This document shows positions 1-64,000 of a stretch of 64,000 bases of DNA, piece after piece (within the stretch, counting starts at the first letter, position 1; each line of letters opens with the position of its first letter). The translations under genes were made by a program, and so were the position numbers. The notes under the pieces are model-generated. The model did no database searches, was not told the DNA's origin, and saw only the letters and a list, made by a program, of their open reading frames with translations. Source of the DNA: Marinilabiliales bacterium (GTDB taxonomy: Bacteria; Bacteroidota; Bacteroidia; Bacteroidales; PUMT01); NCBI GenBank assembly GCA_007695015.1, contig REEN01000063.1:37302-101301 (forward strand), given 5' to 3'.

Positions 1-2
1 TT

Positions 3-68
3 TATGTGATTCAGGATCTGCTCAGGGAAGAATTACTTGAACTGGAAGAAGCTTCAGAATATGATTAA
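3..68 (+). CDS. 3' end of an upstream gene cut by the window edge (mreC-like by position only)
   Basis: Frame 3 is open from the window edge and reads YVIQDLLREELLELEEASEYD*. Its stop (66-68) overlaps the ATG at 61 of the next ORF (ATGATTAA). Its position ahead of mreD-mrdA-rodA suggests mreC, but only 21 codons are visible. Confidence 0.3.
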   Translation, partial: YVIQDLLREELLELEEASEYD

Positions 69-567
69 GGTAATCCTGCGTAACATATTGCGTATCATAG
101 TCCTTGTATTGTTCCAGGTATTTATTCTGAACAATATCCAGATCAGCGGATTTGTGAATCCCTATTTCTATGTGCTTTTTATAATCCTTCTGCCTTTTGA
201 AACACCGGGGTGGCTGCTCCTCAGCCTTGCATTTGTGCTGGGATTATCGATTGACCTATTCTCGAATACGCCCGGAATGCATGCCTCTGCTACGGTATTC
301 ATGGCATTTGTCAGGCCTTCGGCTCTGGGATATTTTGCACCCCGTGACGGATATGTCACGGGCACATTTCCAAGAATATATTACTACGGTTTTTCGTGGT
401 TCTTTCAATATGCAGCAATACTCATACTTTCTCACCATTTTTTTCTGTTCTATATTGAGGTCTTCAGATTGAGCGATTTTTTTCACACTTTTACACGGGT
501 AATCCTAAGCAGTGCATTTACACTGTTCCTTGTGGTGATTAGCCAGTATTTTATCTACCGCCGGTAA
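61..567 (+). CDS. mreD: rod shape-determining protein MreD
   Basis: The ORF track gives 37..567 (TTG at 37); the first ATG is at 61. It is a very hydrophobic multi-helix membrane protein of about 170 aa directly upstream of PBP2 and RodA, the standard mreBCD-mrdAB layout. Confidence 0.7.
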   Translation: MIKVILRNILRIIVLVLFQVFILNNIQISGFVNPYFYVLFIILLPFETPGWLLLSLAFVLGLSIDLFSNTPGMHASATVFMAFVRPSALGYFAPRDGYVTGTFPRIYYYGFSWFFQYAAILILSHHFFLFYIEVFRLSDFFHTFTRVILSSAFTLFLVVISQYFIYRR

Positions 568-620
568 CCTCCAGGCTGCCGGGGAAAACTGTTTATAACT
601 TTTATAATTCCTGATATACA

Positions 621-2477
621 ATGAAGGACCATTACTCTGACAGGAAATATATTATCGGCGCAATGATGGTGCTTCCGGTGCTTTTCTTTCTGGTAAGGCT
701 CTTCATATTACAGGTACTGGATCCCTCCTATAAGCTTAGTGCCAGTAGTAATGTACTCAGGAATGTGACCCAGTACCCTTCGCGGGGCCTTATATATGAC
801 CGGAACGGGGAACTGCTGGTATATAATGAGCCGGCATATGACCTTATGGTGGTCCCTGCCCAGCTTGCTCCGTTCGATACTGTTGAATTCTGCACCATAC
901 TTGAAATTTCGAAAGAGTATGTCGATAACGAAATTGCCAGAGCCCGCGAATACTCAAGGTTCCGGTCATCGGTTTTTCTGAAGCAGATATCGGCGCGCAC
1001 ATATGCCGTTCTTCAGGAGAAACTATATAAATATCCGGGGTTTTATGTGCAGCCCAGAACACTCCGGAAATACTCCAATGATATTGCCGCCCACGTACTC
1101 GGTTATGTAGGCGAAGTTGACAGAAGGATGATAGCAGAAAACCCGGGTTACGTAATGGGTGATTATATCGGTATCACAGGTGTTGAGAAAACATACGAAG
1201 AGGTACTCAGGGGGCAGAAAGGTGTTAATGTTTTCCTTGTTGATGTACACAACCGGGTAATGGGCTCATACCAGGAAGGCCGTTTTAATGTGCCGGCAGT
1301 AGTGGGCAATGATTTGACCCTTTCACTTGATGCCTCGCTCCAGGCTTATGGTGAAAAGCTGATGAGGAACAAAGTCGGAAGCGTGGTTGCAATTGAGCCT
1401 TCAACCGGTGAGATCCTTTCGCTGGTTTCAACACCCACCTACAACCCCGAACTTCTTGTTGGCAGGGTACGTACCGGTAACTTCAGGCAGCTTTCATCAG
1501 ATACGCTGAACCCACTGTTCAACAGGGCGCTGATGGCACACTACCCTGCGGGTTCAACATTCAAGGTAGTGAACGGTCTTGTGGCACTCCAGGAAGGGAT
1601 AATTGACGACGTGATCAGCCATACCTGCCCCGGACATTATTCAGTTGGCAGGCTGACGGTGCGCTGCCGGCACCATGTAAGTCCGGTAGCAATGGCCGCT
1701 GCAATACAGGTATCATGCAACACTTACTTCTGCCACATCTTCAGGGATCTGCTTGACCATCCGAAATACGGATCAGTCACTGCCGGATTCAATGTCTGGC
1801 ACAACCATTTAAGGTCATTCGGACTTGGAGAGAAGCTCGAGACAGACTTTCCTAACGAACTCAGGGGATTCGTGCCTCCGGCAACCTATTACGACAGGTT
1901 CTACGGTGAGAACAGGTGGCGCTCCCTGCAGGTGGTATCGCTTGCACTGGGGCAGGGTGAACTCTCTGTCACCCCCATACAGATGGCTAACATCAGTGCA
2001 ATCATAGCCAACCGTGGTTTCTACATAACCCCCCATATCCTGAAAGATGTCGCCGGGTCATACATCGACCCCATATATCGCGATAAGCTTTATACCACTA
2101 TTGATTCTGTGAATTTTGAGCCTGTGATTGAAGGCATGTACAGGGCGGTTAACGGTCCTGAAGGAGGTACGGCAAGGATTGCACAGGTTCCCGGTCTCGA
2201 TATCTGCGGGAAGACAGGAACCGCCGAAAACCCGCACGGGGATGACCACTCTGTTTTCATAGCATTCGCTCCAAGGGATAATCCGCAGATCGCCATAGCG
2301 GTCTACGTTGAGAATGCTGGCTTCGGAGCGGCTATGGCTGCGCCCATTGCAAGCCTGATGATAGAGAAATACCTTAATGGTGAGATTGCTGCCAACAGGA
2401 GATGGCTGGAGCAAAGAATGCTTGAGGCAGATTTTATTAACCGTTTAGTTGCCTCTACCGATGAGCAGGAGCAATAG
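621..2477 (+). CDS. mrdA: penicillin-binding protein 2 (elongasome transpeptidase)
   Basis: 618 aa with an N-terminal membrane anchor. Transpeptidase motifs are present: S-x-x-K (AGSTFKVV), S-x-N (QVSCNTYF) and K-T-G (CGKTGTAE). It is followed directly by rodA. Confidence 0.95.
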   Translation: MKDHYSDRKYIIGAMMVLPVLFFLVRLFILQVLDPSYKLSASSNVLRNVTQYPSRGLIYDRNGELLVYNEPAYDLMVVPAQLAPFDTVEFCTILEISKEYVDNEIARAREYSRFRSSVFLKQISARTYAVLQEKLYKYPGFYVQPRTLRKYSNDIAAHVLGYVGEVDRRMIAENPGYVMGDYIGITGVEKTYEEVLRGQKGVNVFLVDVHNRVMGSYQEGRFNVPAVVGNDLTLSLDASLQAYGEKLMRNKVGSVVAIEPSTGEILSLVSTPTYNPELLVGRVRTGNFRQLSSDTLNPLFNRALMAHYPAGSTFKVVNGLVALQEGIIDDVISHTCPGHYSVGRLTVRCRHHVSPVAMAAAIQVSCNTYFCHIFRDLLDHPKYGSVTAGFNVWHNHLRSFGLGEKLETDFPNELRGFVPPATYYDRFYGENRWRSLQVVSLALGQGELSVTPIQMANISAIIANRGFYITPHILKDVAGSYIDPIYRDKLYTTIDSVNFEPVIEGMYRAVNGPEGGTARIAQVPGLDICGKTGTAENPHGDDHSVFIAFAPRDNPQIAIAVYVENAGFGAAMAAPIASLMIEKYLNGEIAANRRWLEQRMLEADFINRLVASTDEQEQ

Positions 2478-3885
2478 CATATGGATCAACCTTGACTGGC
2501 TGACTGTCATTATCTTCATGGTAATGCTGCTTATCGGCTGGGTAAGCATATATTCCTCAGTATATGACGAAACACACAGCAGTATTTTCGACACCTCCCA
2601 GCGTTACGGCAAACAGCTTATCTGGATCATTGCGGCCCTGGTGATAGCCTTTGCAATAATGCTTACCGATATTAAGCTCTTCCTTTTCTTCTCATACTTC
2701 TTCTATGGTTTCACAATTCTGCTCCTCCTGGCTGTGCTGTTTTTCGGCACAGAGGTGAATGCATCAAAATCCTGGTTCCAGTTCGGGGGAATTCAAATAC
2801 AACCTGCAGAATTTGCCAAGATGGCCACAGCCCTGGCAATTGCGCAATATCTCAGCAACACCAAACAGAAGATACATGATGCAGAGGTGCTTTTCAAATC
2901 TTCCGCTATCATACTGCTCCCGGTAATGCTTATATTGCTGCAGCCGGATGTCGGTTCATCACTTGTCTTTTTCTCATTCCTCCTTGTGCTCTACAGGGAG
3001 GGATTGAACGGATGGGTATTGCTGTTCTTTTTCCTTCTGGGTGTGTTGTCAGTCCTGGCCCTGCTGATGACCGAAACCGCCATGCTCGGTATGTTATTAC
3101 TTACATCATTTGCCGTACTGGCTTTAATTGTCCGCAATTTTAAGTTAACGGCCAGGGGCCTGCTGATATTTGCACTGGTATCGGGAGCAGTAACAGGTAT
3201 ATACCGGCTTTTTAGCCCTGATACCCTGATCGACATCCAGCTTATAGTGGCTGCAGCATCGGGTACGCTTGTGTTGCTTATTATAACTCTTATAGGAAGG
3301 GTCAGTAATGCTCCTGTTGTGCTTGGTTTTCTGTTTACGGCCATTATATACACATATTCTGTTGATTATGTCTTTGATAATGTGCTTATGCCGCACCAGA
3401 AGAGCCGGATAAACATAGTTCTCGGCTTTGAGGATGATCCTATGGGCCAAAGTTATAACATAAACCAGTCAAAAATAGCCATTGGCAGCGGGGGACTCAC
3501 AGGAAAGGGATTCCTGCAGGGCACCCAGACAAAGTTCAACTTCGTGCCTGAGCAAAGTACTGATTTCATTTTCTGCACAATTGGCGAAGAATGGGGTTTC
3601 GTGGGTTCAGTGGTTTTGCTGGCGCTTTTTGTGATCTTCCTTCTCAGACTGCTGATAATTGCCGAGAGACAGCGATCATCGTTTGCACGTATCTATGGCT
3701 ACTCGGTCATTGCCATCTTTTTTACCCACCTGGTCATCAACATAGGAATGACTATCGGGGTGGTGCCTGTTATTGGTATTCCCCTGCCATTTATCAGCTA
3801 TGGAGGATCCTCAATGTGGGCATTCACGCTGATGCTCTTTATACTGCTTAAGTTTGATGCAGGAAGGATGGAGTACATGAAATAA
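2449..3885 (+). CDS. rodA: rod shape-determining protein RodA (SEDS family)
   Basis: Polytopic membrane protein with conserved SEDS C-terminal blocks EQSTDFIFCTIGEEWGF and GIPLPFISYGGSS. The start at 2449 overlaps the mrdA stop; the ATG at 2461 is equally possible. Confidence 0.95.
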   Translation: MPLPMSRSNSIWINLDWLTVIIFMVMLLIGWVSIYSSVYDETHSSIFDTSQRYGKQLIWIIAALVIAFAIMLTDIKLFLFFSYFFYGFTILLLLAVLFFGTEVNASKSWFQFGGIQIQPAEFAKMATALAIAQYLSNTKQKIHDAEVLFKSSAIILLPVMLILLQPDVGSSLVFFSFLLVLYREGLNGWVLLFFFLLGVLSVLALLMTETAMLGMLLLTSFAVLALIVRNFKLTARGLLIFALVSGAVTGIYRLFSPDTLIDIQLIVAAASGTLVLLIITLIGRVSNAPVVLGFLFTAIIYTYSVDYVFDNVLMPHQKSRINIVLGFEDDPMGQSYNINQSKIAIGSGGLTGKGFLQGTQTKFNFVPEQSTDFIFCTIGEEWGFVGSVVLLALFVIFLLRLLIIAERQRSSFARIYGYSVIAIFFTHLVINIGMTIGVVPVIGIPLPFISYGGSSMWAFTLMLFILLKFDAGRMEYMK

Positions 3886-3897
3886 TGGTCATCAGCA

Positions 3898-4512
3898 TCA
3901 CACATAGCCGGGGCTATGGAATTCATTGACCTCTATATCATGTTTCTCCTCTATATAGGCAACCAGCTGGGGAAAATATTCCAGGAAATCATCCCTGAAA
4001 AGATGATATTTTTTTCGCAGCTCAGCAATTGCAAAAGGGGTCTCGTTAGGCAATGAGGTCCGTTTGGTCATCCTCCTCAGCACACCCTCAATACCTTCAA
4101 TGCTGGTATAGGATTCCAGCCAGTTGTTAATTATAAAGAACGGCAAAAAAGTCTTTATCTCATTGGGAAGGATAAAATAGTTGCTTACCAGTATCTCGTA
4201 CATATTGACAACATACTGAGGAAGAGGGTGTTTAGAAAACATGTGCCACTCGCTCGCCAGGAAATGATCATAAAAAATATCGACGATAACTCCTGAATAT
4301 CGCCTGAACTTTTTCCTCAGGTGACTCTTGCTCCTGTTTACTACCGGATGGGCGTCTGTAAAGCTGTCAATCTTACGGTGCATCAGGATCCCCTTGCGGA
4401 CAAGATCGGGGTATTTCTCGTAATTCCGGCCTTTTACATAATCACCTATAAAATTCCCGATTTTGACTTCGTCAGAGCTGCCTGAAAGATATATGTGAGC
4501 CAGAAAATTCAA
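3898..4512 (-). CDS. acpH: acyl carrier protein phosphodiesterase
   Basis: It matches the E. coli AcpH pattern by eye (NFLAHIYLSG ... MHRKIDSFTD ... YDHFL). The conserved N-terminus coincides with a TTG at 4512-4510. The ATG at 4584 in the ORF track would add 24 non-conserved residues. Confidence 0.75.
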   Translation of the reverse strand: MNFLAHIYLSGSSDEVKIGNFIGDYVKGRNYEKYPDLVRKGILMHRKIDSFTDAHPVVNRSKSHLRKKFRRYSGVIVDIFYDHFLASEWHMFSKHPLPQYVVNMYEILVSNYFILPNEIKTFLPFFIINNWLESYTSIEGIEGVLRRMTKRTSLPNETPFAIAELRKKYHLFRDDFLEYFPQLVAYIEEKHDIEVNEFHSPGYV

Positions 4513-4644
4513 TTTGCCTGATTGATAAAGAGTTAAAAGTCGAACAATTCTCCCAATAAAGATAATGATAAATGAGTGAAACAATTAAACATGCGAATAT
4601 GTTTTTTTATATTTACAAATATTAATCATTTAAACCCGTCTTTT

Positions 4645-5976
4645 ATGCCAAAACAAAACGTAATCATAATCGGTGCCGCAGGAAGGGATTTCCATAACTT
4701 CAACACCTGGTACCGTAACAATGAGAATTATAACGTCGTGGCATTTACTGCTGCACAGATACCAGGAATTGAAAGCAGAAAATACCCGGCTGAGCTCGCA
4801 GGCGAAAATTACCCTGAAGGAATCCCGATCTATCCGCAGGATGAGCTGGCCCTGCTGATACCTGAACTTAATGCAGATATATGCACCTTTTCCTATTCTG
4901 ATATATCCTACCAGGAGGTCATGTCGGTGAGTGCCATTGTAAATGCAGCGGGAGCTGATTTCCTTCTGCTCGGCCCTGCACATACGCAGCTTAAAAGCAA
5001 AAGGCCGGTAATTGCAGTAGGTGCAGTCAGAACAGGTTGCGGAAAAAGCAAAACATCGGGAAGAATTGTCAGGATCCTTAATGACAGGGGCATTAAGGTA
5101 GTTGCCATAAGGCACCCGATGCCATATGGCGACCTTGAACTTCAAAAAGTACAGCGTTATGAGTCTATCGAAGACCTGGAAAAAAACAATTGCACCATTG
5201 AAGAAATGGAAGAATATGAGCATTATGTGACAGGAGGAAATGTTATATATTCAGGTGCCGATTATCAGGCCATTCTTGATGAGGCTGAAAAAGAGGCAGA
5301 CATAATATTGTGGGACGGAGGAAACAACGACTTTCCGTTTATCAGGCCAGACCTGATGATCACGGTCACCGATCCGCACAGGGCAGGTCACGAGCTCAGC
5401 TATTTCCCCGGGGAGGTAAATCTAAGAAAGGCCGACATTGTGGTGATAAACAAAATAGACAGTGCAAACCCCGATAATGTCCAACTGCTTCGGGAAAACA
5501 TCAGGAAGGTAAACCCCGGTGCGGTTGTTGTTGATGCCGCATATCCCATATTGGCAGCCGACCCTGAAGTGATAAGGGGGAAAAGGGTCCTGGTTATCGA
5601 AGACGGACCAACCACCACTCACGGCAACATGAAAGTGGGGCCGGGAATATTCGCTGCAAGAAAGTTCGGCGCCAGTCAACTCGTTGATCCCAGGCCCTAC
5701 CTTGTTGGCAGGCTGAAGGAGACCTTTGAGACATATCCTGATATAGGCACCCTGCTGCCGGCCATGGGTTACGGCAAGGAACAAATAAAGGACCTCGAGC
5801 AAACGATCAACAATACTGATTGCGATTCGGTGATAATAGCAACTCCCATTGACCTGGGAAGGATTGTCAGGATAAACAAACCGGCAACGAAGGTAAGTTA
5901 CGACCTGCAGGAAATAGGCAAACCCGACCTGGATGAACTGATAGGCAGCTTTCTTGAAAAAGAGGGGAGTATTTAA
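4645..5976 (+). CDS. P-loop NTPase, COG2403-type predicted GTPase / cyclic 2,3-diphosphoglycerate synthetase-like
   Basis: The plausible start is the ATG at 4645 (MPKQNVIIIGAAGRDFHNF). It has Walker A GAVRTGCGKSKTS and an NKxD-type motif (VINKID). The family name is recalled from memory and not verified. Confidence 0.6.
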   Translation: MPKQNVIIIGAAGRDFHNFNTWYRNNENYNVVAFTAAQIPGIESRKYPAELAGENYPEGIPIYPQDELALLIPELNADICTFSYSDISYQEVMSVSAIVNAAGADFLLLGPAHTQLKSKRPVIAVGAVRTGCGKSKTSGRIVRILNDRGIKVVAIRHPMPYGDLELQKVQRYESIEDLEKNNCTIEEMEEYEHYVTGGNVIYSGADYQAILDEAEKEADIILWDGGNNDFPFIRPDLMITVTDPHRAGHELSYFPGEVNLRKADIVVINKIDSANPDNVQLLRENIRKVNPGAVVVDAAYPILAADPEVIRGKRVLVIEDGPTTTHGNMKVGPGIFAARKFGASQLVDPRPYLVGRLKETFETYPDIGTLLPAMGYGKEQIKDLEQTINNTDCDSVIIATPIDLGRIVRINKPATKVSYDLQEIGKPDLDELIGSFLEKEGSI

Positions 5977-6958
5977 AAATAAGCACTATGGGGAAGTTGA
6001 ATACCTAAAATTGACGCTGTTGGAAAAAGGGCTTGTAATAAAAACGACCGGAAGCTGGCACACGGTGCTTGATGAAAACAAAAAGAAAGTGCCTTGCAGG
6101 ATAAAAGGGAGGCTGCGAACCAGCAGCATTCGCAGCACCAACCCGGTGGCTGTGGGCGACAACGTTGTTTTCTACCGGCTTGAAAGAGAGACCACCGGGG
6201 TCATAACCGAAATACTCGACAGGAAAAACTACATCATACGTAAGGCATCAAAGCTGTCGAAAGAGACCCACGTGCTCGCCGCCAACCTTGACCAGGCATT
6301 CCTGATGATCTCGCTTACAAGGCCCCGGACAACTCTCAGGTTTATTGACAGATTCCTTGCTACGAGCGAGGCCTATGAGATTCCCGCGGTAATAATTTTC
6401 AACAAAACCGATCTTTACGACGAAGAGCTGACAGCCGAAATGGAAGAGCTGGCAGATTTATACAGTAAGATTGGCTATGAATCGGTCAGGACATCGGCAG
6501 TTGAGAGGAAAGGGGTTGATGAGCTCATTTCAAAAATGAAAGGCCGGATGAGCCTGGTGGCAGGCAATTCGGGGGTGGGCAAATCATCTATCATAAATGC
6601 AATGGACCCTTCACTCAACCTTAAAACCCGGCCGGTTTCCGAATATCACAAAACGGGAAGGCATACCACAACATTTTCAGAAATGTTTGAACTGACAACG
6701 GGTGGGTACATCATAGATACCCCCGGAATAAAGGGTTTTGGCATAATAAAGATGGACAGGGACGAGATCTTTCACTTTTTTCCCGATATTTTTTCACTTT
6801 CAAAAAATTGCCGGTATTATAACTGCATGCATACAAACGAACCCGGTTGTGCGGTAAAGCAGGCGGCAGCCGGGGGCAGCCTGGCAATGAGCCGGTATGA
6901 AAGCTATTTAAGCCTGTACTACGAAGACACGGGGAAATACCGTACCTCAAGCTATTGA
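5954..6958 (+). CDS. rsgA: ribosome small-subunit-dependent GTPase A
   Basis: GTPase motifs occur in circularly permuted order: FNKTDL, GNSGVGKSSIIN, DTPG. A C-terminal zinc knuckle CRYYNCMHTNEPGCAV is present. The ATG at 5954 overlaps the upstream gene by 23 nt; an in-frame TTG at 6011 or 6020 would give the usual short N-terminus (xEKGLVIKTTGSW). Confidence 0.9.
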   Translation: MKKRGVFKNKHYGEVEYLKLTLLEKGLVIKTTGSWHTVLDENKKKVPCRIKGRLRTSSIRSTNPVAVGDNVVFYRLERETTGVITEILDRKNYIIRKASKLSKETHVLAANLDQAFLMISLTRPRTTLRFIDRFLATSEAYEIPAVIIFNKTDLYDEELTAEMEELADLYSKIGYESVRTSAVERKGVDELISKMKGRMSLVAGNSGVGKSSIINAMDPSLNLKTRPVSEYHKTGRHTTTFSEMFELTTGGYIIDTPGIKGFGIIKMDRDEIFHFFPDIFSLSKNCRYYNCMHTNEPGCAVKQAAAGGSLAMSRYESYLSLYYEDTGKYRTSSY

Positions 6959-7026
6959 ACAACACCGCGTTTCAATTACCCCGGGCAAGCATGCAGGGAC
7001 GATAGTGAAACCTTCGCAGGACAGTG

Positions 7027-7115
7027 CAGGACAGGCGCGGGACATTGCAGTGCTGGCTGTTGGAATTACATGGCGCACGCAGACCAGGACAGGCGCGGGA
7101 CATTGCAGTGCTGGC
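7027..7115. repeat. GC-rich 31-bp direct repeat (2 exact copies, 58-bp period) plus a degenerate third copy downstream
   Basis: CAGGACAGGCGCGGGACATTGCAGTGCTGGC occurs at 7027-7057 and identically at 7085-7115. Positions 7121-7170 (GCAAGGCGGGACAGAAGCAGGTCATTGCGGAGCAGGCTGG) look like a diverged copy with insertions. The repeat lies in the rsgA / hybrid-kinase intergenic region. Confidence 0.85.
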
Positions 7116-7254
7116 CGGAAGCAAGGCGGGACAGAAGCAGGTCATTGCGGAGCAGGCTGGATGCATATCGCCAAAATTATGCCGGTTGTGCTCCTGGTAA
7201 GCCCTTTTTTGTTTTCAGTTAATATTTTTTATCTTTCCCGGATATTACTGGAAT

Positions 7255-10080
7255 ATGAACCGGATCTACCTTTCACTCGCAGCCGTTTTCCTGGTTTTGG
7301 TCGCAGCCAATATCTACTATTACCACAATATTTACAGGCAACAGGTGAGTTTCCAGGAGAATATGCTGGTCCGGCAAACTGAAATATGCAGCTGGGAGAT
7401 TGAGCAGCATGTTTCAAATTTCATGAATGAACTCAACTATATCCTCTTCACCGAAGACATGTCTGAATTTTTCCGTGATCCCGAAATAATGGAAAGCAGC
7501 ATAATGAAGATGGATGTATTCTTTTCGAAATACAAACAGCTTATAACCAGTATTTCTCTATACGATAATGAACGCAATGCCTATAATGTTTTCAGAGACA
7601 GGAGCAACAACCTGGTAACCGACATATATGTTTCCCGGGTGCAGCGTGAGCTTTACGAAAAGGAGAAAATGGAAGACATCTCGGGAGAATCAGTTTTCGT
7701 GTTACCGGCGTTCAGGGACAACAGGGTTGCGGCAAACCTGGTAATACGAATAGATACAAGGCGGTATATCGAATCTGTTTTTGCAAATTTTCATATTGAG
7801 GAAACCCTCTGGCAGTGGCTGATCAACAGAGATGGCGAGATCATTTTCAGCAACTTCGGACCCGATCTTCCCGACATGGCTACGAGAGAAAATTTTGCTG
7901 AAATATGGCCGGAGCCCAACACGCCGGCAACCATAATACACAGGATTGATGACGCAGACAGAAGGCTCAGGGTAATTTCAGCCTTCTATCCTGTCAGACC
8001 CATGCAGCAGGATATGCTGGTAGTCTTCTCTCTTGACACCAGCATTGTTCTATCCTACATCATAAACAGCATTCTGACAATAGCAGCTGCAACATTCGTC
8101 GTTCTCATGGTCGTGATATTGTTCTTTACCTGGTTTATAAGGAACGAACGAAAAGACAGGTTGCGGTCGCAGGAATCTGAAAAGGCCATCAGGGAAATAT
8201 TTGAATCACTGCCGGTTGGTATAATAATAAAAAGCTCTGAGGGAAAGGTGAAGATGATCAACAGTACTGCGGCCGGAATTCTCAGCCTGGATGACCCGAA
8301 AAGTGTCATGGGCAAGGACTTTTCAAATATGTTTTTCCTTTCCCGTCATTACCCCGGCGATAAAGAACAGAATTACGAAGAGAGGACCAGTGAATACGTT
8401 TACTATGATTCCGGCGAGAACGAGGTGATCGTATATAAAAAGGAAATACCGGCAATATTTCTGGGGGAAAAGGTATGGGTTGACGCATTTATCGATATCA
8501 CTCCCATTGAGCAGGCAAGAAAAAAAGAATATATTTTCGGAGAAGCGAAGACCGAGTTCCTTAAACGGGTCAGCCACGATATCCGAAATCCGCTCAACGG
8601 TATACTCAATATAACCAATGCGTTGGAGTCTGAAATGAAACCGGAGGATGAGACGCTTGAAAAAACAGCGCTGATAAAACGTTGTTGCGAAGACATACTT
8701 TTGGTTGTTAATGACATCCTTGATTACTCAAGCCTGGAACTCAGCAAAACCATTGTGGAGGAGATCCCGTTTGTCCTTCCCGCCGAGATTGATGTTGCAG
8801 TAAGACCATTATCGGTCAAAGCTGAGGAGAAAAACCTGGTTCTTACAACAACCATTGCTGAAAATGTTCCCAAGAACATCATCAGTGATCCGTTTCACCT
8901 GCGCCAGGCACTTACCAACCTGTTGAGCAACTCCCTCAAATACACCAGCGAGGGTGAGATCAGGCTGAAAGTTGAAACCAGGAAGCAGAAAGGATCAAAT
9001 ATAATCCTTGATTTTATCATTGAAGATACCGGCAATGGTATCGGACAGGAACTGGCTGACGCTATTAACAGTGAAGGAGACCTCTGCGAGAACCTCTCTC
9101 TGCAAAGCCCCGGTCTGAAGAAGACCTGCCAGCTCATAAAGCTGATGAAGGGAGATATGAAGATCGAAAGCCCCCTTTATTCAAACCCCGAAACAGGGGG
9201 ACCGGGAACAAGGATAACTTTTTCCGTGCAGGCATACTCGAATGACATATCCGGAAAACGCCTCCTGATTGACCATATTACCGACTATAAGGATATAAAA
9301 GCGCTGGTCCTTGCCGATCCCGGAGAAGAAAAGCCGGAAATTAACAAGATGCTGCGCAAAATTGGCATTGCCTGTGATACAACAACATTCAACGAGAGTA
9401 CCATAGATACGCTGAAAAGCTACAGCAATGATGACCCTTCAATAAACTATTCAATCATAGTAATAGTGGATTCTGAAAAGAGCAATGGTTTCTCGATTGC
9501 CCGCAGCCTTCATGAGAACCATCTTGACGAAAATTACCTGATCATAATTACAAGCTCTGTAAATAAACCGGGTAACTTTGTCAAAACCAAGCGTTTTGGT
9601 GCAGATCATTACCTTATCGAACCATATGATGCTTCGGAAATATTCGATATCATTCAGAATAATTTCCTTCATGTTGCCATACCATCTGCCAAAACACAGC
9701 ATCTGAAGAAAACAAAACCGGGTCTCAGGATCCTTGTTGCAGAAGATAACCATGTTAACCAGATAGTTGCGCAATCCCTTTTCAAAAGTATTGGTTATGA
9801 GATCGATCTCGTCTCAAACGGAAAAGAAGCCGTTGAAAAAGTGCGGGAAAAAGAATATGATATAGTATTTATGGATATCCGCATGCCCGTAAAAAACGGC
9901 CTTGACGCAACGTATGAGATCCGTAAACTAGGTTACACCATGCCTGTAGTCGCCATGACCGCCAATGCTTCAGAAACCGATAAAACCGAAGCAATTGAAG
10001 TGGGAATGAACGATTTTGTGCCGAAACCCGTTCGCATTGAGCTGCTGAAAAACATCATTATAAAAAACTTTTCAGAATAA
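7255..10080 (+). CDS. hybrid sensor histidine kinase / response regulator
   Basis: Domain order: two TM segments flanking a sensor domain of about 250 aa, a PAS-like segment (IFESLPVGIIIKSSEGKVKMINSTAAGIL), an H-box (FLKRVSHDIRNPLNGI) and an HATPase (LLSNSLKYT, EDTGNGIG). A degenerate receiver-like domain follows (VIVDSE, IIITSS, YLIEPY). The C-terminal receiver is canonical (ILVAEDN, FMDIRMP, AMTAN, VPKP). Confidence 0.9.
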   Translation: MNRIYLSLAAVFLVLVAANIYYYHNIYRQQVSFQENMLVRQTEICSWEIEQHVSNFMNELNYILFTEDMSEFFRDPEIMESSIMKMDVFFSKYKQLITSISLYDNERNAYNVFRDRSNNLVTDIYVSRVQRELYEKEKMEDISGESVFVLPAFRDNRVAANLVIRIDTRRYIESVFANFHIEETLWQWLINRDGEIIFSNFGPDLPDMATRENFAEIWPEPNTPATIIHRIDDADRRLRVISAFYPVRPMQQDMLVVFSLDTSIVLSYIINSILTIAAATFVVLMVVILFFTWFIRNERKDRLRSQESEKAIREIFESLPVGIIIKSSEGKVKMINSTAAGILSLDDPKSVMGKDFSNMFFLSRHYPGDKEQNYEERTSEYVYYDSGENEVIVYKKEIPAIFLGEKVWVDAFIDITPIEQARKKEYIFGEAKTEFLKRVSHDIRNPLNGILNITNALESEMKPEDETLEKTALIKRCCEDILLVVNDILDYSSLELSKTIVEEIPFVLPAEIDVAVRPLSVKAEEKNLVLTTTIAENVPKNIISDPFHLRQALTNLLSNSLKYTSEGEIRLKVETRKQKGSNIILDFIIEDTGNGIGQELADAINSEGDLCENLSLQSPGLKKTCQLIKLMKGDMKIESPLYSNPETGGPGTRITFSVQAYSNDISGKRLLIDHITDYKDIKALVLADPGEEKPEINKMLRKIGIACDTTTFNESTIDTLKSYSNDDPSINYSIIVIVDSEKSNGFSIARSLHENHLDENYLIIITSSVNKPGNFVKTKRFGADHYLIEPYDASEIFDIIQNNFLHVAIPSAKTQHLKKTKPGLRILVAEDNHVNQIVAQSLFKSIGYEIDLVSNGKEAVEKVREKEYDIVFMDIRMPVKNGLDATYEIRKLGYTMPVVAMTANASETDKTEAIEVGMNDFVPKPVRIELLKNIIIKNFSE

Positions 10081-10086
10081 AAACCA

Positions 10087-10108
10087 GGACAGTTTATCAC
10101 CACTGTCC
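10087..10108 (+). terminator. hairpin downstream of the hybrid kinase (weak terminator candidate)
   Basis: GGACAGT-ttatcacc-ACTGTCC forms a 7-bp stem starting 7 nt after the stop codon. No U-tract follows. Confidence 0.3.
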
Positions 10109-10145
10109 CTGCGTAACTGTTATTGACTTATTGTGAGTAATTATC

Positions 10146-10153
10146 TATTTTTG
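10146..10153 (+). promoter_or_regulatory. Bacteroidota -7 promoter-like motif (TAnnTTTG)
   Basis: TATTTTTG lies 48 nt upstream of the ATG at 10201. It matches the published Bacteroides -7 consensus TAnnTTTG. Confidence 0.3.
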
Positions 10154-10200
10154 TAATAACCGGACCATTACCGGCGAAATACCACTAAATTACAGAACTG

Positions 10201-10914
10201 ATGGATGATAAAACAATAAATACCCCAGGAAGCATAACCAAGGAAGAGGACCTCATCAATGTTGAGCACAACATTCTGCCCAACACACTCGTGCTTGAGA
10301 GTGCCCACCCTTTCCCCGGATACCACGGCAGCAACCTGCCCGAAAATCCCGCACCAAACAGCATCTATATAGTTACTGCCCGGCGTTATGACGGTGAAGA
10401 CCTGTTGAGAAAGGGCAGGAAGGTCAGGAAGATCTTTCCGTCAACCTGTGACATCAGTTACGGAGAAGTACGCTTTCGCGGAAATGATTACCAATTCATT
10501 CGTGCCAGGGGCCTGGATTGTTTCGGATGTGTCCTGAAGCTGCAGGAAGCCCTCAGCGAAGAAGGCGTTGAATTTATGAAACAAAAGAAGTTCAGTGGTG
10601 AAGCGCTGATCAGACTGCAGAAATTTTTCCGGCTTGAGAAAGTCGATGACCATATATACAGGGATCTGGATGAACCCAGAATGCACTATTTTGAAATACC
10701 TGAAAAACCGGAATGGGAGTTTTTCAGGAAAATTACTTTCTACATAAGGGGTAACGTTGAAAACTATACTTATGACGCTGCATTGGGCGCCCTGTATCTT
10801 AAAGACATTGCCGATGTGGTGCGGATTTATGGAAAAGACATTACAATTGAGCAGATGCAGTTTATCAGGAAAAAATACCTGTATGAAATAGCTCATCCCG
10901 ATCACCTCGAATAA
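10201..10914 (+). CDS. hypothetical protein (no recognisable motif)
   Basis: 237-aa ORF with balanced, protein-like composition and no TM segment or signal peptide. The antisense 174-aa ORF (10441..10965) is Phe-rich and looks like a shadow frame. I recognise no family. Confidence 0.65.
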   Translation: MDDKTINTPGSITKEEDLINVEHNILPNTLVLESAHPFPGYHGSNLPENPAPNSIYIVTARRYDGEDLLRKGRKVRKIFPSTCDISYGEVRFRGNDYQFIRARGLDCFGCVLKLQEALSEEGVEFMKQKKFSGEALIRLQKFFRLEKVDDHIYRDLDEPRMHYFEIPEKPEWEFFRKITFYIRGNVENYTYDAALGALYLKDIADVVRIYGKDITIEQMQFIRKKYLYEIAHPDHLE

Positions 10915-11007
10915 CTCTGCCGGAACATTTACTCCAGCTCTTTTTGGCAGCCCCAGGGTTGCCAATCGGGCCGGGCAACCGGAATATTCAAGGGTCGCCG
11001 GTGAAGA

Positions 11008-12267
11008 TCACCGGGGTATCCTGCGGTAAAGTTTGTCAGACCGCCTGACAACAGAGGGAGTCCTGAAGGCACAATTCCCGCCCTTGCCTACCACAGATGC
11101 AGGACCGTCATCATCTCTCATCCCACCGACCTTCATCTCAATCACACCTGTGGTCGGCCCGATTATCAGGATCTCATCACCTTCTCTGACCTGCCCGTTT
11201 TCTATAAGAAACTCCGCCACCCCGAGTTTAGCGTAATAATTTGTTGCCTTGCCGGCGTATATTTTCCTGGTGGCGGCCTTCGAACCGTAAACATCGCTCC
11301 ATTCGCCAAGTGGCTGACCCAGATACCAGCCATCCCAGAATCCCCTGTTGAACACGGTACCCAGGCGCTTTTTCCATTCACCGATACGGGCCTCATCATA
11401 TGTTCCGTCAAAAACGGCATCCAGCGCCTCTGAGTAGCATTCGGTAACCGTTTTTACATATTCAGGTGAACGGGCACGACCCTCTATCTTAAGAACCGTT
11501 GCACCGGCGGCAATAATCTTGTTCAAAAAATGCACTGTCAAGAGGTCTTTTGGCGACATAATGTATTCATTATCAATCTCCAGCTCGCGCCCGCTTTCCT
11601 TTTCCCTTACCGTATAGGCCCTCCTGCAGATCTGAAGGCATGATCCGCGGTTTGCAGACAGGCCGGCTTCATGAAGGCTAAGATAGCATTTGCCGGAAAT
11701 AGCCATACAGAGTGCGCCGTGAATGAACATTTCGAGCTTCACCTTTTCACCTGTGGGACCCGTAATATTATCACGTTCAATTACATCTGAAATTTTTCTT
11801 ACCTGCTCAAGATTTAACTCCCTTGCGAGGACAATCACCGATGCATACCGTGAAAAGAATCTGACCGCCTCGCTGTTGCCAATATTGAGCTGGGTTGAAA
11901 GATGCATTTCCATTCCTTCACGGAACGCATGTTCCATTGCAGCAACATCTGACACAATAAGGGCAGAAACACCCTGTTTTTTTGCCTCTGACACGATTTC
12001 ACGCATCATGCCATGATCATCATCATACAGCATGGTATTTATTGCCAGGCACGATTTAACACCGCTTTTCCGGCACAACCGTACAATAGTGCCCAGATCA
12101 CCTGCCGAAAAGTTTCCGCTGGACCGGGATCTCATATTCAGCCTGTCAACTCCGAAATAGACAGCGCCTGCACCGGCCTGCAGGGCAGCCTGCAGTGATT
12201 CAAAAGAACCTGCGGGCGACATTATTGTCACATCCTCCCTTCTGATATTATCTGCCAGATCTGACAT
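11008..12267 (-). CDS. peptidase U32 family protein (collagenase-like)
   Basis: The N-terminal block is IMSPAGSFESLQAALQAGAGAVYFG. The U32 signature E-x-F-x-H-G-x-x-C-x4-G-x-C-x-x-S is present as EMFIHGALCMAISGKCYLS. Confidence 0.9.
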   Translation of the reverse strand: MSDLADNIRREDVTIMSPAGSFESLQAALQAGAGAVYFGVDRLNMRSRSSGNFSAGDLGTIVRLCRKSGVKSCLAINTMLYDDDHGMMREIVSEAKKQGVSALIVSDVAAMEHAFREGMEMHLSTQLNIGNSEAVRFFSRYASVIVLARELNLEQVRKISDVIERDNITGPTGEKVKLEMFIHGALCMAISGKCYLSLHEAGLSANRGSCLQICRRAYTVREKESGRELEIDNEYIMSPKDLLTVHFLNKIIAAGATVLKIEGRARSPEYVKTVTECYSEALDAVFDGTYDEARIGEWKKRLGTVFNRGFWDGWYLGQPLGEWSDVYGSKAATRKIYAGKATNYYAKLGVAEFLIENGQVREGDEILIIGPTTGVIEMKVGGMRDDDGPASVVGKGGNCAFRTPSVVRRSDKLYRRIPR

Positions 12268-12408
12268 TCAACATTCCTCTATCTGAATAAACTACCCCGC
12301 GACAGTGCCCCGAAGCATTAAATGATATTTGTTGCAACCAACCCGGAGGGTTGGGAATATGTTCCAGCGAAGCGGGTGAAACCGGCGAAGCCAATTGAAC
12401 CACATTGG

Positions 12409-13569
12409 TCACTGGCCAGCATGCAACATCACTATCCTGATGGTAGTGCCGGCATTCAGGGTTGACTGGAGCACAAAGATACGTCCTCCGTGATACTCTT
12501 CAATAATCCTCTTCGACAACGAGAGCCCAAGACCCCATCCCTTCCTCCTGGTGGTGTAACCCGGCTTGAAAATGGTTTTGAACCTACCCCTTGGTATACC
12601 CTTTCCCGTATCGCTTATATCAATATTCACCTTTCCGTTTGCAGGGGAAAGTGATATTTTCACATTGCCTTCTCCATTTATAGCATCAAGCGCATTCTTG
12701 AACACATTTTCAATAACCCATCCGAAAAGTTCTTCATTAACAGGCAGCACAACCCTGGCAGAAGGGTCATAATCCTTCTCAAACGAAATTGACTTTGGCG
12801 CCCTTTCCCGAAGATAGTCCACCGTGTTATCAAGGATAGGGACAATATCCTTCTCCTTAAGTGCCGGTCTGGAACCGATCTTCGAAAATCTTGCAGTTAT
12901 CTTCCGGAGCCTGCTGATATCCTTTTCCAGCTCACCCAGCATCCCCTCTTCATAGCCCTTCTCCCTTATCAGCTCCAGCCAGGCCATAAGCGACGAAGTG
13001 GGAGTGCCGAGCTGGTGTGCAGTCTCTTTTGACATTCCCAGCCATACCTGGTTCTGCTCAGCCTTGCGTGATACACTGAAAGCATAATAGGCAATCAGCA
13101 GGTAGAGGAATATTACAAGCAACTGTATCCATGGATACCATACCAGCCATACCAGCAACCTTGAATCCTTGTAATAGATGAATTGCTGCAAACCATCATC
13201 AAACTCTATGACTATAGGATCATTCTTGCTTTTCATGGTGGCGAGCTGCCTGCGGAGATATTCCGGATTATCAGTGCGCGAGGGATTGAGGTTACGGAAC
13301 TGCAGGATATTATCGTCATCATCGACAACCATAACAGGTACTGTTTCATTGTCAAGGATCACTCTCAGCAAGAAGGAGTAATCGGTAAGCTCCGATTCCA
13401 TATCGGTTATAGCCCTTGTGGCCTCAGCCCATAATTCCATCTTTTTCCTCTCCTCACGGGCGAGGCTTTTTACAAGGCTGTCTGTTACAAGAAGCGAGGT
13501 CACCCCAATCAGGACCGCCAGAAAAAAAAGTCCCAGTTTCCATTGCTGCTTTTTCAGGTATATCTGCAT
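12409..13569 (-). CDS. sensor histidine kinase (orphan)
   Basis: Two TM segments. H-box ETAHQLGTPTSSL, with N and G boxes FKNALDA, DTGKGIP and GWGLGLS. There is no adjacent response regulator. Confidence 0.85.
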   Translation of the reverse strand: MQIYLKKQQWKLGLFFLAVLIGVTSLLVTDSLVKSLAREERKKMELWAEATRAITDMESELTDYSFLLRVILDNETVPVMVVDDDDNILQFRNLNPSRTDNPEYLRRQLATMKSKNDPIVIEFDDGLQQFIYYKDSRLLVWLVWYPWIQLLVIFLYLLIAYYAFSVSRKAEQNQVWLGMSKETAHQLGTPTSSLMAWLELIREKGYEEGMLGELEKDISRLRKITARFSKIGSRPALKEKDIVPILDNTVDYLRERAPKSISFEKDYDPSARVVLPVNEELFGWVIENVFKNALDAINGEGNVKISLSPANGKVNIDISDTGKGIPRGRFKTIFKPGYTTRRKGWGLGLSLSKRIIEEYHGGRIFVLQSTLNAGTTIRIVMLHAGQ

Positions 13570-13587
13570 CCTGCCAAATATAATAAA

Positions 13588-16281
13588 TTATTTACCGGGC
13601 TTCTCCTCCTCATCCCATTCTATCCTGAACCGGGGCCTGTTTTCCTGTTGCCTCCGGTCAGGACCGGCTTCCCTTACGGAGGTGTCACGTGCCCTTTCAT
13701 CTTCCTCTTCCCAGATTATCCTGAAACCGGTGCTGCGTTCCGGTGTAACTTTCTCAACCCTTTCCTGCCCGCCCGAGCCAAACCATCCAAACTCCTCATT
13801 AAGAATCTGTCTTAGATTACTTCTTTCAGCGGCAATATTATCCCTTATGACTTCACGCACCGCCCGGTGGTCAAACGTAACCCGGTAATCATCAGTATTT
13901 CCTGAAACCGCAAGGTATAAGCTTGTCCTGCCAAGTCCGTCATCCTCCACTATGCCGTACTTTTCAGTTTCCGGCCTTGATCGCCTGGCCTTACCGTAAA
14001 GAACATCCGATAACAGCACCCTCATGCGGTAATCAAAATTACCGTCAAAATCGTGTGTTCCCGCGCCGCTTATATTGAAAGCCGTCGAGTTGATGTCCAT
14101 TTGCGGGATGGTCAGAAGCCGGTTACGGATAAATATCTCATTTTGCAGTGTTGAGAAACGGATATGTTGCAATTCGGAAACATCTATAAACCGCGAAAGT
14201 CCGAGAACTGGCTTAAAATCTATGAGTTCGCCATTTTCTATTACCAGCCTGCTGTCGGCGATGATCTTCTCACTGAAAACCCGAAGCTCATTGTTCCATT
14301 CAGAAACCAGTCCGACACTTCCTGAAAGGCTTCCCTTAAGATTGCTTCCGTCAATGAAGTTCTGCCCGAAATTGCCGAAAGTATCAAACATTCTGTTAAT
14401 ATCAACATCTTTGAGATCTAGTTGCGACTGCACCATAAAATCGCCATTAAGCCTCTGATAAATAACCCCATTGCCAGAAACCGATCCTTCCATTGATTCA
14501 AATTCAATAGAATTAAGGACCATCATACCAGGCCGGTAACTTAGTTTCCCGCTGAAATCAGCAGAGGAGAACTTCCTGAAATCCAGCCGTTCGATAATAA
14601 AATCGAGGTTAAGATCAACATTGCCCGGAAACTGCAGCGGCTCGGCAGCACCTGTTCCTTCACCGGCTGAAGGAATAATGTAGTTATCGAGGTTAATGCC
14701 GTGTGATCTGAAATGGCCACCAATTTTCATTACCTGGTCCTCACCAAGCAGCCAGGCAAGGCCATTCTCTATTTCCCCCTGCAGGTGAAAATGGTCCTCT
14801 CCAATATTGAACATCAGACCACTGGTTCTTAGAACCTTTCCGAAACCAAACGTACCTTCAATACCGGTGGCCCTGTATTTTCCATCCGACAATTCAATCG
14901 TTCCGTTGCTCAGGGCCAGATCACCGCCCAGGTTTAGCCCGCGCAACAATCCGATATTGAACGCACTGTTGTTTCCAATGTTTCCGGATCCTGAAATACC
15001 GGTTTTAATGCGGCCCGACATGAGATTTATGTTTGGCGGCTGATAAAAACCTGCCAGTTCTTCAAGAAGTATATCGGCTGTCAGGCTGAAATCAACTTTT
15101 GGCGAAGAGAAATCTGACAAGGTGCCTTTGCCGTGTAAAGTTCCTCTTCCCAGGGTGGAGGAAAAACTGTTCACAACAACAGATGAAGAAGTCGCATTAC
15201 GTCCGGTACCATTTGAGTAGTATCCTCTGACCCGTGCCTTGTCAATACTGATGCCGGATTTCCTGTGAAGCATTCCCCCGTTTTCTGAACTGAATGCCGC
15301 CGTGACTGCGGGAGAGGTCGTTTTTGTCACAACTCCGTTAATGGAAGCATCAAAGTCAAACTCACCTGAAAAAAGGTATTCGCCTGAGGAAAAGGCAGAG
15401 CTTGCCGGAAGCATTCCGGCTGCCGAGGCGAGATCAATATTGTAGCCCCTTACATTCAAATCGATAATACTTTCAGGATAGCTTTGATACTGGCCCGATG
15501 CCGTCAGGCTTATATTCTCAAGCATTATCGTCCCGTTTTCAATAACAAAAAGGCTGTCAGCCACATTAACAGCCACTCTGGCCTCAATTTCCCGGCTTCC
15601 GGTGAAGACGATCCCCCCGTATCTGATCTCCCTGCTGCTACCTGAAGCAATGCCACTTAACCTGTAACGGGAACTCCCAATCTGCCCCTTCATATACATC
15701 CTGTCAACGCTTAGGTCAAAACCAACATTTTTCAGGTTGTTAAGGAACTTAATCCGATAATCATTGAATCGCACATCCTGAAGGTCTATACTTAAATTCC
15801 CGGCAGAAGAAGTGTCCTCTTTCCAGAAACGATAATTCTCCTTCTGATTGTCATTTACAGCCAGGATAAGCCGGCCGCCGTTGGCATGTATACTGTTTAT
15901 GGTATAGACTCCCCTGAAGATGTCTTTCATGTTAAAGCGCATGTGCAAATTCCGGGCAGTAAAAAGGGTGTCTCCTTCGCCGGGTTCGCTGTTCCCCGTT
16001 CTGAAATCATCAGGGGCCATGATCACAATATCACGAAACTCCACTGATGCATGAGGAAATCTCCTGAGTACGGAAAATGACAGATCGCCGACCACTATAA
16101 CAGTATTGACATTACGGTTAATGCCCTCGACAATCATCCGCTTTACATCATCCTGGTACCGGTGGGCAATTATCAGACCCGCCACTCCGACTGCAACAAT
16201 GACACAAATCAGTACTGCCAGAAAATATTTGAAAACTCGCAACATTAAGATGGTATTACCAGGATTTACGAATAAACGCAA
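13588..16281 (-). CDS. AsmA-like large envelope protein
   Basis: N-terminal membrane anchor; the start is more likely the ATG at 16245 (MLRVFKYFLAV...). It has a long Gly/Ser/Asn-rich beta-type body of about 850 aa and a charged C-terminal tail. The name rests on general resemblance to the AsmA/TamB-like family. Confidence 0.7.
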   Translation of the reverse strand: MRLFVNPGNTILMLRVFKYFLAVLICVIVAVGVAGLIIAHRYQDDVKRMIVEGINRNVNTVIVVGDLSFSVLRRFPHASVEFRDIVIMAPDDFRTGNSEPGEGDTLFTARNLHMRFNMKDIFRGVYTINSIHANGGRLILAVNDNQKENYRFWKEDTSSAGNLSIDLQDVRFNDYRIKFLNNLKNVGFDLSVDRMYMKGQIGSSRYRLSGIASGSSREIRYGGIVFTGSREIEARVAVNVADSLFVIENGTIMLENISLTASGQYQSYPESIIDLNVRGYNIDLASAAGMLPASSAFSSGEYLFSGEFDFDASINGVVTKTTSPAVTAAFSSENGGMLHRKSGISIDKARVRGYYSNGTGRNATSSSVVVNSFSSTLGRGTLHGKGTLSDFSSPKVDFSLTADILLEELAGFYQPPNINLMSGRIKTGISGSGNIGNNSAFNIGLLRGLNLGGDLALSNGTIELSDGKYRATGIEGTFGFGKVLRTSGLMFNIGEDHFHLQGEIENGLAWLLGEDQVMKIGGHFRSHGINLDNYIIPSAGEGTGAAEPLQFPGNVDLNLDFIIERLDFRKFSSADFSGKLSYRPGMMVLNSIEFESMEGSVSGNGVIYQRLNGDFMVQSQLDLKDVDINRMFDTFGNFGQNFIDGSNLKGSLSGSVGLVSEWNNELRVFSEKIIADSRLVIENGELIDFKPVLGLSRFIDVSELQHIRFSTLQNEIFIRNRLLTIPQMDINSTAFNISGAGTHDFDGNFDYRMRVLLSDVLYGKARRSRPETEKYGIVEDDGLGRTSLYLAVSGNTDDYRVTFDHRAVREVIRDNIAAERSNLRQILNEEFGWFGSGGQERVEKVTPERSTGFRIIWEEEDERARDTSVREAGPDRRQQENRPRFRIEWDEEEKPGK

Positions 16282-16332
16282 TTCTCAGGCCAAAAGTATT
16301 GACATATCAGATCATATTTTGTTGCTGACACC

Positions 16333-17037
16333 TCAAAGAAGGAAGGAGGCATCATCATCCGGACCAAGTTCGACCGGGTTGCTGCCATATTTGAATACCC
16401 TCATATTTCGGCTGCCGATTAGCCTTATGGAACCATTTTCGATCAGGAGCATAGTGCCTTCCCTTAGCCCGACAACATATTTCTGACGGTTTAATTCGGT
16501 ATACTCGGCAATTCTCATTTCACGGGTCTCTCCGGCATGACCATCGGGATTTGCATCAAGATAGTGCGGATTTATCTGGAATTTCACCAGGTTGAACATT
16601 TCAAAAGAGGAGGGCTGGACAACAGGCATATCATTTGTAGTACAGATGGTGGGGCACGCCACATTGGCTCCGGCGCTCCATCCGATATAAGGTGTTCCTG
16701 ACATTACACACTCCCTTATAAGTTCAGGAAGCCCGTGCCGGTGCAGCTGTTCTGCAAGCCTGAAGGTGTTACCGCCACCAACAACAATCGCTTCTGCGTC
16801 TTTGACTGCAGCGGCGGGATCGCTAAAGTGATGTATCGAAACAACGTCATGGCCGGCCTGGTTGAAGCGTTCCTTAACCTTCTTTTCATATTCATCCCAC
16901 GTGACCGTAACCCCGGCCCAGGGAATAAAAAGCGCCTTTACCGGTGATGTGCCAAGAAAATCCCTTATATTGCCCAAGGGATACTGCAGGTATTCCTCCC
17001 CGGCATTGGTTGAATTACTTATAAGCAGTAGCTTCAT
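16333..17037 (-). CDS. pepE: dipeptidase E (peptidase S51)
   Basis: Close by-eye match to E. coli PepE along its length: LLLISNST, FIPWAGVTVTWDEY, VVGGGNTFRL, YIGWSAGANVACPTICTTNDMPVV, QINPHY, GHAGETRE. Confidence 0.93.
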   Translation of the reverse strand: MKLLLISNSTNAGEEYLQYPLGNIRDFLGTSPVKALFIPWAGVTVTWDEYEKKVKERFNQAGHDVVSIHHFSDPAAAVKDAEAIVVGGGNTFRLAEQLHRHGLPELIRECVMSGTPYIGWSAGANVACPTICTTNDMPVVQPSSFEMFNLVKFQINPHYLDANPDGHAGETREMRIAEYTELNRQKYVVGLREGTMLLIENGSIRLIGSRNMRVFKYGSNPVELGPDDDASFLL

Positions 17038-17059
17038 AATAATCTGTTGACTTTATTTA

Positions 17060-17827
17060 TTATTCCGGCAGGTTCTCAAAATTTGCCGGATTCCTGGAGA
17101 CAGGAACTGTACGGTTTTGGTGCCCGAATATGTCTATCAGCAATATCCTGCCTGACAGGATATCGTCACTTCCGGTTATCACCCTGATAACCTCGTTGGC
17201 GACATACGCACCGGTCACACCGGGAAGGATGCCTGGCATTCCAGTTATGTTCTTATCGTCGTCCGGATCTTTTGAATGACCTTTGGGGCTGATGCACCTG
17301 AAGGAGGGTCCGCCATTATAATTGAACACCGAAATCCTGCCTTCCAGCTTGCTGCACACACAACCCAGAACCATAACCTTTCCATATTTCAAACATGCAT
17401 CATTGATCAGGTAGTGCGCCTCCCTTTTATTTGTGGCATCCACAACAATGTCATATCCGGGCACAATGGATCCAGTATTGTCATTCTTAAGCTGTACATT
17501 AAGCATGTTGAACTGGACCAGCGGATTCATCGCAGAAAGCCTTTTTCGGGTAACAACTGCCTTAAGCTTTCCGATATCATCCATCCCGTAAAGCACCTGG
17601 TGGCTGAGGTTAACCTCCTCTATCACATCATGATCAAGAAACCCAAGGGTGCCAACTCCCATGGCAGTCAGATACTGTAATACCTGCGATCCAAGTCCCC
17701 CGATACCTACGACAAGCACCCTGGCATTCCGGATCTTCTCCTGGCCTGTTGCCCCGATACCCGGTAGCATTATCTGAAGCTTGTATCTTTTCTTTTCCAG
17801 TTCGGTAAGTGAGTTCAATTCTCCCAT
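17060..17827 (-). CDS. HesA/MoeB/ThiF family adenylyltransferase
   Basis: RYxxQ motif (RYKLQI), a Rossmann loop (VLVVGIGGLGSQV...LDHDVIEEVNLSHQ) and PSFRC, corresponding to the MoeB PCYRC region. There is no adjacent ThiS/MoaD-like gene. Confidence 0.85.
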   Translation of the reverse strand: MGELNSLTELEKKRYKLQIMLPGIGATGQEKIRNARVLVVGIGGLGSQVLQYLTAMGVGTLGFLDHDVIEEVNLSHQVLYGMDDIGKLKAVVTRKRLSAMNPLVQFNMLNVQLKNDNTGSIVPGYDIVVDATNKREAHYLINDACLKYGKVMVLGCVCSKLEGRISVFNYNGGPSFRCISPKGHSKDPDDDKNITGMPGILPGVTGAYVANEVIRVITGSDDILSGRILLIDIFGHQNRTVPVSRNPANFENLPE

Positions 17828-17871
17828 AGAATTTTTTTTTCTTTATACAAAAATAGTCCGATTCTGAATAA

Positions 17872-17908
17872 ATAACAACAAAAACCCCGGGGCGTGAGCC
17901 TCCGGGGT
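17872..17908 (-). terminator. rho-independent terminator after the ECF operon
   Basis: On the minus strand, ACCCCGG-aGGCtcacGCC-CCGGGGT forms a strong GC stem with a tetraloop. It is followed by TTTTTGTTGTTATTT and begins about 20 nt after the OMP stop at 17928. Confidence 0.7.
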
Positions 17909-17927
17909 CAAAGATGTATCATGAAAT

Positions 17928-18881
17928 TCAGAAGCTTAGCAGGGAAAACCCTATGGCAAACGGGTACAATTCCGGCCCTTTCCCATCCTGGAACAGGGCA
18001 ACCGGATAATAATTTGCATAAAGATTCATCGACCTGTAACCTGCGCGTAAAGTTATTCCATATCTGAAAGGCGAAAGATAGAAATCATCCCTGACTCTCT
18101 CCCGGCTTCTGCTGGAATTATCTTTGTAAACAACACGTGTATTTGATCCGATATTAACACCGCCGGTAACACCCGCGGCAAAATGAGCCCGGCGCGCACG
18201 GCTAGTATGCCTGGTCTGAAACTCCAGGAGAAGGGGAACATTCAAATATATGGCCCTTAACCTTGACCTGTCGACACTGATTCCCGGGTCGTCATACCAT
18301 ACCGGGACTATTTCACGATTTTCCTTGATTATGCTTACATCGTTGGAAAAACGGTAGTTGTTATACTCAAATCCAACCCCGGTTACCAGCCCGATATTAT
18401 TATCTGAAATGGCAAGGCTGTACTGCAGCACGTTAATTCCAAGGTTCACCGAACGGGCAGCGGCCAGCTCCATATAATCCATATCGGCGCCAAGTGAAGT
18501 TGAAAAATCAGAATTTACGTAGTTATTCAGTCCGATGTCCAAACCCCTCCAGTGACCCCTGAACGGCCTGCTGCGACGGTATGATTCTGGACGGTCCATC
18601 CTCCCCCGGTCAGAAATACTTATGTCGGTTTTCCCGTTTGCCTCAATTATGGTTATATCCCTGTTGCCCAGCGATATGGTTGTGGTGTCATATCTCCTGG
18701 CCTGTGCAGTCCTTCTTCCGGGCTCATCGCCCTGCATTACGGCTGTATCAAGCGTTCCTTCTTCCAGCATCTCAACCCTGTTTATCATCTCCTCGCCTGT
18801 TTGTGCAGTTATATGCCCGGCATGTAATACCGTACTTATAGTTACACTTAAGATAACTATATTTATTATTTTGCTTTTCAT
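17928..18881 (-). CDS. outer-membrane beta-barrel protein (uncharacterised)
   Basis: Signal peptide (MKSKIINIVILSVTISTVLHA), alternating beta-strand pattern, and a C-terminal aromatic residue (...GFSLLSF). It is the last gene of the ECF sigma operon. Confidence 0.7.
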   Translation of the reverse strand: MKSKIINIVILSVTISTVLHAGHITAQTGEEMINRVEMLEEGTLDTAVMQGDEPGRRTAQARRYDTTTISLGNRDITIIEANGKTDISISDRGRMDRPESYRRSRPFRGHWRGLDIGLNNYVNSDFSTSLGADMDYMELAAARSVNLGINVLQYSLAISDNNIGLVTGVGFEYNNYRFSNDVSIIKENREIVPVWYDDPGISVDRSRLRAIYLNVPLLLEFQTRHTSRARRAHFAAGVTGGVNIGSNTRVVYKDNSSRSRERVRDDFYLSPFRYGITLRAGYRSMNLYANYYPVALFQDGKGPELYPFAIGFSLLSF

Positions 18882-18955
18882 AGTTATAAAATTAAATTGA
18901 TTTATATGAAATTGTTTGTAACCGTAGGACGTAAAGACTGCCTTTTTTGTTACAG

Positions 18956-20044
18956 CTAATCATGATTAACTGAAACTGTCCGCTCGAATGCCACTAGCCG
19001 TGAGTTGAATGCAAGGGAAACAACTTGCCCGTCAGGGTCAAGTTCCCTTTCAAGCCGCATTTCAGTCCCGGTAATGGAGTTTATGCCTTTCACTCCGGCA
19101 TCTGCAACATCCCAGAATGTAAGCCTCTCCTTTACCTCATCATCGGCAACCCGGGCAACCAGGTTTGTCAGCCTGCTGACCAAAGAACCCGTTGCTGCCG
19201 CTTCCCGGCCGTCAAAAACAAAAGAAGGAGTGTACAGCCCGGCGAGATCAGGATGGTTCTCTGCCGGCTGGCTGTGCTTAAGCAAAACCGGGCCCTGCGA
19301 ACGAACGGTAAGAGGTGCAATGGTGAACAGTTCGCGTGAAAAGTGAATTTCTTCTGAAGGCGCCTCTGACAACTCAGATTCAACTATTTGCTGAGTTAAT
19401 AATATCTCATGGTCTGCAGGTATGATTCTTACATTTTCAAATATTATTTCTTCAGAGCGGACTCTTTCAGCAGGCCACGATGCCATTCTTCTTTCCGGGG
19501 CCAATGCGGGAGTATCGTTCCTGAACAGATGACCGGCAAAAAACCCGGCCGATATAAGGATTGCTATTGTAGCAGCAATTGAAACTGAACGGTACAAGAG
19601 CCTTCTTATATGCCCGGCACCTTTCTTGTGCGGCAATGCATGTTTGAGGATACTCTTCTTGTACTTGAATATAACAGACTTATCAGGTTTAAGTTTTAGC
19701 AGTTCGAATAACTTTGCATCCTTAATATATTCAGGGTTGCCCTCAAGGAACCCTTTCAGTGCATCAAGCGAATCTTCATCAAGATCACCCTCTGCTGCAG
19801 CTATGCAAAACTGCTCAAAGTTCCCGTGGGTTACCTTTGCAGCCAGACCTCCCTTTTTAAGATCCTCTTTCCTGATGAATTCAACAGAGGGAGCTTCAAG
19901 AGTAATACCGGCCAGATCGGTATCAGCTTCAAGACCGGGATTCGCCTCAAGGAACTGCATAAGCAATTCCTCCTCTTCCCTGGTAAGCTTTCCCTCTGCC
20001 ATATCGAGAAGGTAAGCTTCGTAATTTTTTCTGTTGAGCTGCAT
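18956..20044 (-). CDS. putative anti-sigma factor (single-pass membrane protein)
   Basis: It starts 27 nt after the ECF sigma stop. It has a single central TM (SVSIAATIAILISAGFFAGHLF) and no enzymatic motif. The role is inferred from position. Confidence 0.55.
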   Translation of the reverse strand: MQLNRKNYEAYLLDMAEGKLTREEEELLMQFLEANPGLEADTDLAGITLEAPSVEFIRKEDLKKGGLAAKVTHGNFEQFCIAAAEGDLDEDSLDALKGFLEGNPEYIKDAKLFELLKLKPDKSVIFKYKKSILKHALPHKKGAGHIRRLLYRSVSIAATIAILISAGFFAGHLFRNDTPALAPERRMASWPAERVRSEEIIFENVRIIPADHEILLTQQIVESELSEAPSEEIHFSRELFTIAPLTVRSQGPVLLKHSQPAENHPDLAGLYTPSFVFDGREAAATGSLVSRLTNLVARVADDEVKERLTFWDVADAGVKGINSITGTEMRLERELDPDGQVVSLAFNSRLVAFERTVSVNHD

Positions 20045-20071
20045 ATTAATTATATATTGATGATCCGCGCA

Positions 20072-20557
20072 CTAAATCAGAACCTCCATCCTGCCAATAT
20101 ACTTTTTCAAAAACACCCTGCCGCGATAGATATAAACCTTTACCTGTGATTCGCTGAGTCCGGTTATGCCGGCAATCTCTTCATAAGAATACCCTTCATA
20201 ATCCCTGAGCATTATAACGGACCTTTGTACTGCAGGCAGTTTTGTTACAGCTTCATGCAAGACTTCATTCAAATCGGTGTACTGACCGTTATCTGAATAC
20301 ATTTCCTCCCTGATATTTTCGAAATTAACCCGGGATTTCTCTTTCCGTATTGCATCTATCATAGTATGATATGCTGTTGAAAAAAGGTATGATTTCATTT
20401 TCCCCGGCAGAATTGTATCGATTTTCTGCCACACTTTTTCAAAGGAATCCTGCACTATATCGCGTGCCTTCTCCTCATCTCTTATGTTCTTAAGGATAAA
20501 CCTGAACAAGGCATCTGAGTGCTCATCCACACACCTGTTGAAAGCATCTATTCCCAT
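20072..20557 (-). CDS. RNA polymerase ECF-type sigma-70 factor
   Basis: 161 aa with region 2 (ARDIVQDSFEKVW) and a region 4 HTH (SYEEIAGITGLSESQVKVYIYRGR). Confidence 0.9.
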   Translation of the reverse strand: MGIDAFNRCVDEHSDALFRFILKNIRDEEKARDIVQDSFEKVWQKIDTILPGKMKSYLFSTAYHTMIDAIRKEKSRVNFENIREEMYSDNGQYTDLNEVLHEAVTKLPAVQRSVIMLRDYEGYSYEEIAGITGLSESQVKVYIYRGRVFLKKYIGRMEVLI

Positions 20558-20581
20558 TTACCGGAGAAATTTTAATTATGT

Positions 20582-20607
20582 GACGACATTGCAGGGGGAA
20601 AAGTTAC
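20582..20607 (-). promoter_or_regulatory. ECF-type promoter candidate (GTAAC-N17-CGTC)
   Basis: The minus strand reads GTAAC ttttccccctgcaatgt CGTC, ending 24 nt upstream of the sigma-factor ATG. It resembles the AAC / CGT pattern of autoregulated ECF promoters. Confidence 0.3.
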
Positions 20608-20745
20608 ACCAGGCATGAAAAAATTCCATCCCTCTTCCGGTGCCGCCCCTGACATGATAACTGACAGAGAGTAAACCCACGGTCACAGGGCCTGCATAAG
20701 AGCCCTTACCGGAATGCACCGGTCATACTTGCCGGACCAGTGTGC

Positions 20746-22149
20746 TCAATCAGACTGTCTTGCCATTTCAAGCGCACTTGTAGTAATGTAATACTTGGCT
20801 ATCATGTTCGGAACTTCCCATTCCGGCATCCTGCCGTCAACCAGAAAGCGGAGGTATTTCCGGGTTACACTGGCAAAATGGGCTTCATGCCCAACATCAT
20901 ATACATCAGGCACATTAACCTTCCAGGAATCATCAATCCTTTCAAGCTCAATTCCCGGATATTTCTCCTGCACTGCAGTAAACTCTTCAGCAAGGATTTC
21001 CTCAAAATCATCCATTTCAATATGCCCGGCAGGCCTTATATACAATACCGGCTTGTAATCCTGCTCCTCACCCTGTTTTATGATCAAACTGGCATTGGTT
21101 CCCCTGGTAAGGGAATAGTGTGTATCACCTGCTCCCTCAGGTGCGCTGTAATCCCACTTTACAATTACGCGGGCGTGAACCCCGTTGAGAACATAATCCA
21201 TTTCGCCGTTTGCGTATACCTGAAGAATTCCATCACTGTCAATGTACTCTTCAAGATAGTCAGGAAAAGCCTCTACACCTGTAACCCTCTCAAACTGTTC
21301 AGCTTCAAGGCCTGTGGGCCATCTGCTTGCCGAAAGCATTTCCACATCATTCTCATAGTCGATTATGACCCCGTGGAAACAAGACCACTGGATCAGGTCA
21401 ACAAGATGTGTTGTTACATCAACAATACCATCGCCCTGCTGGTTGACATCAAAAAACCATGGCGGACGACGAAGGACCTGACCTGAAACATATTTGAAAA
21501 AATGGTGTACGCTTTCCTTGATTACAGCTGGGTTTTGCGGACTGCCCTTTTCGAGCAATCCGAAGACACCGGGAAGGCGCATGATCTCCTTTTGAAGAAT
21601 GCTGGTAATTTCGTATCTCTCTGTCATTATATCATAAAGAAGTACATTATTCTTCCCGGCCGTTTCGAATGCCTCAACAAGAAGGTTAAAGTTCTTCTTA
21701 TTGATTGCCATCGGCTTATCTGACAATACATTCAGTCCTGCATCAACTGAATTCATTATATAATTAGTCTTTAGTTGGTTATTCCCGGCCAACACCACTA
21801 CATTTCCCGGTCTTTCCCTAAGCATCCTTTCGAGGTAGTCGCTTCCTGTATATACAACCTGATCCCATGAAGTGGGATTTTCTGCACGGGTGTTGTAGTT
21901 CTCTATCATAGCCAGATGCTGTACAACCTCCGGACTTTCAGGAGCATAAACATGAACTGTCGGGTTCACCTGATCGTACATATCCTTCTGAACCAAATAT
22001 GCATGGAAGTGTCCGGGTGCAACAGTGATCAATTCAACTTCGCCTGGTGCACCTGTAAAGACCCGTTCTTCCCTGGGTCCGCAGGAACTTGTGAGTACTG
22101 ATACCATGATTACCAATAAAATCTTTTTAAATAGTGTAATGTTCAACAT
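20746..22149 (-). CDS. Gfo/Idh/MocA-like oxidoreductase lipoprotein with oxidoreductase C-terminal domain
   Basis: Lipobox (VLTSSC). The N-terminal block ELITVAPGHFHAYLVQK is typical of the Bacteroidota 'putative oxidoreductase C-terminal domain' proteins as I recall them. It lies 3 nt downstream of the fucosidase. Confidence 0.7.
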   Translation of the reverse strand: MLNITLFKKILLVIMVSVLTSSCGPREERVFTGAPGEVELITVAPGHFHAYLVQKDMYDQVNPTVHVYAPESPEVVQHLAMIENYNTRAENPTSWDQVVYTGSDYLERMLRERPGNVVVLAGNNQLKTNYIMNSVDAGLNVLSDKPMAINKKNFNLLVEAFETAGKNNVLLYDIMTERYEITSILQKEIMRLPGVFGLLEKGSPQNPAVIKESVHHFFKYVSGQVLRRPPWFFDVNQQGDGIVDVTTHLVDLIQWSCFHGVIIDYENDVEMLSASRWPTGLEAEQFERVTGVEAFPDYLEEYIDSDGILQVYANGEMDYVLNGVHARVIVKWDYSAPEGAGDTHYSLTRGTNASLIIKQGEEQDYKPVLYIRPAGHIEMDDFEEILAEEFTAVQEKYPGIELERIDDSWKVNVPDVYDVGHEAHFASVTRKYLRFLVDGRMPEWEVPNMIAKYYITTSALEMARQSD

Positions 22150-22152
22150 AAC

Positions 22153-23541
22153 TTAAAGTTTTAGTGCATTAGAAATTTTATATACCCATGCGTAGGGTGA
22201 AGGATTTAAACCAGGAGAGAGTGAGGGTGGAGTTATGGTTATACCCGTGCTGGTGACGGAAAAATCAATCTTCCCTTCATAACCAAGCATGCGTACACCT
22301 GACGGAGCACCAATTCCACTCACAATTATATCATTATCACTCCATTTTGTAACTATAAGAAAAAGATCGCTGCCTTTTCTTGTAAAATAGCTTGTTGTTT
22401 GTGCATCAATAACAGGGGCATCTTCCCAGGTACGGGTGCCATAGATCCCCTCGCCGTTAATCCTGAGCCAGTCACCAATATCCCGGAGTCTTTGCTGCTG
22501 GATCACCGGTATCCTGCCGTCAGCAGTGGGCCCGACGTTAAGCAGGAGGTTGCCTCCGCGTGCAACCTTATCGACCAGGTAATGTATAAGGAACTCCGAA
22601 CTTTCATAGTCATCAAGAGATTCGTTCCTGTTGTAACCGAAAGAACCTCCAATTCCCCTTGTTTCCTCCCATGGATGGGTGATTACATCTCCACTGATAA
22701 CCTGATCGTGGATCAGATCATACTCGGTTGTATAAAAGCCCCCATGCCTGCTTCTCGTTTCACTTCCCCAACGGTCATTTACAACTACATCAGACCTTGC
22801 AGGAGAATCGTTGTAAAGCCATGCCAGAAATTCAGTGCTTCTCCAGGTTTCACTTGGATGGTCCCATTCACCATCGGGCCAGAAAATATCAGGTTCATAA
22901 CGAGTAACGAGGTCCTTCATCTGCGGAAGCATATGCTGGTCGACATATTTTTCAACATTTTCATGATATAGCGGATTAAACCATTCATAGAGGGAAAAGT
23001 AAAAACCCATCCGTAATCCATGCCCTTTAACAGCCTCACTCAAATCCCCTGCCAGGTCACGATGAGGGCCAACATCCCATGAGTTCCAGTTCCAGGAATG
23101 TTTGCTTGGCCACAGGGCAAACCCCTCATGATGCTTTGAAGTCAGGACAACGTATTTTGCACCTGCATCGGAAAAGATCGAAGCCCACTGATCAGGATCA
23201 AACATTTCAGCCCTGAAACCACTTACAAAATCCTGGTACATGAATTTATCCCCGTAAACACTATCGTGGAAATCCCTGAACTTGGCCCCCGCACTGGTTT
23301 CAGGCTGCATCATGCGCCGCCAGTACCACTCAGCATACTTTTCATAAACAGAACCGTCAACCGGACCCCATGCCGGAACTGAGTAGAGACCCCAATGAAG
23401 GAAGATACCGAATTTGGCATCAGAGAACCACTCCGGGACAGGGCGGCTGTTTATCGATTCCCAGTTGGCTTCATATCTCTCCTGTGAGTATGAGGCACAA
23501 CAAATTGTCACAACAATGAATAACAGAATTGAACGCACCAT
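22153..23541 (-). CDS. alpha-L-fucosidase (GH29)
   Basis: Signal peptide followed by the hallmark GH29 N-terminus WFSDAKFGIFLHWGLYSVPAW, and VVLTSKHHEGFALWPS. Confidence 0.9.
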   Translation of the reverse strand: MVRSILLFIVVTICCASYSQERYEANWESINSRPVPEWFSDAKFGIFLHWGLYSVPAWGPVDGSVYEKYAEWYWRRMMQPETSAGAKFRDFHDSVYGDKFMYQDFVSGFRAEMFDPDQWASIFSDAGAKYVVLTSKHHEGFALWPSKHSWNWNSWDVGPHRDLAGDLSEAVKGHGLRMGFYFSLYEWFNPLYHENVEKYVDQHMLPQMKDLVTRYEPDIFWPDGEWDHPSETWRSTEFLAWLYNDSPARSDVVVNDRWGSETRSRHGGFYTTEYDLIHDQVISGDVITHPWEETRGIGGSFGYNRNESLDDYESSEFLIHYLVDKVARGGNLLLNVGPTADGRIPVIQQQRLRDIGDWLRINGEGIYGTRTWEDAPVIDAQTTSYFTRKGSDLFLIVTKWSDNDIIVSGIGAPSGVRMLGYEGKIDFSVTSTGITITPPSLSPGLNPSPYAWVYKISNALKL

Positions 23542-23645
23542 ATACTAAGTTTTAAATTATTTAAAATAACTGATCGGTTTTTTACAACGATTAAAGAATT
23601 ATGCCAGCAGAGTTTCCGGGTTTATTATCTGTTTTGTCATTCCAG

Positions 23646-24767
23646 TTACTTAACAAGCCTTCCTTTCCAGTCAAATACTGCATAAAAGGAGGTGATAACA
23701 GTAAAACTAATATAAAATAAATAGAGAAGCTGCACTACCGGAAAATATTTCATGAGATTCTGCTGCCCGAAAAACCGGGAAACTGATAGAAGAAACGGAA
23801 AATCAATAACAGATTTTACTGCAATTATAAAACAGGCCGTCAGCAATAGCTGCGGGAAAACGGGAGAAACCAATATACATGCCGCAGCCAAAAAATTCAC
23901 AAGGAATACAAGCAGCGCAGTAAACACTGATGCAGGATTCCTGTAATAACGGCTTTTCGAAGTCCACCTTCGCCTTTGCTTAAAAAACTCCTCCATTGTA
24001 TCAATCGTGACAATACGAACGATTGCATTGCGGTCTTTCAGAAAGGAGATTTTTTTATCTCCCTTACTTTGCATGGCCATAAGCAGAAAGACATCATCGC
24101 CTGAAGCAATATCCCTACGAATCCCTTCCTTAACTTCAATATAGGCATCCCTTTTAAATGCAAGGTTGGCAGAACTGCACATAACTCCCTTACCAGCTGC
24201 GATCGACCCGGCAGTTGAGCCGGTAAGACTGAGAAATTCAAGTCTTTGAAATATTGAAAAGAAAGTATCCGGGCCATCCATCAGCACCGGACCGGAAACC
24301 AGGTCAGCACCAGAGCTGCAGAGTTTACCGGCCATTGCTTTTACCCAGCCGGGTGACGGAATGCAGTCGGCGTCGGTAGTGAGCACAAGCGGATAACGGG
24401 CCATTGAGACTCCCTTGATAAGTGCATTCTTTTTACCTTCCACACCATCTCCAAGCCTCAGATAACGGATGTTCCTGAATTTTTTTGCAAAAGACATAAC
24501 CATCTCAAAGGTAAGATCAGTTGAGTGATCATCAATAATCATGATCTCCATAAGGTTCTGCGGGTAGTCCTGATCCTTCAGGGAATTTATCAGTGAAACA
24601 ATGTTCAGCTCTTCATTTCTTACAGGAATTATTACAGAAACTTTACCCGTGGATACAGGGCTCCCCATAGAAACAGCAGGCATCCGGACCCATCCGGAAA
24701 AGAAAATCCCGATCAGTAAAAGATAGAGACTTGCAAGTATTACCGCAGTTATCCACAATACGGTCAT
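23646..24767 (-). CDS. glycosyltransferase family 2 (membrane-embedded)
   Basis: VSVIIPVRNEELNIVSLINSLKDQDYP, IIDDHSTD, TDADC. It has one N-terminal and several C-terminal TM helices. The start is taken at the ATG at 24767 (MTVLWITAV...), because the longer ORF to 24845 overlaps the GNAT gene. Confidence 0.85.
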   Translation of the reverse strand: MTVLWITAVILASLYLLLIGIFFSGWVRMPAVSMGSPVSTGKVSVIIPVRNEELNIVSLINSLKDQDYPQNLMEIMIIDDHSTDLTFEMVMSFAKKFRNIRYLRLGDGVEGKKNALIKGVSMARYPLVLTTDADCIPSPGWVKAMAGKLCSSGADLVSGPVLMDGPDTFFSIFQRLEFLSLTGSTAGSIAAGKGVMCSSANLAFKRDAYIEVKEGIRRDIASGDDVFLLMAMQSKGDKKISFLKDRNAIVRIVTIDTMEEFFKQRRRWTSKSRYYRNPASVFTALLVFLVNFLAAACILVSPVFPQLLLTACFIIAVKSVIDFPFLLSVSRFFGQQNLMKYFPVVQLLYLFYISFTVITSFYAVFDWKGRLVK

Positions 24768-24807
24768 AGGCAGTTCAAAATAACACCATTGAAACAGGTT
24801 CTGCCGG

Positions 24808-25260
24808 TTACTGAGGGATCCACTCAAACAGCTGATAATGTTCACTGTCCATCCCGAAATGTCGGTATACCTGCATTGCCTTTTTGTTGGTAATATCTAC
24901 ATACAATCTAATCCCGCCCAGTCCGGGATCATCTTCAACCCTTTGTTTAATATGTTCGTATAAATGACTAAATAAGCGTTTATTACGATGTTGCTGAACC
25001 ACATAAACGGATTGTATCCATAAAATTGTGCGGTTCCTCCAGTCACTCCATTCATAGGTGATAAGAAGTGACCCGGCTATATTTCCATCGAATTCGGCTA
25101 CATAGTAACAACCTTTACCGGGATCTGAGAATACAGCTTTCACTCCCTGCTCCACATCTGCAGGATCAAGCTCAAGTTGTTCCGTTTCCCTGGCCAAAAG
25201 GATCTGAAAAGATTCAATTATTCTGCTGTCACCCTCCTTCGCTTTCCTTACTACAATCAT
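24808..25260 (-). CDS. GNAT family N-acetyltransferase
   Basis: 150 aa with an acetyl-CoA binding block (IQSVYVVQQHRNKRLFSHLYEHI) and typical GNAT length and layout. Confidence 0.85.
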   Translation of the reverse strand: MIVVRKAKEGDSRIIESFQILLARETEQLELDPADVEQGVKAVFSDPGKGCYYVAEFDGNIAGSLLITYEWSDWRNRTILWIQSVYVVQQHRNKRLFSHLYEHIKQRVEDDPGLGGIRLYVDITNKKAMQVYRHFGMDSEHYQLFEWIPQ

Positions 25261-25356
25261 ACTATACTGACATTAAGCCTATCCGAGAAATCAGTATGCA
25301 ATATGAAGAAATTAATTAATAAAGCAAAGGGCTTATGACCAAAAAGATAAAGTTCG

Positions 25357-26451
25357 TCAGGCTCCCTGAATGTCTAAATTTGTAAGTCCCGCACGCCTGG
25401 CGGCGTTAACAGCATTACGGTACTCCCCTGTCGTTATTCTCCGGCTGATCCCGGGATAATCCCCGGCCTTGTACATTGGACGGTACTGCGACATTATGTT
25501 GATATAGGTGTCTTTCGGGAGATTCTCCCCAATCCAGTTCATTACCTGCTCAGATCCACCTACATTATTGGGCATAACCAGGTGTCTTACCATCAGGCCT
25601 CTCTGCATGATACCGTCGTTTGTTGTCTGCCCGGCAACACCAACCTGCCTGTTCATCTCGATCAATGCCTTTTTCGTAACTTCAGGGTATGATTCGGCAC
25701 CGGGAGAGTATTTATCTGCCATCTCAGGATCAAAGTATTTAAAATCAGCAAGATAAATATCAACAATCCCGTCGAGCATATAAAGTATCTCCAGTCGCTC
25801 CCACCCGTGCGTATTGTATACAAGAGGCAGATTAAGTCCTTTTGATGCTGCTTCGTCAAGTGCAAGAAGTATATGAGGTGCGTAATGTGTAGGTGTAACA
25901 ACATTGATGTTATGACACCCCATCCGCTGAAGCGAAAGCATCATATTCGCCAGCCTGCCTACGCTTACCCTATGTCCTGCACCTCCCTGGCTGATCTCCC
26001 AGTTAATGCAAAACACACAAAGAAGACCGCAATGAGTAAAGAAAACCGTTCCCGAACCGTTCCTGCCTACAAGCGGGCGCTCTTCACCAAAGTGGGGACT
26101 GAAGGATGCGACTTCCAGCCTTGAAGTTGCATTGCAATAATCGCCCTTCTGGCCCCTCAGCCTGTCATTCTCGCACTGGCGGGGACAGAGCCGGCAGGCA
26201 GCCATCATATCCCACATAACTTCAGCCCTGGCTTTAAGTTCACCCGTCCGGTGAAGTTTAAGGTATCCCGGCTCAAATTCACCGTTTTCAAAATTGTTTT
26301 TTGGGTTCATTACAGTCCCTGATTTTTCATTATCACTGCCGGAGTTTCCTGAAAAACAAGCTGCCATGGCAGGCATGGGCAACAGTCCGGCACATGATAA
26401 CGATGCCATCTTTCTGCAAAACTCCCTGCGGCCTGATTTGAATCTGTCCAT
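25357..26451 (-). CDS. radical SAM protein, PflX-like (PFL-activase homologue) with Tat/lipobox-like N-terminus
   Basis: CxxxCxxC appears as HCGLLCVFC. An upstream Cys cluster CRLCPRQCENDRLRGQKGDYC is typical of PflX/COG1313 proteins. The N-terminus MDRFKSGRREFCRKMASLSCAGLLPMPAMAAC carries an RR-x-F motif, a hydrophobic stretch and AMAAC. Confidence 0.85.
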   Translation of the reverse strand: MDRFKSGRREFCRKMASLSCAGLLPMPAMAACFSGNSGSDNEKSGTVMNPKNNFENGEFEPGYLKLHRTGELKARAEVMWDMMAACRLCPRQCENDRLRGQKGDYCNATSRLEVASFSPHFGEERPLVGRNGSGTVFFTHCGLLCVFCINWEISQGGAGHRVSVGRLANMMLSLQRMGCHNINVVTPTHYAPHILLALDEAASKGLNLPLVYNTHGWERLEILYMLDGIVDIYLADFKYFDPEMADKYSPGAESYPEVTKKALIEMNRQVGVAGQTTNDGIMQRGLMVRHLVMPNNVGGSEQVMNWIGENLPKDTYINIMSQYRPMYKAGDYPGISRRITTGEYRNAVNAARRAGLTNLDIQGA

Positions 26452-26684
26452 AATAGGATAATTTTATTTATTTTTTAACGGCAGATACCCTTTGAAAATT
26501 GCAACACGGCCCTTTGTTCTCCCTGTGCCGGCAAATTAATTGATTACAACGGCCCTTCATACTTTTATTTCCAGGCAGGCTTTTGATCTATCCCTATAAT
26601 ATGCCGGTATATAAACCGTTGGTAAAAAACAGTTAATTTTACACTTTACATTTTTTAAAATTTGGTTAACTAAACAACACAACT

Positions 26685-28364
26685 GTGAACAAATTTAGCA
26701 AATCATTTAAAAACCTGAGGTTATTGCCGGTATTTGCAACTATACTGATCATAACCGCAGGCCTGCTTACAGTATCGGCAACGCGGGATTTCCGCCTTGC
26801 ACGGAACATGGATATCTTTTTCTCAATGATCAGGGAAATCAGCATATTCTATGTTGATGAAACAGATCCCGAAGTGCTCATTGAAAGAGGTATTTCAGGA
26901 GTTCTTGATGGTCTGGATCCCTATACAACCTATATTCCTGAATCTGAAAAAGAGAACTTTGCCACCATGACCACCGGCAGGTACGGAGGTGTTGGCGCCC
27001 TGATCAGACAAGTGGGAGACCATGTTGTGATAATCGAACCATACGAGAATTTTCCTGCGCAGAAATCAGGTCTCAGGTCAGGAGATATAATTATTGAGAT
27101 TAACGGGGTATCTGTAAAAGGAAGGCTTGTAAATGAAGTAAGTGAAATGCTTAAGGGCCAGCCGGGAAGCAATATATCAATTACCGTAAAACGAGAATCT
27201 GAGAACAGCCTTGTTACAAAAGAACTGACCAGAGAGGAGATCAAGATAAACAATGTCACATGGGCAGGGACAGTAACTGATGGAGTCGGATATATCCAGC
27301 TTAACGGATTCACAGAAAATGCGCACCGGGAAGTGCGAGAAGCATTGGACAGATTAAAAAAAGAGAGTGAAATCACATCGCTCATTCTTGACGTACGAGG
27401 CAACCCGGGCGGATTGCTTATGGAGGCAGTCAGTGTCTCCAATCTTTTTGTGGATAAAGGAGAAGAGATAGTGAGCACAAAGGGAAAGGTAAGGCAATGG
27501 GATCAAACATACAGGGCCCGGAACAACCCCGCAGATACAGAAATCCCGCTGGTCGTGCTTACAGCACGCAGTTCAGCCTCGGCTGCCGAAATCGTTGCAG
27601 GCGCCATGCAGGATCTTGACAGAGGTGTTGTGGTAGGTCAGCGGACATTCGGTAAGGGACTTATCCAGACAACCCGTCAGCTCAGCTATGATGCTCAATT
27701 AAAGATCACAACAGCGAAATACTATACGCCCAGCGGAAGATCCATACAGGCAATGAATTTTTCAGACGATGGCGCTTCAGCTGCCATACCCGACTCACTT
27801 ATAAATGAATTCAGGACAAAAAACGGACGGGTTGTTTATGATGGTGGAGGGATAATGCCCGACATACTGATAGAAGAAGAGAGGCCATCTGCTATACTTG
27901 TAAATCTTTATACACAGAATCACATATTTAATTATGCAACTCTCTACGCATCAAGAAATCCGGAAATACCGTCTGCAAGGGATTTTGTTCTTTCTGATGA
28001 TGATTACCAGGATTTTTTGGAATACCTGGACCAGAACCGATTCGAATACCAGACGCAGACAGAAGCGAATTTCAGGCAACTTGTAAGCACAGCAAAACGG
28101 GAAAACTACTATGAACATTCTGAAAGCCTTTTTAATGAGCTTAAAGAAAGAATCAAGCTTGACAAAACCCGCGATTTTAAACTCTATCGCAAGGAAATAA
28201 AAAGATTGCTCGAAGAGGAAATTGTAAGCAGGTATTATTATCAGAAGGGGCGGGTTGAAGCAAGCCTAAAAGGTGATCCGTACATCGATAAAGCTTTGGA
28301 CATCCTGCAGAACAAACAGTTATACGACTCGATACTCGGGGGGTCTGTTGTTGCTTCCAGATAG
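26685..28364 (+). CDS. S41 family C-terminal processing peptidase
   Basis: GTG start. N-terminal TM or signal segment, PDZ domain (GLRSGDIIIEINGVSVKG), a catalytic Ser block (RSSASAAEIVAGAMQD) and a Lys block (TFGKGLIQ). Confidence 0.9.
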   Translation: MNKFSKSFKNLRLLPVFATILIITAGLLTVSATRDFRLARNMDIFFSMIREISIFYVDETDPEVLIERGISGVLDGLDPYTTYIPESEKENFATMTTGRYGGVGALIRQVGDHVVIIEPYENFPAQKSGLRSGDIIIEINGVSVKGRLVNEVSEMLKGQPGSNISITVKRESENSLVTKELTREEIKINNVTWAGTVTDGVGYIQLNGFTENAHREVREALDRLKKESEITSLILDVRGNPGGLLMEAVSVSNLFVDKGEEIVSTKGKVRQWDQTYRARNNPADTEIPLVVLTARSSASAAEIVAGAMQDLDRGVVVGQRTFGKGLIQTTRQLSYDAQLKITTAKYYTPSGRSIQAMNFSDDGASAAIPDSLINEFRTKNGRVVYDGGGIMPDILIEEERPSAILVNLYTQNHIFNYATLYASRNPEIPSARDFVLSDDDYQDFLEYLDQNRFEYQTQTEANFRQLVSTAKRENYYEHSESLFNELKERIKLDKTRDFKLYRKEIKRLLEEEIVSRYYYQKGRVEASLKGDPYIDKALDILQNKQLYDSILGGSVVASR

Positions 28365-28467
28365 TTCAGGGCTCAGGTTCAGCCTGCCCGCTGATGAAAA
28401 AGATGACATATTTACGGTCTACCCTCACACGGGGCTGTTAAATTGTTTCATAAATGCTTAAGCACCA

Positions 28468-28764
28468 TCAGTCGCAACAACGGTTAAGACAGTCTACTAT
28501 CTGCGTGAGATTCTGATGCTTCAGATAATAATAGGTATTCTTGCCTTCACGTTTTGAAGAGAGCACTCCTTTGTCTTTAAGAATACCCAGGTGATGTGAT
28601 GTTGTAGATTGCTCAATCTCGAGAAGCTCGTGTATTTGCGTGACAGTCAGTCTTTTGCCGTCCTCCAGGTATTTCAGGATTGCAATTCTCATCGGATGTG
28701 CAATAGCCTTAAGCATATTGGCAGCCTTTTCAAGCTTCTCGACATTTAATTCGCTTATTTGCAT
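28468..28764 (-). CDS. ArsR/SmtB family transcriptional regulator
   Basis: 98 aa with a winged HTH (HPMRIAILKYLEDGKRLTVTQIHELLEIEQSTTSHHLGILKDKGVL). There is no CVC metal site in helix 3, but a C-terminal CLNRCCD is present. Confidence 0.85.
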   Translation of the reverse strand: MQISELNVEKLEKAANMLKAIAHPMRIAILKYLEDGKRLTVTQIHELLEIEQSTTSHHLGILKDKGVLSSKREGKNTYYYLKHQNLTQIVDCLNRCCD

Positions 28765-28889
28765 GACATTATCATTTAAAGTTAAAGTGAAAGTTAAGAC
28801 CGGTTAAAGACAGCAGCGGTTAAGGGGGACCTGTTATTCACCGTTAATTAGTAATATGCAAATATATAAATACGTCTCATGTGGAAACA

Positions 28890-28901
28890 TGATAATTATC
28901 A
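28890..28901. promoter_or_regulatory. 12-bp perfect palindrome TGATAATTATCA (operator candidate, Fur-box-like half sites)
   Basis: It lies in the divergent arsR / polyprenyl synthase intergenic region, 70 nt upstream of the ATG at 28971 and 126 nt upstream of the arsR start. Confidence 0.2.
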
Positions 28902-28970
28902 GAATGACCTGCAATTGATCCGGCCCGCTATAGGGCCAATGATCCTTTAAATTGCTATTTTTACAGCAAA

Positions 28971-29951
28971 TTGATAACCATGAGCCTAACAAACATAATG
29001 GCACCGGTAAGCAGTGAAATGAAGGAATTCGAAAAATTCTTCAGATCAACTGTCAAAACAGATATTCCGCTGCTTGACCCTATCACGAACCATATCCTGA
29101 GGAGGAAGGGAAAGCAGCTTCGCCCGATGCTTGTACTTCTGTCGGCAAAGTTAACCGGCAAGCCAAACAAGTCAACTTTTACAGCCGCTGCAATGATAGA
29201 GTTACTGCATACGGCAACACTTATTCACGATGATGTTGTAGATGATTCTTATGAAAGAAGAGGCTTCTTTTCCCTTTATGCTATCTGGAAAACAAAGATT
29301 TCCGTTTTGGTGGGTGATTACCTTCTTTCACGGGGATTGCTCCTGGCGGTTGAGAACAAGGAATACCGTGTTCTTGAAATAATATCACAAGCCGTTAAGG
29401 AGATGAGTGAAGGGGAATTGTACCAGATAAAAAAATCCCGGAAACTTGATATTACAGAAAGTGAATATTTTGAGATCATAAGAAAAAAGACCGCAACACT
29501 TATGATCGCATGCACCGCTGCAGGAGCAAGTTCTGTCAACGCTCCCGGCAATGAGGTTGAAATGCTGCGTCAATATTCTGCACATGCGGGAATAGCCTTC
29601 CAGATAAAAGATGATCTCTTTGATTACCAGAAGAAGGGGATCACAGGGAAGCCTGCTGCAAATGACATAAAAGAGAAAAAATTAACGCTTCCCCTCATAC
29701 ACGCTTTATCCATTGCCCCGGGAAATGAAAAAAGAAAAATTATCAATCTTATCAGAAATAACAGGAACAATTCGCAGAAAATTGATAAAATCATAGATTT
29801 TGTGATCAGTAAAAACGGCATTGAATATGCGACGGCAATAATGGAAGAACACAAGGTCAAGGCAATTGAATCACTTATCAGCTTTCCTGATAATGAAGCC
29901 AAAAAGTCATTGACTGATCTTGCCATTTACATCACCGAACGAAAAAACTAG
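28971..29951 (+). CDS. polyprenyl diphosphate synthase (octaprenyl-type, IspB-like)
   Basis: First Asp-rich motif LIHDDVVDD and second motif QIKDDLFDY. The length and layout match trans-prenyltransferases. Confidence 0.9.
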   Translation: MITMSLTNIMAPVSSEMKEFEKFFRSTVKTDIPLLDPITNHILRRKGKQLRPMLVLLSAKLTGKPNKSTFTAAAMIELLHTATLIHDDVVDDSYERRGFFSLYAIWKTKISVLVGDYLLSRGLLLAVENKEYRVLEIISQAVKEMSEGELYQIKKSRKLDITESEYFEIIRKKTATLMIACTAAGASSVNAPGNEVEMLRQYSAHAGIAFQIKDDLFDYQKKGITGKPAANDIKEKKLTLPLIHALSIAPGNEKRKIINLIRNNRNNSQKIDKIIDFVISKNGIEYATAIMEEHKVKAIESLISFPDNEAKKSLTDLAIYITERKN

Positions 29952-30026
29952 CAAGAAAGAGGCAGTTATTCATTCCATATCTGCTTGATATTATGTATCA
30001 TACAATCTCGCACAGGATCTTTACTT

Positions 30027-31856
30027 TCACCCTTCTTCTCTATCTGTCATATATTCAGCTAGTTTACGTGCCCTTGCTTGTCCGATTACGGCCGATATCT
30101 CAACTTCTGAAGCAGCTGCGATGGCATCCCAGTTTTTGAAATGGTCATATAGTTTCTCTACTGTTCGCTTTCCAAGTCCGGGAACAGATTCAAGAACTGA
30201 TCTGGCAAATACCGATGAACGTTTCTGCCGGTGGAACATAAGGCTGAACCTGTGTGCCTCATTCCGAAGATGCTGTATAAGTCTGAGTGTCGAGGAGGTT
30301 TTGTCGAGATAAAGAGGAACAGGATCACCCGGAAAGAATATCTCCTCAAGTCTCTTGGCAATAGCAATTACCCTTATCTTTTCGTCTAACCCGATATTTC
30401 TCAGGGCAACCATTGCAGCGCCAAGCTGGGCCTTCCCTCCATCGATAACAACAAGATCCGGAAAATCTTTATCTTCATCCTTAAGGCGTCTGTAACGGCG
30501 TCCGACAACCTCAGACATTGAAGCATAATCGTCGGGGCCCTTCACGGTATTTATATTATAGTGACGGTATTCACCCTTGCTCGGACGGCCATTTCTGAAT
30601 ACCACACACGCAGAAACCGGACTGGTGCCCTGGATGTTTGAATTATCAAAACACTCGATATAAACAGGCATACGGTCAAGCCCCAGATCTTCCTTTGCCT
30701 GTTTCAGAATCCTTTCAGATGGCTCTTCCCTTTTCTGTTCAGACAATCTTCTCTCCTTTTCTTTGATATAAAGTCCGGCATTCCTGGTTGAAAGATCAAG
30801 CAGTTTTTTTTTATCTCCCTTTCGGGGAATTGTAAACTTCACACCCGGGAATCCGGCATTCACAGGAAATGGTGTTATAACCTCACGTGCAGGAGTGAAT
30901 TGTCCGCTCCTGATCTCAGCCATTACCAGCGCCAGCAGATCAGCCTTATCCTCACCAAACACTTTCCTGATCTCAATTGTACGTGACTGGACAACCGCGC
31001 CATCAACAACCTTGAGGAAGTTTGAAACTGCAATATTACCAGCATCTATAAAAGAAAAGACATCCAGATCACGCATTGCCGGATTGACTACGGTTGATTT
31101 GCTCTGGTACTTTTCAATAACATCAAGTTTTTCCTTGATCAGCTGCGCGTCTTCAAAAGCGTGGGATCCGGCAAGTAATCTCATGCGTTTCATAAGAAAC
31201 TCCCTTACGCCCCTGATGTTTCCTTTAAGTATATCTCTTATCTGCGAAATATTCCGTTCATAATCTGCTGCTTGCTGTTTGCCTTCGCAAGGCCCCAAAC
31301 AGTTACCAATATGAAATTCCAGGCAAACCCTGAATTTCCCCGATTTTATATTTACTTCAGACAAATTGTAATTACATGTTCTGAGGGGGTATAACTGCCT
31401 GATCATTTCAAGAACAGTTCTTACCATATGTAAAGAGGTATATGGCCCGAACCAGTCAGATCCGTCTCTTACAGGATTGCGTGTAGAAAATACCCGCGGA
31501 AAGGACTCGTTTTTTATACATATATATGGATAAGATTTATCATCTTTTAAAAGAACATTATATCTTGGTTTATACTCTTTTATCAGGTTATTTTCGAGAA
31601 GAAGGGCATCTGATTCTGAATCTACCACAATGTGGTCGATCGAACGGATTTGCTTGACAAGCACACGCAGCTTATTATTGTCGAATTGCTTTCTGGAAAA
31701 GTAAGACCCTACCCGTTTTTTAAGATTTTTTGCCTTCCCGGCGTATATAACCTTCCCATTTGAATCTCTGAAAAGATAAACACCCGGTAGTGCAGGCAAA
31801 TTGGCTGCAGTCTTGATCAGCTGTTTTTTTTCAGGGTTGTCCATAAAATTCAACAT
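30027..31856 (-). CDS. uvrC: excinuclease ABC subunit C
   Basis: GIY-YIG N-terminus (PGVYLFRDSNGKVIYAGKAKNLKKRV), a UVR domain, and a C-terminal endonuclease with HhH (VPGLGKRTVEKL). Confidence 0.95.
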   Translation of the reverse strand: MLNFMDNPEKKQLIKTAANLPALPGVYLFRDSNGKVIYAGKAKNLKKRVGSYFSRKQFDNNKLRVLVKQIRSIDHIVVDSESDALLLENNLIKEYKPRYNVLLKDDKSYPYICIKNESFPRVFSTRNPVRDGSDWFGPYTSLHMVRTVLEMIRQLYPLRTCNYNLSEVNIKSGKFRVCLEFHIGNCLGPCEGKQQAADYERNISQIRDILKGNIRGVREFLMKRMRLLAGSHAFEDAQLIKEKLDVIEKYQSKSTVVNPAMRDLDVFSFIDAGNIAVSNFLKVVDGAVVQSRTIEIRKVFGEDKADLLALVMAEIRSGQFTPAREVITPFPVNAGFPGVKFTIPRKGDKKKLLDLSTRNAGLYIKEKERRLSEQKREEPSERILKQAKEDLGLDRMPVYIECFDNSNIQGTSPVSACVVFRNGRPSKGEYRHYNINTVKGPDDYASMSEVVGRRYRRLKDEDKDFPDLVVIDGGKAQLGAAMVALRNIGLDEKIRVIAIAKRLEEIFFPGDPVPLYLDKTSSTLRLIQHLRNEAHRFSLMFHRQKRSSVFARSVLESVPGLGKRTVEKLYDHFKNWDAIAAASEVEISAVIGQARARKLAEYMTDREEG

Positions 31857-33488
31857 TCAGGTATCGCAAAACAGATCAGTATAAGAGAACTCAGACACAT
31901 CGAAAAGTCCCTTGTCACTGATTTTTAGCTCTGGTATAACCAGCAGGGCCATAAATGATAACGTCATAAAAGGTGATTTAAGAGTTGAACCCATTTCCTT
32001 AGCAAACCTCTCTACAGACCTGTATTTTTCAGATACATCGGAACCATAGGAATTAGTCATCAAACCACCAACCTCGAGACTTAATTCTTCACTCCGTCCG
32101 TCGGCTAAAGCAACCAGACCTCCCCGCATATCAATGATTCTGTTTATGGCTGCAGCAATCTCTTCATCGCTTGCTCCAACAGCAATAATGTTATGACTGT
32201 CATGGGAAACAGATCCTGCAATAGCTCCTCTATTCAGACCAAATCCCCTGATGAAGGCAGCCGCCGGAGGAATATCCCTGTACCTGTTAACAACAACTAT
32301 TTTACATATATCTTTTTCAGGATCAGCAGCTGCTATTCCCTCAATTAAATTTGCTCTTTCAATACACGACCCGGTAAACAGCTGGCCGTCGAAGGCCGTT
32401 ATCACTTTTATATTCCCACCCCTGGCCACAACTTTCAGATCATCAATGTCAATATGCCTTTTACGAAACGGAAAATCAATATTAATCTCAGATGCATTGA
32501 AATTAACCCTTCCATCACTATACACAAGCTCACCATTAATCCAGCTATCAGATACAATAAAATCCTCAAGACTATTAATAGCTATCATATCGGCCGGGTC
32601 ACCTACCCTTAGCAATCCTACCGGTAAACCATAATGAAAGACCGGATTGACTGTTGCCGCCCGCAGCATCCTGAAAAGGTCAATCCCCTTTTTGACACCC
32701 CGGCTAACAATCTTATTTATATGTCCTTCCATTAGATCATCCGGATGCATGTCATCCGAACACATCATAACTGATCCTGGAAATTCATCAAACAATCTGC
32801 TAAAAACATCAAACCCTCTGGCAGCACTGCCTTCCCTTACCTGTATAATCATCCCGGCCCTGATTTTCTCTACAGCTTCTTCATACGTCAGACATTCATG
32901 ATCAGTACTGATACCAGCCTTAATATATTTTTTCAGTTGTTTACCCCTTAGTCCGGGAGCATGACCATCAACAGGTTTATTCAAACTATGGGAGGCCCCT
33001 ATTTTACTTAAAACTTCGGGGTCTTCATTCAAAACACCGGGAAAATTCATAACCTCAGAAAGAAACCAAATATCCCTTCGTTTAAGAAGATCGGAGACAC
33101 TCTGTGAATTAAGAATTGCACCCGAAGTTTCAAACCCGGTTGCAGGTACACATGAAGGAGCGCCGAAAAAGAATTTTAAAGGTACAGTTTCACTGTTCCT
33201 GATCATGAAGTCTATCCCATCTTTTCCAGCAACATTGGCTATCTCATGAGGATCAGAAACCACCCCTACAGTTCCGTGCTTAACAGCAAGACAAGCGAAT
33301 TGCGCGGGGGTTAGCATTGAACTTTCAATATGAATGTGAGAATCTACAAATCCAGGCATCAAATACCGATCGTAATTTTTCGAGGTGCCATTAATACCAA
33401 TGATTTTCCCGCCTGCAATTATGATTTCTGCAGGATAAATCTTTTCATTCAACACATCTACAATATTCCCTTCGATTTTTTTATCCAT
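31857..33488 (-). CDS. ade: adenine deaminase
   Basis: Amidohydrolase metal motif PGFVDSHIHIESSMLTP. The 543-aa length matches AdeC-type adenine deaminases. Its stop abuts the uvrC start. Confidence 0.88.
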   Translation of the reverse strand: MDKKIEGNIVDVLNEKIYPAEIIIAGGKIIGINGTSKNYDRYLMPGFVDSHIHIESSMLTPAQFACLAVKHGTVGVVSDPHEIANVAGKDGIDFMIRNSETVPLKFFFGAPSCVPATGFETSGAILNSQSVSDLLKRRDIWFLSEVMNFPGVLNEDPEVLSKIGASHSLNKPVDGHAPGLRGKQLKKYIKAGISTDHECLTYEEAVEKIRAGMIIQVREGSAARGFDVFSRLFDEFPGSVMMCSDDMHPDDLMEGHINKIVSRGVKKGIDLFRMLRAATVNPVFHYGLPVGLLRVGDPADMIAINSLEDFIVSDSWINGELVYSDGRVNFNASEINIDFPFRKRHIDIDDLKVVARGGNIKVITAFDGQLFTGSCIERANLIEGIAAADPEKDICKIVVVNRYRDIPPAAAFIRGFGLNRGAIAGSVSHDSHNIIAVGASDEEIAAAINRIIDMRGGLVALADGRSEELSLEVGGLMTNSYGSDVSEKYRSVERFAKEMGSTLKSPFMTLSFMALLVIPELKISDKGLFDVSEFSYTDLFCDT

Positions 33489-33518
33489 TCAGAAGTAATT
33501 ATTAATCTTTTTTCAGAT

Positions 33519-33534
33519 TGTTCCACGTGGAACA
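33519..33534. promoter_or_regulatory. perfect 16-bp palindrome TGTTCCACGTGGAACA
   Basis: It sits in the 73-nt mnmG-ade spacer, 27 nt after the mnmG stop and 31 nt before the ade ATG. It is near-identical to the site at 35626-35643. Confidence 0.5.
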
Positions 33535-33561
33535 TAAAATTGCATAACAAAACAATAGCAT

Positions 33562-35439
33562 TTACCTCCCAAGATAAACAAGAAGCACGCTTATGTCGGC
33601 CGGCGACACACCGCTGATTCTTGAAGCCTGACCTATAGTAACAGGTTTTACTTTTTTCAATTTTTCACGGCCTTCATGAGAAATAGATTTCAGACTGTCA
33701 TAATCAATATTATCATTTATCTTAATATTTTCAAGACGGCTGATTTTACCAGCGATCATCTTCTCTCTCTCAAGATAACCCCTATATTTAATACTAATCT
33801 CAGTACTCTCTATAATATCACTATGGTACAAATCGTTTGAAACGATATATTCTTTAAATTCAGGTACATAATCAATGAGCTCTCTTAAGCTTACCTGGGG
33901 CCTAAGTAAAACATTGTTCAGTTTTACCTTTTGCTTCAACGGACTGGTGCCTTTCATCTCAAGCAATTCATTAATGACTTCAGGTCGACAGCTAAAGGAT
34001 TCAAGAAAATTATTAATCTTCTCCTTTTTGCCAGTTTTACGCTGAAGCGCCATCATTCTATCCTCTCCGGCCAACCCCATATCATATGAGATTGGAGAAA
34101 GCCTCTCGTCAGCATTATCCTGTCTTAGCAGCAGGCGAAATTCGGCTCTCGAGGTAAACATTCTGTATGGCTCATCAACGCCTTTTGTAATAAGATCATC
34201 AATAAGAACACCGATATACGCAACATCCCTTCCCAAAATAAACGATTTCTTTCCCTGAATCTTTAAGTGTGCATTTATGCCGGCAATTATTCCCTGACCG
34301 GCAGCCTCTTCATAACCAGTTGTCCCATTTATCTGGCCGGCAAAATAGAGATTCTCAACGATCTTAGTCTCCAATGTGGGTCTTAATTGCACAGGTGGAT
34401 AATAGTCATATTCGATTGCATACCCCGGCCTGTATATTTTAACATTCTCAAGTCCCTTAACAAACCTTAATGCTGATAACTGAACATCTAAAGGCAATGA
34501 AGATGAGAAACCGTTAATATAGTACTCGTTGGTATCGTAACCTTCAGGCTCAAGAAAAAGTTGATGTCTTTCCCTTCCGGAAAATGTAACAATCTTGTCT
34601 TCAATACTCGGACAATATCGTGGTCCGGTTCCCCTGATCCTCCCGGTGAAAAGAGGGCTTTTATCAAACCCTTCAGCAAGTCTTTCATGCACCTCACTGT
34701 TCGTATAGGCAATATAGCAGGGTAATTGCTTCTGAATTGGCCTACTACTATCAATAAACGAAAATTTTGAAGGGTTCTCATCTCCATCCTGCCTCTCAAG
34801 CTGATCAAAATCGACACTCCGGCCATCAACCCTGGGAGGCGTTCCGGTTTTCATTCTTCCTGTATTGAAGCCATGCCCAAGCAATACAGAAGTAATTCCT
34901 TCGGATGCAGGTTCTGACGCGCGCCCACCCCCGATTTTTACATCTCCAATGTGCATTAATCCGTTGCCGAATGTTCCGGTTGTTAAAATAACGGCGTCGC
35001 TATAAAAAAAACTTCCATATTTAGTCCTGACACCTTTTGCCGATTTACCGACAACCAGTAATTCCGTTACAGAATCTTGCCATAAATCAAGATTCGGCAA
35101 TGATTCCAATATTTTTCGCCACTCAATTGAATACCCGGTCCTGTCACATTGGGCCCTGGGACTCCACATTGCAGGGCCCTTGCTTCTGTTCAGCATCCTG
35201 AATTGTATGGTAGTACGGTCGGTTACAATACCGGTATATCCTCCAAGTGCATCTATCTCCCTAACTATCTGCCCTTTAGCTATGCCGCCAATTGCGGGAT
35301 TGCAACTCATGTGTGCAAACTTTCCCATATCCATGGTAATCAGTAAAACCCTGCTTCCCATATTTGCCGCAGAGGCAGCAGCTTCACAACCAGCATGGCC
35401 CCCACCAACAACAATTACATCATAATATTCACTGTGCAT
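33562..35439 (-). CDS. mnmG: tRNA uridine-5-carboxymethylaminomethyl modification enzyme MnmG
   Basis: FAD motif [16 protein letters not shown] and a conserved body ([11 protein letters not shown]). The ORF track start at 35454 is a TTG; the first ATG at 35439 gives the usual short N-terminus. Confidence 0.95.
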
Positions 35440-35486
35440 ATATCCCTGTAACAATGTTATAGACCAAAGGCACCCTGTTCAGTTGT

Positions 35487-35494
35487 CAAAATTA
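35487..35494 (-). promoter_or_regulatory. Bacteroidota -7 promoter-like motif (TAnnTTTG) upstream of mnmG
   Basis: The minus strand reads TAATTTTG, 48 nt upstream of the mnmG ATG at 35439. Confidence 0.3.
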
Positions 35495-35625
35495 ATAAAA
35501 TTTAATCTAAATAATAAAAAGGGCTGATCCTCCGACCCTGGTTATAAAAAACAACAGACCAGCTAATTATGTTCCCGGGGAGTTTTTAATTCATATACAT
35601 CAAAATTCCAAATGAGGTTATCATA

Positions 35626-35643
35626 ATGTTCCACATGGAACAT
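35626..35643. promoter_or_regulatory. 18-bp palindrome ATGTTCCA-CA-TGGAACAT
   Basis: It has 8-bp perfect arms around the centre CA. It lies 33 nt after the ybeY stop. It shares TGTTCCAC[G/A]TGGAACA with the site at 33519-33534. Confidence 0.5.
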
Positions 35644-35676
35644 TACAAATCATTATTATTTAAAATTAAAGAATCT

Positions 35677-36108
35677 CTATATAAGCCCCTGGAAGCAGGC
35701 CTTATCAAGATAATATGTCTCTTTCTCTCGCATAATCAGGCGATTTTTATCGTCATTATCATTGTATCCGATTATATGCAGAATGCCATGAGCAATAATC
35801 CTGCACAGTTCACGATAAAAACCTTCGCCATACATCTCTGAATTCTCCTTTACCCTGTCAATACTGATAATAACATCACCGCTAATAATATTGCCTTCAC
35901 GGTAGTCAAAAGTAATTACATCGGTATAATAATCCTTATCAAGATATTGCATATTAAGAGAAAGCAAATATTCATCTGTAGTGAATACCACTGACAGATC
36001 ACCCTCTTCGAATCCTTCATTAACAATCAGATAATTAATCCATTGTTTGAGGCTTCTGTTCCCCGGGGGTTCGAAATCTGCTTCGTGCGAGGTAATATAA
36101 ACCGGCAA
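35677..36108 (-). CDS. ybeY: rRNA maturation RNase YbeY
   Basis: 143 aa with the metal-binding motif HGILHIIGYND (H-x3-H-x3-G-Y). Confidence 0.9.
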   Translation of the reverse strand: MPVYITSHEADFEPPGNRSLKQWINYLIVNEGFEEGDLSVVFTTDEYLLSLNMQYLDKDYYTDVITFDYREGNIISGDVIISIDRVKENSEMYGEGFYRELCRIIAHGILHIIGYNDNDDKNRLIMREKETYYLDKACFQGLI

Positions 36109-36121
36109 TTTTATTTATTAG

Positions 36122-36517
36122 CTATAGATTGAAGACCATTTCAGAGACTCGCCCGTCATCATGAAAAGTAATTTCATCTGACAACTGCTTCATAAGAAAA
36201 ATACCTCTTCCATTAACGTTTTCAATATTCTCAGGGGAAGTTGGATCAGGGACATTCTCAAAATCAAATCCCGGGCCTTCATCCCGGGTAATAACAGTCA
36301 TTCGTTTATTATTTATACTGAAAGTTACATCAACTTTTTTTGTAGGATCAAGCTTATTCCCGTGAGAAATTGCATTATTAACCGCTTCGAGGCAGGCAAT
36401 AAGAATATTGCCGTAGATTTCCGTAGCAATATCAAATTCTGCTGAGATCTCGTCGATGACTCGTTCTACTTCACGGAGATTATCAATTTTAGAATACAAG
36501 TTTAATTTCTTCTCCAT
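36122..36517 (-). CDS. RsbW/SpoIIAB-like anti-sigma regulatory Ser/Thr kinase (HATPase_c_2)
   Basis: 131 aa with an N-box-like segment (LEAVNNAISHGN) and G-boxes (DEGPGFD, NGRGIFLM). No STAS-domain partner is adjacent. Confidence 0.75.
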   Translation of the reverse strand: MEKKLNLYSKIDNLREVERVIDEISAEFDIATEIYGNILIACLEAVNNAISHGNKLDPTKKVDVTFSINNKRMTVITRDEGPGFDFENVPDPTSPENIENVNGRGIFLMKQLSDEITFHDDGRVSEMVFNL

Positions 36518-36676
36518 ATGGTACTAAATTAAACTGCAATGGTTCAGTGTGCAATAATTCATACATGCCACAATTATATTGACATCTGCATTTGTTAAAT
36601 GCAATATCTTTAATATACTGTCTGAACGCCTTAATTGTTACAAAAAAGTGCGGATATTTACGGATAACATTATTTT

Positions 36677-37876
36677 TCATTGCCGGCTGAGCCAGAGCAT
36701 GGGATCAAGTTTCCGGTTCTCTTCCCATATCCCGAGGTGAAGAACACTCTTATTACCTTCATCGGCATCAGTGAAAACCCGGCCGATAAGCTGACCTGTC
36801 CTCACAGTATCACCTGATCGAACAAACACATGAGATAAATTTGCATATACACTAAGGAAATTGCCATGCCTGATTAGAACAACATTGTTTAAACCCGGGA
36901 TGGTTCTGACCTGGCGTACATCGCCGTCAAAAACAGCTTTCACATCGGCATTCTCAACAGTGCTTATAATAATTCCATCATTCTGTATCCTGATGCCCCT
37001 TAAAACAGGATGCGGATGTTCACCGAAAAAACCAGTAACAACACCTCTTTCCGTTGGCCAGGGCAATGCTCCCCGGTTATTCTCAAATCTGTCAGATAGA
37101 ATTTTCTGCTCAGGGGTTAATTCATAAACTCGTGCTTCAGCAGCCCTGCGGGCCTCCTCCCTGAGTAAATCCTCTATAGCCTGTTGAAGGGATGCAGCAA
37201 TTTTCTGTTGATTCTCCAGTTCACTTTTTAATTCCCTCTCACGTTTACGCAAATTCCTGACCATTTCATCATGTTGCTCTGACTCCCTGGCTATATTACG
37301 GGTCTCTTCCTGATGTCGGCGAAAAAGTAGAACCTGCTCCTGGCGATTACTTTCAAGTAATTCAATTTCAGACACGATTTCATTGGTCAACACTGATATT
37401 CGCTCAATCTGATTCCTTCTTGAAGCCGCATATTGCTGTAAATATTTATATCGGCGATAGGCCTGATTAAAATCATTCGCGGCGAGTATAAACATAATTC
37501 TTTGATGCGAAAATCTATGTTTATAGGCGATTTGTATCAATCGTGCGTAGGCAGCCCTTGCCTCTTTTAACTCATTTTCCAGTTCAGAGATACGTAACCT
37601 TTTATTCTCGATACCGTTTTCAATGTAACGTATCTCCGACTGAAGGGTTGCCGTTAAACTTTGCCTTAGTTGAAGTCGCCTGTTGAGAATGTTAAGTTGT
37701 TCCATTGAACTTTGCCGGGTAACACTGGTCTGTTCCAGCAACTTTGAAGTATTATCAATAATCTCCTGCGTCTCTTTTCGCCTTCTCTCCAACTCCTCCT
37801 TACTTTGCGCGTGCCCGTTGACACAAGCAAGTATAACCAATGAAACAGCTATGACAAAATACTTATTCACAAACAT
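36677..37876 (-). CDS. EnvC-like murein hydrolase activator (coiled coil + degenerate M23/LytM domain)
   Basis: The start is taken at the ATG at 37876 (MFVNKYFVIAV..., signal peptide), 1 nt after the upstream stop. It has a coiled coil of about 230 aa. The canonical metal ligands are substituted in the C-terminal LytM fold: IQNDGIIIS replaces HxGxD, and VLHLGIWE replaces HLHFE. Confidence 0.8.
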   Translation of the reverse strand: MFVNKYFVIAVSLVILACVNGHAQSKEELERRRKETQEIIDNTSKLLEQTSVTRQSSMEQLNILNRRLQLRQSLTATLQSEIRYIENGIENKRLRISELENELKEARAAYARLIQIAYKHRFSHQRIMFILAANDFNQAYRRYKYLQQYAASRRNQIERISVLTNEIVSEIELLESNRQEQVLLFRRHQEETRNIARESEQHDEMVRNLRKRERELKSELENQQKIAASLQQAIEDLLREEARRAAEARVYELTPEQKILSDRFENNRGALPWPTERGVVTGFFGEHPHPVLRGIRIQNDGIIISTVENADVKAVFDGDVRQVRTIPGLNNVVLIRHGNFLSVYANLSHVFVRSGDTVRTGQLIGRVFTDADEGNKSVLHLGIWEENRKLDPMLWLSRQ

Positions 37877-37877
37877 A

Positions 37878-38705
37878 CTATTTGATTTCACGGAACCGGG
37901 AAGGCACATTAAATGGAAAACTAACATTATTTCCGGTTTCTATTCTTCCTATGGTAATATCTGCAGTCAAAGGAACATTATGTGATATAAAATAGAAGCC
38001 GATATCTACAGGCAAAAATCCATTGTCATAATTACCATAACTCCTGAAATCTATTCTTCCATACATATCTCCTTCACCGGAAATTTCTACACGGCTGGCT
38101 AGAAAATCTTTACCGACAGTAAGCCGGAACATCTGATTCCCTGTAAGATAAATATTGTTTTCAAGTTGTATATCTCCAGAAGATATAATAATTTTCCCAT
38201 CTTGAAACCGGTAAGTTATATCAGGACTAAAAACCCTCCAATTCTTGTCAATAAAAGGAGCGGGTGACCCTGTAAAAACAAACTCAAAAAGCTCAAATGG
38301 CAATATATAAGGATAAAGCCTTGCAGCTTGCTTATAGTTCCCCTTAAAATATGAATTATTCAACCGGTCAAGTACCTTAACACTATCCCTTGTTAAAACG
38401 ACCCGAGCAATTTCTATTCCGGCAAATGCACTTATGCTGGCCAGAATAGCGGAATCCCGCTTAATCCTGACATTAGCCCTGAAATTGACAGCATCTTCTC
38501 CTTCCTTTACCTGTACACTCACCCGTCCGGCAGAATAGGTATCAAACCCCGGATTACTATTGATTATGTTTTCAAATAATTCTTTTCCGCTGATCTCAGC
38601 ATCCGTAACCACTGGCCTCAACGTACGGCAGGCGGCAGCTAAAACAATTATTGCAAATAAAATCTGCAAAAAATACAAGGACCTTCGGATATAATAATTT
38701 CGCAT
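37878..38705 (-). CDS. lipoprotein, DUF4292/LolB-like (by recollection of conserved synteny)
   Basis: Lipobox (VLAAAC). 275 aa and beta-rich. It sits between a TPR lipoprotein and an M23 protein, an arrangement I recall as conserved in Bacteroidota. The family name is unverified. Confidence 0.55.
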   Translation of the reverse strand: MRNYYIRRSLYFLQILFAIIVLAAACRTLRPVVTDAEISGKELFENIINSNPGFDTYSAGRVSVQVKEGEDAVNFRANVRIKRDSAILASISAFAGIEIARVVLTRDSVKVLDRLNNSYFKGNYKQAARLYPYILPFELFEFVFTGSPAPFIDKNWRVFSPDITYRFQDGKIIISSGDIQLENNIYLTGNQMFRLTVGKDFLASRVEISGEGDMYGRIDFRSYGNYDNGFLPVDIGFYFISHNVPLTADITIGRIETGNNVSFPFNVPSRFREIK

Positions 38706-38809
38706 TTTTGCTTATTAAAACAATAAACTTGTGATCTGCTACTTTATCCAATCAACGCAATCCAGAAAAGCAAATCATAATAGCGCAAACCATAAACAGT
38801 ACCGGAGTA

Positions 38810-40552
38810 TCATAATTTCTTTCTGACAGTTTCAAGCAATATTTCAATCTCCTCTTCATCATCAGCCAGATCCCTGGCTTTGATAAAGTATATCTCGGCC
38901 TCCTCATTCCTTCCAAGCTGAATGAGTATTTGTCCGTAATGCTTTACAATCTCATATCTTTCAGAACCGGTATACTGATAAGCCTTTTCAATATAACTCA
39001 GAGCCTCATCGTACTCCCCAAGATTATAAAGAACCCATGCATAAGTGTCCAAAAATGCTGAATTGCCAGGTTCAGAATCAACTGCAATCCTGCTTAATTC
39101 GAGAGCCCTGTCAAGCTTTTCGCCTCTCAAAGCAAGATAATAGGCATGGTTGTTCATTGCAACAATATTATTACCGTCAGCATCCAATGACATCTTAAAG
39201 TATTGATCTGATAATTCAAACTCTTCCTTATTATTATAAATATCACCGAGAAGTGCGAATATGTGAGATCTCATTTCCAGTTCAATATTCTCATTACCTG
39301 CAGCCTCCGTAAGTAATTCTATTGCTTCATCTCTCAACTCCTTGCTGTTAAATGCATTACCGGTAAAATAAACAATAATTCCACTACCCGGAAAGCTATT
39401 TACCAATTTCGGACCTATTTCAACTATTTTGTCATTTTTTTCAAGGAATGAAAGCACACTGATCAGTTGCTCAGCAATTATAATATTCCCGGTATCATTT
39501 TCGTACAATTCCAGCAATACAGGGACAGACTCCTCGTATTGTCCTGACTGTATATGATACTCTGCGAGAATAATTCTTGCAGTATTGTAGCCGGGGTATT
39601 CATCAACAAGTAACCTGCCCAGCATCATGATGTCATTAATATCCCGGTTATTTATGCTTTCATCATATATTAATGCCCTTAGCACCTGTGCTTTGTCTGA
39701 ATATTCGATCCCGGGATTCCGGAAGGCATTCACTAAATAATGAACAGCTTCATCAAACTTTCCGGTCCTCAAATAAAACTCCGCAACAGACAGCTGAGCC
39801 ATCCCGTTTTCAGGGTCGAGCCTGAATACAGTCCTATAGCTTTCAAGCGCTTCCGAAAACATTTCCATTTCAGAATAAAGCTCAGCTAGTACACCATGAT
39901 AGGCAGGCTCAAGAGGAAATTTATCAATAAGCCCGATAATCTCTTCGTGAGCTTTTTCATACTGCCCGGTTTCCATGTAGATACTTTTCCGCGAAAGCGA
40001 AATCTTCTCATTAATACCTGTTATTTCCTGGGCACGGTTGTATACTAAAATGGCCTCATCATACCGTTCTGTGTAACCAAGCATCGCCCCAAGTGTCATA
40101 AAAAGGTCTATTTCCCCGGGAAAGTATTCAAGTGCACTATAATAGACATTTATTGCATTATCAAAATCATCCAACTCCCTGTATATTCCGGCGAGATGCA
40201 AATAGTACCAACGGTTTTCAGGATCGAGTTCAAGCGCTCGGCCGGCATATTCCGTGGCATTCTCCTTTTCACCGGCGACAAAATAGACATAAGATAACTC
40301 ATAATTTGCTACATCACTAAAAGGAAAAATATTCAGACTACGTTTCAGATAGTAATATGCATTTTCATAATCACCAATGATACGATATTTTATACCTTCA
40401 TTCAGAGCATAAACATATTCTATCTGCCTAATCTCATTTAGTTTATCAAAATCCTCGCGACTTGTTATATCAACGCTACGGCACCCGGAAAAAATAATAA
40501 TGGGATATATTAAAACTAATATAGATTTGGCTAAAGAGATTTTAACTGCCAT
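38810..40552 (-). CDS. tetratricopeptide repeat lipoprotein
   Basis: Lipobox (IIFSGC). Numerous 34-residue TPR-like units of the A-x-x-Y-x-x-A-L-x-x-P type (e.g. YYLKRSLNIFP, RALELDPEN, YRTVFRLDPEN). Confidence 0.85.
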   Translation of the reverse strand: MAVKISLAKSILVLIYPIIIFSGCRSVDITSREDFDKLNEIRQIEYVYALNEGIKYRIIGDYENAYYYLKRSLNIFPFSDVANYELSYVYFVAGEKENATEYAGRALELDPENRWYYLHLAGIYRELDDFDNAINVYYSALEYFPGEIDLFMTLGAMLGYTERYDEAILVYNRAQEITGINEKISLSRKSIYMETGQYEKAHEEIIGLIDKFPLEPAYHGVLAELYSEMEMFSEALESYRTVFRLDPENGMAQLSVAEFYLRTGKFDEAVHYLVNAFRNPGIEYSDKAQVLRALIYDESINNRDINDIMMLGRLLVDEYPGYNTARIILAEYHIQSGQYEESVPVLLELYENDTGNIIIAEQLISVLSFLEKNDKIVEIGPKLVNSFPGSGIIVYFTGNAFNSKELRDEAIELLTEAAGNENIELEMRSHIFALLGDIYNNKEEFELSDQYFKMSLDADGNNIVAMNNHAYYLALRGEKLDRALELSRIAVDSEPGNSAFLDTYAWVLYNLGEYDEALSYIEKAYQYTGSERYEIVKHYGQILIQLGRNEEAEIYFIKARDLADDEEEIEILLETVRKKL

Positions 40553-40633
40553 TTTAAAATTTTCTTCTGTTAATTCTTTGGTTTAAGCCAAAAGGCATAG
40601 GTAGTATAAAGAAGGTCTAAAACAATATTTCTT

Positions 40634-41068
40634 TCAGGATCTGCCGGTATGTCCGAAACCACCGCTACCTCTTCCTGTTGAATTAAGCCCTTCGGTCTCT
40701 TCCCAGTCAATTTTGGTATATTTATTTATGATCATCTGGCAAACCCTTTCTCCGTTGTTAACAACATATTCTTCGCCGGACAAATTAACCAGTATAACCC
40801 TTATCTCTCCCCTGTAATCAGCATCGACTGTCCCCGGAGTATTCAATACTGTAACCCCGTATTTCGCAGCAAGCCCGCTTCTTGGCCGTATCTGAGCCTC
40901 GTAACCTTCAGGCAGCTCAATAAAAATTCCCGTCGGTATAACCTTCCTTTCCATAGGCTTCAGGGTTACTGGTTCATCAAGAAAAGCGCGAATATCCATT
41001 CCAGCCGATAAAACTGTTTGATATTCAGGTAACGGATTACCGGAGGTGTTTCTTATTTTAACAATCAT
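40634..41068 (-). CDS. dut: dUTP diphosphatase
   Basis: The real start is the ATG at 41068 ([18 protein letters not shown]...). dUTPase motifs are present: [41 protein letters not shown]. The ORF-track extension to 41365 overlaps the flippase gene. Confidence 0.92.
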
Positions 41069-41103
41069 ATTATAAAAATTATTACTATAGTCAGCAGATG
41101 CAT

Positions 41104-42585
41104 TTACCGCAGACCCAACAATTCCTTGATAAAACTCCTTTCCCTGTATATAATAAACCCTGCAAAAATAACAAGAATTAGGGTGTTTACAGTATATTTG
41201 AACAGAGCGTTTTCTCCACGGGTAACAGTAGAAATTAAATATACTGCCAAACCTGCCAAAATCATTATAATAATCTCTTTCAACCTGTAAGGCACAGGAT
41301 AAACACTTCTGCCAATAGTAAATGACATAAGCACCATGCCAAAATAGGCCAGAAAATGACCCCATGCAGAGGCCATGTATCCATACTCAGGTATAAAAAC
41401 CCAGTTTACCGTAATTGTAATAATTGCTCCACATACTGCGAAAAGAGCGCCGTAAGCAGTTTTTTCATTGAGTTTATACCATACCGACAAATTATAGTAT
41501 ATGCCAAGCATCAGATACCCGCCAAGAATAACCGGTACTACCCTGACTCCTTCATGATATCCGGAATCAATAATGTGTTTGAAAATGTCAATATAAAGTG
41601 TAATGACCAGAAAAACCAGAACGCCGGCTGCTACAAAATAATACATAACATCAGCATATATTTTGGGTCCCGATCGATTTTTCTCCTGGCTGAATATGAA
41701 GGGCTCAAACGCAAAACGGAACATTTGTATAAACAACATCATAAGAACGGCTATTTTTACATTTGCCCCATAAATACCTATCTGCTCAAGTGCATTAACA
41801 TCATCTGGTAACCGGTATCGCAAAAGTATCCTGTCCAGAAATTCATTCACTGTCCCCGCAAGTCCGGCAACAAGTAACGGTATCCCATAATAAATCATTG
41901 ACCTGAAAAGACTTGCCGAAAAACCATATCGCATTTTAAGTATCTCACCAGTGAAAATAGCCAGGGTCACCAGAGATGCCAGGAAATTGGAAAGAAAAAC
42001 ATACCCTACCCGGAATTCGGGATCATATAAAACTTCAACCAGCCAACCTCTGAGCCCGTTTTTATACATCCAGGGAAGGACAAGCAGGAACAGAACATTG
42101 AATAATATATTGACTACAACGTTCAGAAGTTTAATAAGAGCAAACTTTACCGATTTCTCTTTATACCGGAGGTTGGCAAAGGGAATGGCTACAAGTGCAT
42201 CTGCCCCCAGTACAAGTCCGAGTAACAAAACAAAGGAACTATTATTACCATACCCAATAATGTGCGCAATTTCCTGATAAAAAAGTACAACAGCAATAAT
42301 AAACAGCAATGAAGTAATTGATATTGAAGTAAGCGCCGTTGAATAAACAAGCCTTTGATTACTGTATCTGGCGGAGTACCTGAAGAAAGCTGTCTCCATG
42401 CCGTAAGTCAGTATAATGATAATGAAAGCTACATAAGCATATAGCTCGTTCACGATACCATACTCAGCTGTATCGGTAAATATCCGTGTATAGAACGGTA
42501 CCAGCAAAAAATTAAGCACTCTCGCAATTACACTGCTAAGTCCGTAAACAGCAGTCTGACCGGCAAGCTGTTTTAAAGGATTCAA
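41104..42585 (-). CDS. MOP-superfamily oligosaccharide flippase / polysaccharide biosynthesis protein
   Basis: 493 aa with about 14 predicted TM helices. The N-terminus ([28 protein letters not shown]) is typical of Wzx/MurJ-like exporters. Confidence 0.78.
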
Positions 42586-42608
42586 TTCATTCAGGTTTCA
42601 GTAGGCAG

Positions 42609-43535
42609 TTATTGTTTTAATTCCTCCTTATATGCATCTATATAGATAGTAGCAACAATATCCAATTCACTCCTGATCCTTTTAATGAACAGGGCGGTAA
42701 TTCTATTTGCATTATCAAGCTTGTAATTGCCTGGTAATTTTATATGAAAAGTAAGTTCCGTATGGTTGCCATATTTATGAATATTAAAATGGTGCGAATA
42801 AAGCTCTCCGGAATATATCTCATTTCCAATATTATTGATCTTATCAATCAATTCCTTATCGGGTTTTTCACCGAGTAGCGGATCAATACTATCCTTTACT
42901 ATCCTGAAAGCAAGTATAAGTATCATAACCGATACAAATGCTCCAAGTGCACCGTCAATCCACCATATATACCGACCAAGAAGAATACCTACCAGTATAA
43001 TCAGACTTGTAAAGGCATCTGACCTGTGATGCCATCCGTCGGCAAAAAGGGCCTTGGACCCTTCATTTCTGCTGGCATAAAATGAAATCTGGGCCATAAT
43101 CTCCTTTACAACAAGGGAAATTGCGGTGACCGTAATAGCTAAATAACCAAATATAACAGTTTCTCCGGTGATTATCCTGTTTACACTTTCGTATAAAAAA
43201 TTTATAGCAATAAGAACAAGTATAAGTCCGATAAACAGTGAGGCTATAACCTCAGCACGACCATGGCCATATGGATGTTCATTATCAGCTGGTTTTGATG
43301 ATACATATATTCCGATCAAAAGAATAACCGATGATACAGAGTCAGACAGGGTGTGCCATGCATCTGCTATAAGGGCTACTGATCCGGTAACAAGACCAGC
43401 CCACAATTTGAATGCAAACAATACGGTGTTTCCGGCAATCGAAAAAAAACCGGCAAATTTTCCGCTGATGTTTCGGCCTTTGCTTTTTACAAATATCATA
43501 TCTGTTTCAACAGTCCGATGATGTAAAAAAATCAT
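42609..43535 (-). CDS. cation diffusion facilitator family transporter
   Basis: Six TM helices, with metal-site motifs ADAWHTLSD and DGWHHRSD (HxxxD) and a C-terminal cytoplasmic domain. The ATG at 43499 is an alternative start. Confidence 0.85.
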   Translation of the reverse strand: MIFLHHRTVETDMIFVKSKGRNISGKFAGFFSIAGNTVLFAFKLWAGLVTGSVALIADAWHTLSDSVSSVILLIGIYVSSKPADNEHPYGHGRAEVIASLFIGLILVLIAINFLYESVNRIITGETVIFGYLAITVTAISLVVKEIMAQISFYASRNEGSKALFADGWHHRSDAFTSLIILVGILLGRYIWWIDGALGAFVSVMILILAFRIVKDSIDPLLGEKPDKELIDKINNIGNEIYSGELYSHHFNIHKYGNHTELTFHIKLPGNYKLDNANRITALFIKRIRSELDIVATIYIDAYKEELKQ

Positions 43536-43561
43536 CTAACTTTGTAAAGTTAATCAGGATT

Positions 43562-44392
43562 ATGAAATATATTAATCTTAAAATTATGTTAAAGTATTTA
43601 CCCCTGCTTTTAATCTGCGTAAGCTACGCATGTTCAGGCACTACAAATGATGACGGCGATAAAAGGATAGTCCGTGTCGAAACTGTTTACGGCAACATGG
43701 ATATTATGCTTTTCAATGAAACACCCCTTCACAGGGATAATTTCATCAAACTCATTGAGGACGGATTCTACGAAGACCTTCTTTTCCACAGGGTTATAGA
43801 TAATTTCATGATCCAGGGCGGAGATCCCGTGTCGAGGAATGCCACAGGGGATACGCAACCAGGTTCAGGAGGCCCGGGATATACAATACCGGCAGAAATT
43901 CATGACCACCTTTACCACCGTAAGGGTGCTTTAGCAGCTGCAAGACTTGGTGATAATGTAAATCCCGACAGGGAATCATCCGGATCACAGTTTTATATTG
44001 TCCATGGATCACTTTTTACAGATCAACAGCTTGATGAAATGGAGCAAAGGATACAGGCAATGGAGGAGCATGAATTTACCTCCCGTAACTTCAGGCGGCT
44101 TGAAAAAGAGTACCTCGACCGTGATGAGGTTCCTGATTATGCAGCAATTGCTTCACGTATTGAGGAGCTGGGAAATGAATATTATTCCTCTGGTAATCAT
44201 TTCAAGTTTTCTGATGAAATGAGAGAGTCCTATACCACTGTTGGAGGGGCACCCCACCTTGATGGTTCATATACCGTATTCGGACAGGTAATAGAGGGTT
44301 TTGAGGTAATAGATAAAATCGCTTCTGTTGAAACCAACAGCGCCGCCCGGCCCCGTGAAGACATAAAAATGAATATCAGGGTCATAAGGTAA
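43562..44392 (+). CDS. cyclophilin-type peptidyl-prolyl isomerase lipoprotein
   Basis: Lipobox (VSYAC). Cyclophilin blocks are FHRVIDNFMIQGGDP and GSQFYIV. An insertion (DQQLDEMEQRIQAMEE...) precedes YTVFGQVIEG. Confidence 0.9.
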   Translation: MKYINLKIMLKYLPLLLICVSYACSGTTNDDGDKRIVRVETVYGNMDIMLFNETPLHRDNFIKLIEDGFYEDLLFHRVIDNFMIQGGDPVSRNATGDTQPGSGGPGYTIPAEIHDHLYHRKGALAAARLGDNVNPDRESSGSQFYIVHGSLFTDQQLDEMEQRIQAMEEHEFTSRNFRRLEKEYLDRDEVPDYAAIASRIEELGNEYYSSGNHFKFSDEMRESYTTVGGAPHLDGSYTVFGQVIEGFEVIDKIASVETNSAARPREDIKMNIRVIR

Positions 44393-44418
44393 CCTGTAGA
44401 ACAATAAAGACCGTTACA

Positions 44419-45435
44419 ATGCAGGATTTGATAAATAATTTACAGAAGGAGGCCGATCTGTTTGAGATAAAAGATATCTCTGATCTGGAAAATTTCAGAA
44501 ACAAATATTTAAGCAAAAAAGGAGAGATCGCTGAGCTTTTCAAAGTGTTCAGGAATCTCTCCCCTGAAGAAAAAAAGATAACGGGAAAATTACTGAACGA
44601 GGTAAAAATCAGCATCCAGTCAAAATATGACAATTTTTTTTCCTCTCTGTCCGGAAATATCAAAGATCATGGAATACCGGACCTTACGCTTCCGTCAGAT
44701 CATATAGCTGCTGGCAGCAGACATCCAATTTCGGTAGTGAGAAAAGAGATAATTGAAATATTCAGCCGCATCGGTTTTACAATTTCGGAAGGGCCCGAAA
44801 TAGAGGACGACTGGCATGTGTTTTCAGCCCTTAACTTTCCTGAAGAACATCCTGCGCGGGATATGCAGGACACCTTCTTTATCGAAAAAGATCCGGATAT
44901 TCTGCTCAGAACACATACTTCATCGGTACAGGTCAGGGTCATGCAATCAGTTGCTCCCCCTATCAGGACAATTTCACCTGGCAGAGTCTTCAGGAACGAG
45001 GCTATATCAGCAAGGTCGCATTGTATATTTCACCAGATCGAAGGTCTGTATATTGATGAAAAGGTATCATTCGCTGATCTTAAACAAACCCTTGAGTTTT
45101 TCGCCAAGGAGCTCTTTGGTGAAAAGACCAGAATACGCCTTCGTCCTTCCTTTTTTCCGTTTACAGAGCCTTCGGGCGAGATGGATGTTTCATGTACCTG
45201 TAACAGTAAGGGATGCCGTTTGTGTAAATACACCGGCTGGCTAGAAGTCCTTGGTTGCGGAATGGTTGATCCCAACGTTCTCAGGGATTGTGGGATTGAT
45301 CCTGATAAATTTACCGGCTTTGCTTTTGGACTTGGCATAGAAAGAATAGCACTTCTGAAATATGATATCAAGGATATCCGGATGTACTTTGAAAATGATG
45401 TCCGTTTTCTTTCTCAGTTTAATGGAATAGTCTGA
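44419..45435 (+). CDS. pheS: phenylalanine--tRNA ligase alpha subunit
   Basis: Class II motifs: HPARDMQDTFF, FRNEAISARSHCIFHQIEG, GFAFGLGIERIALL. Confidence 0.95.
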   Translation: MQDLINNLQKEADLFEIKDISDLENFRNKYLSKKGEIAELFKVFRNLSPEEKKITGKLLNEVKISIQSKYDNFFSSLSGNIKDHGIPDLTLPSDHIAAGSRHPISVVRKEIIEIFSRIGFTISEGPEIEDDWHVFSALNFPEEHPARDMQDTFFIEKDPDILLRTHTSSVQVRVMQSVAPPIRTISPGRVFRNEAISARSHCIFHQIEGLYIDEKVSFADLKQTLEFFAKELFGEKTRIRLRPSFFPFTEPSGEMDVSCTCNSKGCRLCKYTGWLEVLGCGMVDPNVLRDCGIDPDKFTGFAFGLGIERIALLKYDIKDIRMYFENDVRFLSQFNGIV

Positions 45436-45564
45436 TTAAACTACAACTTCCATTACTTCAAACGGTTTAAAATAATTACTGTTTACTGTATATCTTAACA
45501 TATTTCAATTTATTTACTAAATTTACGCATTAGGTACTATTTTGTTCATATCACTGATCCGGTC

Positions 45565-46272
45565 ATGATCAAACATACTGCAAATACACTGAATTGCGAG
45601 GGCTGCAAGAGCGAATTCAACAGTATCTTCAAGCATCTTACCTCTGAGCAGCACGAAATGATCTCTTTGGACAAAAATTGCGAACCATATAAAAGAGGAT
45701 CCATAATATATCATGAGGGCAACAGGATTTCAGGATGCTACTGTGTCGGGAGCGGAATTGTTAAAATTTACAAGACCGGTATAGATGGAAAGGAACAGAT
45801 AATAGCTTTTGCAAAAAAGGGTGATATCATAGGGTTCAGATCTGTTCTCAGTGGAGAACTGGCTTGCACCACTGCCAAAGTAATAGAAGAATCCCACCTC
45901 TGTTTTATACCTGGCGATACCTTTATTGACCTCTTCAGGGAAAATCCTGATTTCTCAATGGATCTTATGCAGCTTGCCTGCAAGGAGCTTGGTGAAGCGA
46001 ATGCCTATATTACTGATATTGCCCAGAAAACTGTACGTGAAAGACTTGCAGAAGTTCTTCTGATACTGATGAAAAACTTTGACCTTGATGCGGAGCATTT
46101 TCTTCAGATAACGCTTACAAGGGAAGAACTTGCAAATATTGTCGGAACTGCAACCGAATCTGTTATCAGGTTGCTGTCTGAATTTAAATCTGATAATCTA
46201 ATTGAACTTCACGGCCGAAGAATCAAACTACTTGATATAAAAGGCCTTAAAAAAGCGGGTAACGTCTTCTAA
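45565..46272 (+). CDS. Crp/Fnr family transcriptional regulator
   Basis: cNMP-binding beta-roll followed by a C-terminal HTH (REELANIVGTATESVIRLLSEF). The N-terminal region has Cys residues (CEGC, NC, GCYC). Confidence 0.85.
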   Translation: MIKHTANTLNCEGCKSEFNSIFKHLTSEQHEMISLDKNCEPYKRGSIIYHEGNRISGCYCVGSGIVKIYKTGIDGKEQIIAFAKKGDIIGFRSVLSGELACTTAKVIEESHLCFIPGDTFIDLFRENPDFSMDLMQLACKELGEANAYITDIAQKTVRERLAEVLLILMKNFDLDAEHFLQITLTREELANIVGTATESVIRLLSEFKSDNLIELHGRRIKLLDIKGLKKAGNVF

Positions 46273-46284
46273 GATAAGCTATCC

Positions 46285-46458
46285 CTAGTCTAAGATCTTA
46301 TTCACAATCACATGTGCTGCCAGTCCGGCTACAATCAATACACCGCTCAATATTAAAAGGGTATTGTTCGCCCTGTCCTGTATCAACAGCGCCAATGCAA
46401 GTATTAAAATGGCAATCAAAAATATTATCAAACCAATGTTTTGAATAATTTGCTTCAT
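46285..46458 (-). CDS. small membrane protein (57 aa, two predicted TM helices), not in the ORF track
   Basis: ATG at 46458 to TAG at 46287-46285: MKQIIQNIGLIIFLIAILILALALLIQDRANNTLLILSGVLIVAGLAAHVIVNKILD. Two hydrophobic helices are separated by QDRANN. A TAnnTTTG motif lies 35 nt upstream. Confidence 0.4.
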   Translation of the reverse strand: MKQIIQNIGLIIFLIAILILALALLIQDRANNTLLILSGVLIVAGLAAHVIVNKILD

Positions 46459-46493
46459 TTCCTTAGATATTTAACATTGCTTATTTATGTTGC

Positions 46494-46501
46494 CAAAAAT
46501 A
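46494..46501 (-). promoter_or_regulatory. Bacteroidota -7 promoter-like motif upstream of the small ORF
   Basis: The minus strand reads TATTTTTG, 35 nt upstream of the ATG at 46458. Confidence 0.3.
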
Positions 46502-46551
46502 ACTAATAATTTCAAAAAAGATAATCAAGTAATTGCATATTTCTACAGATA

Positions 46552-47574
46552 TCAGAAAAGCAATGCCTGTCCGCCTTTAATATCCCTTCCAAGATGCCTT
46601 AAACCCAGCTCTGTTATTTCTCTTCCGCGTGGTGTTCTTTTAATGTACCCCTCTTTTATCAGAAAAGGTTCGTAAACCTCCTCGATAGTACCCGCATCCT
46701 CACCTATTGAAGTTGCGATTGTGGAAATCCCAACAGGTCCTCCTCCGAATTTATCAATTATAGTAAGCAATATCCTGTTATCCATCTCATCAAGCCCGTG
46801 CTTATCAATGTTCAGGGCTTCAAGTGAATATCTGGCTATTTCCATATCAATTTTACCATGCCCTTTTACCTGCGCAAAATCCCTTACCCTTCTCAGAAGT
46901 GCATTTGCAATTCTTGGTGTGCCCCTGCTTCGTCCGGCAATTTCTATTGATGCATTATTATCAATTTCTATATCAAGAATATATGCAGATCTCTTGATTA
47001 TGCCATCAAGAATCTCAGCGTCATAATATTCCAGGTGTGAATTTATCCCGAAACGTGAACGAAGGGGCCCTGTAAGCAATCCGCTTCTGGTTGTTGCACC
47101 TATCATGGTAAACGGATTAAGTTTCAGTTGTACTGATCTCGCACCAGGACCTTTATCGATAAGTATGTCAATTTTAAAATCTTCCATTGCAGAATAGAGA
47201 TACTCTTCGACAACCGCACTAAGCCGGTGAATTTCATCGATGAAAAGTACATCCATTTCGTCAAGGCTAGTCAGAAGTCCCGCGAGATCACCAGGCTTAT
47301 CAAGAACAGGACCGCTGGTAATTCTTATATTGACCTCCATCTCATTGGCAATAATATTGGCCAGTGTAGTCTTTCCAAGTCCGGGTGGTCCGTGCAGCAG
47401 AACATGATCCAGGGCCTCATCCCTCATTTTAGCAGCTTTAACAAAAACCTTAAGATTTTCCACTGTCTTTAACTGCCCGCTGAAGTCCTCAAATACAATA
47501 GGCCTTAGCTTCTTCTCATACTCCAGGTCCTGGTTGTCAGGCATATCTTTTCTTATGTCATACTCGCCATCCAT
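46552..47574 (-). CDS. ruvB: Holliday junction branch migration helicase RuvB
   Basis: Walker [13 protein letters not shown], Walker B LFIDEIH, an arginine finger region, and a winged-helix C-terminus. Confidence 0.96.
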
Positions 47575-47582
47575 TTATTCAA

Positions 47583-47596
47583 AACTGTTGACAGTT
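47583..47596. promoter_or_regulatory. palindrome AACTGT-TG-ACAGTT next to the ruvB start
   Basis: It has 6-bp perfect arms and lies 9 nt upstream of the ruvB ATG (47574). It contains a CTGT...ACAG core, though the spacing differs from the E. coli LexA box. Confidence 0.25.
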
Positions 47597-48017
47597 CATT
47601 TTACATGTATGCAAATCTAATCTATTTATCTGCTGTTAACACACTATTATTATCATTAAAGTTAATTAAAATTAATAATGATGATGTATATAGCCTGTTG
47701 ATACTGTTGAAAAATAAAACCGGTTAAAATACTCACATGTAATGAGCAGTAAGGCAATTTATCATTAACAATTAAGATTGTCATACATAACACTGTGTCA
47801 ATAATATAAGAATATAAATTAACAATTTTGAGTAATGTTGAAAACCACTTTGTTAATTAAAGGCCGGCTTGGCCGTGTTAAGAAATTATTGATTCTTTAT
47901 CTGATAAATACCTTTAGAATATTTTCAAATCACCACAATTTTTTTATAGGAACAATTAAACTTCAGAATCAATTATTTTAATAAAAATTTATCACCCGTT
48001 TTATTAATAGTAATTGT

Positions 48018-48025
48018 TAATTTTG
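48018..48025 (+). promoter_or_regulatory. Bacteroidota -7 promoter-like motif upstream of rpiB
   Basis: TAATTTTG lies 29 nt upstream of the ATG at 48054. Confidence 0.3.
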
Positions 48026-48053
48026 TATTTCTTATCATAAACGCTGATAAATA

Positions 48054-48494
48054 ATGCCTGAGAATATAAGATTAGCTTTAGGATCCGACCATGCAGGGTT
48101 CAAAGTTAAACAAACAGTCATTGATCATCTTAAAAAACATGGATACAGTTACCGGGATTTTGGAGCATATTCCGAAGATGCTTCAGATTACCCTGATTTT
48201 GCTCATCCCGTGGCACAGGCTGTTGAGAGCGGAGAATATGATTTTGGTATAGTCGTTTGCGGAAGCGGTAATGGTGTGAATATGGTGGTAAACAAACATT
48301 CGGGCATCAGGTCGGCTCTGTGCTGGAACAGCGATGTTGCCCGGGTTGTCAGGTTGCACAATGATGCCAATATATGTGCGCTTCCGGGCCGGTACATAGA
48401 CGGTGAGCAGGCAACAGAAATAGTAAAGGTGTTTCTAAATACTGGTTTTGAAGGTGGCAGGCACCTGCATCGCATAAACAAGATACCGGTATAA
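48054..48494 (+). CDS. rpiB: ribose 5-phosphate isomerase B
   Basis: LALGSDHAGFKVK, GIVVCGSGNGVNMVVNK, and a RpiB/LacAB fold length of 146 aa. Confidence 0.9.
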   Translation: MPENIRLALGSDHAGFKVKQTVIDHLKKHGYSYRDFGAYSEDASDYPDFAHPVAQAVESGEYDFGIVVCGSGNGVNMVVNKHSGIRSALCWNSDVARVVRLHNDANICALPGRYIDGEQATEIVKVFLNTGFEGGRHLHRINKIPV

Positions 48495-48535
48495 ACATAT
48501 TCCCGTGACACAGAACCGGGGTAGTTGGTTCGCAT

Positions 48536-49669
48536 ATGGCAGGCATATATATTCATATTCCCTGGTGCAGGAAAGTCTGTATCTATTGTGATTTCCATTT
48601 TTCGGTATCGTTGAGGGACAGGAAAGAGATGCTTGATTGCCTTTCGGCGGAATTGCATATGCAAAAAAACTACCTTGCCGGTGAAAAAATATCTTCAATA
48701 TATTTTGGTGGTGGAACACCTTCTGTACTTGAGGCAAGGGAATTAAGGATATTGCTTGACACGATATACAGCATTTTTGATGTTGACTGCAATGTTGAGA
48801 TCACGCTTGAAGCAAATCCTGATGACCTCTTTCCCGGTTATCTGCTGGATATTAGTCATGCCGGAATAAACAGACTTAGCCTGGGTGTGCAGTCATTTTT
48901 CGGGGAGGATCTTGCCTGGATGAACAGAAGACATGACGAAGCTGCATCAATTGCATGTATTGAAAGAAGTATATCGGCAGGTTTCACAAATATAAATATT
49001 GACCTGATTTACGGGCTGCCGGGGATGGATGATGCCAGATGGAAAAGAAATCTGGGGTTCTTTTTCGGCACCGGAGTTAATCATCTCTCCGCCTACCACC
49101 TGACCCTTGAAGAGAAGACAGTCTATTACCACAGGGTAAAGAAAGGAATACTGACAAAACCTGACCAGAACAAAGGGGCACGACAGTTTGAGATGCTAAT
49201 GGACAGGGCTGCCAGGGAGGGATTTATCCATTACGAGATATCAAATTTCTGCCGGCCAGGCAATTTTTCAAGACATAATACAGGATACTGGCTTCAGCAT
49301 CATTACCTGGGAGTAGGTCCTTCTGCCAATTCTTACAATGGCGGCTCCAGGCAATGGAATGCCCGTAATAATACGCTTTATATAAAGAGCATCAAGGCCG
49401 GGAAAATACCCTTTGAATATGAGGAGCTTGACAAAGCAACCCGCTATAACGAATATATCCTTACATCACTTCGGACTGTATGGGGGGCTGACCCGTCATA
49501 CGTGGAGAGGATTTTCGGAGAAGAGTATACCGGTCATTTCCTTAAGGAGACAGACAGGCTCACCGGTAAAGGCTTTATTGAGATGAGGAAAGGGAACATG
49601 GTGCTGACCAGGGAAGGCAGGAAGCTGGCTGATGGTATAATATCGGGGCTGTTCAGGGAAAATGAGTGA
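48536..49669 (+). CDS. hemW: radical SAM heme chaperone HemW (HemN-like)
   Basis: GIYIHIPWCRKVCIYCDF (CxxxCxxC), YFGGGTPS, and a HemN C-terminal domain. Confidence 0.9.
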   Translation: MAGIYIHIPWCRKVCIYCDFHFSVSLRDRKEMLDCLSAELHMQKNYLAGEKISSIYFGGGTPSVLEARELRILLDTIYSIFDVDCNVEITLEANPDDLFPGYLLDISHAGINRLSLGVQSFFGEDLAWMNRRHDEAASIACIERSISAGFTNINIDLIYGLPGMDDARWKRNLGFFFGTGVNHLSAYHLTLEEKTVYYHRVKKGILTKPDQNKGARQFEMLMDRAAREGFIHYEISNFCRPGNFSRHNTGYWLQHHYLGVGPSANSYNGGSRQWNARNNTLYIKSIKAGKIPFEYEELDKATRYNEYILTSLRTVWGADPSYVERIFGEEYTGHFLKETDRLTGKGFIEMRKGNMVLTREGRKLADGIISGLFRENE

Positions 49670-49716
49670 TACGTTTTTGGGAATTATCCTTAACTACCTG
49701 CTAATGTTCACATTAA

Positions 49717-50646
49717 CTATTGGATCATATCTTCTCTGATAATTCCCACCAGCCTGATTATTTCTTCAATATTCCGTGGATTGTAGACATATTGGCGCTC
49801 TTTCGAAACGATTGTCCTGCTTGCCGTATCAATAATCAGGTCATCCTCTTCGAAAAGGATCTCGACCGAGTCAAAGACGTTTTTAAGCTGCCTGAACATT
49901 AGCAGGTACCTGGCTATGAAAGGATCATCCTGATAGTTTGCAAGCAGCGCTGTCAGTCTGTCAAGAGAATATTTCTGGGCAAGTATTTGCTGTTCAAGGT
50001 TCAGGTCAGGATCTTCAGGATCATGAAAATGGCAGGCAATATACAGACCCTCAACCCATCCTCCTGCAATAATGAGCGCTGCTGCTCCGTGACGTTCGTT
50101 CTGCCTGAGCTGCCTGTCAGCTTCAATATAGAGACTGCTGGCTATTCTGAAAAGAGAATCGGGTTGATAGATAACCCCGTCGCGGACTGCCTCAGCCTGG
50201 TTGATTATATTGCCACCTATACCAAGTCTGTCGGCCATCCTGTAAATGACAGACATATAATTGATCGCTTCCTGTGTCTGCCCGAACATGTGTGCGAAAC
50301 TCATGGCGGTTCCGTAAATACCAAGGTTGACAGCTATCTTGTTGCTCGAGTTATACCTGTAAATGTTTTCAGGCTGATTCAGAATATTCTCATCAAAGAG
50401 AATATTGATTTGCTGAAAAAGCCTTTGCGATTCCATGGGTGAAGCAAGATCATAGAATATGGCCCTTATCTCTTCAAGGTCATTTATGTCGAGGTCAATT
50501 TGGGTAACCTCAGGCATGAATGTTCTTGTTTCCTCCCTTTGCCTGCATGAAAAGGCAGTTATCACAATAAGGGCTGCCAGCATGGGCAACAGTACTTTAA
50601 GAGCCGGTTTTCGAGGTTTTGCCATATGTTCATTAACTGCAGTCAT
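49717..50646 (-). CDS. hypothetical lipoprotein
   Basis: Signal sequence plus lipobox (LAALIVITAFSC). 309 aa with helix-rich composition and no motif I recognise. Confidence 0.6.
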   Translation of the reverse strand: MTAVNEHMAKPRKPALKVLLPMLAALIVITAFSCRQREETRTFMPEVTQIDLDINDLEEIRAIFYDLASPMESQRLFQQINILFDENILNQPENIYRYNSSNKIAVNLGIYGTAMSFAHMFGQTQEAINYMSVIYRMADRLGIGGNIINQAEAVRDGVIYQPDSLFRIASSLYIEADRQLRQNERHGAAALIIAGGWVEGLYIACHFHDPEDPDLNLEQQILAQKYSLDRLTALLANYQDDPFIARYLLMFRQLKNVFDSVEILFEEDDLIIDTASRTIVSKERQYVYNPRNIEEIIRLVGIIREDMIQ

Positions 50647-50683
50647 AATTATATTACTGTTCAGTTAGGTGATATAAAAATAC

Positions 50684-50715
50684 AAAAAAAAGCTTACCGG
50701 CAACTGTTTGCCCGG
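50684..50715 (-). terminator. rho-independent terminator after dnaG
   Basis: On the minus strand, CCGGGCAA-acag-TTGCCGG (one bulged G) is followed by TAAGCTTTTTTTTG. It starts about 64 nt after the dnaG stop. Confidence 0.6.
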
Positions 50716-50778
50716 ATATTTGACTTTAAAAGAGCGTTTGGCAAGGAGTGCTTTGACTTTAGTATGCCGCGGCTATTG

Positions 50779-52713
50779 TCAGGAAACTATACGGTTGCCC
50801 AGTTGTTTTGCCAGCTGAATGCTTGCTGTTTTAAGTATCATATGACGTTGCTGAAGCAACAGAGATTCTTCGCTTTCTGCTGTTCTTAGCTTTTCTTCGG
50901 TATCCTTCAGCTCCTTTCTTACAAGGAAGCTCTTGAAGGCAAGGATTGTTGAGGGAACCAGCTGACCGAGCTTCATCTCCTCTGTTTCAATATTTGCTTC
51001 TTTCCTTCTCCATATCCTGCTGATATCGTATGAGGTGCTAAGCAGATCAGCTGCAGTACTGCTGATTGTGGTATCAGGGTGGTTGGAGAACTGTTTTCCC
51101 GAAACTTCACCGTTCTCAGCGATAATTAAGGCAGTCTCCCTTATAATGGTGTTGTAAACCGGATTTTCCAGTTCGAGTTCATCTCCCTGGAGCTCGCCGA
51201 TAATATAGGCAGCCACTTTTACCGGTTTGTTGCCGGTATTCTCATCAGGCGGGAAAAGCTCAATGTTGCCATAATTCATCAGCAGACGGATTATTTCCCT
51301 TTCAATGGTCTCCCTTTCGGAGCGTTTGCCGGGCGATGCCTGTGGGCCTGACTTTGTCTTGGAGGACTTGAAACCGGCATCATTGTACCTGTAATTAAGC
51401 CTCTTTTCTGAATCCTTTCTTCTGATCTCGTCAGCCTCCCTGTAGAGGATACTCTCTTCCACGTTCAGTATTACGGCACACTCCCTTATATATACCATCC
51501 GTGTGATACGGTCGGGTATCCTGGCCACCGACCTTACAATGTCGGTTATCATCATCGATTTCCTTACAGGGTCGCTCTTTGCATCTTCACTTAGCAGCCG
51601 TGTTTTGAAGAGGACAAAGTCGAGCTCATTCTCATTGATGTAGCTGGTTATTTTGTCAGAATCGGTCTTTCGCGCGAATGAGTCAGGGTCTTCGCCTTCG
51701 GGAAACAAAAGGACCCTTACATTCATGCCCTCTTCGAGTATCAGGTCAATACCCCTCAGGGAGGCTTTAAGTCCGGCCTCGTCACCATCATACAGGACAG
51801 TAATATTTTTGGTGAAGCGCTTGATAAGTCGGACCTGCTCAGCTGTGAGCGCCGTACCGGATGAGGCGACAACATTTTCAATCCCTGCCTGGTGGAGCGA
51901 AAGTACATCGGTGTATCCCTCGACAAGATAACACTTGTCATTCTGGACAATGGCCTTTTTTGCATAATAGAGTCCGTAAAGAATCCGGCTTTTATGGTAT
52001 ATCTCCGACTCGGGCGAATTGAGGTATTTGGCGGTATTCTTGTCCTGCTTCAGTGTACGGCCACCGAATGCCGTTACCTTCCCCGAAAGGGAATGGATTG
52101 GAAACATCACCCTGCCGCTGAACCTGTCGAACAGCCTGTCGCCTTTACGTATTGACAAACCTGTTTTTTCAAGGAACTCTTCCTTGTAGCCGTTTTTCAG
52201 TGCTTCTCCGGTGAATTTATCCCAGCCTTCGGGAGAGTATCCGAGCTGGAATTTTTCTATCATGTGCTGCCTGTAGCCCCTCTCTTTCAGGTAAGCCAGG
52301 CCGACTGCCAGTCCCTCGTCGCTGTTGTTAAGGCTGTTGCTGAAGAAACGCTGGGCATATCCGGTAACAAGCATCATGCTTTCGCGTTCGTTCTGTTTCT
52401 CCTTTTCCTTGTCGCTTACCTCTGTCTCGACCACCTCAATGCTGTATTTGCGGGCCAGGAACCTGAGTGCTTCAGGCCATGAGACATGCTCGTGTTCCAT
52501 TATGAAATTCACCGCGTTGCCACCCTTGCCACACCCGAAACACTTGTAGATCCCCTTGGCGGGCGAAACGGTGAAGGAGGGAGTTTTTTCGTTGTGGAAC
52601 GGACAAAGTCCGAGATAATTGACACCGCGTTTCTTCAGGGTTACGAAATCCTGCACAACATCGGTAATCTCTGCCGTATCTATTATTCTTTCTATGGTTG
52701 CAGGATCGATCAT
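50779..52713 (-). CDS. dnaG: DNA primase
   Basis: Zinc finger CPFHNEKTPSFTVSPAKGIYKCFGCGKGGN and a TOPRIM domain (LVEGYTDVLSLHQAG, LYDGDEAG). The ORF-track start at 52719 is a GTG; the ATG at 52713 gives MIDPATIE... Confidence 0.95.
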   Translation of the reverse strand: MIDPATIERIIDTAEITDVVQDFVTLKKRGVNYLGLCPFHNEKTPSFTVSPAKGIYKCFGCGKGGNAVNFIMEHEHVSWPEALRFLARKYSIEVVETEVSDKEKEKQNERESMMLVTGYAQRFFSNSLNNSDEGLAVGLAYLKERGYRQHMIEKFQLGYSPEGWDKFTGEALKNGYKEEFLEKTGLSIRKGDRLFDRFSGRVMFPIHSLSGKVTAFGGRTLKQDKNTAKYLNSPESEIYHKSRILYGLYYAKKAIVQNDKCYLVEGYTDVLSLHQAGIENVVASSGTALTAEQVRLIKRFTKNITVLYDGDEAGLKASLRGIDLILEEGMNVRVLLFPEGEDPDSFARKTDSDKITSYINENELDFVLFKTRLLSEDAKSDPVRKSMMITDIVRSVARIPDRITRMVYIRECAVILNVEESILYREADEIRRKDSEKRLNYRYNDAGFKSSKTKSGPQASPGKRSERETIEREIIRLLMNYGNIELFPPDENTGNKPVKVAAYIIGELQGDELELENPVYNTIIRETALIIAENGEVSGKQFSNHPDTTISSTAADLLSTSYDISRIWRRKEANIETEEMKLGQLVPSTILAFKSFLVRKELKDTEEKLRTAESEESLLLQQRHMILKTASIQLAKQLGNRIVS

Positions 52714-53123
52714 TTGCACAGATCAGGGTTATATGTTCTGACGAAGAAAAAAAGAGCCGTGGTAAAGTTAATCAATAATCAACTCACATTTACAGCACGG
52801 GGGACTGTTGTTGTATTTTAGGCCGGAACTCATTATATTGTGCAATTGTAATAACAACAGCCGGCGGAATCAAACATTTTTTGCTATGGAGGGCAAATTG
52901 GAGATGTTGTGTAATGACCTATTGGCAGATATGAAAGCCCCATCAGACTTCGTCAGACAAAATAACATAAACAAACCATGCGGGTTCCATACGTTCAAGG
53001 CACTGAATACCGATAGTATGCTAAACATAATTCACTGATTATTAATTTGATTAACATGATTTGCACGTATGAATATGTAGCCGGATGTTAGTCTGAATTT
53101 TACACATAAAATACCCGGGCAGG

Positions 53124-53822
53124 ATGGAAAAACTGGTTGTTTTATCCGGAGCCGGCATAAGCGCCGAAAGCGGCATTAAAACATTTCGTGATATGGGGGG
53201 GCTATGGGAAGAGTACGATATCATGGAAGTTGCAAGTCCGGAAGGATGGGCGCGAAATCCTAAGCTGGTTCAGAAATTTTATAATGACAGGCGAAGGCAG
53301 CTTCTGGACTGCAAGCCGAACAGGGCGCACCTGCTGCTTGTTGAACTTGAAAAGTTCTATGACGTTGAGGTCGTAACACAAAATGTTGACGACCTGCACG
53401 AACGGGCAGGCAGCAGCAGGGTGCTTCATCTTCACGGAGAGCTGAGGAAGGCGCAGAGCACTCATGATCCTTCGCTGGTTTATGATATTGAGGGGTGGGA
53501 GATAAAGGAGACTGACAGGTGTGAAAAGGGCTACCCGTTGAGGCCTAACGTAGTATGGTTCGGCGAGCCGGTGTATGCCATGGAGCCGGCAATGGACATT
53601 GTGTCAAAGGCCGGCATTCTGGTGGTGATCGGCACCTCGCTTAATGTGTATCCTGCAGCAGGCCTTGTGGACTATGTTCCTGACAACTGTTCGGTGTACC
53701 TTATCGACCCCAATGAGGTGATGTATTACGGAAGGAAAAAGGTTAACTTTATTAAGGAGAAGGCCGGTAAAGGCACCGGTATTCTGTTTGAGCAACTGAC
53801 AGGGGAGAAACCGCCTTTTTGA
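53124..53822 (+). CDS. cobB: NAD-dependent protein deacylase (Sir2 family)
   Basis: LSGAGISAESGIKTFRD, QNVDDLHERAG, HLHGEL, GTSLNVYPAA. Confidence 0.9.
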   Translation: MEKLVVLSGAGISAESGIKTFRDMGGLWEEYDIMEVASPEGWARNPKLVQKFYNDRRRQLLDCKPNRAHLLLVELEKFYDVEVVTQNVDDLHERAGSSRVLHLHGELRKAQSTHDPSLVYDIEGWEIKETDRCEKGYPLRPNVVWFGEPVYAMEPAMDIVSKAGILVVIGTSLNVYPAAGLVDYVPDNCSVYLIDPNEVMYYGRKKVNFIKEKAGKGTGILFEQLTGEKPPF

Positions 53823-53868
53823 AATACCCGGGTTGCCGGCAGAGGCATACCGGTAAATACTTTTTAAA

Positions 53869-54492
53869 ATGAAGAGATACATATTCTTACTTATCTTTGG
53901 TGTGGTGGCGCTCTGTTGCCGGGATGCCGGCGCGCAGGTGTTCAATGCCGGTATGGGGGGAGGACTTAACATTGCACAGGTCGAAGGCGACGGTTTTTCA
54001 GGATACAACAAGCCGGGTGGTTTTTTCGGTCTTTTTGTATCTACCCCGGTAAGCGAATTTTTGTCTGCCCGCATGGAGATAAACTACTCTTCCAAAGGAA
54101 GCATGTTTCCTACTTCGATAGATAATCCCCGATATTACAAAATTGATCTGCGGTATGTTGAGATACCAGTGTTGATGCGCTACTCCTGGTCATCAGGCAT
54201 TATTGCCGAGATTGGCCTGTCGGGCGGGTATCTGTTCTTCTCGCGTGAAAAGGATGCGGGTGGGTATATCCCCCCCGAAGAGACACTACCATTCAGAAAA
54301 GGAGAACTTGCCGCACACGCAGGAGCAGGCTGGCAGTTTACAGAAAAGATTTCTGGCCATGCGAGGGTTGCCTTTTCAGTTATACGGGTCAGAGAACATG
54401 CGGGCGGTGGAACCTACCGCTTCAACTGGGGCCAGTTCAACAATGTTCTGTCGTTTACGGTGCAATACACTTTTTTATCGAGTGCATTTTAA
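53869..54492 (+). CDS. outer-membrane beta-barrel protein (PorT/OmpA-like small porin family)
   Basis: Signal peptide, a beta pattern of about 8-10 strands, the motif YVEIPVLMRY typical of Bacteroidota 'porin family' proteins, and a C-terminal F. Confidence 0.7.
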   Translation: MKRYIFLLIFGVVALCCRDAGAQVFNAGMGGGLNIAQVEGDGFSGYNKPGGFFGLFVSTPVSEFLSARMEINYSSKGSMFPTSIDNPRYYKIDLRYVEIPVLMRYSWSSGIIAEIGLSGGYLFFSREKDAGGYIPPEETLPFRKGELAAHAGAGWQFTEKISGHARVAFSVIRVREHAGGGTYRFNWGQFNNVLSFTVQYTFLSSAF

Positions 54493-54529
54493 GCTATATA
54501 CGGTTTTTAAGAGCAGCTCTCACTGCCAG

Positions 54530-55231
54530 TCAGGCATAGGCTATGGTGAGGATGCTGACCCTGACCCCCCGGCCCCGTAGCAGTGCTGATGCACATGCTT
54601 CCAAAGTGGCTCCGGTCGTCACAACATCATCAACCAGTATGACGTGCTTTCCTGTTACCTTTTCGGGCTTATCTACGCTGAAGCAGTTTTCAACGTTCTC
54701 CCATCGCTGCAGGCGCGACCTCCTGGTTTGTGTTTCTGTTCCTTCAAAGCGAACCAGCACATCGGCAGCTAATTCCTTCCCCATGCCCGATGCCAGTCCA
54801 CCGGCAAACCACTCGCTCTGGTTGAATCCTCTTTTTCTTTGCCTGAGATGATGCAGAGGCACGGGAAGCAGCAGATCGGCCTCCGATAACAGCCGGCAGC
54901 CGGCCAGTTCAATGCCGTATAAGGCGCCGAGGTAATGTGCCAGTTCCTTTTTACCCCGGTACTTGATATGGTGAAGAATGCGCCTGCATTTGCTTGCTCT
55001 TTCAAAATAATACATTGCTGCGGCAGCCTCTATGCGGACCCTTCCCCAGAAGAGCTGTTCCATCGGATTATGCCGGTCTTTGTGGAAGTTGGTTTTTGGG
55101 AGCATATAGAGGCATCGCGTGCATATGTGCTCCTCCTGTTTTACCAGTGTGGTGCTGCAGCCTGCGCACAGGCGCGGGTAGATAAGGTCAAGCAGCTCCC
55201 TTGCGGTTTCAGTTATGATATTCTTCTGCAT
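54530..55231 (-). CDS. comF: ComF family protein (amidophosphoribosyltransferase-like)
   Basis: The start is taken at the ATG at 55231 (MQKNIITETAREL...). It has an N-terminal double CxxC zinc motif (CAGC ... CTRC) and a PRTase loop (VILVDDVVTTGATL). Confidence 0.85.
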   Translation of the reverse strand: MQKNIITETARELLDLIYPRLCAGCSTTLVKQEEHICTRCLYMLPKTNFHKDRHNPMEQLFWGRVRIEAAAAMYYFERASKCRRILHHIKYRGKKELAHYLGALYGIELAGCRLLSEADLLLPVPLHHLRQRKRGFNQSEWFAGGLASGMGKELAADVLVRFEGTETQTRRSRLQRWENVENCFSVDKPEKVTGKHVILVDDVVTTGATLEACASALLRGRGVRVSILTIAYA

Positions 55232-55382
55232 AGCCGGCGGTTGCTTATACAATTTACAAAAAACAACTGGCAAAGTCAATAGTTTGAACTGGTCAGGGGA
55301 TCGTACTTATGAGGGAAACCTGATGTGACGGCACGAAAAATCACAGGCTCCTGCCTGCCAAAATCGATTCCGACGCGGTGGA

Positions 55383-56660
55383 TCAGAACCTGGTGTTAAC
55401 TACATTTGTGAACTGCGAGCCGAAACTGTATGCAAGTCCCACTGAGCCGGAAACCTGGTAATTGGTTGCGAGTCTGCGTTGTTGCAGCAGTATCTCTTCG
55501 AGTGAAAGATCACCCGCGGGCAGCGCTACAAGGTCGTTTATAAAGTCGAAATTACTTGTAAGATTAAGAGAGAGTCCTTTTATAACTCTCAGGTCCAGGC
55601 GGGCAAACAGAGATGCCCTGTTTGATTTAAAATCATGGAAGTGGTGGGATCCGGACAATCTTGCCCTGAATGAACCCCAGGGCTGCTGGAAGCTTGCCGA
55701 AAGGTTAACACTATGGTGAGCAAGGAATTCATGGTTTTTGCCGAAGATTGTCTCTTCCATATAATAGTGCTGACCTGCACCTGCACGATAAACTATGGTA
55801 ATGGCCCTCCTGGTGGCTTCGCTGTAGGGATAGAGGCTGTACTCTATGCCGGGGCTGATCGTTGTATTGAAACTGATGTTATGAAAGGTGCTGGAGAGCA
55901 TTCCTGTGAATATGCCGGCCGACCAGTGCTGGTCAATGCTTCTGATGAAGTTTCCCTGGAAACCGTGTCTTCGTGAACGGCTTGTTATTACCCCGTCGTC
56001 GGTCTTGAAGTTCCGTTCGTTAAGGTTGAAATAGGGCCGGATCCTTATTTTCCAATCTTCAGATACCTTGTCGGCCGAGAAGCCCCATCTTGAATCGAAC
56101 CTGTCCTGGCTTGCTTCCTTGTTGAAGTTTGCTCCCCCGAATATTTCAAATACCCAGTTTTTCCAGGGGTCGTCGACGGGGAGCGACTCGGCCTCCCGGC
56201 CGCCCCTGATGCTGAGCGAGATATTGTGGACCATGTCGGTGCCGGCGATGTAGGGGACAAGTCCCATCTGTATCATATTGGCAAGGCCCCTCCTGGTATC
56301 ATCTGAAGAGTTGTTGCCCGGCGCCCAGTAGGTAATGACATTGTTCATGCCCTCATAAGGTCCCCTTCCTATAAATGATATAACATAATTTTCACCCGTC
56401 GAACCCGAGCCGTGACGCGAAATCATTATGTGGACCTGTGACATCTCACGGTCTCTTACATAGTTTACAAATGTAACGGTCTCCCTTATATATTGCTGAT
56501 GAAAAGGAAAATCGAGGAATACAGGAATGAAATTATTCCGGTCTGTTATTGCAGTCCTTTCGTTGCCAATAGCCAGGTTGTCAATAAAAGAGAATAGTAT
56601 TAATGCAGACAGTATTATGAAATATCTGGTTGTTGAAATAAATCTGTTGTTCTTTGACAT
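55383..56660 (-). CDS. hypothetical outer-membrane protein (beta-barrel-like)
   Basis: N-terminal signal or anchor, a C-terminal half with alternating beta pattern, and a terminal ...NTRF. I recognise no family. Confidence 0.6.
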   Translation of the reverse strand: MSKNNRFISTTRYFIILSALILFSFIDNLAIGNERTAITDRNNFIPVFLDFPFHQQYIRETVTFVNYVRDREMSQVHIMISRHGSGSTGENYVISFIGRGPYEGMNNVITYWAPGNNSSDDTRRGLANMIQMGLVPYIAGTDMVHNISLSIRGGREAESLPVDDPWKNWVFEIFGGANFNKEASQDRFDSRWGFSADKVSEDWKIRIRPYFNLNERNFKTDDGVITSRSRRHGFQGNFIRSIDQHWSAGIFTGMLSSTFHNISFNTTISPGIEYSLYPYSEATRRAITIVYRAGAGQHYYMEETIFGKNHEFLAHHSVNLSASFQQPWGSFRARLSGSHHFHDFKSNRASLFARLDLRVIKGLSLNLTSNFDFINDLVALPAGDLSLEEILLQQRRLATNYQVSGSVGLAYSFGSQFTNVVNTRF

Positions 56661-56828
56661 TATTAAAAATGATATCGGTGTTTATAAGTTCATAAATTCC
56701 CAGATAAAAAGGGGTTAATACAGGTGCAGTGGCTCCCAGGTAATTCGGGGAGGTCAAAGTTGTTTTAAAAAAACGGGGTCTGCAATTTGGAAGCTGTTAA
56801 ATAAAGTTAATTCATGGCCGGCAACAGA

Positions 56829-57812
56829 TCAGGATGGCTTGCGGGTGATGATGTCAAGAAGCCTGCTGGTCCGGGCTGCCGTAATGCCTGTACTGGGACA
56901 CTTGCCGGAGCCCAGAAGTTCATTGGTAACAGCCTGGATAAGTGGTTGCTGAACATGCGGCGGCCGCGGATTGTCAATATAAGTGACTTTACCGTCGCAT
57001 GTGAGTTCAGTCGGGGTGAAGCCGAAACATGAGAATTTAATCTTTCCCCTGTCTCCTGATATTTCTATAGTGTCTTCCCTCATATGCTCTGTTGCTGTAA
57101 AATTCCACACCCCGCTTCCGGCAACGCCGTTTTCGCATCTGAACCCGGCCGAGACAAAATCCTCGGGTTCATATAGTCCCCCGAGATTGGCGGTGTAGGA
57201 ACCGGCCTCCCCGACAGGGCCCAGAACATAATCTATGAAGTCAAGCTGATGACTGCCAAGGTCATATATATAGCCGCCTCCTGATATTTCAGGCACCACC
57301 CTCCAGGGAGGTTTTTCTTCCAGGTCTTCCCTGTAGGGTGGCTGGAAGAACCTTATCATGAAGAAACGGGGCTGTCCTATGGCTCCGGAATCGACCAGCC
57401 TTTTGATTTCCAGGAATCCCGGGAGCATTCTCCTGTAATAGGCCACAAACAGAGGTATTCCGGTCTCCTCTGACACCCTGACCATCTCAAGGCATTCGGC
57501 ATAGGTGGCAGCCATCGGTTTTTCCACATAAACAGGCTTGCCTGCCCGCATCGATTCCATTGCGTAAAGGGCATGGGAGCCGGGCGGGGTGGCTACATAC
57601 ACGGCATTGACATCAGGATCGTTGATAAGGCGGGAGGCGTCATCATACCACCTGGAAACGCCATGCCTCGCAGCATAGTCCCTGGCTTTATCCCCGTCAC
57701 GCCGCATGACTGCCACCAGCCTTGAGCCTTTGGCCCTGTAGAGGGCGGGGCCGCTCTTTACCTCGGTAACTTTACCGCAGCCAATAATTCCCCAGTTGAC
57801 GGTCTCCGGCAT
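56829..57812 (-). CDS. Gfo/Idh/MocA family oxidoreductase
   Basis: Rossmann N-terminus (VNWGIIGCGKVTE), an EKP motif (VYVEKPMA), and a length of 327 aa. Confidence 0.88.
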   Translation of the reverse strand: MPETVNWGIIGCGKVTEVKSGPALYRAKGSRLVAVMRRDGDKARDYAARHGVSRWYDDASRLINDPDVNAVYVATPPGSHALYAMESMRAGKPVYVEKPMAATYAECLEMVRVSEETGIPLFVAYYRRMLPGFLEIKRLVDSGAIGQPRFFMIRFFQPPYREDLEEKPPWRVVPEISGGGYIYDLGSHQLDFIDYVLGPVGEAGSYTANLGGLYEPEDFVSAGFRCENGVAGSGVWNFTATEHMREDTIEISGDRGKIKFSCFGFTPTELTCDGKVTYIDNPRPPHVQQPLIQAVTNELLGSGKCPSTGITAARTSRLLDIITRKPS

Positions 57813-57880
57813 CGCTTCAAATTTTGATCATGCAATTTAGTGAATTTTAGTTATGCCGGCTGAAACTGCTGCCAATCTGG

Positions 57881-58246
57881 TCATGTGTTCCCGCAGCAAC
57901 CGGACTGCTGTCCGGTCTCACCGTCCGCATCTTCGCCAGACCTCTCCTTTTCCTCCTCAACAGGCTCAGCTTTATAGCCCAGGTCGATCAGTGCCTTCTG
58001 CAGCTTTTCCGGATCTGTCCGCCTGCTGTTGTAACGCACGGTAACGATGTTTTTCTCCAGATCGAGAAGAGCATGTCTTACACCGCGTTCAAAGGTGAAC
58101 ATCTCTTCGATGGCATGCTTGCAGTTAATGCAGTCGGCCGACGTTTTGAAGCTAACCTCTTCGGTTGATCTCAGCTGCGACCATGCCGCTGTTGATACTA
58201 GCAGCATGATTGCTGCAAACGGTATTATCCTTGAAATCGTTCTCAT
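57881..58246 (-). CDS. secreted heavy-metal-associated (HMA) domain protein
   Basis: Signal peptide (AAIMLLVSTAAWSQ) and a ferredoxin-like HMA layout with CxxC (ADCINCKHAIE). An acidic linker and a C-terminal GCCGNT follow. It lies 37 nt downstream of the TonB receptor. Confidence 0.8.
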   Translation of the reverse strand: MRTISRIIPFAAIMLLVSTAAWSQLRSTEEVSFKTSADCINCKHAIEEMFTFERGVRHALLDLEKNIVTVRYNSRRTDPEKLQKALIDLGYKAEPVEEEKERSGEDADGETGQQSGCCGNT

Positions 58247-58283
58247 GTGTATTAAGATTTTAGAAGTTAATATTATACAATTA

Positions 58284-60587
58284 TCAGTTAAAAGTGTACC
58301 TTATTCCTGCATAAAATTTTCTTCCCATAAAGGGCCCCCAGATAAGGGATGAATCGAAATGCCTTCCGAACGGATCGTCGGCGGCAATTATCGGGTTATG
58401 CATCTTGAAATTTGTCAGGTTTTCCCCGCCAACGTATATATCCATATTCCTGAACCTGCGGGTGACCTGCGCATACATAATGTAATATACCGGTGAATAT
58501 TCGGGGCGCCTGTATTGCTCAGGATTCTGGCTTGTATCGGGTATCCGGCTGGGACCGTTGAGCTGGTTTGTGATGTCAAACTTCCATTTATCAAAACGGG
58601 TAGCATAGGAGAGGGTCAGCAGACCCTTGTACCTGCCGGTGAGCGGACTCTCCATAAGCTCACCGTTGATAGTTGTCCATACATCATCTATCCTGAAGGC
58701 TGAAAAGATCTCAGCGCCTTCAAAAGGCTGAATCGTAAGGTCGGTCTGGAACGAATTGGACCAGGATCTGCCGTCCAGGTTGTAAAAGACAATCCTGTTG
58801 ACGTCCTGGTCGATATCGGCTATAACCTGATTGATAAAATCGGTCCTGTAAAAATCGGCGCTCCAGGTTATGTTTCTTTCCCCGTCAAGGGGAAAAACAT
58901 GTGTATAGTTAACTCCGTAGTTCCAGGCCTCCTCGGCCCTGAATTCCTCGGCAAAAACCATCTGCCGGGAGCTGGCAAAGATAGATGAGTGCTCTGAGAA
59001 GACATTGGCTGTACGGTAGCCCTTGCCTACCGATCCCCTGAGCGTCCCGTTCTCCACAACATGATAGCGGAAATGCATCCTTGGTGTTATGAACCAGTCG
59101 TGTATGCTGTGATGGTCAGCACGAAGTCCGAGAATCATTGTGAAAACCTCCGGCCACGTGTATGTGTACTCGCCGAATACCCCGGGTACCGACTCGGTGC
59201 GCCTCATAAGCAGGTCATTGAACTGCTCGTCATACTCATCGAGCTGGTAGCTTATTCCGGTGTTGATACGGTGGTTTGTGTTACCCAGTAACGACTGGTA
59301 AACAATGTTTGAGTAGAGGCTTTTCTGTTCGCCCGAATATTCGTTAAGTCCGAAATACGATTCCTGGTCGTAAAGGGTGCCTACGGCCATAAACCCTATG
59401 CTGGACTGCAGGGTTCCCGGCAGGAAGAAACCCGCTTTCATGAATCCCTGGAGCCTGGTGGTCCTGATCTCAGTTCCGTAGGCATTGGTCGTACCCCTGT
59501 CGGACGACCTGTCATAGAAGGTTTGTCCGCCAAACTTATTGTCGCCCAGCACATGCAGTCCGAACTGTACATGCCTCCTGTCCTCTACCTCATGATTCCA
59601 CCTGTTCATGAAATTTACCTGGGTTCCCAGCGGTACATCAAGAAATGTATTGTTATTGTGGTCTATCTTCATCTGCTGGGTTGAGACATGCCCCAGAAGC
59701 ATGGTGCTCCAGGTGTCGTTTATCTCATGGGCCGCGTTCATATTGGCCTCAAGACGGCCCTCATTGCTGGCGAACAGGTTGAGGAACAGGCTCTCTGACC
59801 GCTGCGGCTTTTTGTATTCGACATTTATCTGGCCCGTTGTCGATTCATAGCCGTTGAGCACCGAGGCGGTTCCCTTTGAGATCTGGATCGACTCCATCCA
59901 GGTGCCGGGTATATATGTCAGGCCATAAGCCGATGACAGTCCCCTGATACCGGGAAGGTTCTCGAACATGAGCTGCGAATATACGCCTGCAAGTCCAAGC
60001 ATCTGAATGCGCCTGGCACCCGATATGGCGTCGGAATAACCTACATCGACGGTTGCCGTGTTTTCGAAGCTCTCTGAAAGGTTACAGCATGCAAGGCTTT
60101 GAAGTCCGGTAATCGTTATAACCTCCGTTTTTGACGGCTCAATGGCAGAGATGAAACTGCCCCCCATCCTGCGGCGGACGGTAACCTCTTCAAGCTGCAC
60201 GTTTTCTGTAAGGAGTATCTCAACATGCGTTTTGCCCGGTGGTATTGCCAGTGTATCGGGGGTATAGCCTGTAAAGCTTACCACCAGGTAGAGGGTTTCG
60301 TTGGTATGGGGTTTATGGAGGTCAAATTTGCCATTCTCATCGCTTGTTACGCCCATCGTGGTGCCGGCCCAGTAAAGCGAGGCATAGGGAAGGGTTTGTA
60401 TCTCCTGCCTGCCGTTAACGTCGACGGTGGCGCTGACCACTCCCCTCAGGTGTTCGTGTACTGTTACGACATTGTTTTCATAGCCTGCCATGGCCGTTGA
60501 GGGGTAATTTGCACCGGCATGGAGTGAAGCCGACATGATTACCGCGCCCAGCAATGGTATAATGTTTTTGTTAAATTGTTTATACAT
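58284..60587 (-). CDS. TonB-dependent receptor with N-terminal carboxypeptidase-regulatory-like domain
   Basis: Signal peptide, a CarboxypepD_reg-like segment (GVVSATVDVNGRQ...GVTSDENGKFDL) and a plug with the LACCNLSESFEN motif. A 22-strand-scale beta-barrel of about 550 aa follows. Confidence 0.9.
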   Translation of the reverse strand: MYKQFNKNIIPLLGAVIMSASLHAGANYPSTAMAGYENNVVTVHEHLRGVVSATVDVNGRQEIQTLPYASLYWAGTTMGVTSDENGKFDLHKPHTNETLYLVVSFTGYTPDTLAIPPGKTHVEILLTENVQLEEVTVRRRMGGSFISAIEPSKTEVITITGLQSLACCNLSESFENTATVDVGYSDAISGARRIQMLGLAGVYSQLMFENLPGIRGLSSAYGLTYIPGTWMESIQISKGTASVLNGYESTTGQINVEYKKPQRSESLFLNLFASNEGRLEANMNAAHEINDTWSTMLLGHVSTQQMKIDHNNNTFLDVPLGTQVNFMNRWNHEVEDRRHVQFGLHVLGDNKFGGQTFYDRSSDRGTTNAYGTEIRTTRLQGFMKAGFFLPGTLQSSIGFMAVGTLYDQESYFGLNEYSGEQKSLYSNIVYQSLLGNTNHRINTGISYQLDEYDEQFNDLLMRRTESVPGVFGEYTYTWPEVFTMILGLRADHHSIHDWFITPRMHFRYHVVENGTLRGSVGKGYRTANVFSEHSSIFASSRQMVFAEEFRAEEAWNYGVNYTHVFPLDGERNITWSADFYRTDFINQVIADIDQDVNRIVFYNLDGRSWSNSFQTDLTIQPFEGAEIFSAFRIDDVWTTINGELMESPLTGRYKGLLTLSYATRFDKWKFDITNQLNGPSRIPDTSQNPEQYRRPEYSPVYYIMYAQVTRRFRNMDIYVGGENLTNFKMHNPIIAADDPFGRHFDSSLIWGPFMGRKFYAGIRYTFN

Positions 60588-60671
60588 GACTTGCTTAATT
60601 TGAATGATACATAATCACAATATGACGTGCATTATTATAAATGCATGCCAGAACCGTTCAAAAAAGCAGTG

Positions 60672-61181
60672 TCATAAAATGAGTACACGGTGGAACAGGG
60701 AGAGGTTCCATCCGTACATCCCCGGGGGCGGGTCTCTGAAGGAAGTCGTTTTTTTTGCCCTGACCGGAGCCGGCTCAAATGCCAGTTCGTTTCCAAAGAC
60801 AGGGCAGACACTAATGTTATCAGCAGTTGTTAAGGGCTGGTCTGTTTTGATAAAATGATCTTCAACAGCAATGAACAGGACGGTATTTGAACAGCACTCA
60901 GCCATTCCATCGGGTGCAGTGCAGTTATCAGCGCAGTCAGAATGCATACCGGAATGTCCTCTTGGGGTGGCGGATTGCTCATCGCTGCTTGCACAGCAGC
61001 CGCTATCACTGTTATCAATGGCGTGATGATCACAGGGCTCCTCGGTAAGGAGCGTAAAGAAAAAAAGATCGGTTATGTTTTCGGAGTGGCAGTGATGAAC
61101 GGTAAGGTAAACGCCTGAAGAAGAGATAATGAATATTATCCCCACTGCAGCAAGAGCGATATGTCTTAAAACTCCGTACAT
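60672..61181 (-). CDS. Cys/His-rich membrane-anchored protein (resembles the 'HYC_CC_PP' small-protein family as I recall it)
   Basis: 169 aa with an N-terminal TM helix, then in order HHCH, CDHH, GCC, DCADNC, ECC and PPPG. It contains 9 Cys and 10 His. It is the first gene of the TBDR/HMA operon. Confidence 0.6.
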   Translation of the reverse strand: MYGVLRHIALAAVGIIFIISSSGVYLTVHHCHSENITDLFFFTLLTEEPCDHHAIDNSDSGCCASSDEQSATPRGHSGMHSDCADNCTAPDGMAECCSNTVLFIAVEDHFIKTDQPLTTADNISVCPVFGNELAFEPAPVRAKKTTSFRDPPPGMYGWNLSLFHRVLIL

Positions 61182-61214
61182 ATTATATCCAACCTTTACT
61201 TAACCTTAATTATA

Positions 61215-61222
61215 CAAAAATA
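61215..61222 (-). promoter_or_regulatory. Bacteroidota -7 promoter-like motif upstream of the Cys/His-rich gene
   Basis: The minus strand reads TATTTTTG, 34 nt upstream of the ATG at 61181. Confidence 0.3.
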
Positions 61223-61347
61223 ATTTGTAATTGTTCTAAACAAAATTTTTTTGGAATATTTTAACAATTTAATGGGTTCATGAGGCCAGACAGCCGCATG
61301 AGCGGAACCCCCCAGGATGATGTCAATTCCCATGCGCGCGTCAATGT

Positions 61348-61521
61348 ACCCGGCATGAGCCGATTTGGCAGCCTGACCCGGCATGAGCTGATCCGGCAGC
61401 CTGACCCGGCATGAGCCGATTTGGCATCCTGACCCGGCATGAGCTGATTTGGCAGCCTGACCCGGCATGAGCCGATTTGGCATCCTGACCCGGCATGAGC
61501 TGATCCGGCAGCCTGACCCGG
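61348..61521. repeat. 28-bp GC-rich tandem repeat, 6 full copies plus a 6-bp partial copy
   Basis: The unit is ACCCGGCATGAGC[C/T]GAT[TT/CC]GGCA[G/T]CCTG. Copies start at 61348, 61376, 61404, 61432, 61460 and 61488. Position 14 alternates C,T,C,T,C,T, which gives a 56-bp higher-order period. The array starts 2 nt (61522-61523) beyond the last base of the ispD stop codon (61526-61524, minus strand). Confidence 0.92.
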
Positions 61522-61525
61522 TCAC

Positions 61526-62194
61526 TCAGCATGCCTCTATTATTGCCGAGGCAATGCACATGTCAAGAGTTGTGGTGATCTTTATATTATCCGGCTGCCC
61601 CTTTACCAGGTGTATTTTGTGGCCGGCTCTTTCCACAAGAGTTGCCTCGTCGGTAAATACCGGATCGTAATCCTGCCTGAAAGCCTCAATCAGCAAATCT
61701 GAGCTGAATACCTGCGGTGTCTGTACCATCCTGAACAGTGAGCGGTCGACCCTGAAATTACTGTCGCCTTCAATACGGCGGATCGAATCGGACAGCCCGG
61801 TCGCCGGAACGGCATTGCCCAGAACAGAGGCGGTATCGAAACAGGTGCGAATAAGGGCCTGGCTTACAAGGGGTCTGACGCCGTCATGTATTGCAACCAG
61901 CATACCAGGCTTTATTCTGTTAATTGCATTTTTAACCGAATGGTGCCTGGTCTCTCCGCCCTCCACTATCGTGTGTGGTATGCTGAACCCCTGTTTCCGG
62001 CAAAGGGTCTCCCAGTACTTTACCTGGTCGGCCGGCAAAACGACCACTATCTCCATCCCGGGACTGAAACTGTTAAATGCCCGTATTGTCCTCATCAGGA
62101 CAGGCTCGTCATTCAGCAGGAGAAACTGTTTCGGTATTTCGGTATTCATCCGTGTACCGGATCCTCCTGCCACTATGATGGTCATCTGTTCCAT
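61526..62194 (-). CDS. ispD: 2-C-methyl-D-erythritol 4-phosphate cytidylyltransferase
   Basis: The start is taken at the ATG at 62194 (MEQMTIIVAGGSGTRM). IspD blocks VAIHDGVRP and VQTPQVF are present. The ORF-track extension to 62275 is unnecessary. Confidence 0.9.
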   Translation of the reverse strand: MEQMTIIVAGGSGTRMNTEIPKQFLLLNDEPVLMRTIRAFNSFSPGMEIVVVLPADQVKYWETLCRKQGFSIPHTIVEGGETRHHSVKNAINRIKPGMLVAIHDGVRPLVSQALIRTCFDTASVLGNAVPATGLSDSIRRIEGDSNFRVDRSLFRMVQTPQVFSSDLLIEAFRQDYDPVFTDEATLVERAGHKIHLVKGQPDNIKITTTLDMCIASAIIEAC

Positions 62195-62364
62195 AATCTG
62201 TTTTTCCGCCCCAAAATTTAATCTTCCGCCACTTGAATTGGGCATGTGGGCTTGTGGTCTTGTAAAAATACGCAATAGTTTAAAAATCCTGAATTTTTTA
62301 ATGCCGTCATGTAACTAATTTTCCAGACGGTCGTCTCATATTCAGGAACCGAAAAGAAGGAGTT

Positions 62365-62568
62365 ATGGGAACGCTTGACAGATTGATAAACCACCAGGAG
62401 GAGAAAATCGACCATCTGATGCAACTGAGGCGCCAGTATGCAGGCGGAGCAACGGATGATTTACCTGAAAGGGCCATAGCCCATCCTGCCAATATCGATC
62501 ATGATATTGAAAAGGCCTACGAAGAGCTTACGATATACAAGATCAGGAAAATGATGGGACACTGTTAA
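62365..62568 (+). CDS. small hypothetical protein (67 aa)
   Basis: ATG-initiated ORF with hydrophilic, helix-prone composition. AAGGAG lies only 2 nt upstream of the ATG. I recognise no homology, and its coding status is uncertain. Confidence 0.3.
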   Translation: MGTLDRLINHQEEKIDHLMQLRRQYAGGATDDLPERAIAHPANIDHDIEKAYEELTIYKIRKMMGHC

Positions 62569-62662
62569 GGGTCACCTTTCGCGGGTCATATAAAGAAAAT
62601 TTCTATATTGCGGGAATATTTTAAGAAATGCATTGATTGCAAACCTTAACAATATTTCTGCT

Positions 62663-64000
62663 ATGGATACCAGTAACCTCAGCCGCCTTATCGGGCAGCT
62701 CCCGAAGATCGGCATAAGACCGGCAATTGACGGCAGACGCAAAGGAGTAAGAGAATCCCTCGAAAAGCAGACAATGGATATGGCGCAAAGGGCGAAGACC
62801 CTGATTGAATCTGCTCTTCGTCACTCAGATGGCTCCGCGGTTGAGTGCGTCATTGCCGATACTTGCATCGGCGGTGTTGCCGAAGCGGCCGCATGCGCCG
62901 ACAAGTTCGCGGCAATGGGAGTGGGGGTTTCGCTCACTGTCACGCCCTGCTGGTGCTACGGCAGCGAGACTATGGATATGGACCCTCACATCCCTAAGGC
63001 AGTATGGGGGTTTAACGGGACAGAGAGGCCAGGCGCGGTCTACCTTGCGGCCGTTCTGGCAGCACATAACCAGAAGGGGCTTCCTGCATTTGGCATTTAC
63101 GGCCGGGATGTGCAGGACAGCAACGATGAGTCTATACCGGCCGATGTGGAAGAAAAGATACTGCGCTTTGCCAGGGCCGGACTGGCGGCAGCGACAATGC
63201 GGGGCAAGTCTTACCTTTCTATGGGGTCGGTCTCCATGGGAATTGCCGGTTCGATCGTCGACGCGCCGTTTTTCGAGAAGTACCTTGGCATGAGGTGCGA
63301 GTATGCCGATATGACCGAGTTCGTGCGGCGCATTAATGAAAGGATATACGACCAGCAGGAGTATGAACGGGCCCTTGCATGGGTAAGGGAGAACTGCCCG
63401 GAGGGAGATGACCGTAACCCGCCCGGTAAGCAGCGAAGCCGTTCGCAGAAGGAAGCCGACTGGCAGTTTGTTGTCAAGATGGCACTAATAGCGCGCGACA
63501 TGATGGTTGGCAATCCCAGGCTGGAAGAGGCGGGATACGGCGAGGAGGCACTGGGCCACAACGCCATCGCTGCCGGCTTCCAGGGCCAGAGACAATGGAC
63601 AGACCATTTGCCGAACGGCGACTTCATGGAAGCCATACTCTGCTCGTCGTTCGACTGGAACGGGATCAGGCAGCCTTACATGCTTGCTACGGAGAACGAC
63701 GCCCTCAACGGCGTTTCCATGCTGTTCGGCCATCTGCTCACAGGCTCGGCACAGGTCTTTTCCGATGTAAGGACCTACTGGAGCCCCGATGCGGTAAAGC
63801 GGGTTACCGGCCATTTGCCCGGGGGGATAGCATCGGGCGGCTTTATACACCTTATCAATTCGGGTCCTTCAGCCCTTGACGGCACAGGTCAGCAGACCAT
63901 TGACGGCAAACCTGCAATGAAGCCGTGGTGGGAAATCACACCTGAAGAGGCGCGACTGTGCCTTGAAAACACTACCTGGGGCCCCGCCACGACCGAATAC
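62663..64000 (+). CDS. fucI: L-fucose isomerase (3'-truncated by window end)
   Basis: The frame is open from the ATG at 62663 to the window end (446 codons), so the ORF track lacks it. The translation aligns by eye with E. coli FucI over its length: [103 protein letters not shown]. Confidence 0.95.

What the first reader, a model, noticed from the sequence alone, without database searches (positions are those of the whole stretch)
25357..26451. PflX-like radical SAM enzyme with a twin-arginine plus lipobox-like N-terminus
Sequence shows the catalytic core (HCGLLCVFC, plus an upstream CRLCPRQC...C cluster) preceded by about 60 extra residues. These begin MDRFKSGRREFCRKMASLSCAGLLPMPAMAAC, which contains S-x-R-R-x-F, a hydrophobic stretch, and A-M-A-A-C resembling a signal peptidase I/II site.

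Established knowledge: Tat exports folded, cofactor-loaded proteins such as Fe-S enzymes. Radical SAM chemistry needs SAM and a reductant, both normally cytoplasmic. PflX homologues usually start near the 'YLKL...GEL' region.

Inference: either this is an exported or membrane-tethered radical SAM enzyme, which would be unusual, or the true start is an internal Met (for example MNPKNNFENGEF at about 26310) and the Tat-like peptide is fortuitous. The 47 stop-free codons and the motif combination argue mildly for translation.
Basis: partly seen in the sequence, partly recalled or inferred. Interest (0 to 1): 0.55.

Follow-up and report, generated by a model that had tools for sequence, protein, structure and literature searches.

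The report
Radical SAM enzyme carrying export signal
This gene encodes an iron-sulfur "radical SAM" enzyme, a class assumed to work only inside the cell, yet it and its relatives in more than fifteen bacterial phyla carry a conserved twin-arginine export signal, so the enzyme is probably sent to the outer face of the cell membrane, which no paper I could find describes for this enzyme class.

Summary
ORF 25357..26451 (-) encodes a 364-aa PflX-like radical SAM protein. Both cysteine clusters are intact, and 57 extra N-terminal residues begin MDRFKSGRREFCRK.

The extension is not fortuitous:
- Among 156 non-redundant relatives anchored on the arginine pair, the profile is (S/T)-R(100%)-R(93%)-x-F(85%)-(I/L/C)-(K/R), the canonical Tat consensus. 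A moderately hydrophobic stretch and a variable linker follow.
- The signal codons are under purifying selection (dN/dS 0.16-0.42).
- Shorter database versions, including NCBI's own 317-aa call for this gene, are start-calling artefacts.
- More distant PflX relatives (<50% identity, about 300 aa) have no extension.

The clade spans at least 15 phyla, all uncultured genomes.

Caveats:
- The lipobox cysteine is not conserved (Ser in the 92%-identical orthologue).
- Tat HMMs do not reach threshold on this protein.
- Tat genes could not be checked.
- About 12% of members carry Sec-like or transmembrane N-termini instead.
- Export itself is untested.

The internal Met48 is as conserved as the arginine pair in the closest clade, so two isoforms, one exported and one cytoplasmic, are possible.

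Best reading: a Tat-targeted, membrane-tethered radical SAM enzyme with an unknown substrate. I rate it a new variant of a known kind, of high interest if confirmed.

The parts
25357..26451 (-). Whole gene: 364-aa PflX-like radical SAM protein with an N-terminal targeting peptide (stop codon at 25357-25359)
   Evidence: It is 92% identical to the 364-aa P0001. NCBI's record TVR71660.1 calls the same gene from Met48 (317 aa).
26410..26451 (-). n-region with the twin-arginine motif, MDRFKSGRREFCRK (residues 1-14). The RR codons are at 26425-26430.
   Evidence: for coordinates. RR-anchored profile of 156 relatives: S/T/N 0.84, R 1.00, R 0.93, x, F 0.85, I/L/C 0.79, K/R 0.70. RR is present in 21 of 21 complete sequences of the closest clade.
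26359..26409 (-). h-region MASLSCAGLLPMPAMAA (residues 15-31): uncharged and moderately hydrophobic
   Evidence: The maximum 15-residue Kyte-Doolittle mean is 1.53. The median is 1.63 for RR-type relatives and 2.41 for RR-less Sec/TM-like relatives. dN/dS of residues 1-31 is 0.16-0.42. The AF2 model shows helices at 8-20 and 26-33 with low to moderate confidence.
26356..26358 (-). Cys32, the possible lipidation site (lipobox-like M-A-A-C). An alternative signal peptidase I site is A28-M-A30|A31.
   Evidence: It fits a PROSITE-style lipobox regex. It is Ser in the 92%-identical orthologue, Cys in only 13 of 23 of the closest clade, and a lipobox is present in only 31 of 156 clade members.
26281..26358 (-). 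Variable, low-complexity linker (residues 32-57)
   Evidence: pLDDT is below 50 for residues 34-57. dN/dS is 0.35-0.92. Length and sequence vary across all relatives.
26308..26310 (-). Internal Met48, a conserved candidate second start codon that would give a canonical-length cytoplasmic PflX
   Evidence: Met in 21 of 23 of the closest clade, at a fixed position inside an otherwise variable linker. Gene callers chose it for TVR71660.1 and P0020. The mRNA-structure test was inconclusive.
25360..26280 (-). Catalytic core (residues 58-364), a partial TIM-barrel radical SAM fold
   Evidence: pLDDT is mostly above 90. The best solved-structure match is PFL-activating enzyme 3C8F/3CB8: Foldseek E 2e-8, TM 0.68 on the target, 12-14% identity. 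dN/dS is 0.05-0.09.
26134..26196 (-). Auxiliary cluster motif C86-x2-C89-x3-C93...C106 (CRLCPRQCENDRLRGQKGDYC)
   Evidence: All four Cys are invariant in the clade and are also conserved in the extension-less relatives.
26008..26031 (-). Radical SAM cluster motif C141-x3-C145-x2-C148 (CGLLCVFC)
   Evidence: The motif is invariant and conserved in both groups. Pfam Radical_SAM matches residues 136-254 with E 1.8e-6.

Best explanation
The gene encodes a PflX-type radical SAM enzyme that is made with an N-terminal twin-arginine (Tat) targeting peptide.

Shown:
- The peptide is translated, is selected for, and defines a discrete, highly conserved clade found in at least 15 phyla.
- The catalytic apparatus is fully retained: the CX3CX2C cluster plus a four-Cys auxiliary cluster.

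Inferred:
- The protein folds and receives its two [4Fe-4S] clusters, and possibly SAM, in the cytoplasm.
- It is recognised by TatBC through S-x-R-R-x-F-C-R-K and is translocated folded.
- It ends up on the outer face of the cytoplasmic membrane. It is held there by a flexible 25-residue tether, either through lipidation of Cys32 or through an uncleaved or signal-peptidase-I-processed signal.
- There it performs 5'-deoxyadenosyl-radical chemistry on an unknown envelope or periplasmic substrate. The auxiliary cluster would serve as the entry point for electrons.

In this Bacteroidota lineage a second initiation at the conserved Met48 may additionally give a cytoplasmic isoform.
For: Conservation of the extension:
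- It is conserved across relatives from Bacteroidota, Omnitrophota, Acidobacteriota, Gemmatimonadota, Desulfobacterota, Nitrospirota, Chloroflexota, Planctomycetota, Spirochaetota, Lentisphaerota, Calditrichota and others.
- Of 88 loci, 70 have RR, 5-6 have RK/KR in the same context, 11 have another hydrophobic N-terminus and 2 have none.
- The RR-anchored profile reproduces the Tat consensus exactly. R8 and R9 are the only conserved N-terminal columns.
- dN/dS is 0.16-0.42 for the signal, 0.35-0.92 for the linker and 0.05-0.09 for the core.
- ATG1 lies in an unstructured, A-rich mRNA region in 5 of 6 orthologues.
- 'Short' homologues have the RR peptide in frame upstream.

Tat-like character of the signal:
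- The h-regions of RR-type members are less hydrophobic than those of RR-less members (1.63 vs 2.41). This is the known Tat-versus-Sec difference (general knowledge).
- Many lineages end the h-region with [AGS]-C followed by K/R (65 of 156; a strict lipobox in 31 of 156, at a constant distance of 24-26 residues from RR).
- Chloroflexota members have Pro/Thr-rich tethers after that Cys. Both features make sense only outside the cytoplasm.

Contrast with relatives and state of the enzyme:
- Relatives below 50% identity are about 300 aa, have no extension and share all cluster ligands.
- The core is a confident PFL-AE-like radical SAM fold.
- Tat is the known route for cofactor-loaded Fe-S proteins (general knowledge).
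Against: - No SAM pool, SAM exporter or sufficiently low-potential donor is known outside the cytoplasm (general knowledge), and I found no precedent.
- The Tat HMMs do not report the window protein. PF10518 hits 2 of 61 relatives and TIGR01409 hits 6 of 61.
- The window motif has Cys where TatP-style patterns expect L/I/V/M/F.
- tatA and tatC were not found in the window or in any fetched locus, and the rest of the genome could not be searched.
- About 12% of clade members have Sec-type, lipoprotein or TM-anchor N-termini. That route would be incompatible with export of a folded Fe-S protein.
- Cys32 is not conserved.
- No partner gene is conserved across the clade.
- The conserved Met48 leaves room for a cytoplasmic isoform that does the actual catalysis.
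Confidence: 0.55

Rival explanations
1. Two isoforms from one gene. Initiation at ATG1 gives the Tat-targeted form. Initiation at the conserved internal Met48 gives a 317-aa cytoplasmic enzyme that looks like a canonical PflX and does the SAM-dependent chemistry where SAM and reductant exist. This extends the best explanation rather than excluding it.
For: - Met48 is kept in 21 of 23 of the closest clade, at a fixed position 11 residues before F59. Its neighbours vary almost freely (linker dN/dS 0.35-0.92).
- 52 of 69 Bacteroidota-like members have a Met in that zone, against 45 of 129 others.
- The resulting N-terminus matches those of the extension-less relatives.
- The upstream 30 nt are A-rich (0.33-0.50 A).
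- The mRNA is unstructured around it in 3 of 6 orthologues.
- Gene callers pick it.
Against: - The mRNA around the internal ATG is not unstructured in 3 of 6 orthologues, including an intermediate value in the window itself.
- Most non-Bacteroidota clade members have no Met there.
- In a second Bacteroidota subclade the Met follows an A-x-A-like site and could simply be residue +1 of the processed protein.
- There are no expression data.
Confidence: 0.3
2. The N-terminal peptide is a membrane tether or a vestigial Tat-like peptide, as in NarG or NapF. The catalytic domain stays in the cytoplasm, at the membrane surface.
For: - This would solve the SAM and reductant problem.
- About 12% of members have replaced the RR signal with plain hydrophobic anchors. 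For some of these the flanking charges do not clearly predict an N-in/C-out topology (for example L069, L024, L005, by direct reading).
- The Tat HMMs are below threshold.
- Vestigial Tat motifs on cytoplasmic proteins are known (general knowledge).
Against: - The RR pair is 100%/93% conserved in a full consensus context. That level of conservation is not what I expect of a vestigial motif (general knowledge).
- Positive charge at the N-flank predicts N-in/C-out.
- Lipobox-like [AGS]-C sits at a constant distance in many lineages, and Pro/Thr-rich tethers follow it in Chloroflexota. Both are pointless on the cytoplasmic side, because lipoprotein processing happens on the outer face of the membrane (general knowledge).
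- Known Tat-inserted N-terminal anchors, such as the Rieske protein, place the domain outside (general knowledge).
Confidence: 0.22
3. The true and only start is Met48, as in NCBI's annotation. The upstream 47 codons are untranslated and the Tat-like motif is chance.
For: - NCBI's pipeline calls the 317-aa form (TVR71660.1).
- A handful of database homologues are also 317 aa.
Against: - The upstream frame is open and carries RR in every orthologue examined at DNA level, including a '317-aa' one.
- dN/dS is 0.16-0.42 with synonymous sites near saturation.
- The Tat consensus is conserved across at least 15 phyla.
- ATG1 has an A-rich, unstructured context that is conserved with the orthologue.
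Confidence: 0.04

Closest known systems
PflX-type radical SAM proteins (COG1313 / KEGG K04070 'putative pyruvate formate lyase activating enzyme'), the roughly 300-aa form without an extension
   Same: They are homologous over the whole core at 38-50% identity. They share the CX3CX2C motif, the upstream C-x2-C-x3-C...C motif and about 45 further conserved positions. JGI names clade members with the same label.
   Different: The roughly 300-aa forms start 2-10 residues before the P-x-Y-L motif and have no targeting peptide. The window's clade adds a Tat-type signal plus a linker and is much more tightly conserved (58-74% identity across phyla). As far as I know, and as far as my searches show, the function of either group is unknown.
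Pyruvate formate-lyase activating enzyme PflA (PDB 3C8F, 3CB8, 8FO0) and other glycyl-radical-enzyme activases
   Same: PflA is the best structural match (Foldseek E 2e-8, TM 0.68 on the target). All 61 clade members give weak hits to at least one activase HMM.
   Different: Identity is only 12-14%. Scores are far below every activase model's cut-off. No glycyl-radical enzyme is encoded nearby in any locus. PflA has no auxiliary N-terminal cluster and no signal peptide (general knowledge).
Tat-exported iron-sulfur proteins (hydrogenase small subunits, HybA, NrfC, the Rieske protein)
   Same: They have an N-terminal S/T-R-R-x-F-L-K signal on a protein that must receive Fe-S clusters in the cytoplasm. 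The Rieske protein keeps its signal as a membrane anchor (general knowledge).
   Different: Those are electron-transfer subunits of respiratory complexes encoded in operons with their partners. This is a stand-alone SAM-cleaving enzyme, with no partner conserved across the clade and no dedicated Tat chaperone gene nearby.
Vestigial twin-arginine motifs on cytoplasmic proteins (NarG, NapF)
   Same: An RR-containing N-terminus on a metalloprotein whose chemistry is expected to be cytoplasmic (general knowledge).
   Different: Here the full consensus, the h-region and often a lipobox are conserved. This looks like a working signal, not a remnant.
Radical SAM maturases of exported proteins (anaerobic sulfatase-maturating enzyme; HxsB/HxsC of the HXS defence system, PMC13128918)
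   Same: Radical SAM chemistry whose end product functions in the periplasm.
   Different: The anaerobic sulfatase-maturating enzyme modifies its substrate before export and is not itself exported (general knowledge). For HXS it is the effector HxsA that is periplasmic, and the authors could not assign the location of HxsB/HxsC. Here the enzyme itself carries the export signal.

Membership tests
Radical SAM superfamily | CX3CX2C motif supplying three Cys to the SAM-binding [4Fe-4S] cluster | tested here: met
   C141-x3-C145-x2-C148 (CGLLCVFC). The motif is invariant in 61 relatives.
Radical SAM superfamily | Pfam PF04055 match at or above the gathering score | tested here: inconclusive
   The window protein scores 28.7 bits against a cut-off of 29.5, with E 1.8e-6. 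All 61 aligned relatives match, with a best E of 3.7e-13.
Radical SAM superfamily | Partial (beta/alpha) TIM-barrel fold | tested here: met
   The AF2 model has mean pLDDT 86 and a core mostly above 90. 44 PDB matches at E <= 0.001, and every listed one is a radical SAM enzyme, with PFL-AE the best.
Radical SAM superfamily | Reductive cleavage of SAM to a 5'-deoxyadenosyl radical | not testable with these tools
   This needs anaerobic biochemistry.
PflX type (COG1313 / K04070) | Full-length homology to the roughly 300-aa 'putative pyruvate formate lyase activating enzyme' proteins | tested here: met
   1013 representatives at E <= 1e-30. The alignments cover query residues from about 57-85 to about 360. 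JGI's names agree.
PflX type (COG1313 / K04070) | Additional N-terminal C-x2-C-x3-C...C motif | tested here: met
   C86, C89, C93 and C106 are conserved both in the clade and in the extension-less relatives.
PflX type (COG1313 / K04070) | Match to the COG, KEGG or PIRSF model itself | not testable with these tools
   Those libraries are not available here. No NCBIfam model reaches its cut-off.
Glycyl-radical enzyme activases (TIGR02493, TIGR02494 and others) | HMM score above the curated cut-off | tested here: not met
   The best activase-type hits score 10-18 bits against cut-offs of 131-425.
Glycyl-radical enzyme activases (TIGR02493, TIGR02494 and others) | Genomic association with a glycyl-radical enzyme | tested here: not met
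   No glycyl-radical-enzyme Pfam family appears among the gene tables of the loci listed with Pfam hits. No family of that kind recurs in the neighbour clustering.
Tat (twin-arginine) signal peptide | S/T-R-R-x-F-L-K motif near the N-terminus | tested here: met
   The window has S6-G-R8-R9-E-F11-C-R-K. The clade profile matches the consensus position by position. The Cys at the second hydrophobic position fails a strict TatP-style regex.
Tat (twin-arginine) signal peptide | Uncharged, only moderately hydrophobic h-region after the motif | tested here: met
   17 uncharged residues with a maximum 15-residue KD of 1.53. The clade median is 1.63, against 2.41 for RR-less members.
Tat (twin-arginine) signal peptide | Match to PF10518 or TIGR01409 | tested here: not met
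   There is no hit for the window protein, even as a 45-aa fragment at E <= 10. PF10518 hits 2 of 61 relatives and TIGR01409 hits 6 of 61, and the best PF10518 score seen on a relative's 45-residue N-terminal fragment is 17.6 bits against a cut-off of 22.7. These short models are insensitive.
Tat (twin-arginine) signal peptide | TatA/TatC encoded in the genome, and export that depends on them | not testable with these tools
   No tatA or tatC is found in the 64-kb window or in the fetched loci.
Bacterial lipoprotein (signal peptidase II) signal | Lipobox [LVI..][AST..][GAS]-C at the end of the h-region | tested here: met
   GLLPMPAMAAC matches a PROSITE-style pattern, with Cys at position 32.
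Bacterial lipoprotein (signal peptidase II) signal | Conservation of the lipidated Cys among orthologues | tested here: not met
   The position is Ser in the 92%-identical orthologue. It is Cys in 13 of 23 of the closest clade. A strict lipobox is present in 31 of 156 clade members.

The most novel reading that the evidence does not exclude
Radical SAM chemistry takes place outside the cytoplasm. A tightly conserved, horizontally spread clade of PflX-like enzymes in at least 15 phyla of anaerobes is exported folded by Tat, with its two [4Fe-4S] clusters and possibly pre-bound SAM. It acts at the outer face of the membrane on an envelope substrate. In Bacteroidota the same gene also yields a cytoplasmic isoform from a conserved internal start. 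In one sub-clade the enzyme works with a polytopic membrane protein that has a SAM-fold (spermidine-synthase-like) domain, which may also face outward.
Probability: 0.4. Interest if true: 0.88.

Novelty: new variant of a known kind. Interest (0 to 1): 0.7.

Why it matters
Radical SAM enzymes form one of the largest enzyme superfamilies. They are treated as strictly cytoplasmic, because they need SAM and a very low-potential electron.

A conserved, selected export signal on one clade, found across more than fifteen phyla, implies one of two things. Either SAM-radical chemistry can run in the periplasm, with a carried or regenerated SAM and a periplasmic reductant, or Tat signals have a conserved non-export role on a cytoplasmic enzyme. 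Either outcome would be new for both the radical SAM and the Tat fields. It would also give a first functional handle on the uncharacterised PflX family.

There is a practical point as well. Annotation pipelines cut this signal off: NCBI calls this very gene from Met48. The feature is therefore hidden in part of the public annotation.

The hypothesis is directly testable with reporter fusions, fractionation and N-terminal proteomics.

Tried and rejected
- **Literature.** Searches for twin-arginine or Tat signal with radical SAM, for 'periplasmic radical SAM', for PflX and for COG1313 found nothing relevant. The HXS paper concerns an exported substrate, not an exported enzyme.
- **Tat genes.** This is uninformative for the whole genome. 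No other Tat-type ORF was found in the window.
- **Tat HMMs.** Pfam and NCBIfam Tat models were run on full proteins, and the Pfam model also on 45-aa fragments. They are below threshold for the window protein.
- **Conserved partners.** Gene tables of ten homologue look-ups and clustering of 536 neighbour ORFs from about 85 loci found no partner conserved across the clade. Only a sub-clade-specific spermidine-synthase-like membrane protein recurs, and it is absent from the window. A recurrent NrdG-like neighbour is probably just paralogy.
- **Context of other relatives.** The context of an extension-less relative (P0125) and of a second RR-bearing lineage (P0124) lay on short contigs with nothing informative.
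- **RNA elements and signals.** There is no Rfam hit upstream (so no riboswitch), nothing in the whole window, and no tRNA. Promoter and terminator scans were at background.
- **Solved structures by sequence.** No significant hit.
- **Topology of the partner protein.** Crude hydropathy and positive-inside counting for the spermidine-synthase-like protein suggests an outward-facing domain, but it is too rough to rely on.
- **mRNA structure.** This supports ATG1 as a start and is inconclusive for Met48.
Full report
**1. What is there**

ORF 25357..26451 on the minus strand encodes 364 residues from an ATG.
- MDRFKSGRREFCRK at residues 1-14, with the RR codons at 26425-26430.
- An uncharged stretch MASLSCAGLLPMPAMAA at residues 15-31, then Cys32.
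- A low-complexity linker up to residue 57, containing Met48 at 26308-26310.
- CRLCPRQC...C at residues 86-106.
- CGLLCVFC at residues 141-148.

Pfam sees only Radical_SAM, with E 1.8e-6 and 28.7 bits, just under the 29.5 gathering score. NCBIfam gives only weak hits to activase-type models, far below their cut-offs. Sequence search of the PDB finds nothing.

An AlphaFold2 model built on 61 relatives is confident for residues 58-364. It is poor for residues 1-6 and 34-57, with two short helices in the signal region. Its best structural match is pyruvate formate-lyase activating enzyme (3C8F/3CB8: E 2e-8, TM 0.68 on the target, 12-14% identity), followed by other radical SAM enzymes. The protein is therefore a PflX-like radical SAM enzyme, as described.

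**2. Is the extension real or fortuitous?**

A search of 5.8 billion proteins returned 7611 homologues. The best 120 are 60-92% identical, and most cover 98-100% of the query.

Their N-termini differ in almost everything except one feature. Each has a basic start, then S/T-R-R-x-F-(I/L/C)-(K/R), then about 20 uncharged residues. That stretch often ends in [AGS]-C. A variable polar linker follows, then the conserved FEPGYLKLH..GEL core.
- Of 112 sequences with at least 20 residues before the core, 90 have RR followed by hydrophobic residues and 78 have the strict consensus. Several of the rest have RK in the same context.
- In a 61-sequence alignment, R8 is invariant and R9 is at least 90% conserved. 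They are the only conserved N-terminal columns.
- Anchoring 156 non-redundant sequences on the arginine pair gives -1 S/T/N 0.84, R 1.00, R 0.93 (K 0.07), x, F 0.85, I/L/C 0.79, K/R 0.70, S 0.54. That is the textbook Tat consensus.

The nine 'short' hits are start-calling artefacts or truncated records. They include P0002, which is NCBI's own record for this very gene (TVR71660.1, 317 aa, called from Met48). The DNA upstream of the 317-aa P0020 encodes MAYHVLSRRNFCRNALPVACAGLVSIPSLAAC in frame.

At the codon level, six Bacteroidales orthologues give these dN/dS values:

| Region | Residues | dN/dS |
|---|---|---|
| Signal | 1-31 | 0.16-0.42 |
| Linker | 32-57 | 0.35-0.92 |
| Core | 58-364 | 0.05-0.09 |

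ATG1 sits in an A-rich region whose last ~60 bases are conserved with the nearest orthologue. The mRNA there is weakly structured in 5 of 6 orthologues. The extension is therefore translated and under selection.

**3. The clade**

In a library clustered at 50% identity, the extension-bearing proteins collapse into one main cluster (P0121) plus a few outliers (P0124, P0139, P0147, P0151). All other hits are below 50% identical and about 300 aa. They align from query residue 57-85 and start a few residues before the P-x-Y-L motif. One of these, checked at DNA level, has a stop codon 9 codons upstream of its start.

Both groups share the four auxiliary-cluster cysteines, the CX3CX2C triad and about 40 other positions. 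The clade with the extension has therefore lost none of the catalytic apparatus.

A scan of one genome per species found at least 596 coding stretches. The best 80 are all metagenome-assembled genomes. They come from:
- Bacteroidota, Omnitrophota, Acidobacteriota, Gemmatimonadota;
- Desulfobacterota and Syntrophia, Nitrospirota, Chloroflexota, Planctomycetota;
- Spirochaetota, Lentisphaerota, Calditrichota, Ignavibacteria;
- Elusimicrobiota, WOR-3, Aerophobetes and Myxococcota.

Core identity is 57-74% across these phyla, and a neighbour-joining tree ignores phylum borders. This points to strong constraint plus horizontal transfer.

Of 88 loci, 70 have RR and 5 (6 with L077) have RK or KR in the consensus context. 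Eleven have a different, much more hydrophobic N-terminus (Sec-type signal, lipoprotein signal or TM anchor). Two have none, one of them at a contig edge. The median maximum 15-residue hydropathy is 1.63 for RR-type members and 2.41 for RR-less members. This is the difference expected between Tat and Sec signals (general knowledge).

**4. Lipobox**

The window's GLLPMPAMAAC fits a PROSITE-style lipobox pattern. An A28-M-A30|A31 signal peptidase I site is equally readable.

The cysteine is Ser in the 92%-identical orthologue and is present in only 13 of 23 of the closest clade. Across the clade, a strict lipobox occurs in 31 of 156 and [AGS]-C in 65 of 156. Its distance from RR is remarkably constant at 24-26 residues, and K/R often follows it. 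Chloroflexota members follow the Cys with Pro/Thr/Ser-rich tethers.

Lipidation is therefore a lineage-specific option, not a defining trait. Where these features occur, they make sense only outside the cytoplasm.

**5. Internal Met48**

Inside the otherwise free-running linker, a Met is kept in 21 of 23 of the closest clade, at a fixed position 11 residues before F59. That is the same degree of conservation as the RR pair. A Met is present in that zone in 52 of 69 Bacteroidota-like members, against 45 of 129 others.

A protein started there would look like a canonical PflX of the extension-less kind. The upstream 30 nt are A-rich. Local mRNA structure is low in only 3 of 6 orthologues.

Dual initiation, giving an exported plus a cytoplasmic isoform, is a reasonable hypothesis for this lineage. 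It is not demonstrated.

**6. Genomic context**

In the window the gene is flanked by a divergent S41 peptidase gene upstream. A GNAT acetyltransferase and a GT2 glycosyltransferase lie downstream on the same strand. This arrangement is shared only with close Bacteroidales relatives.

Clustering 536 neighbour ORFs from about 85 loci found only one neighbour family that recurs next to the gene across several phyla. It is a roughly 760-aa polytopic membrane protein with a central spermidine-synthase domain (NF037959). It lies directly upstream on the same strand in 9 of 11 loci, with a 4-bp overlap in L045.

These loci form essentially one sub-clade of the tree, and the window lacks the gene. 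Crude positive-inside counting suggests its soluble domain faces outward, but this is weak.

One Omnitrophota locus has a DsbD/CcdA-type gene ending 24 nt before the enzyme's start.

No glycyl-radical enzyme, Tat chaperone or tat gene is nearby in any locus.

**7. Mechanism**

*Shown:* a translated, selected, Tat-consensus N-terminal peptide sits on an intact two-cluster radical SAM enzyme, and this combination defines a discrete clade.

*Inferred, confidence about 0.55:*
- The clusters, and possibly SAM, are inserted in the cytoplasm.
- The folded protein is exported by Tat.
- The catalytic domain is held on a flexible tether at the outer face of the membrane. The anchor is a lipidated Cys32 or an uncleaved or processed signal.
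- The auxiliary four-Cys cluster would be the natural electron entry point.

*Not explained:* the source of SAM and of a low-potential electron outside the cell, the substrate, and how the 12% of members with Sec-like N-termini would acquire their clusters.

*Rivals:*
- Dual isoforms (0.3). This is compatible with the main reading.
- A cytoplasmic-face tether or vestigial Tat peptide (0.22).
- Met48 as the only start (0.04).

**8. Comparison and novelty**

The protein is a member of the radical SAM superfamily and of the PflX type. It is not a member of the characterised glycyl-radical activase families, since scores and context both fail.

It resembles Tat-exported Fe-S proteins in its targeting logic, but it is a SAM-cleaving enzyme without a partner. 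I found no paper describing an exported or Tat-signal-bearing radical SAM enzyme, and no curated NCBIfam model covers the clade.

I rate it a new variant of a known kind. The enzyme family and the signal type are both known. Their conserved combination, and what it implies, is not.

Noticed in passing
window 26308-26310 (Met48 of the gene): An internal Met at a fixed position in an otherwise freely varying linker is conserved in 21 of 23 of the closest clade, as strongly as the RR pair. This suggests a second translation start that would give a cytoplasmic isoform.
   Followed up: partly
window 25357-26310 versus 25357-26451: NCBI's record for this gene (TVR71660.1, 317 aa) starts at Met48 and so removes the Tat-type peptide. 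The same truncation occurs in other database entries (for example P0020 in L008), although the RR peptide is in frame upstream.
   Followed up: yes
L045:4413-6713, L037:5624-7891, L024:8972-11227 and eight further loci (L051, L052, L060, L065, L067, L074, L078, L085): In one sub-clade spanning seven or more phyla, the enzyme gene lies next to a roughly 760-aa polytopic membrane protein with a central spermidine-synthase-like domain (GGAGG in place of GGGDG). In 9 of the 11 loci that gene is directly upstream on the same strand, with a 4-bp overlap in L045. Crude charge counting puts the soluble domain outside. The gene is absent from the window.
   Followed up: partly
L010:5306-5977 (Omnitrophota), also L005:7083-9100 and L010:7466-8631: A DsbD/CcdA-type transmembrane electron-transfer gene ends 24 nt before the enzyme's start in L010. 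Both L005 and L010 have an amino-acid permease plus a PCMT-like methyltransferase pair beside the enzyme gene.
   Followed up: no
L005, L010, L024, L051, L052, L064, L069, L079, L085 (N-termini of the enzyme gene): About 12% of clade members have replaced the RR signal with a much more hydrophobic Sec-type, lipoprotein or TM-anchor N-terminus. This is hard to reconcile with export of a folded Fe-S enzyme.
   Followed up: partly
L045 and L074 (Chloroflexota), residues after the lipobox Cys: Long Pro/Thr/Ser-rich tethers follow the Cys, for example KPEPSPTITPTLFPTITNTPSPTETTTPVESP. These are typical of extracytoplasmic lipoproteins.
   Followed up: no
window 23646-25260 (-): A GNAT acetyltransferase (24808-25260) and a GT2 glycosyltransferase (23646-24845, whose listed ORF overlaps the GNAT gene's end) follow the enzyme gene on the same strand. 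The trio is syntenic in five Bacteroidales loci but not beyond.
   Followed up: partly
window 1-64000: There is no tRNA gene and no Rfam family at gathering score in the whole 64-kb window. The gene content otherwise looks like ordinary Bacteroidota chromosome.
   Followed up: yes
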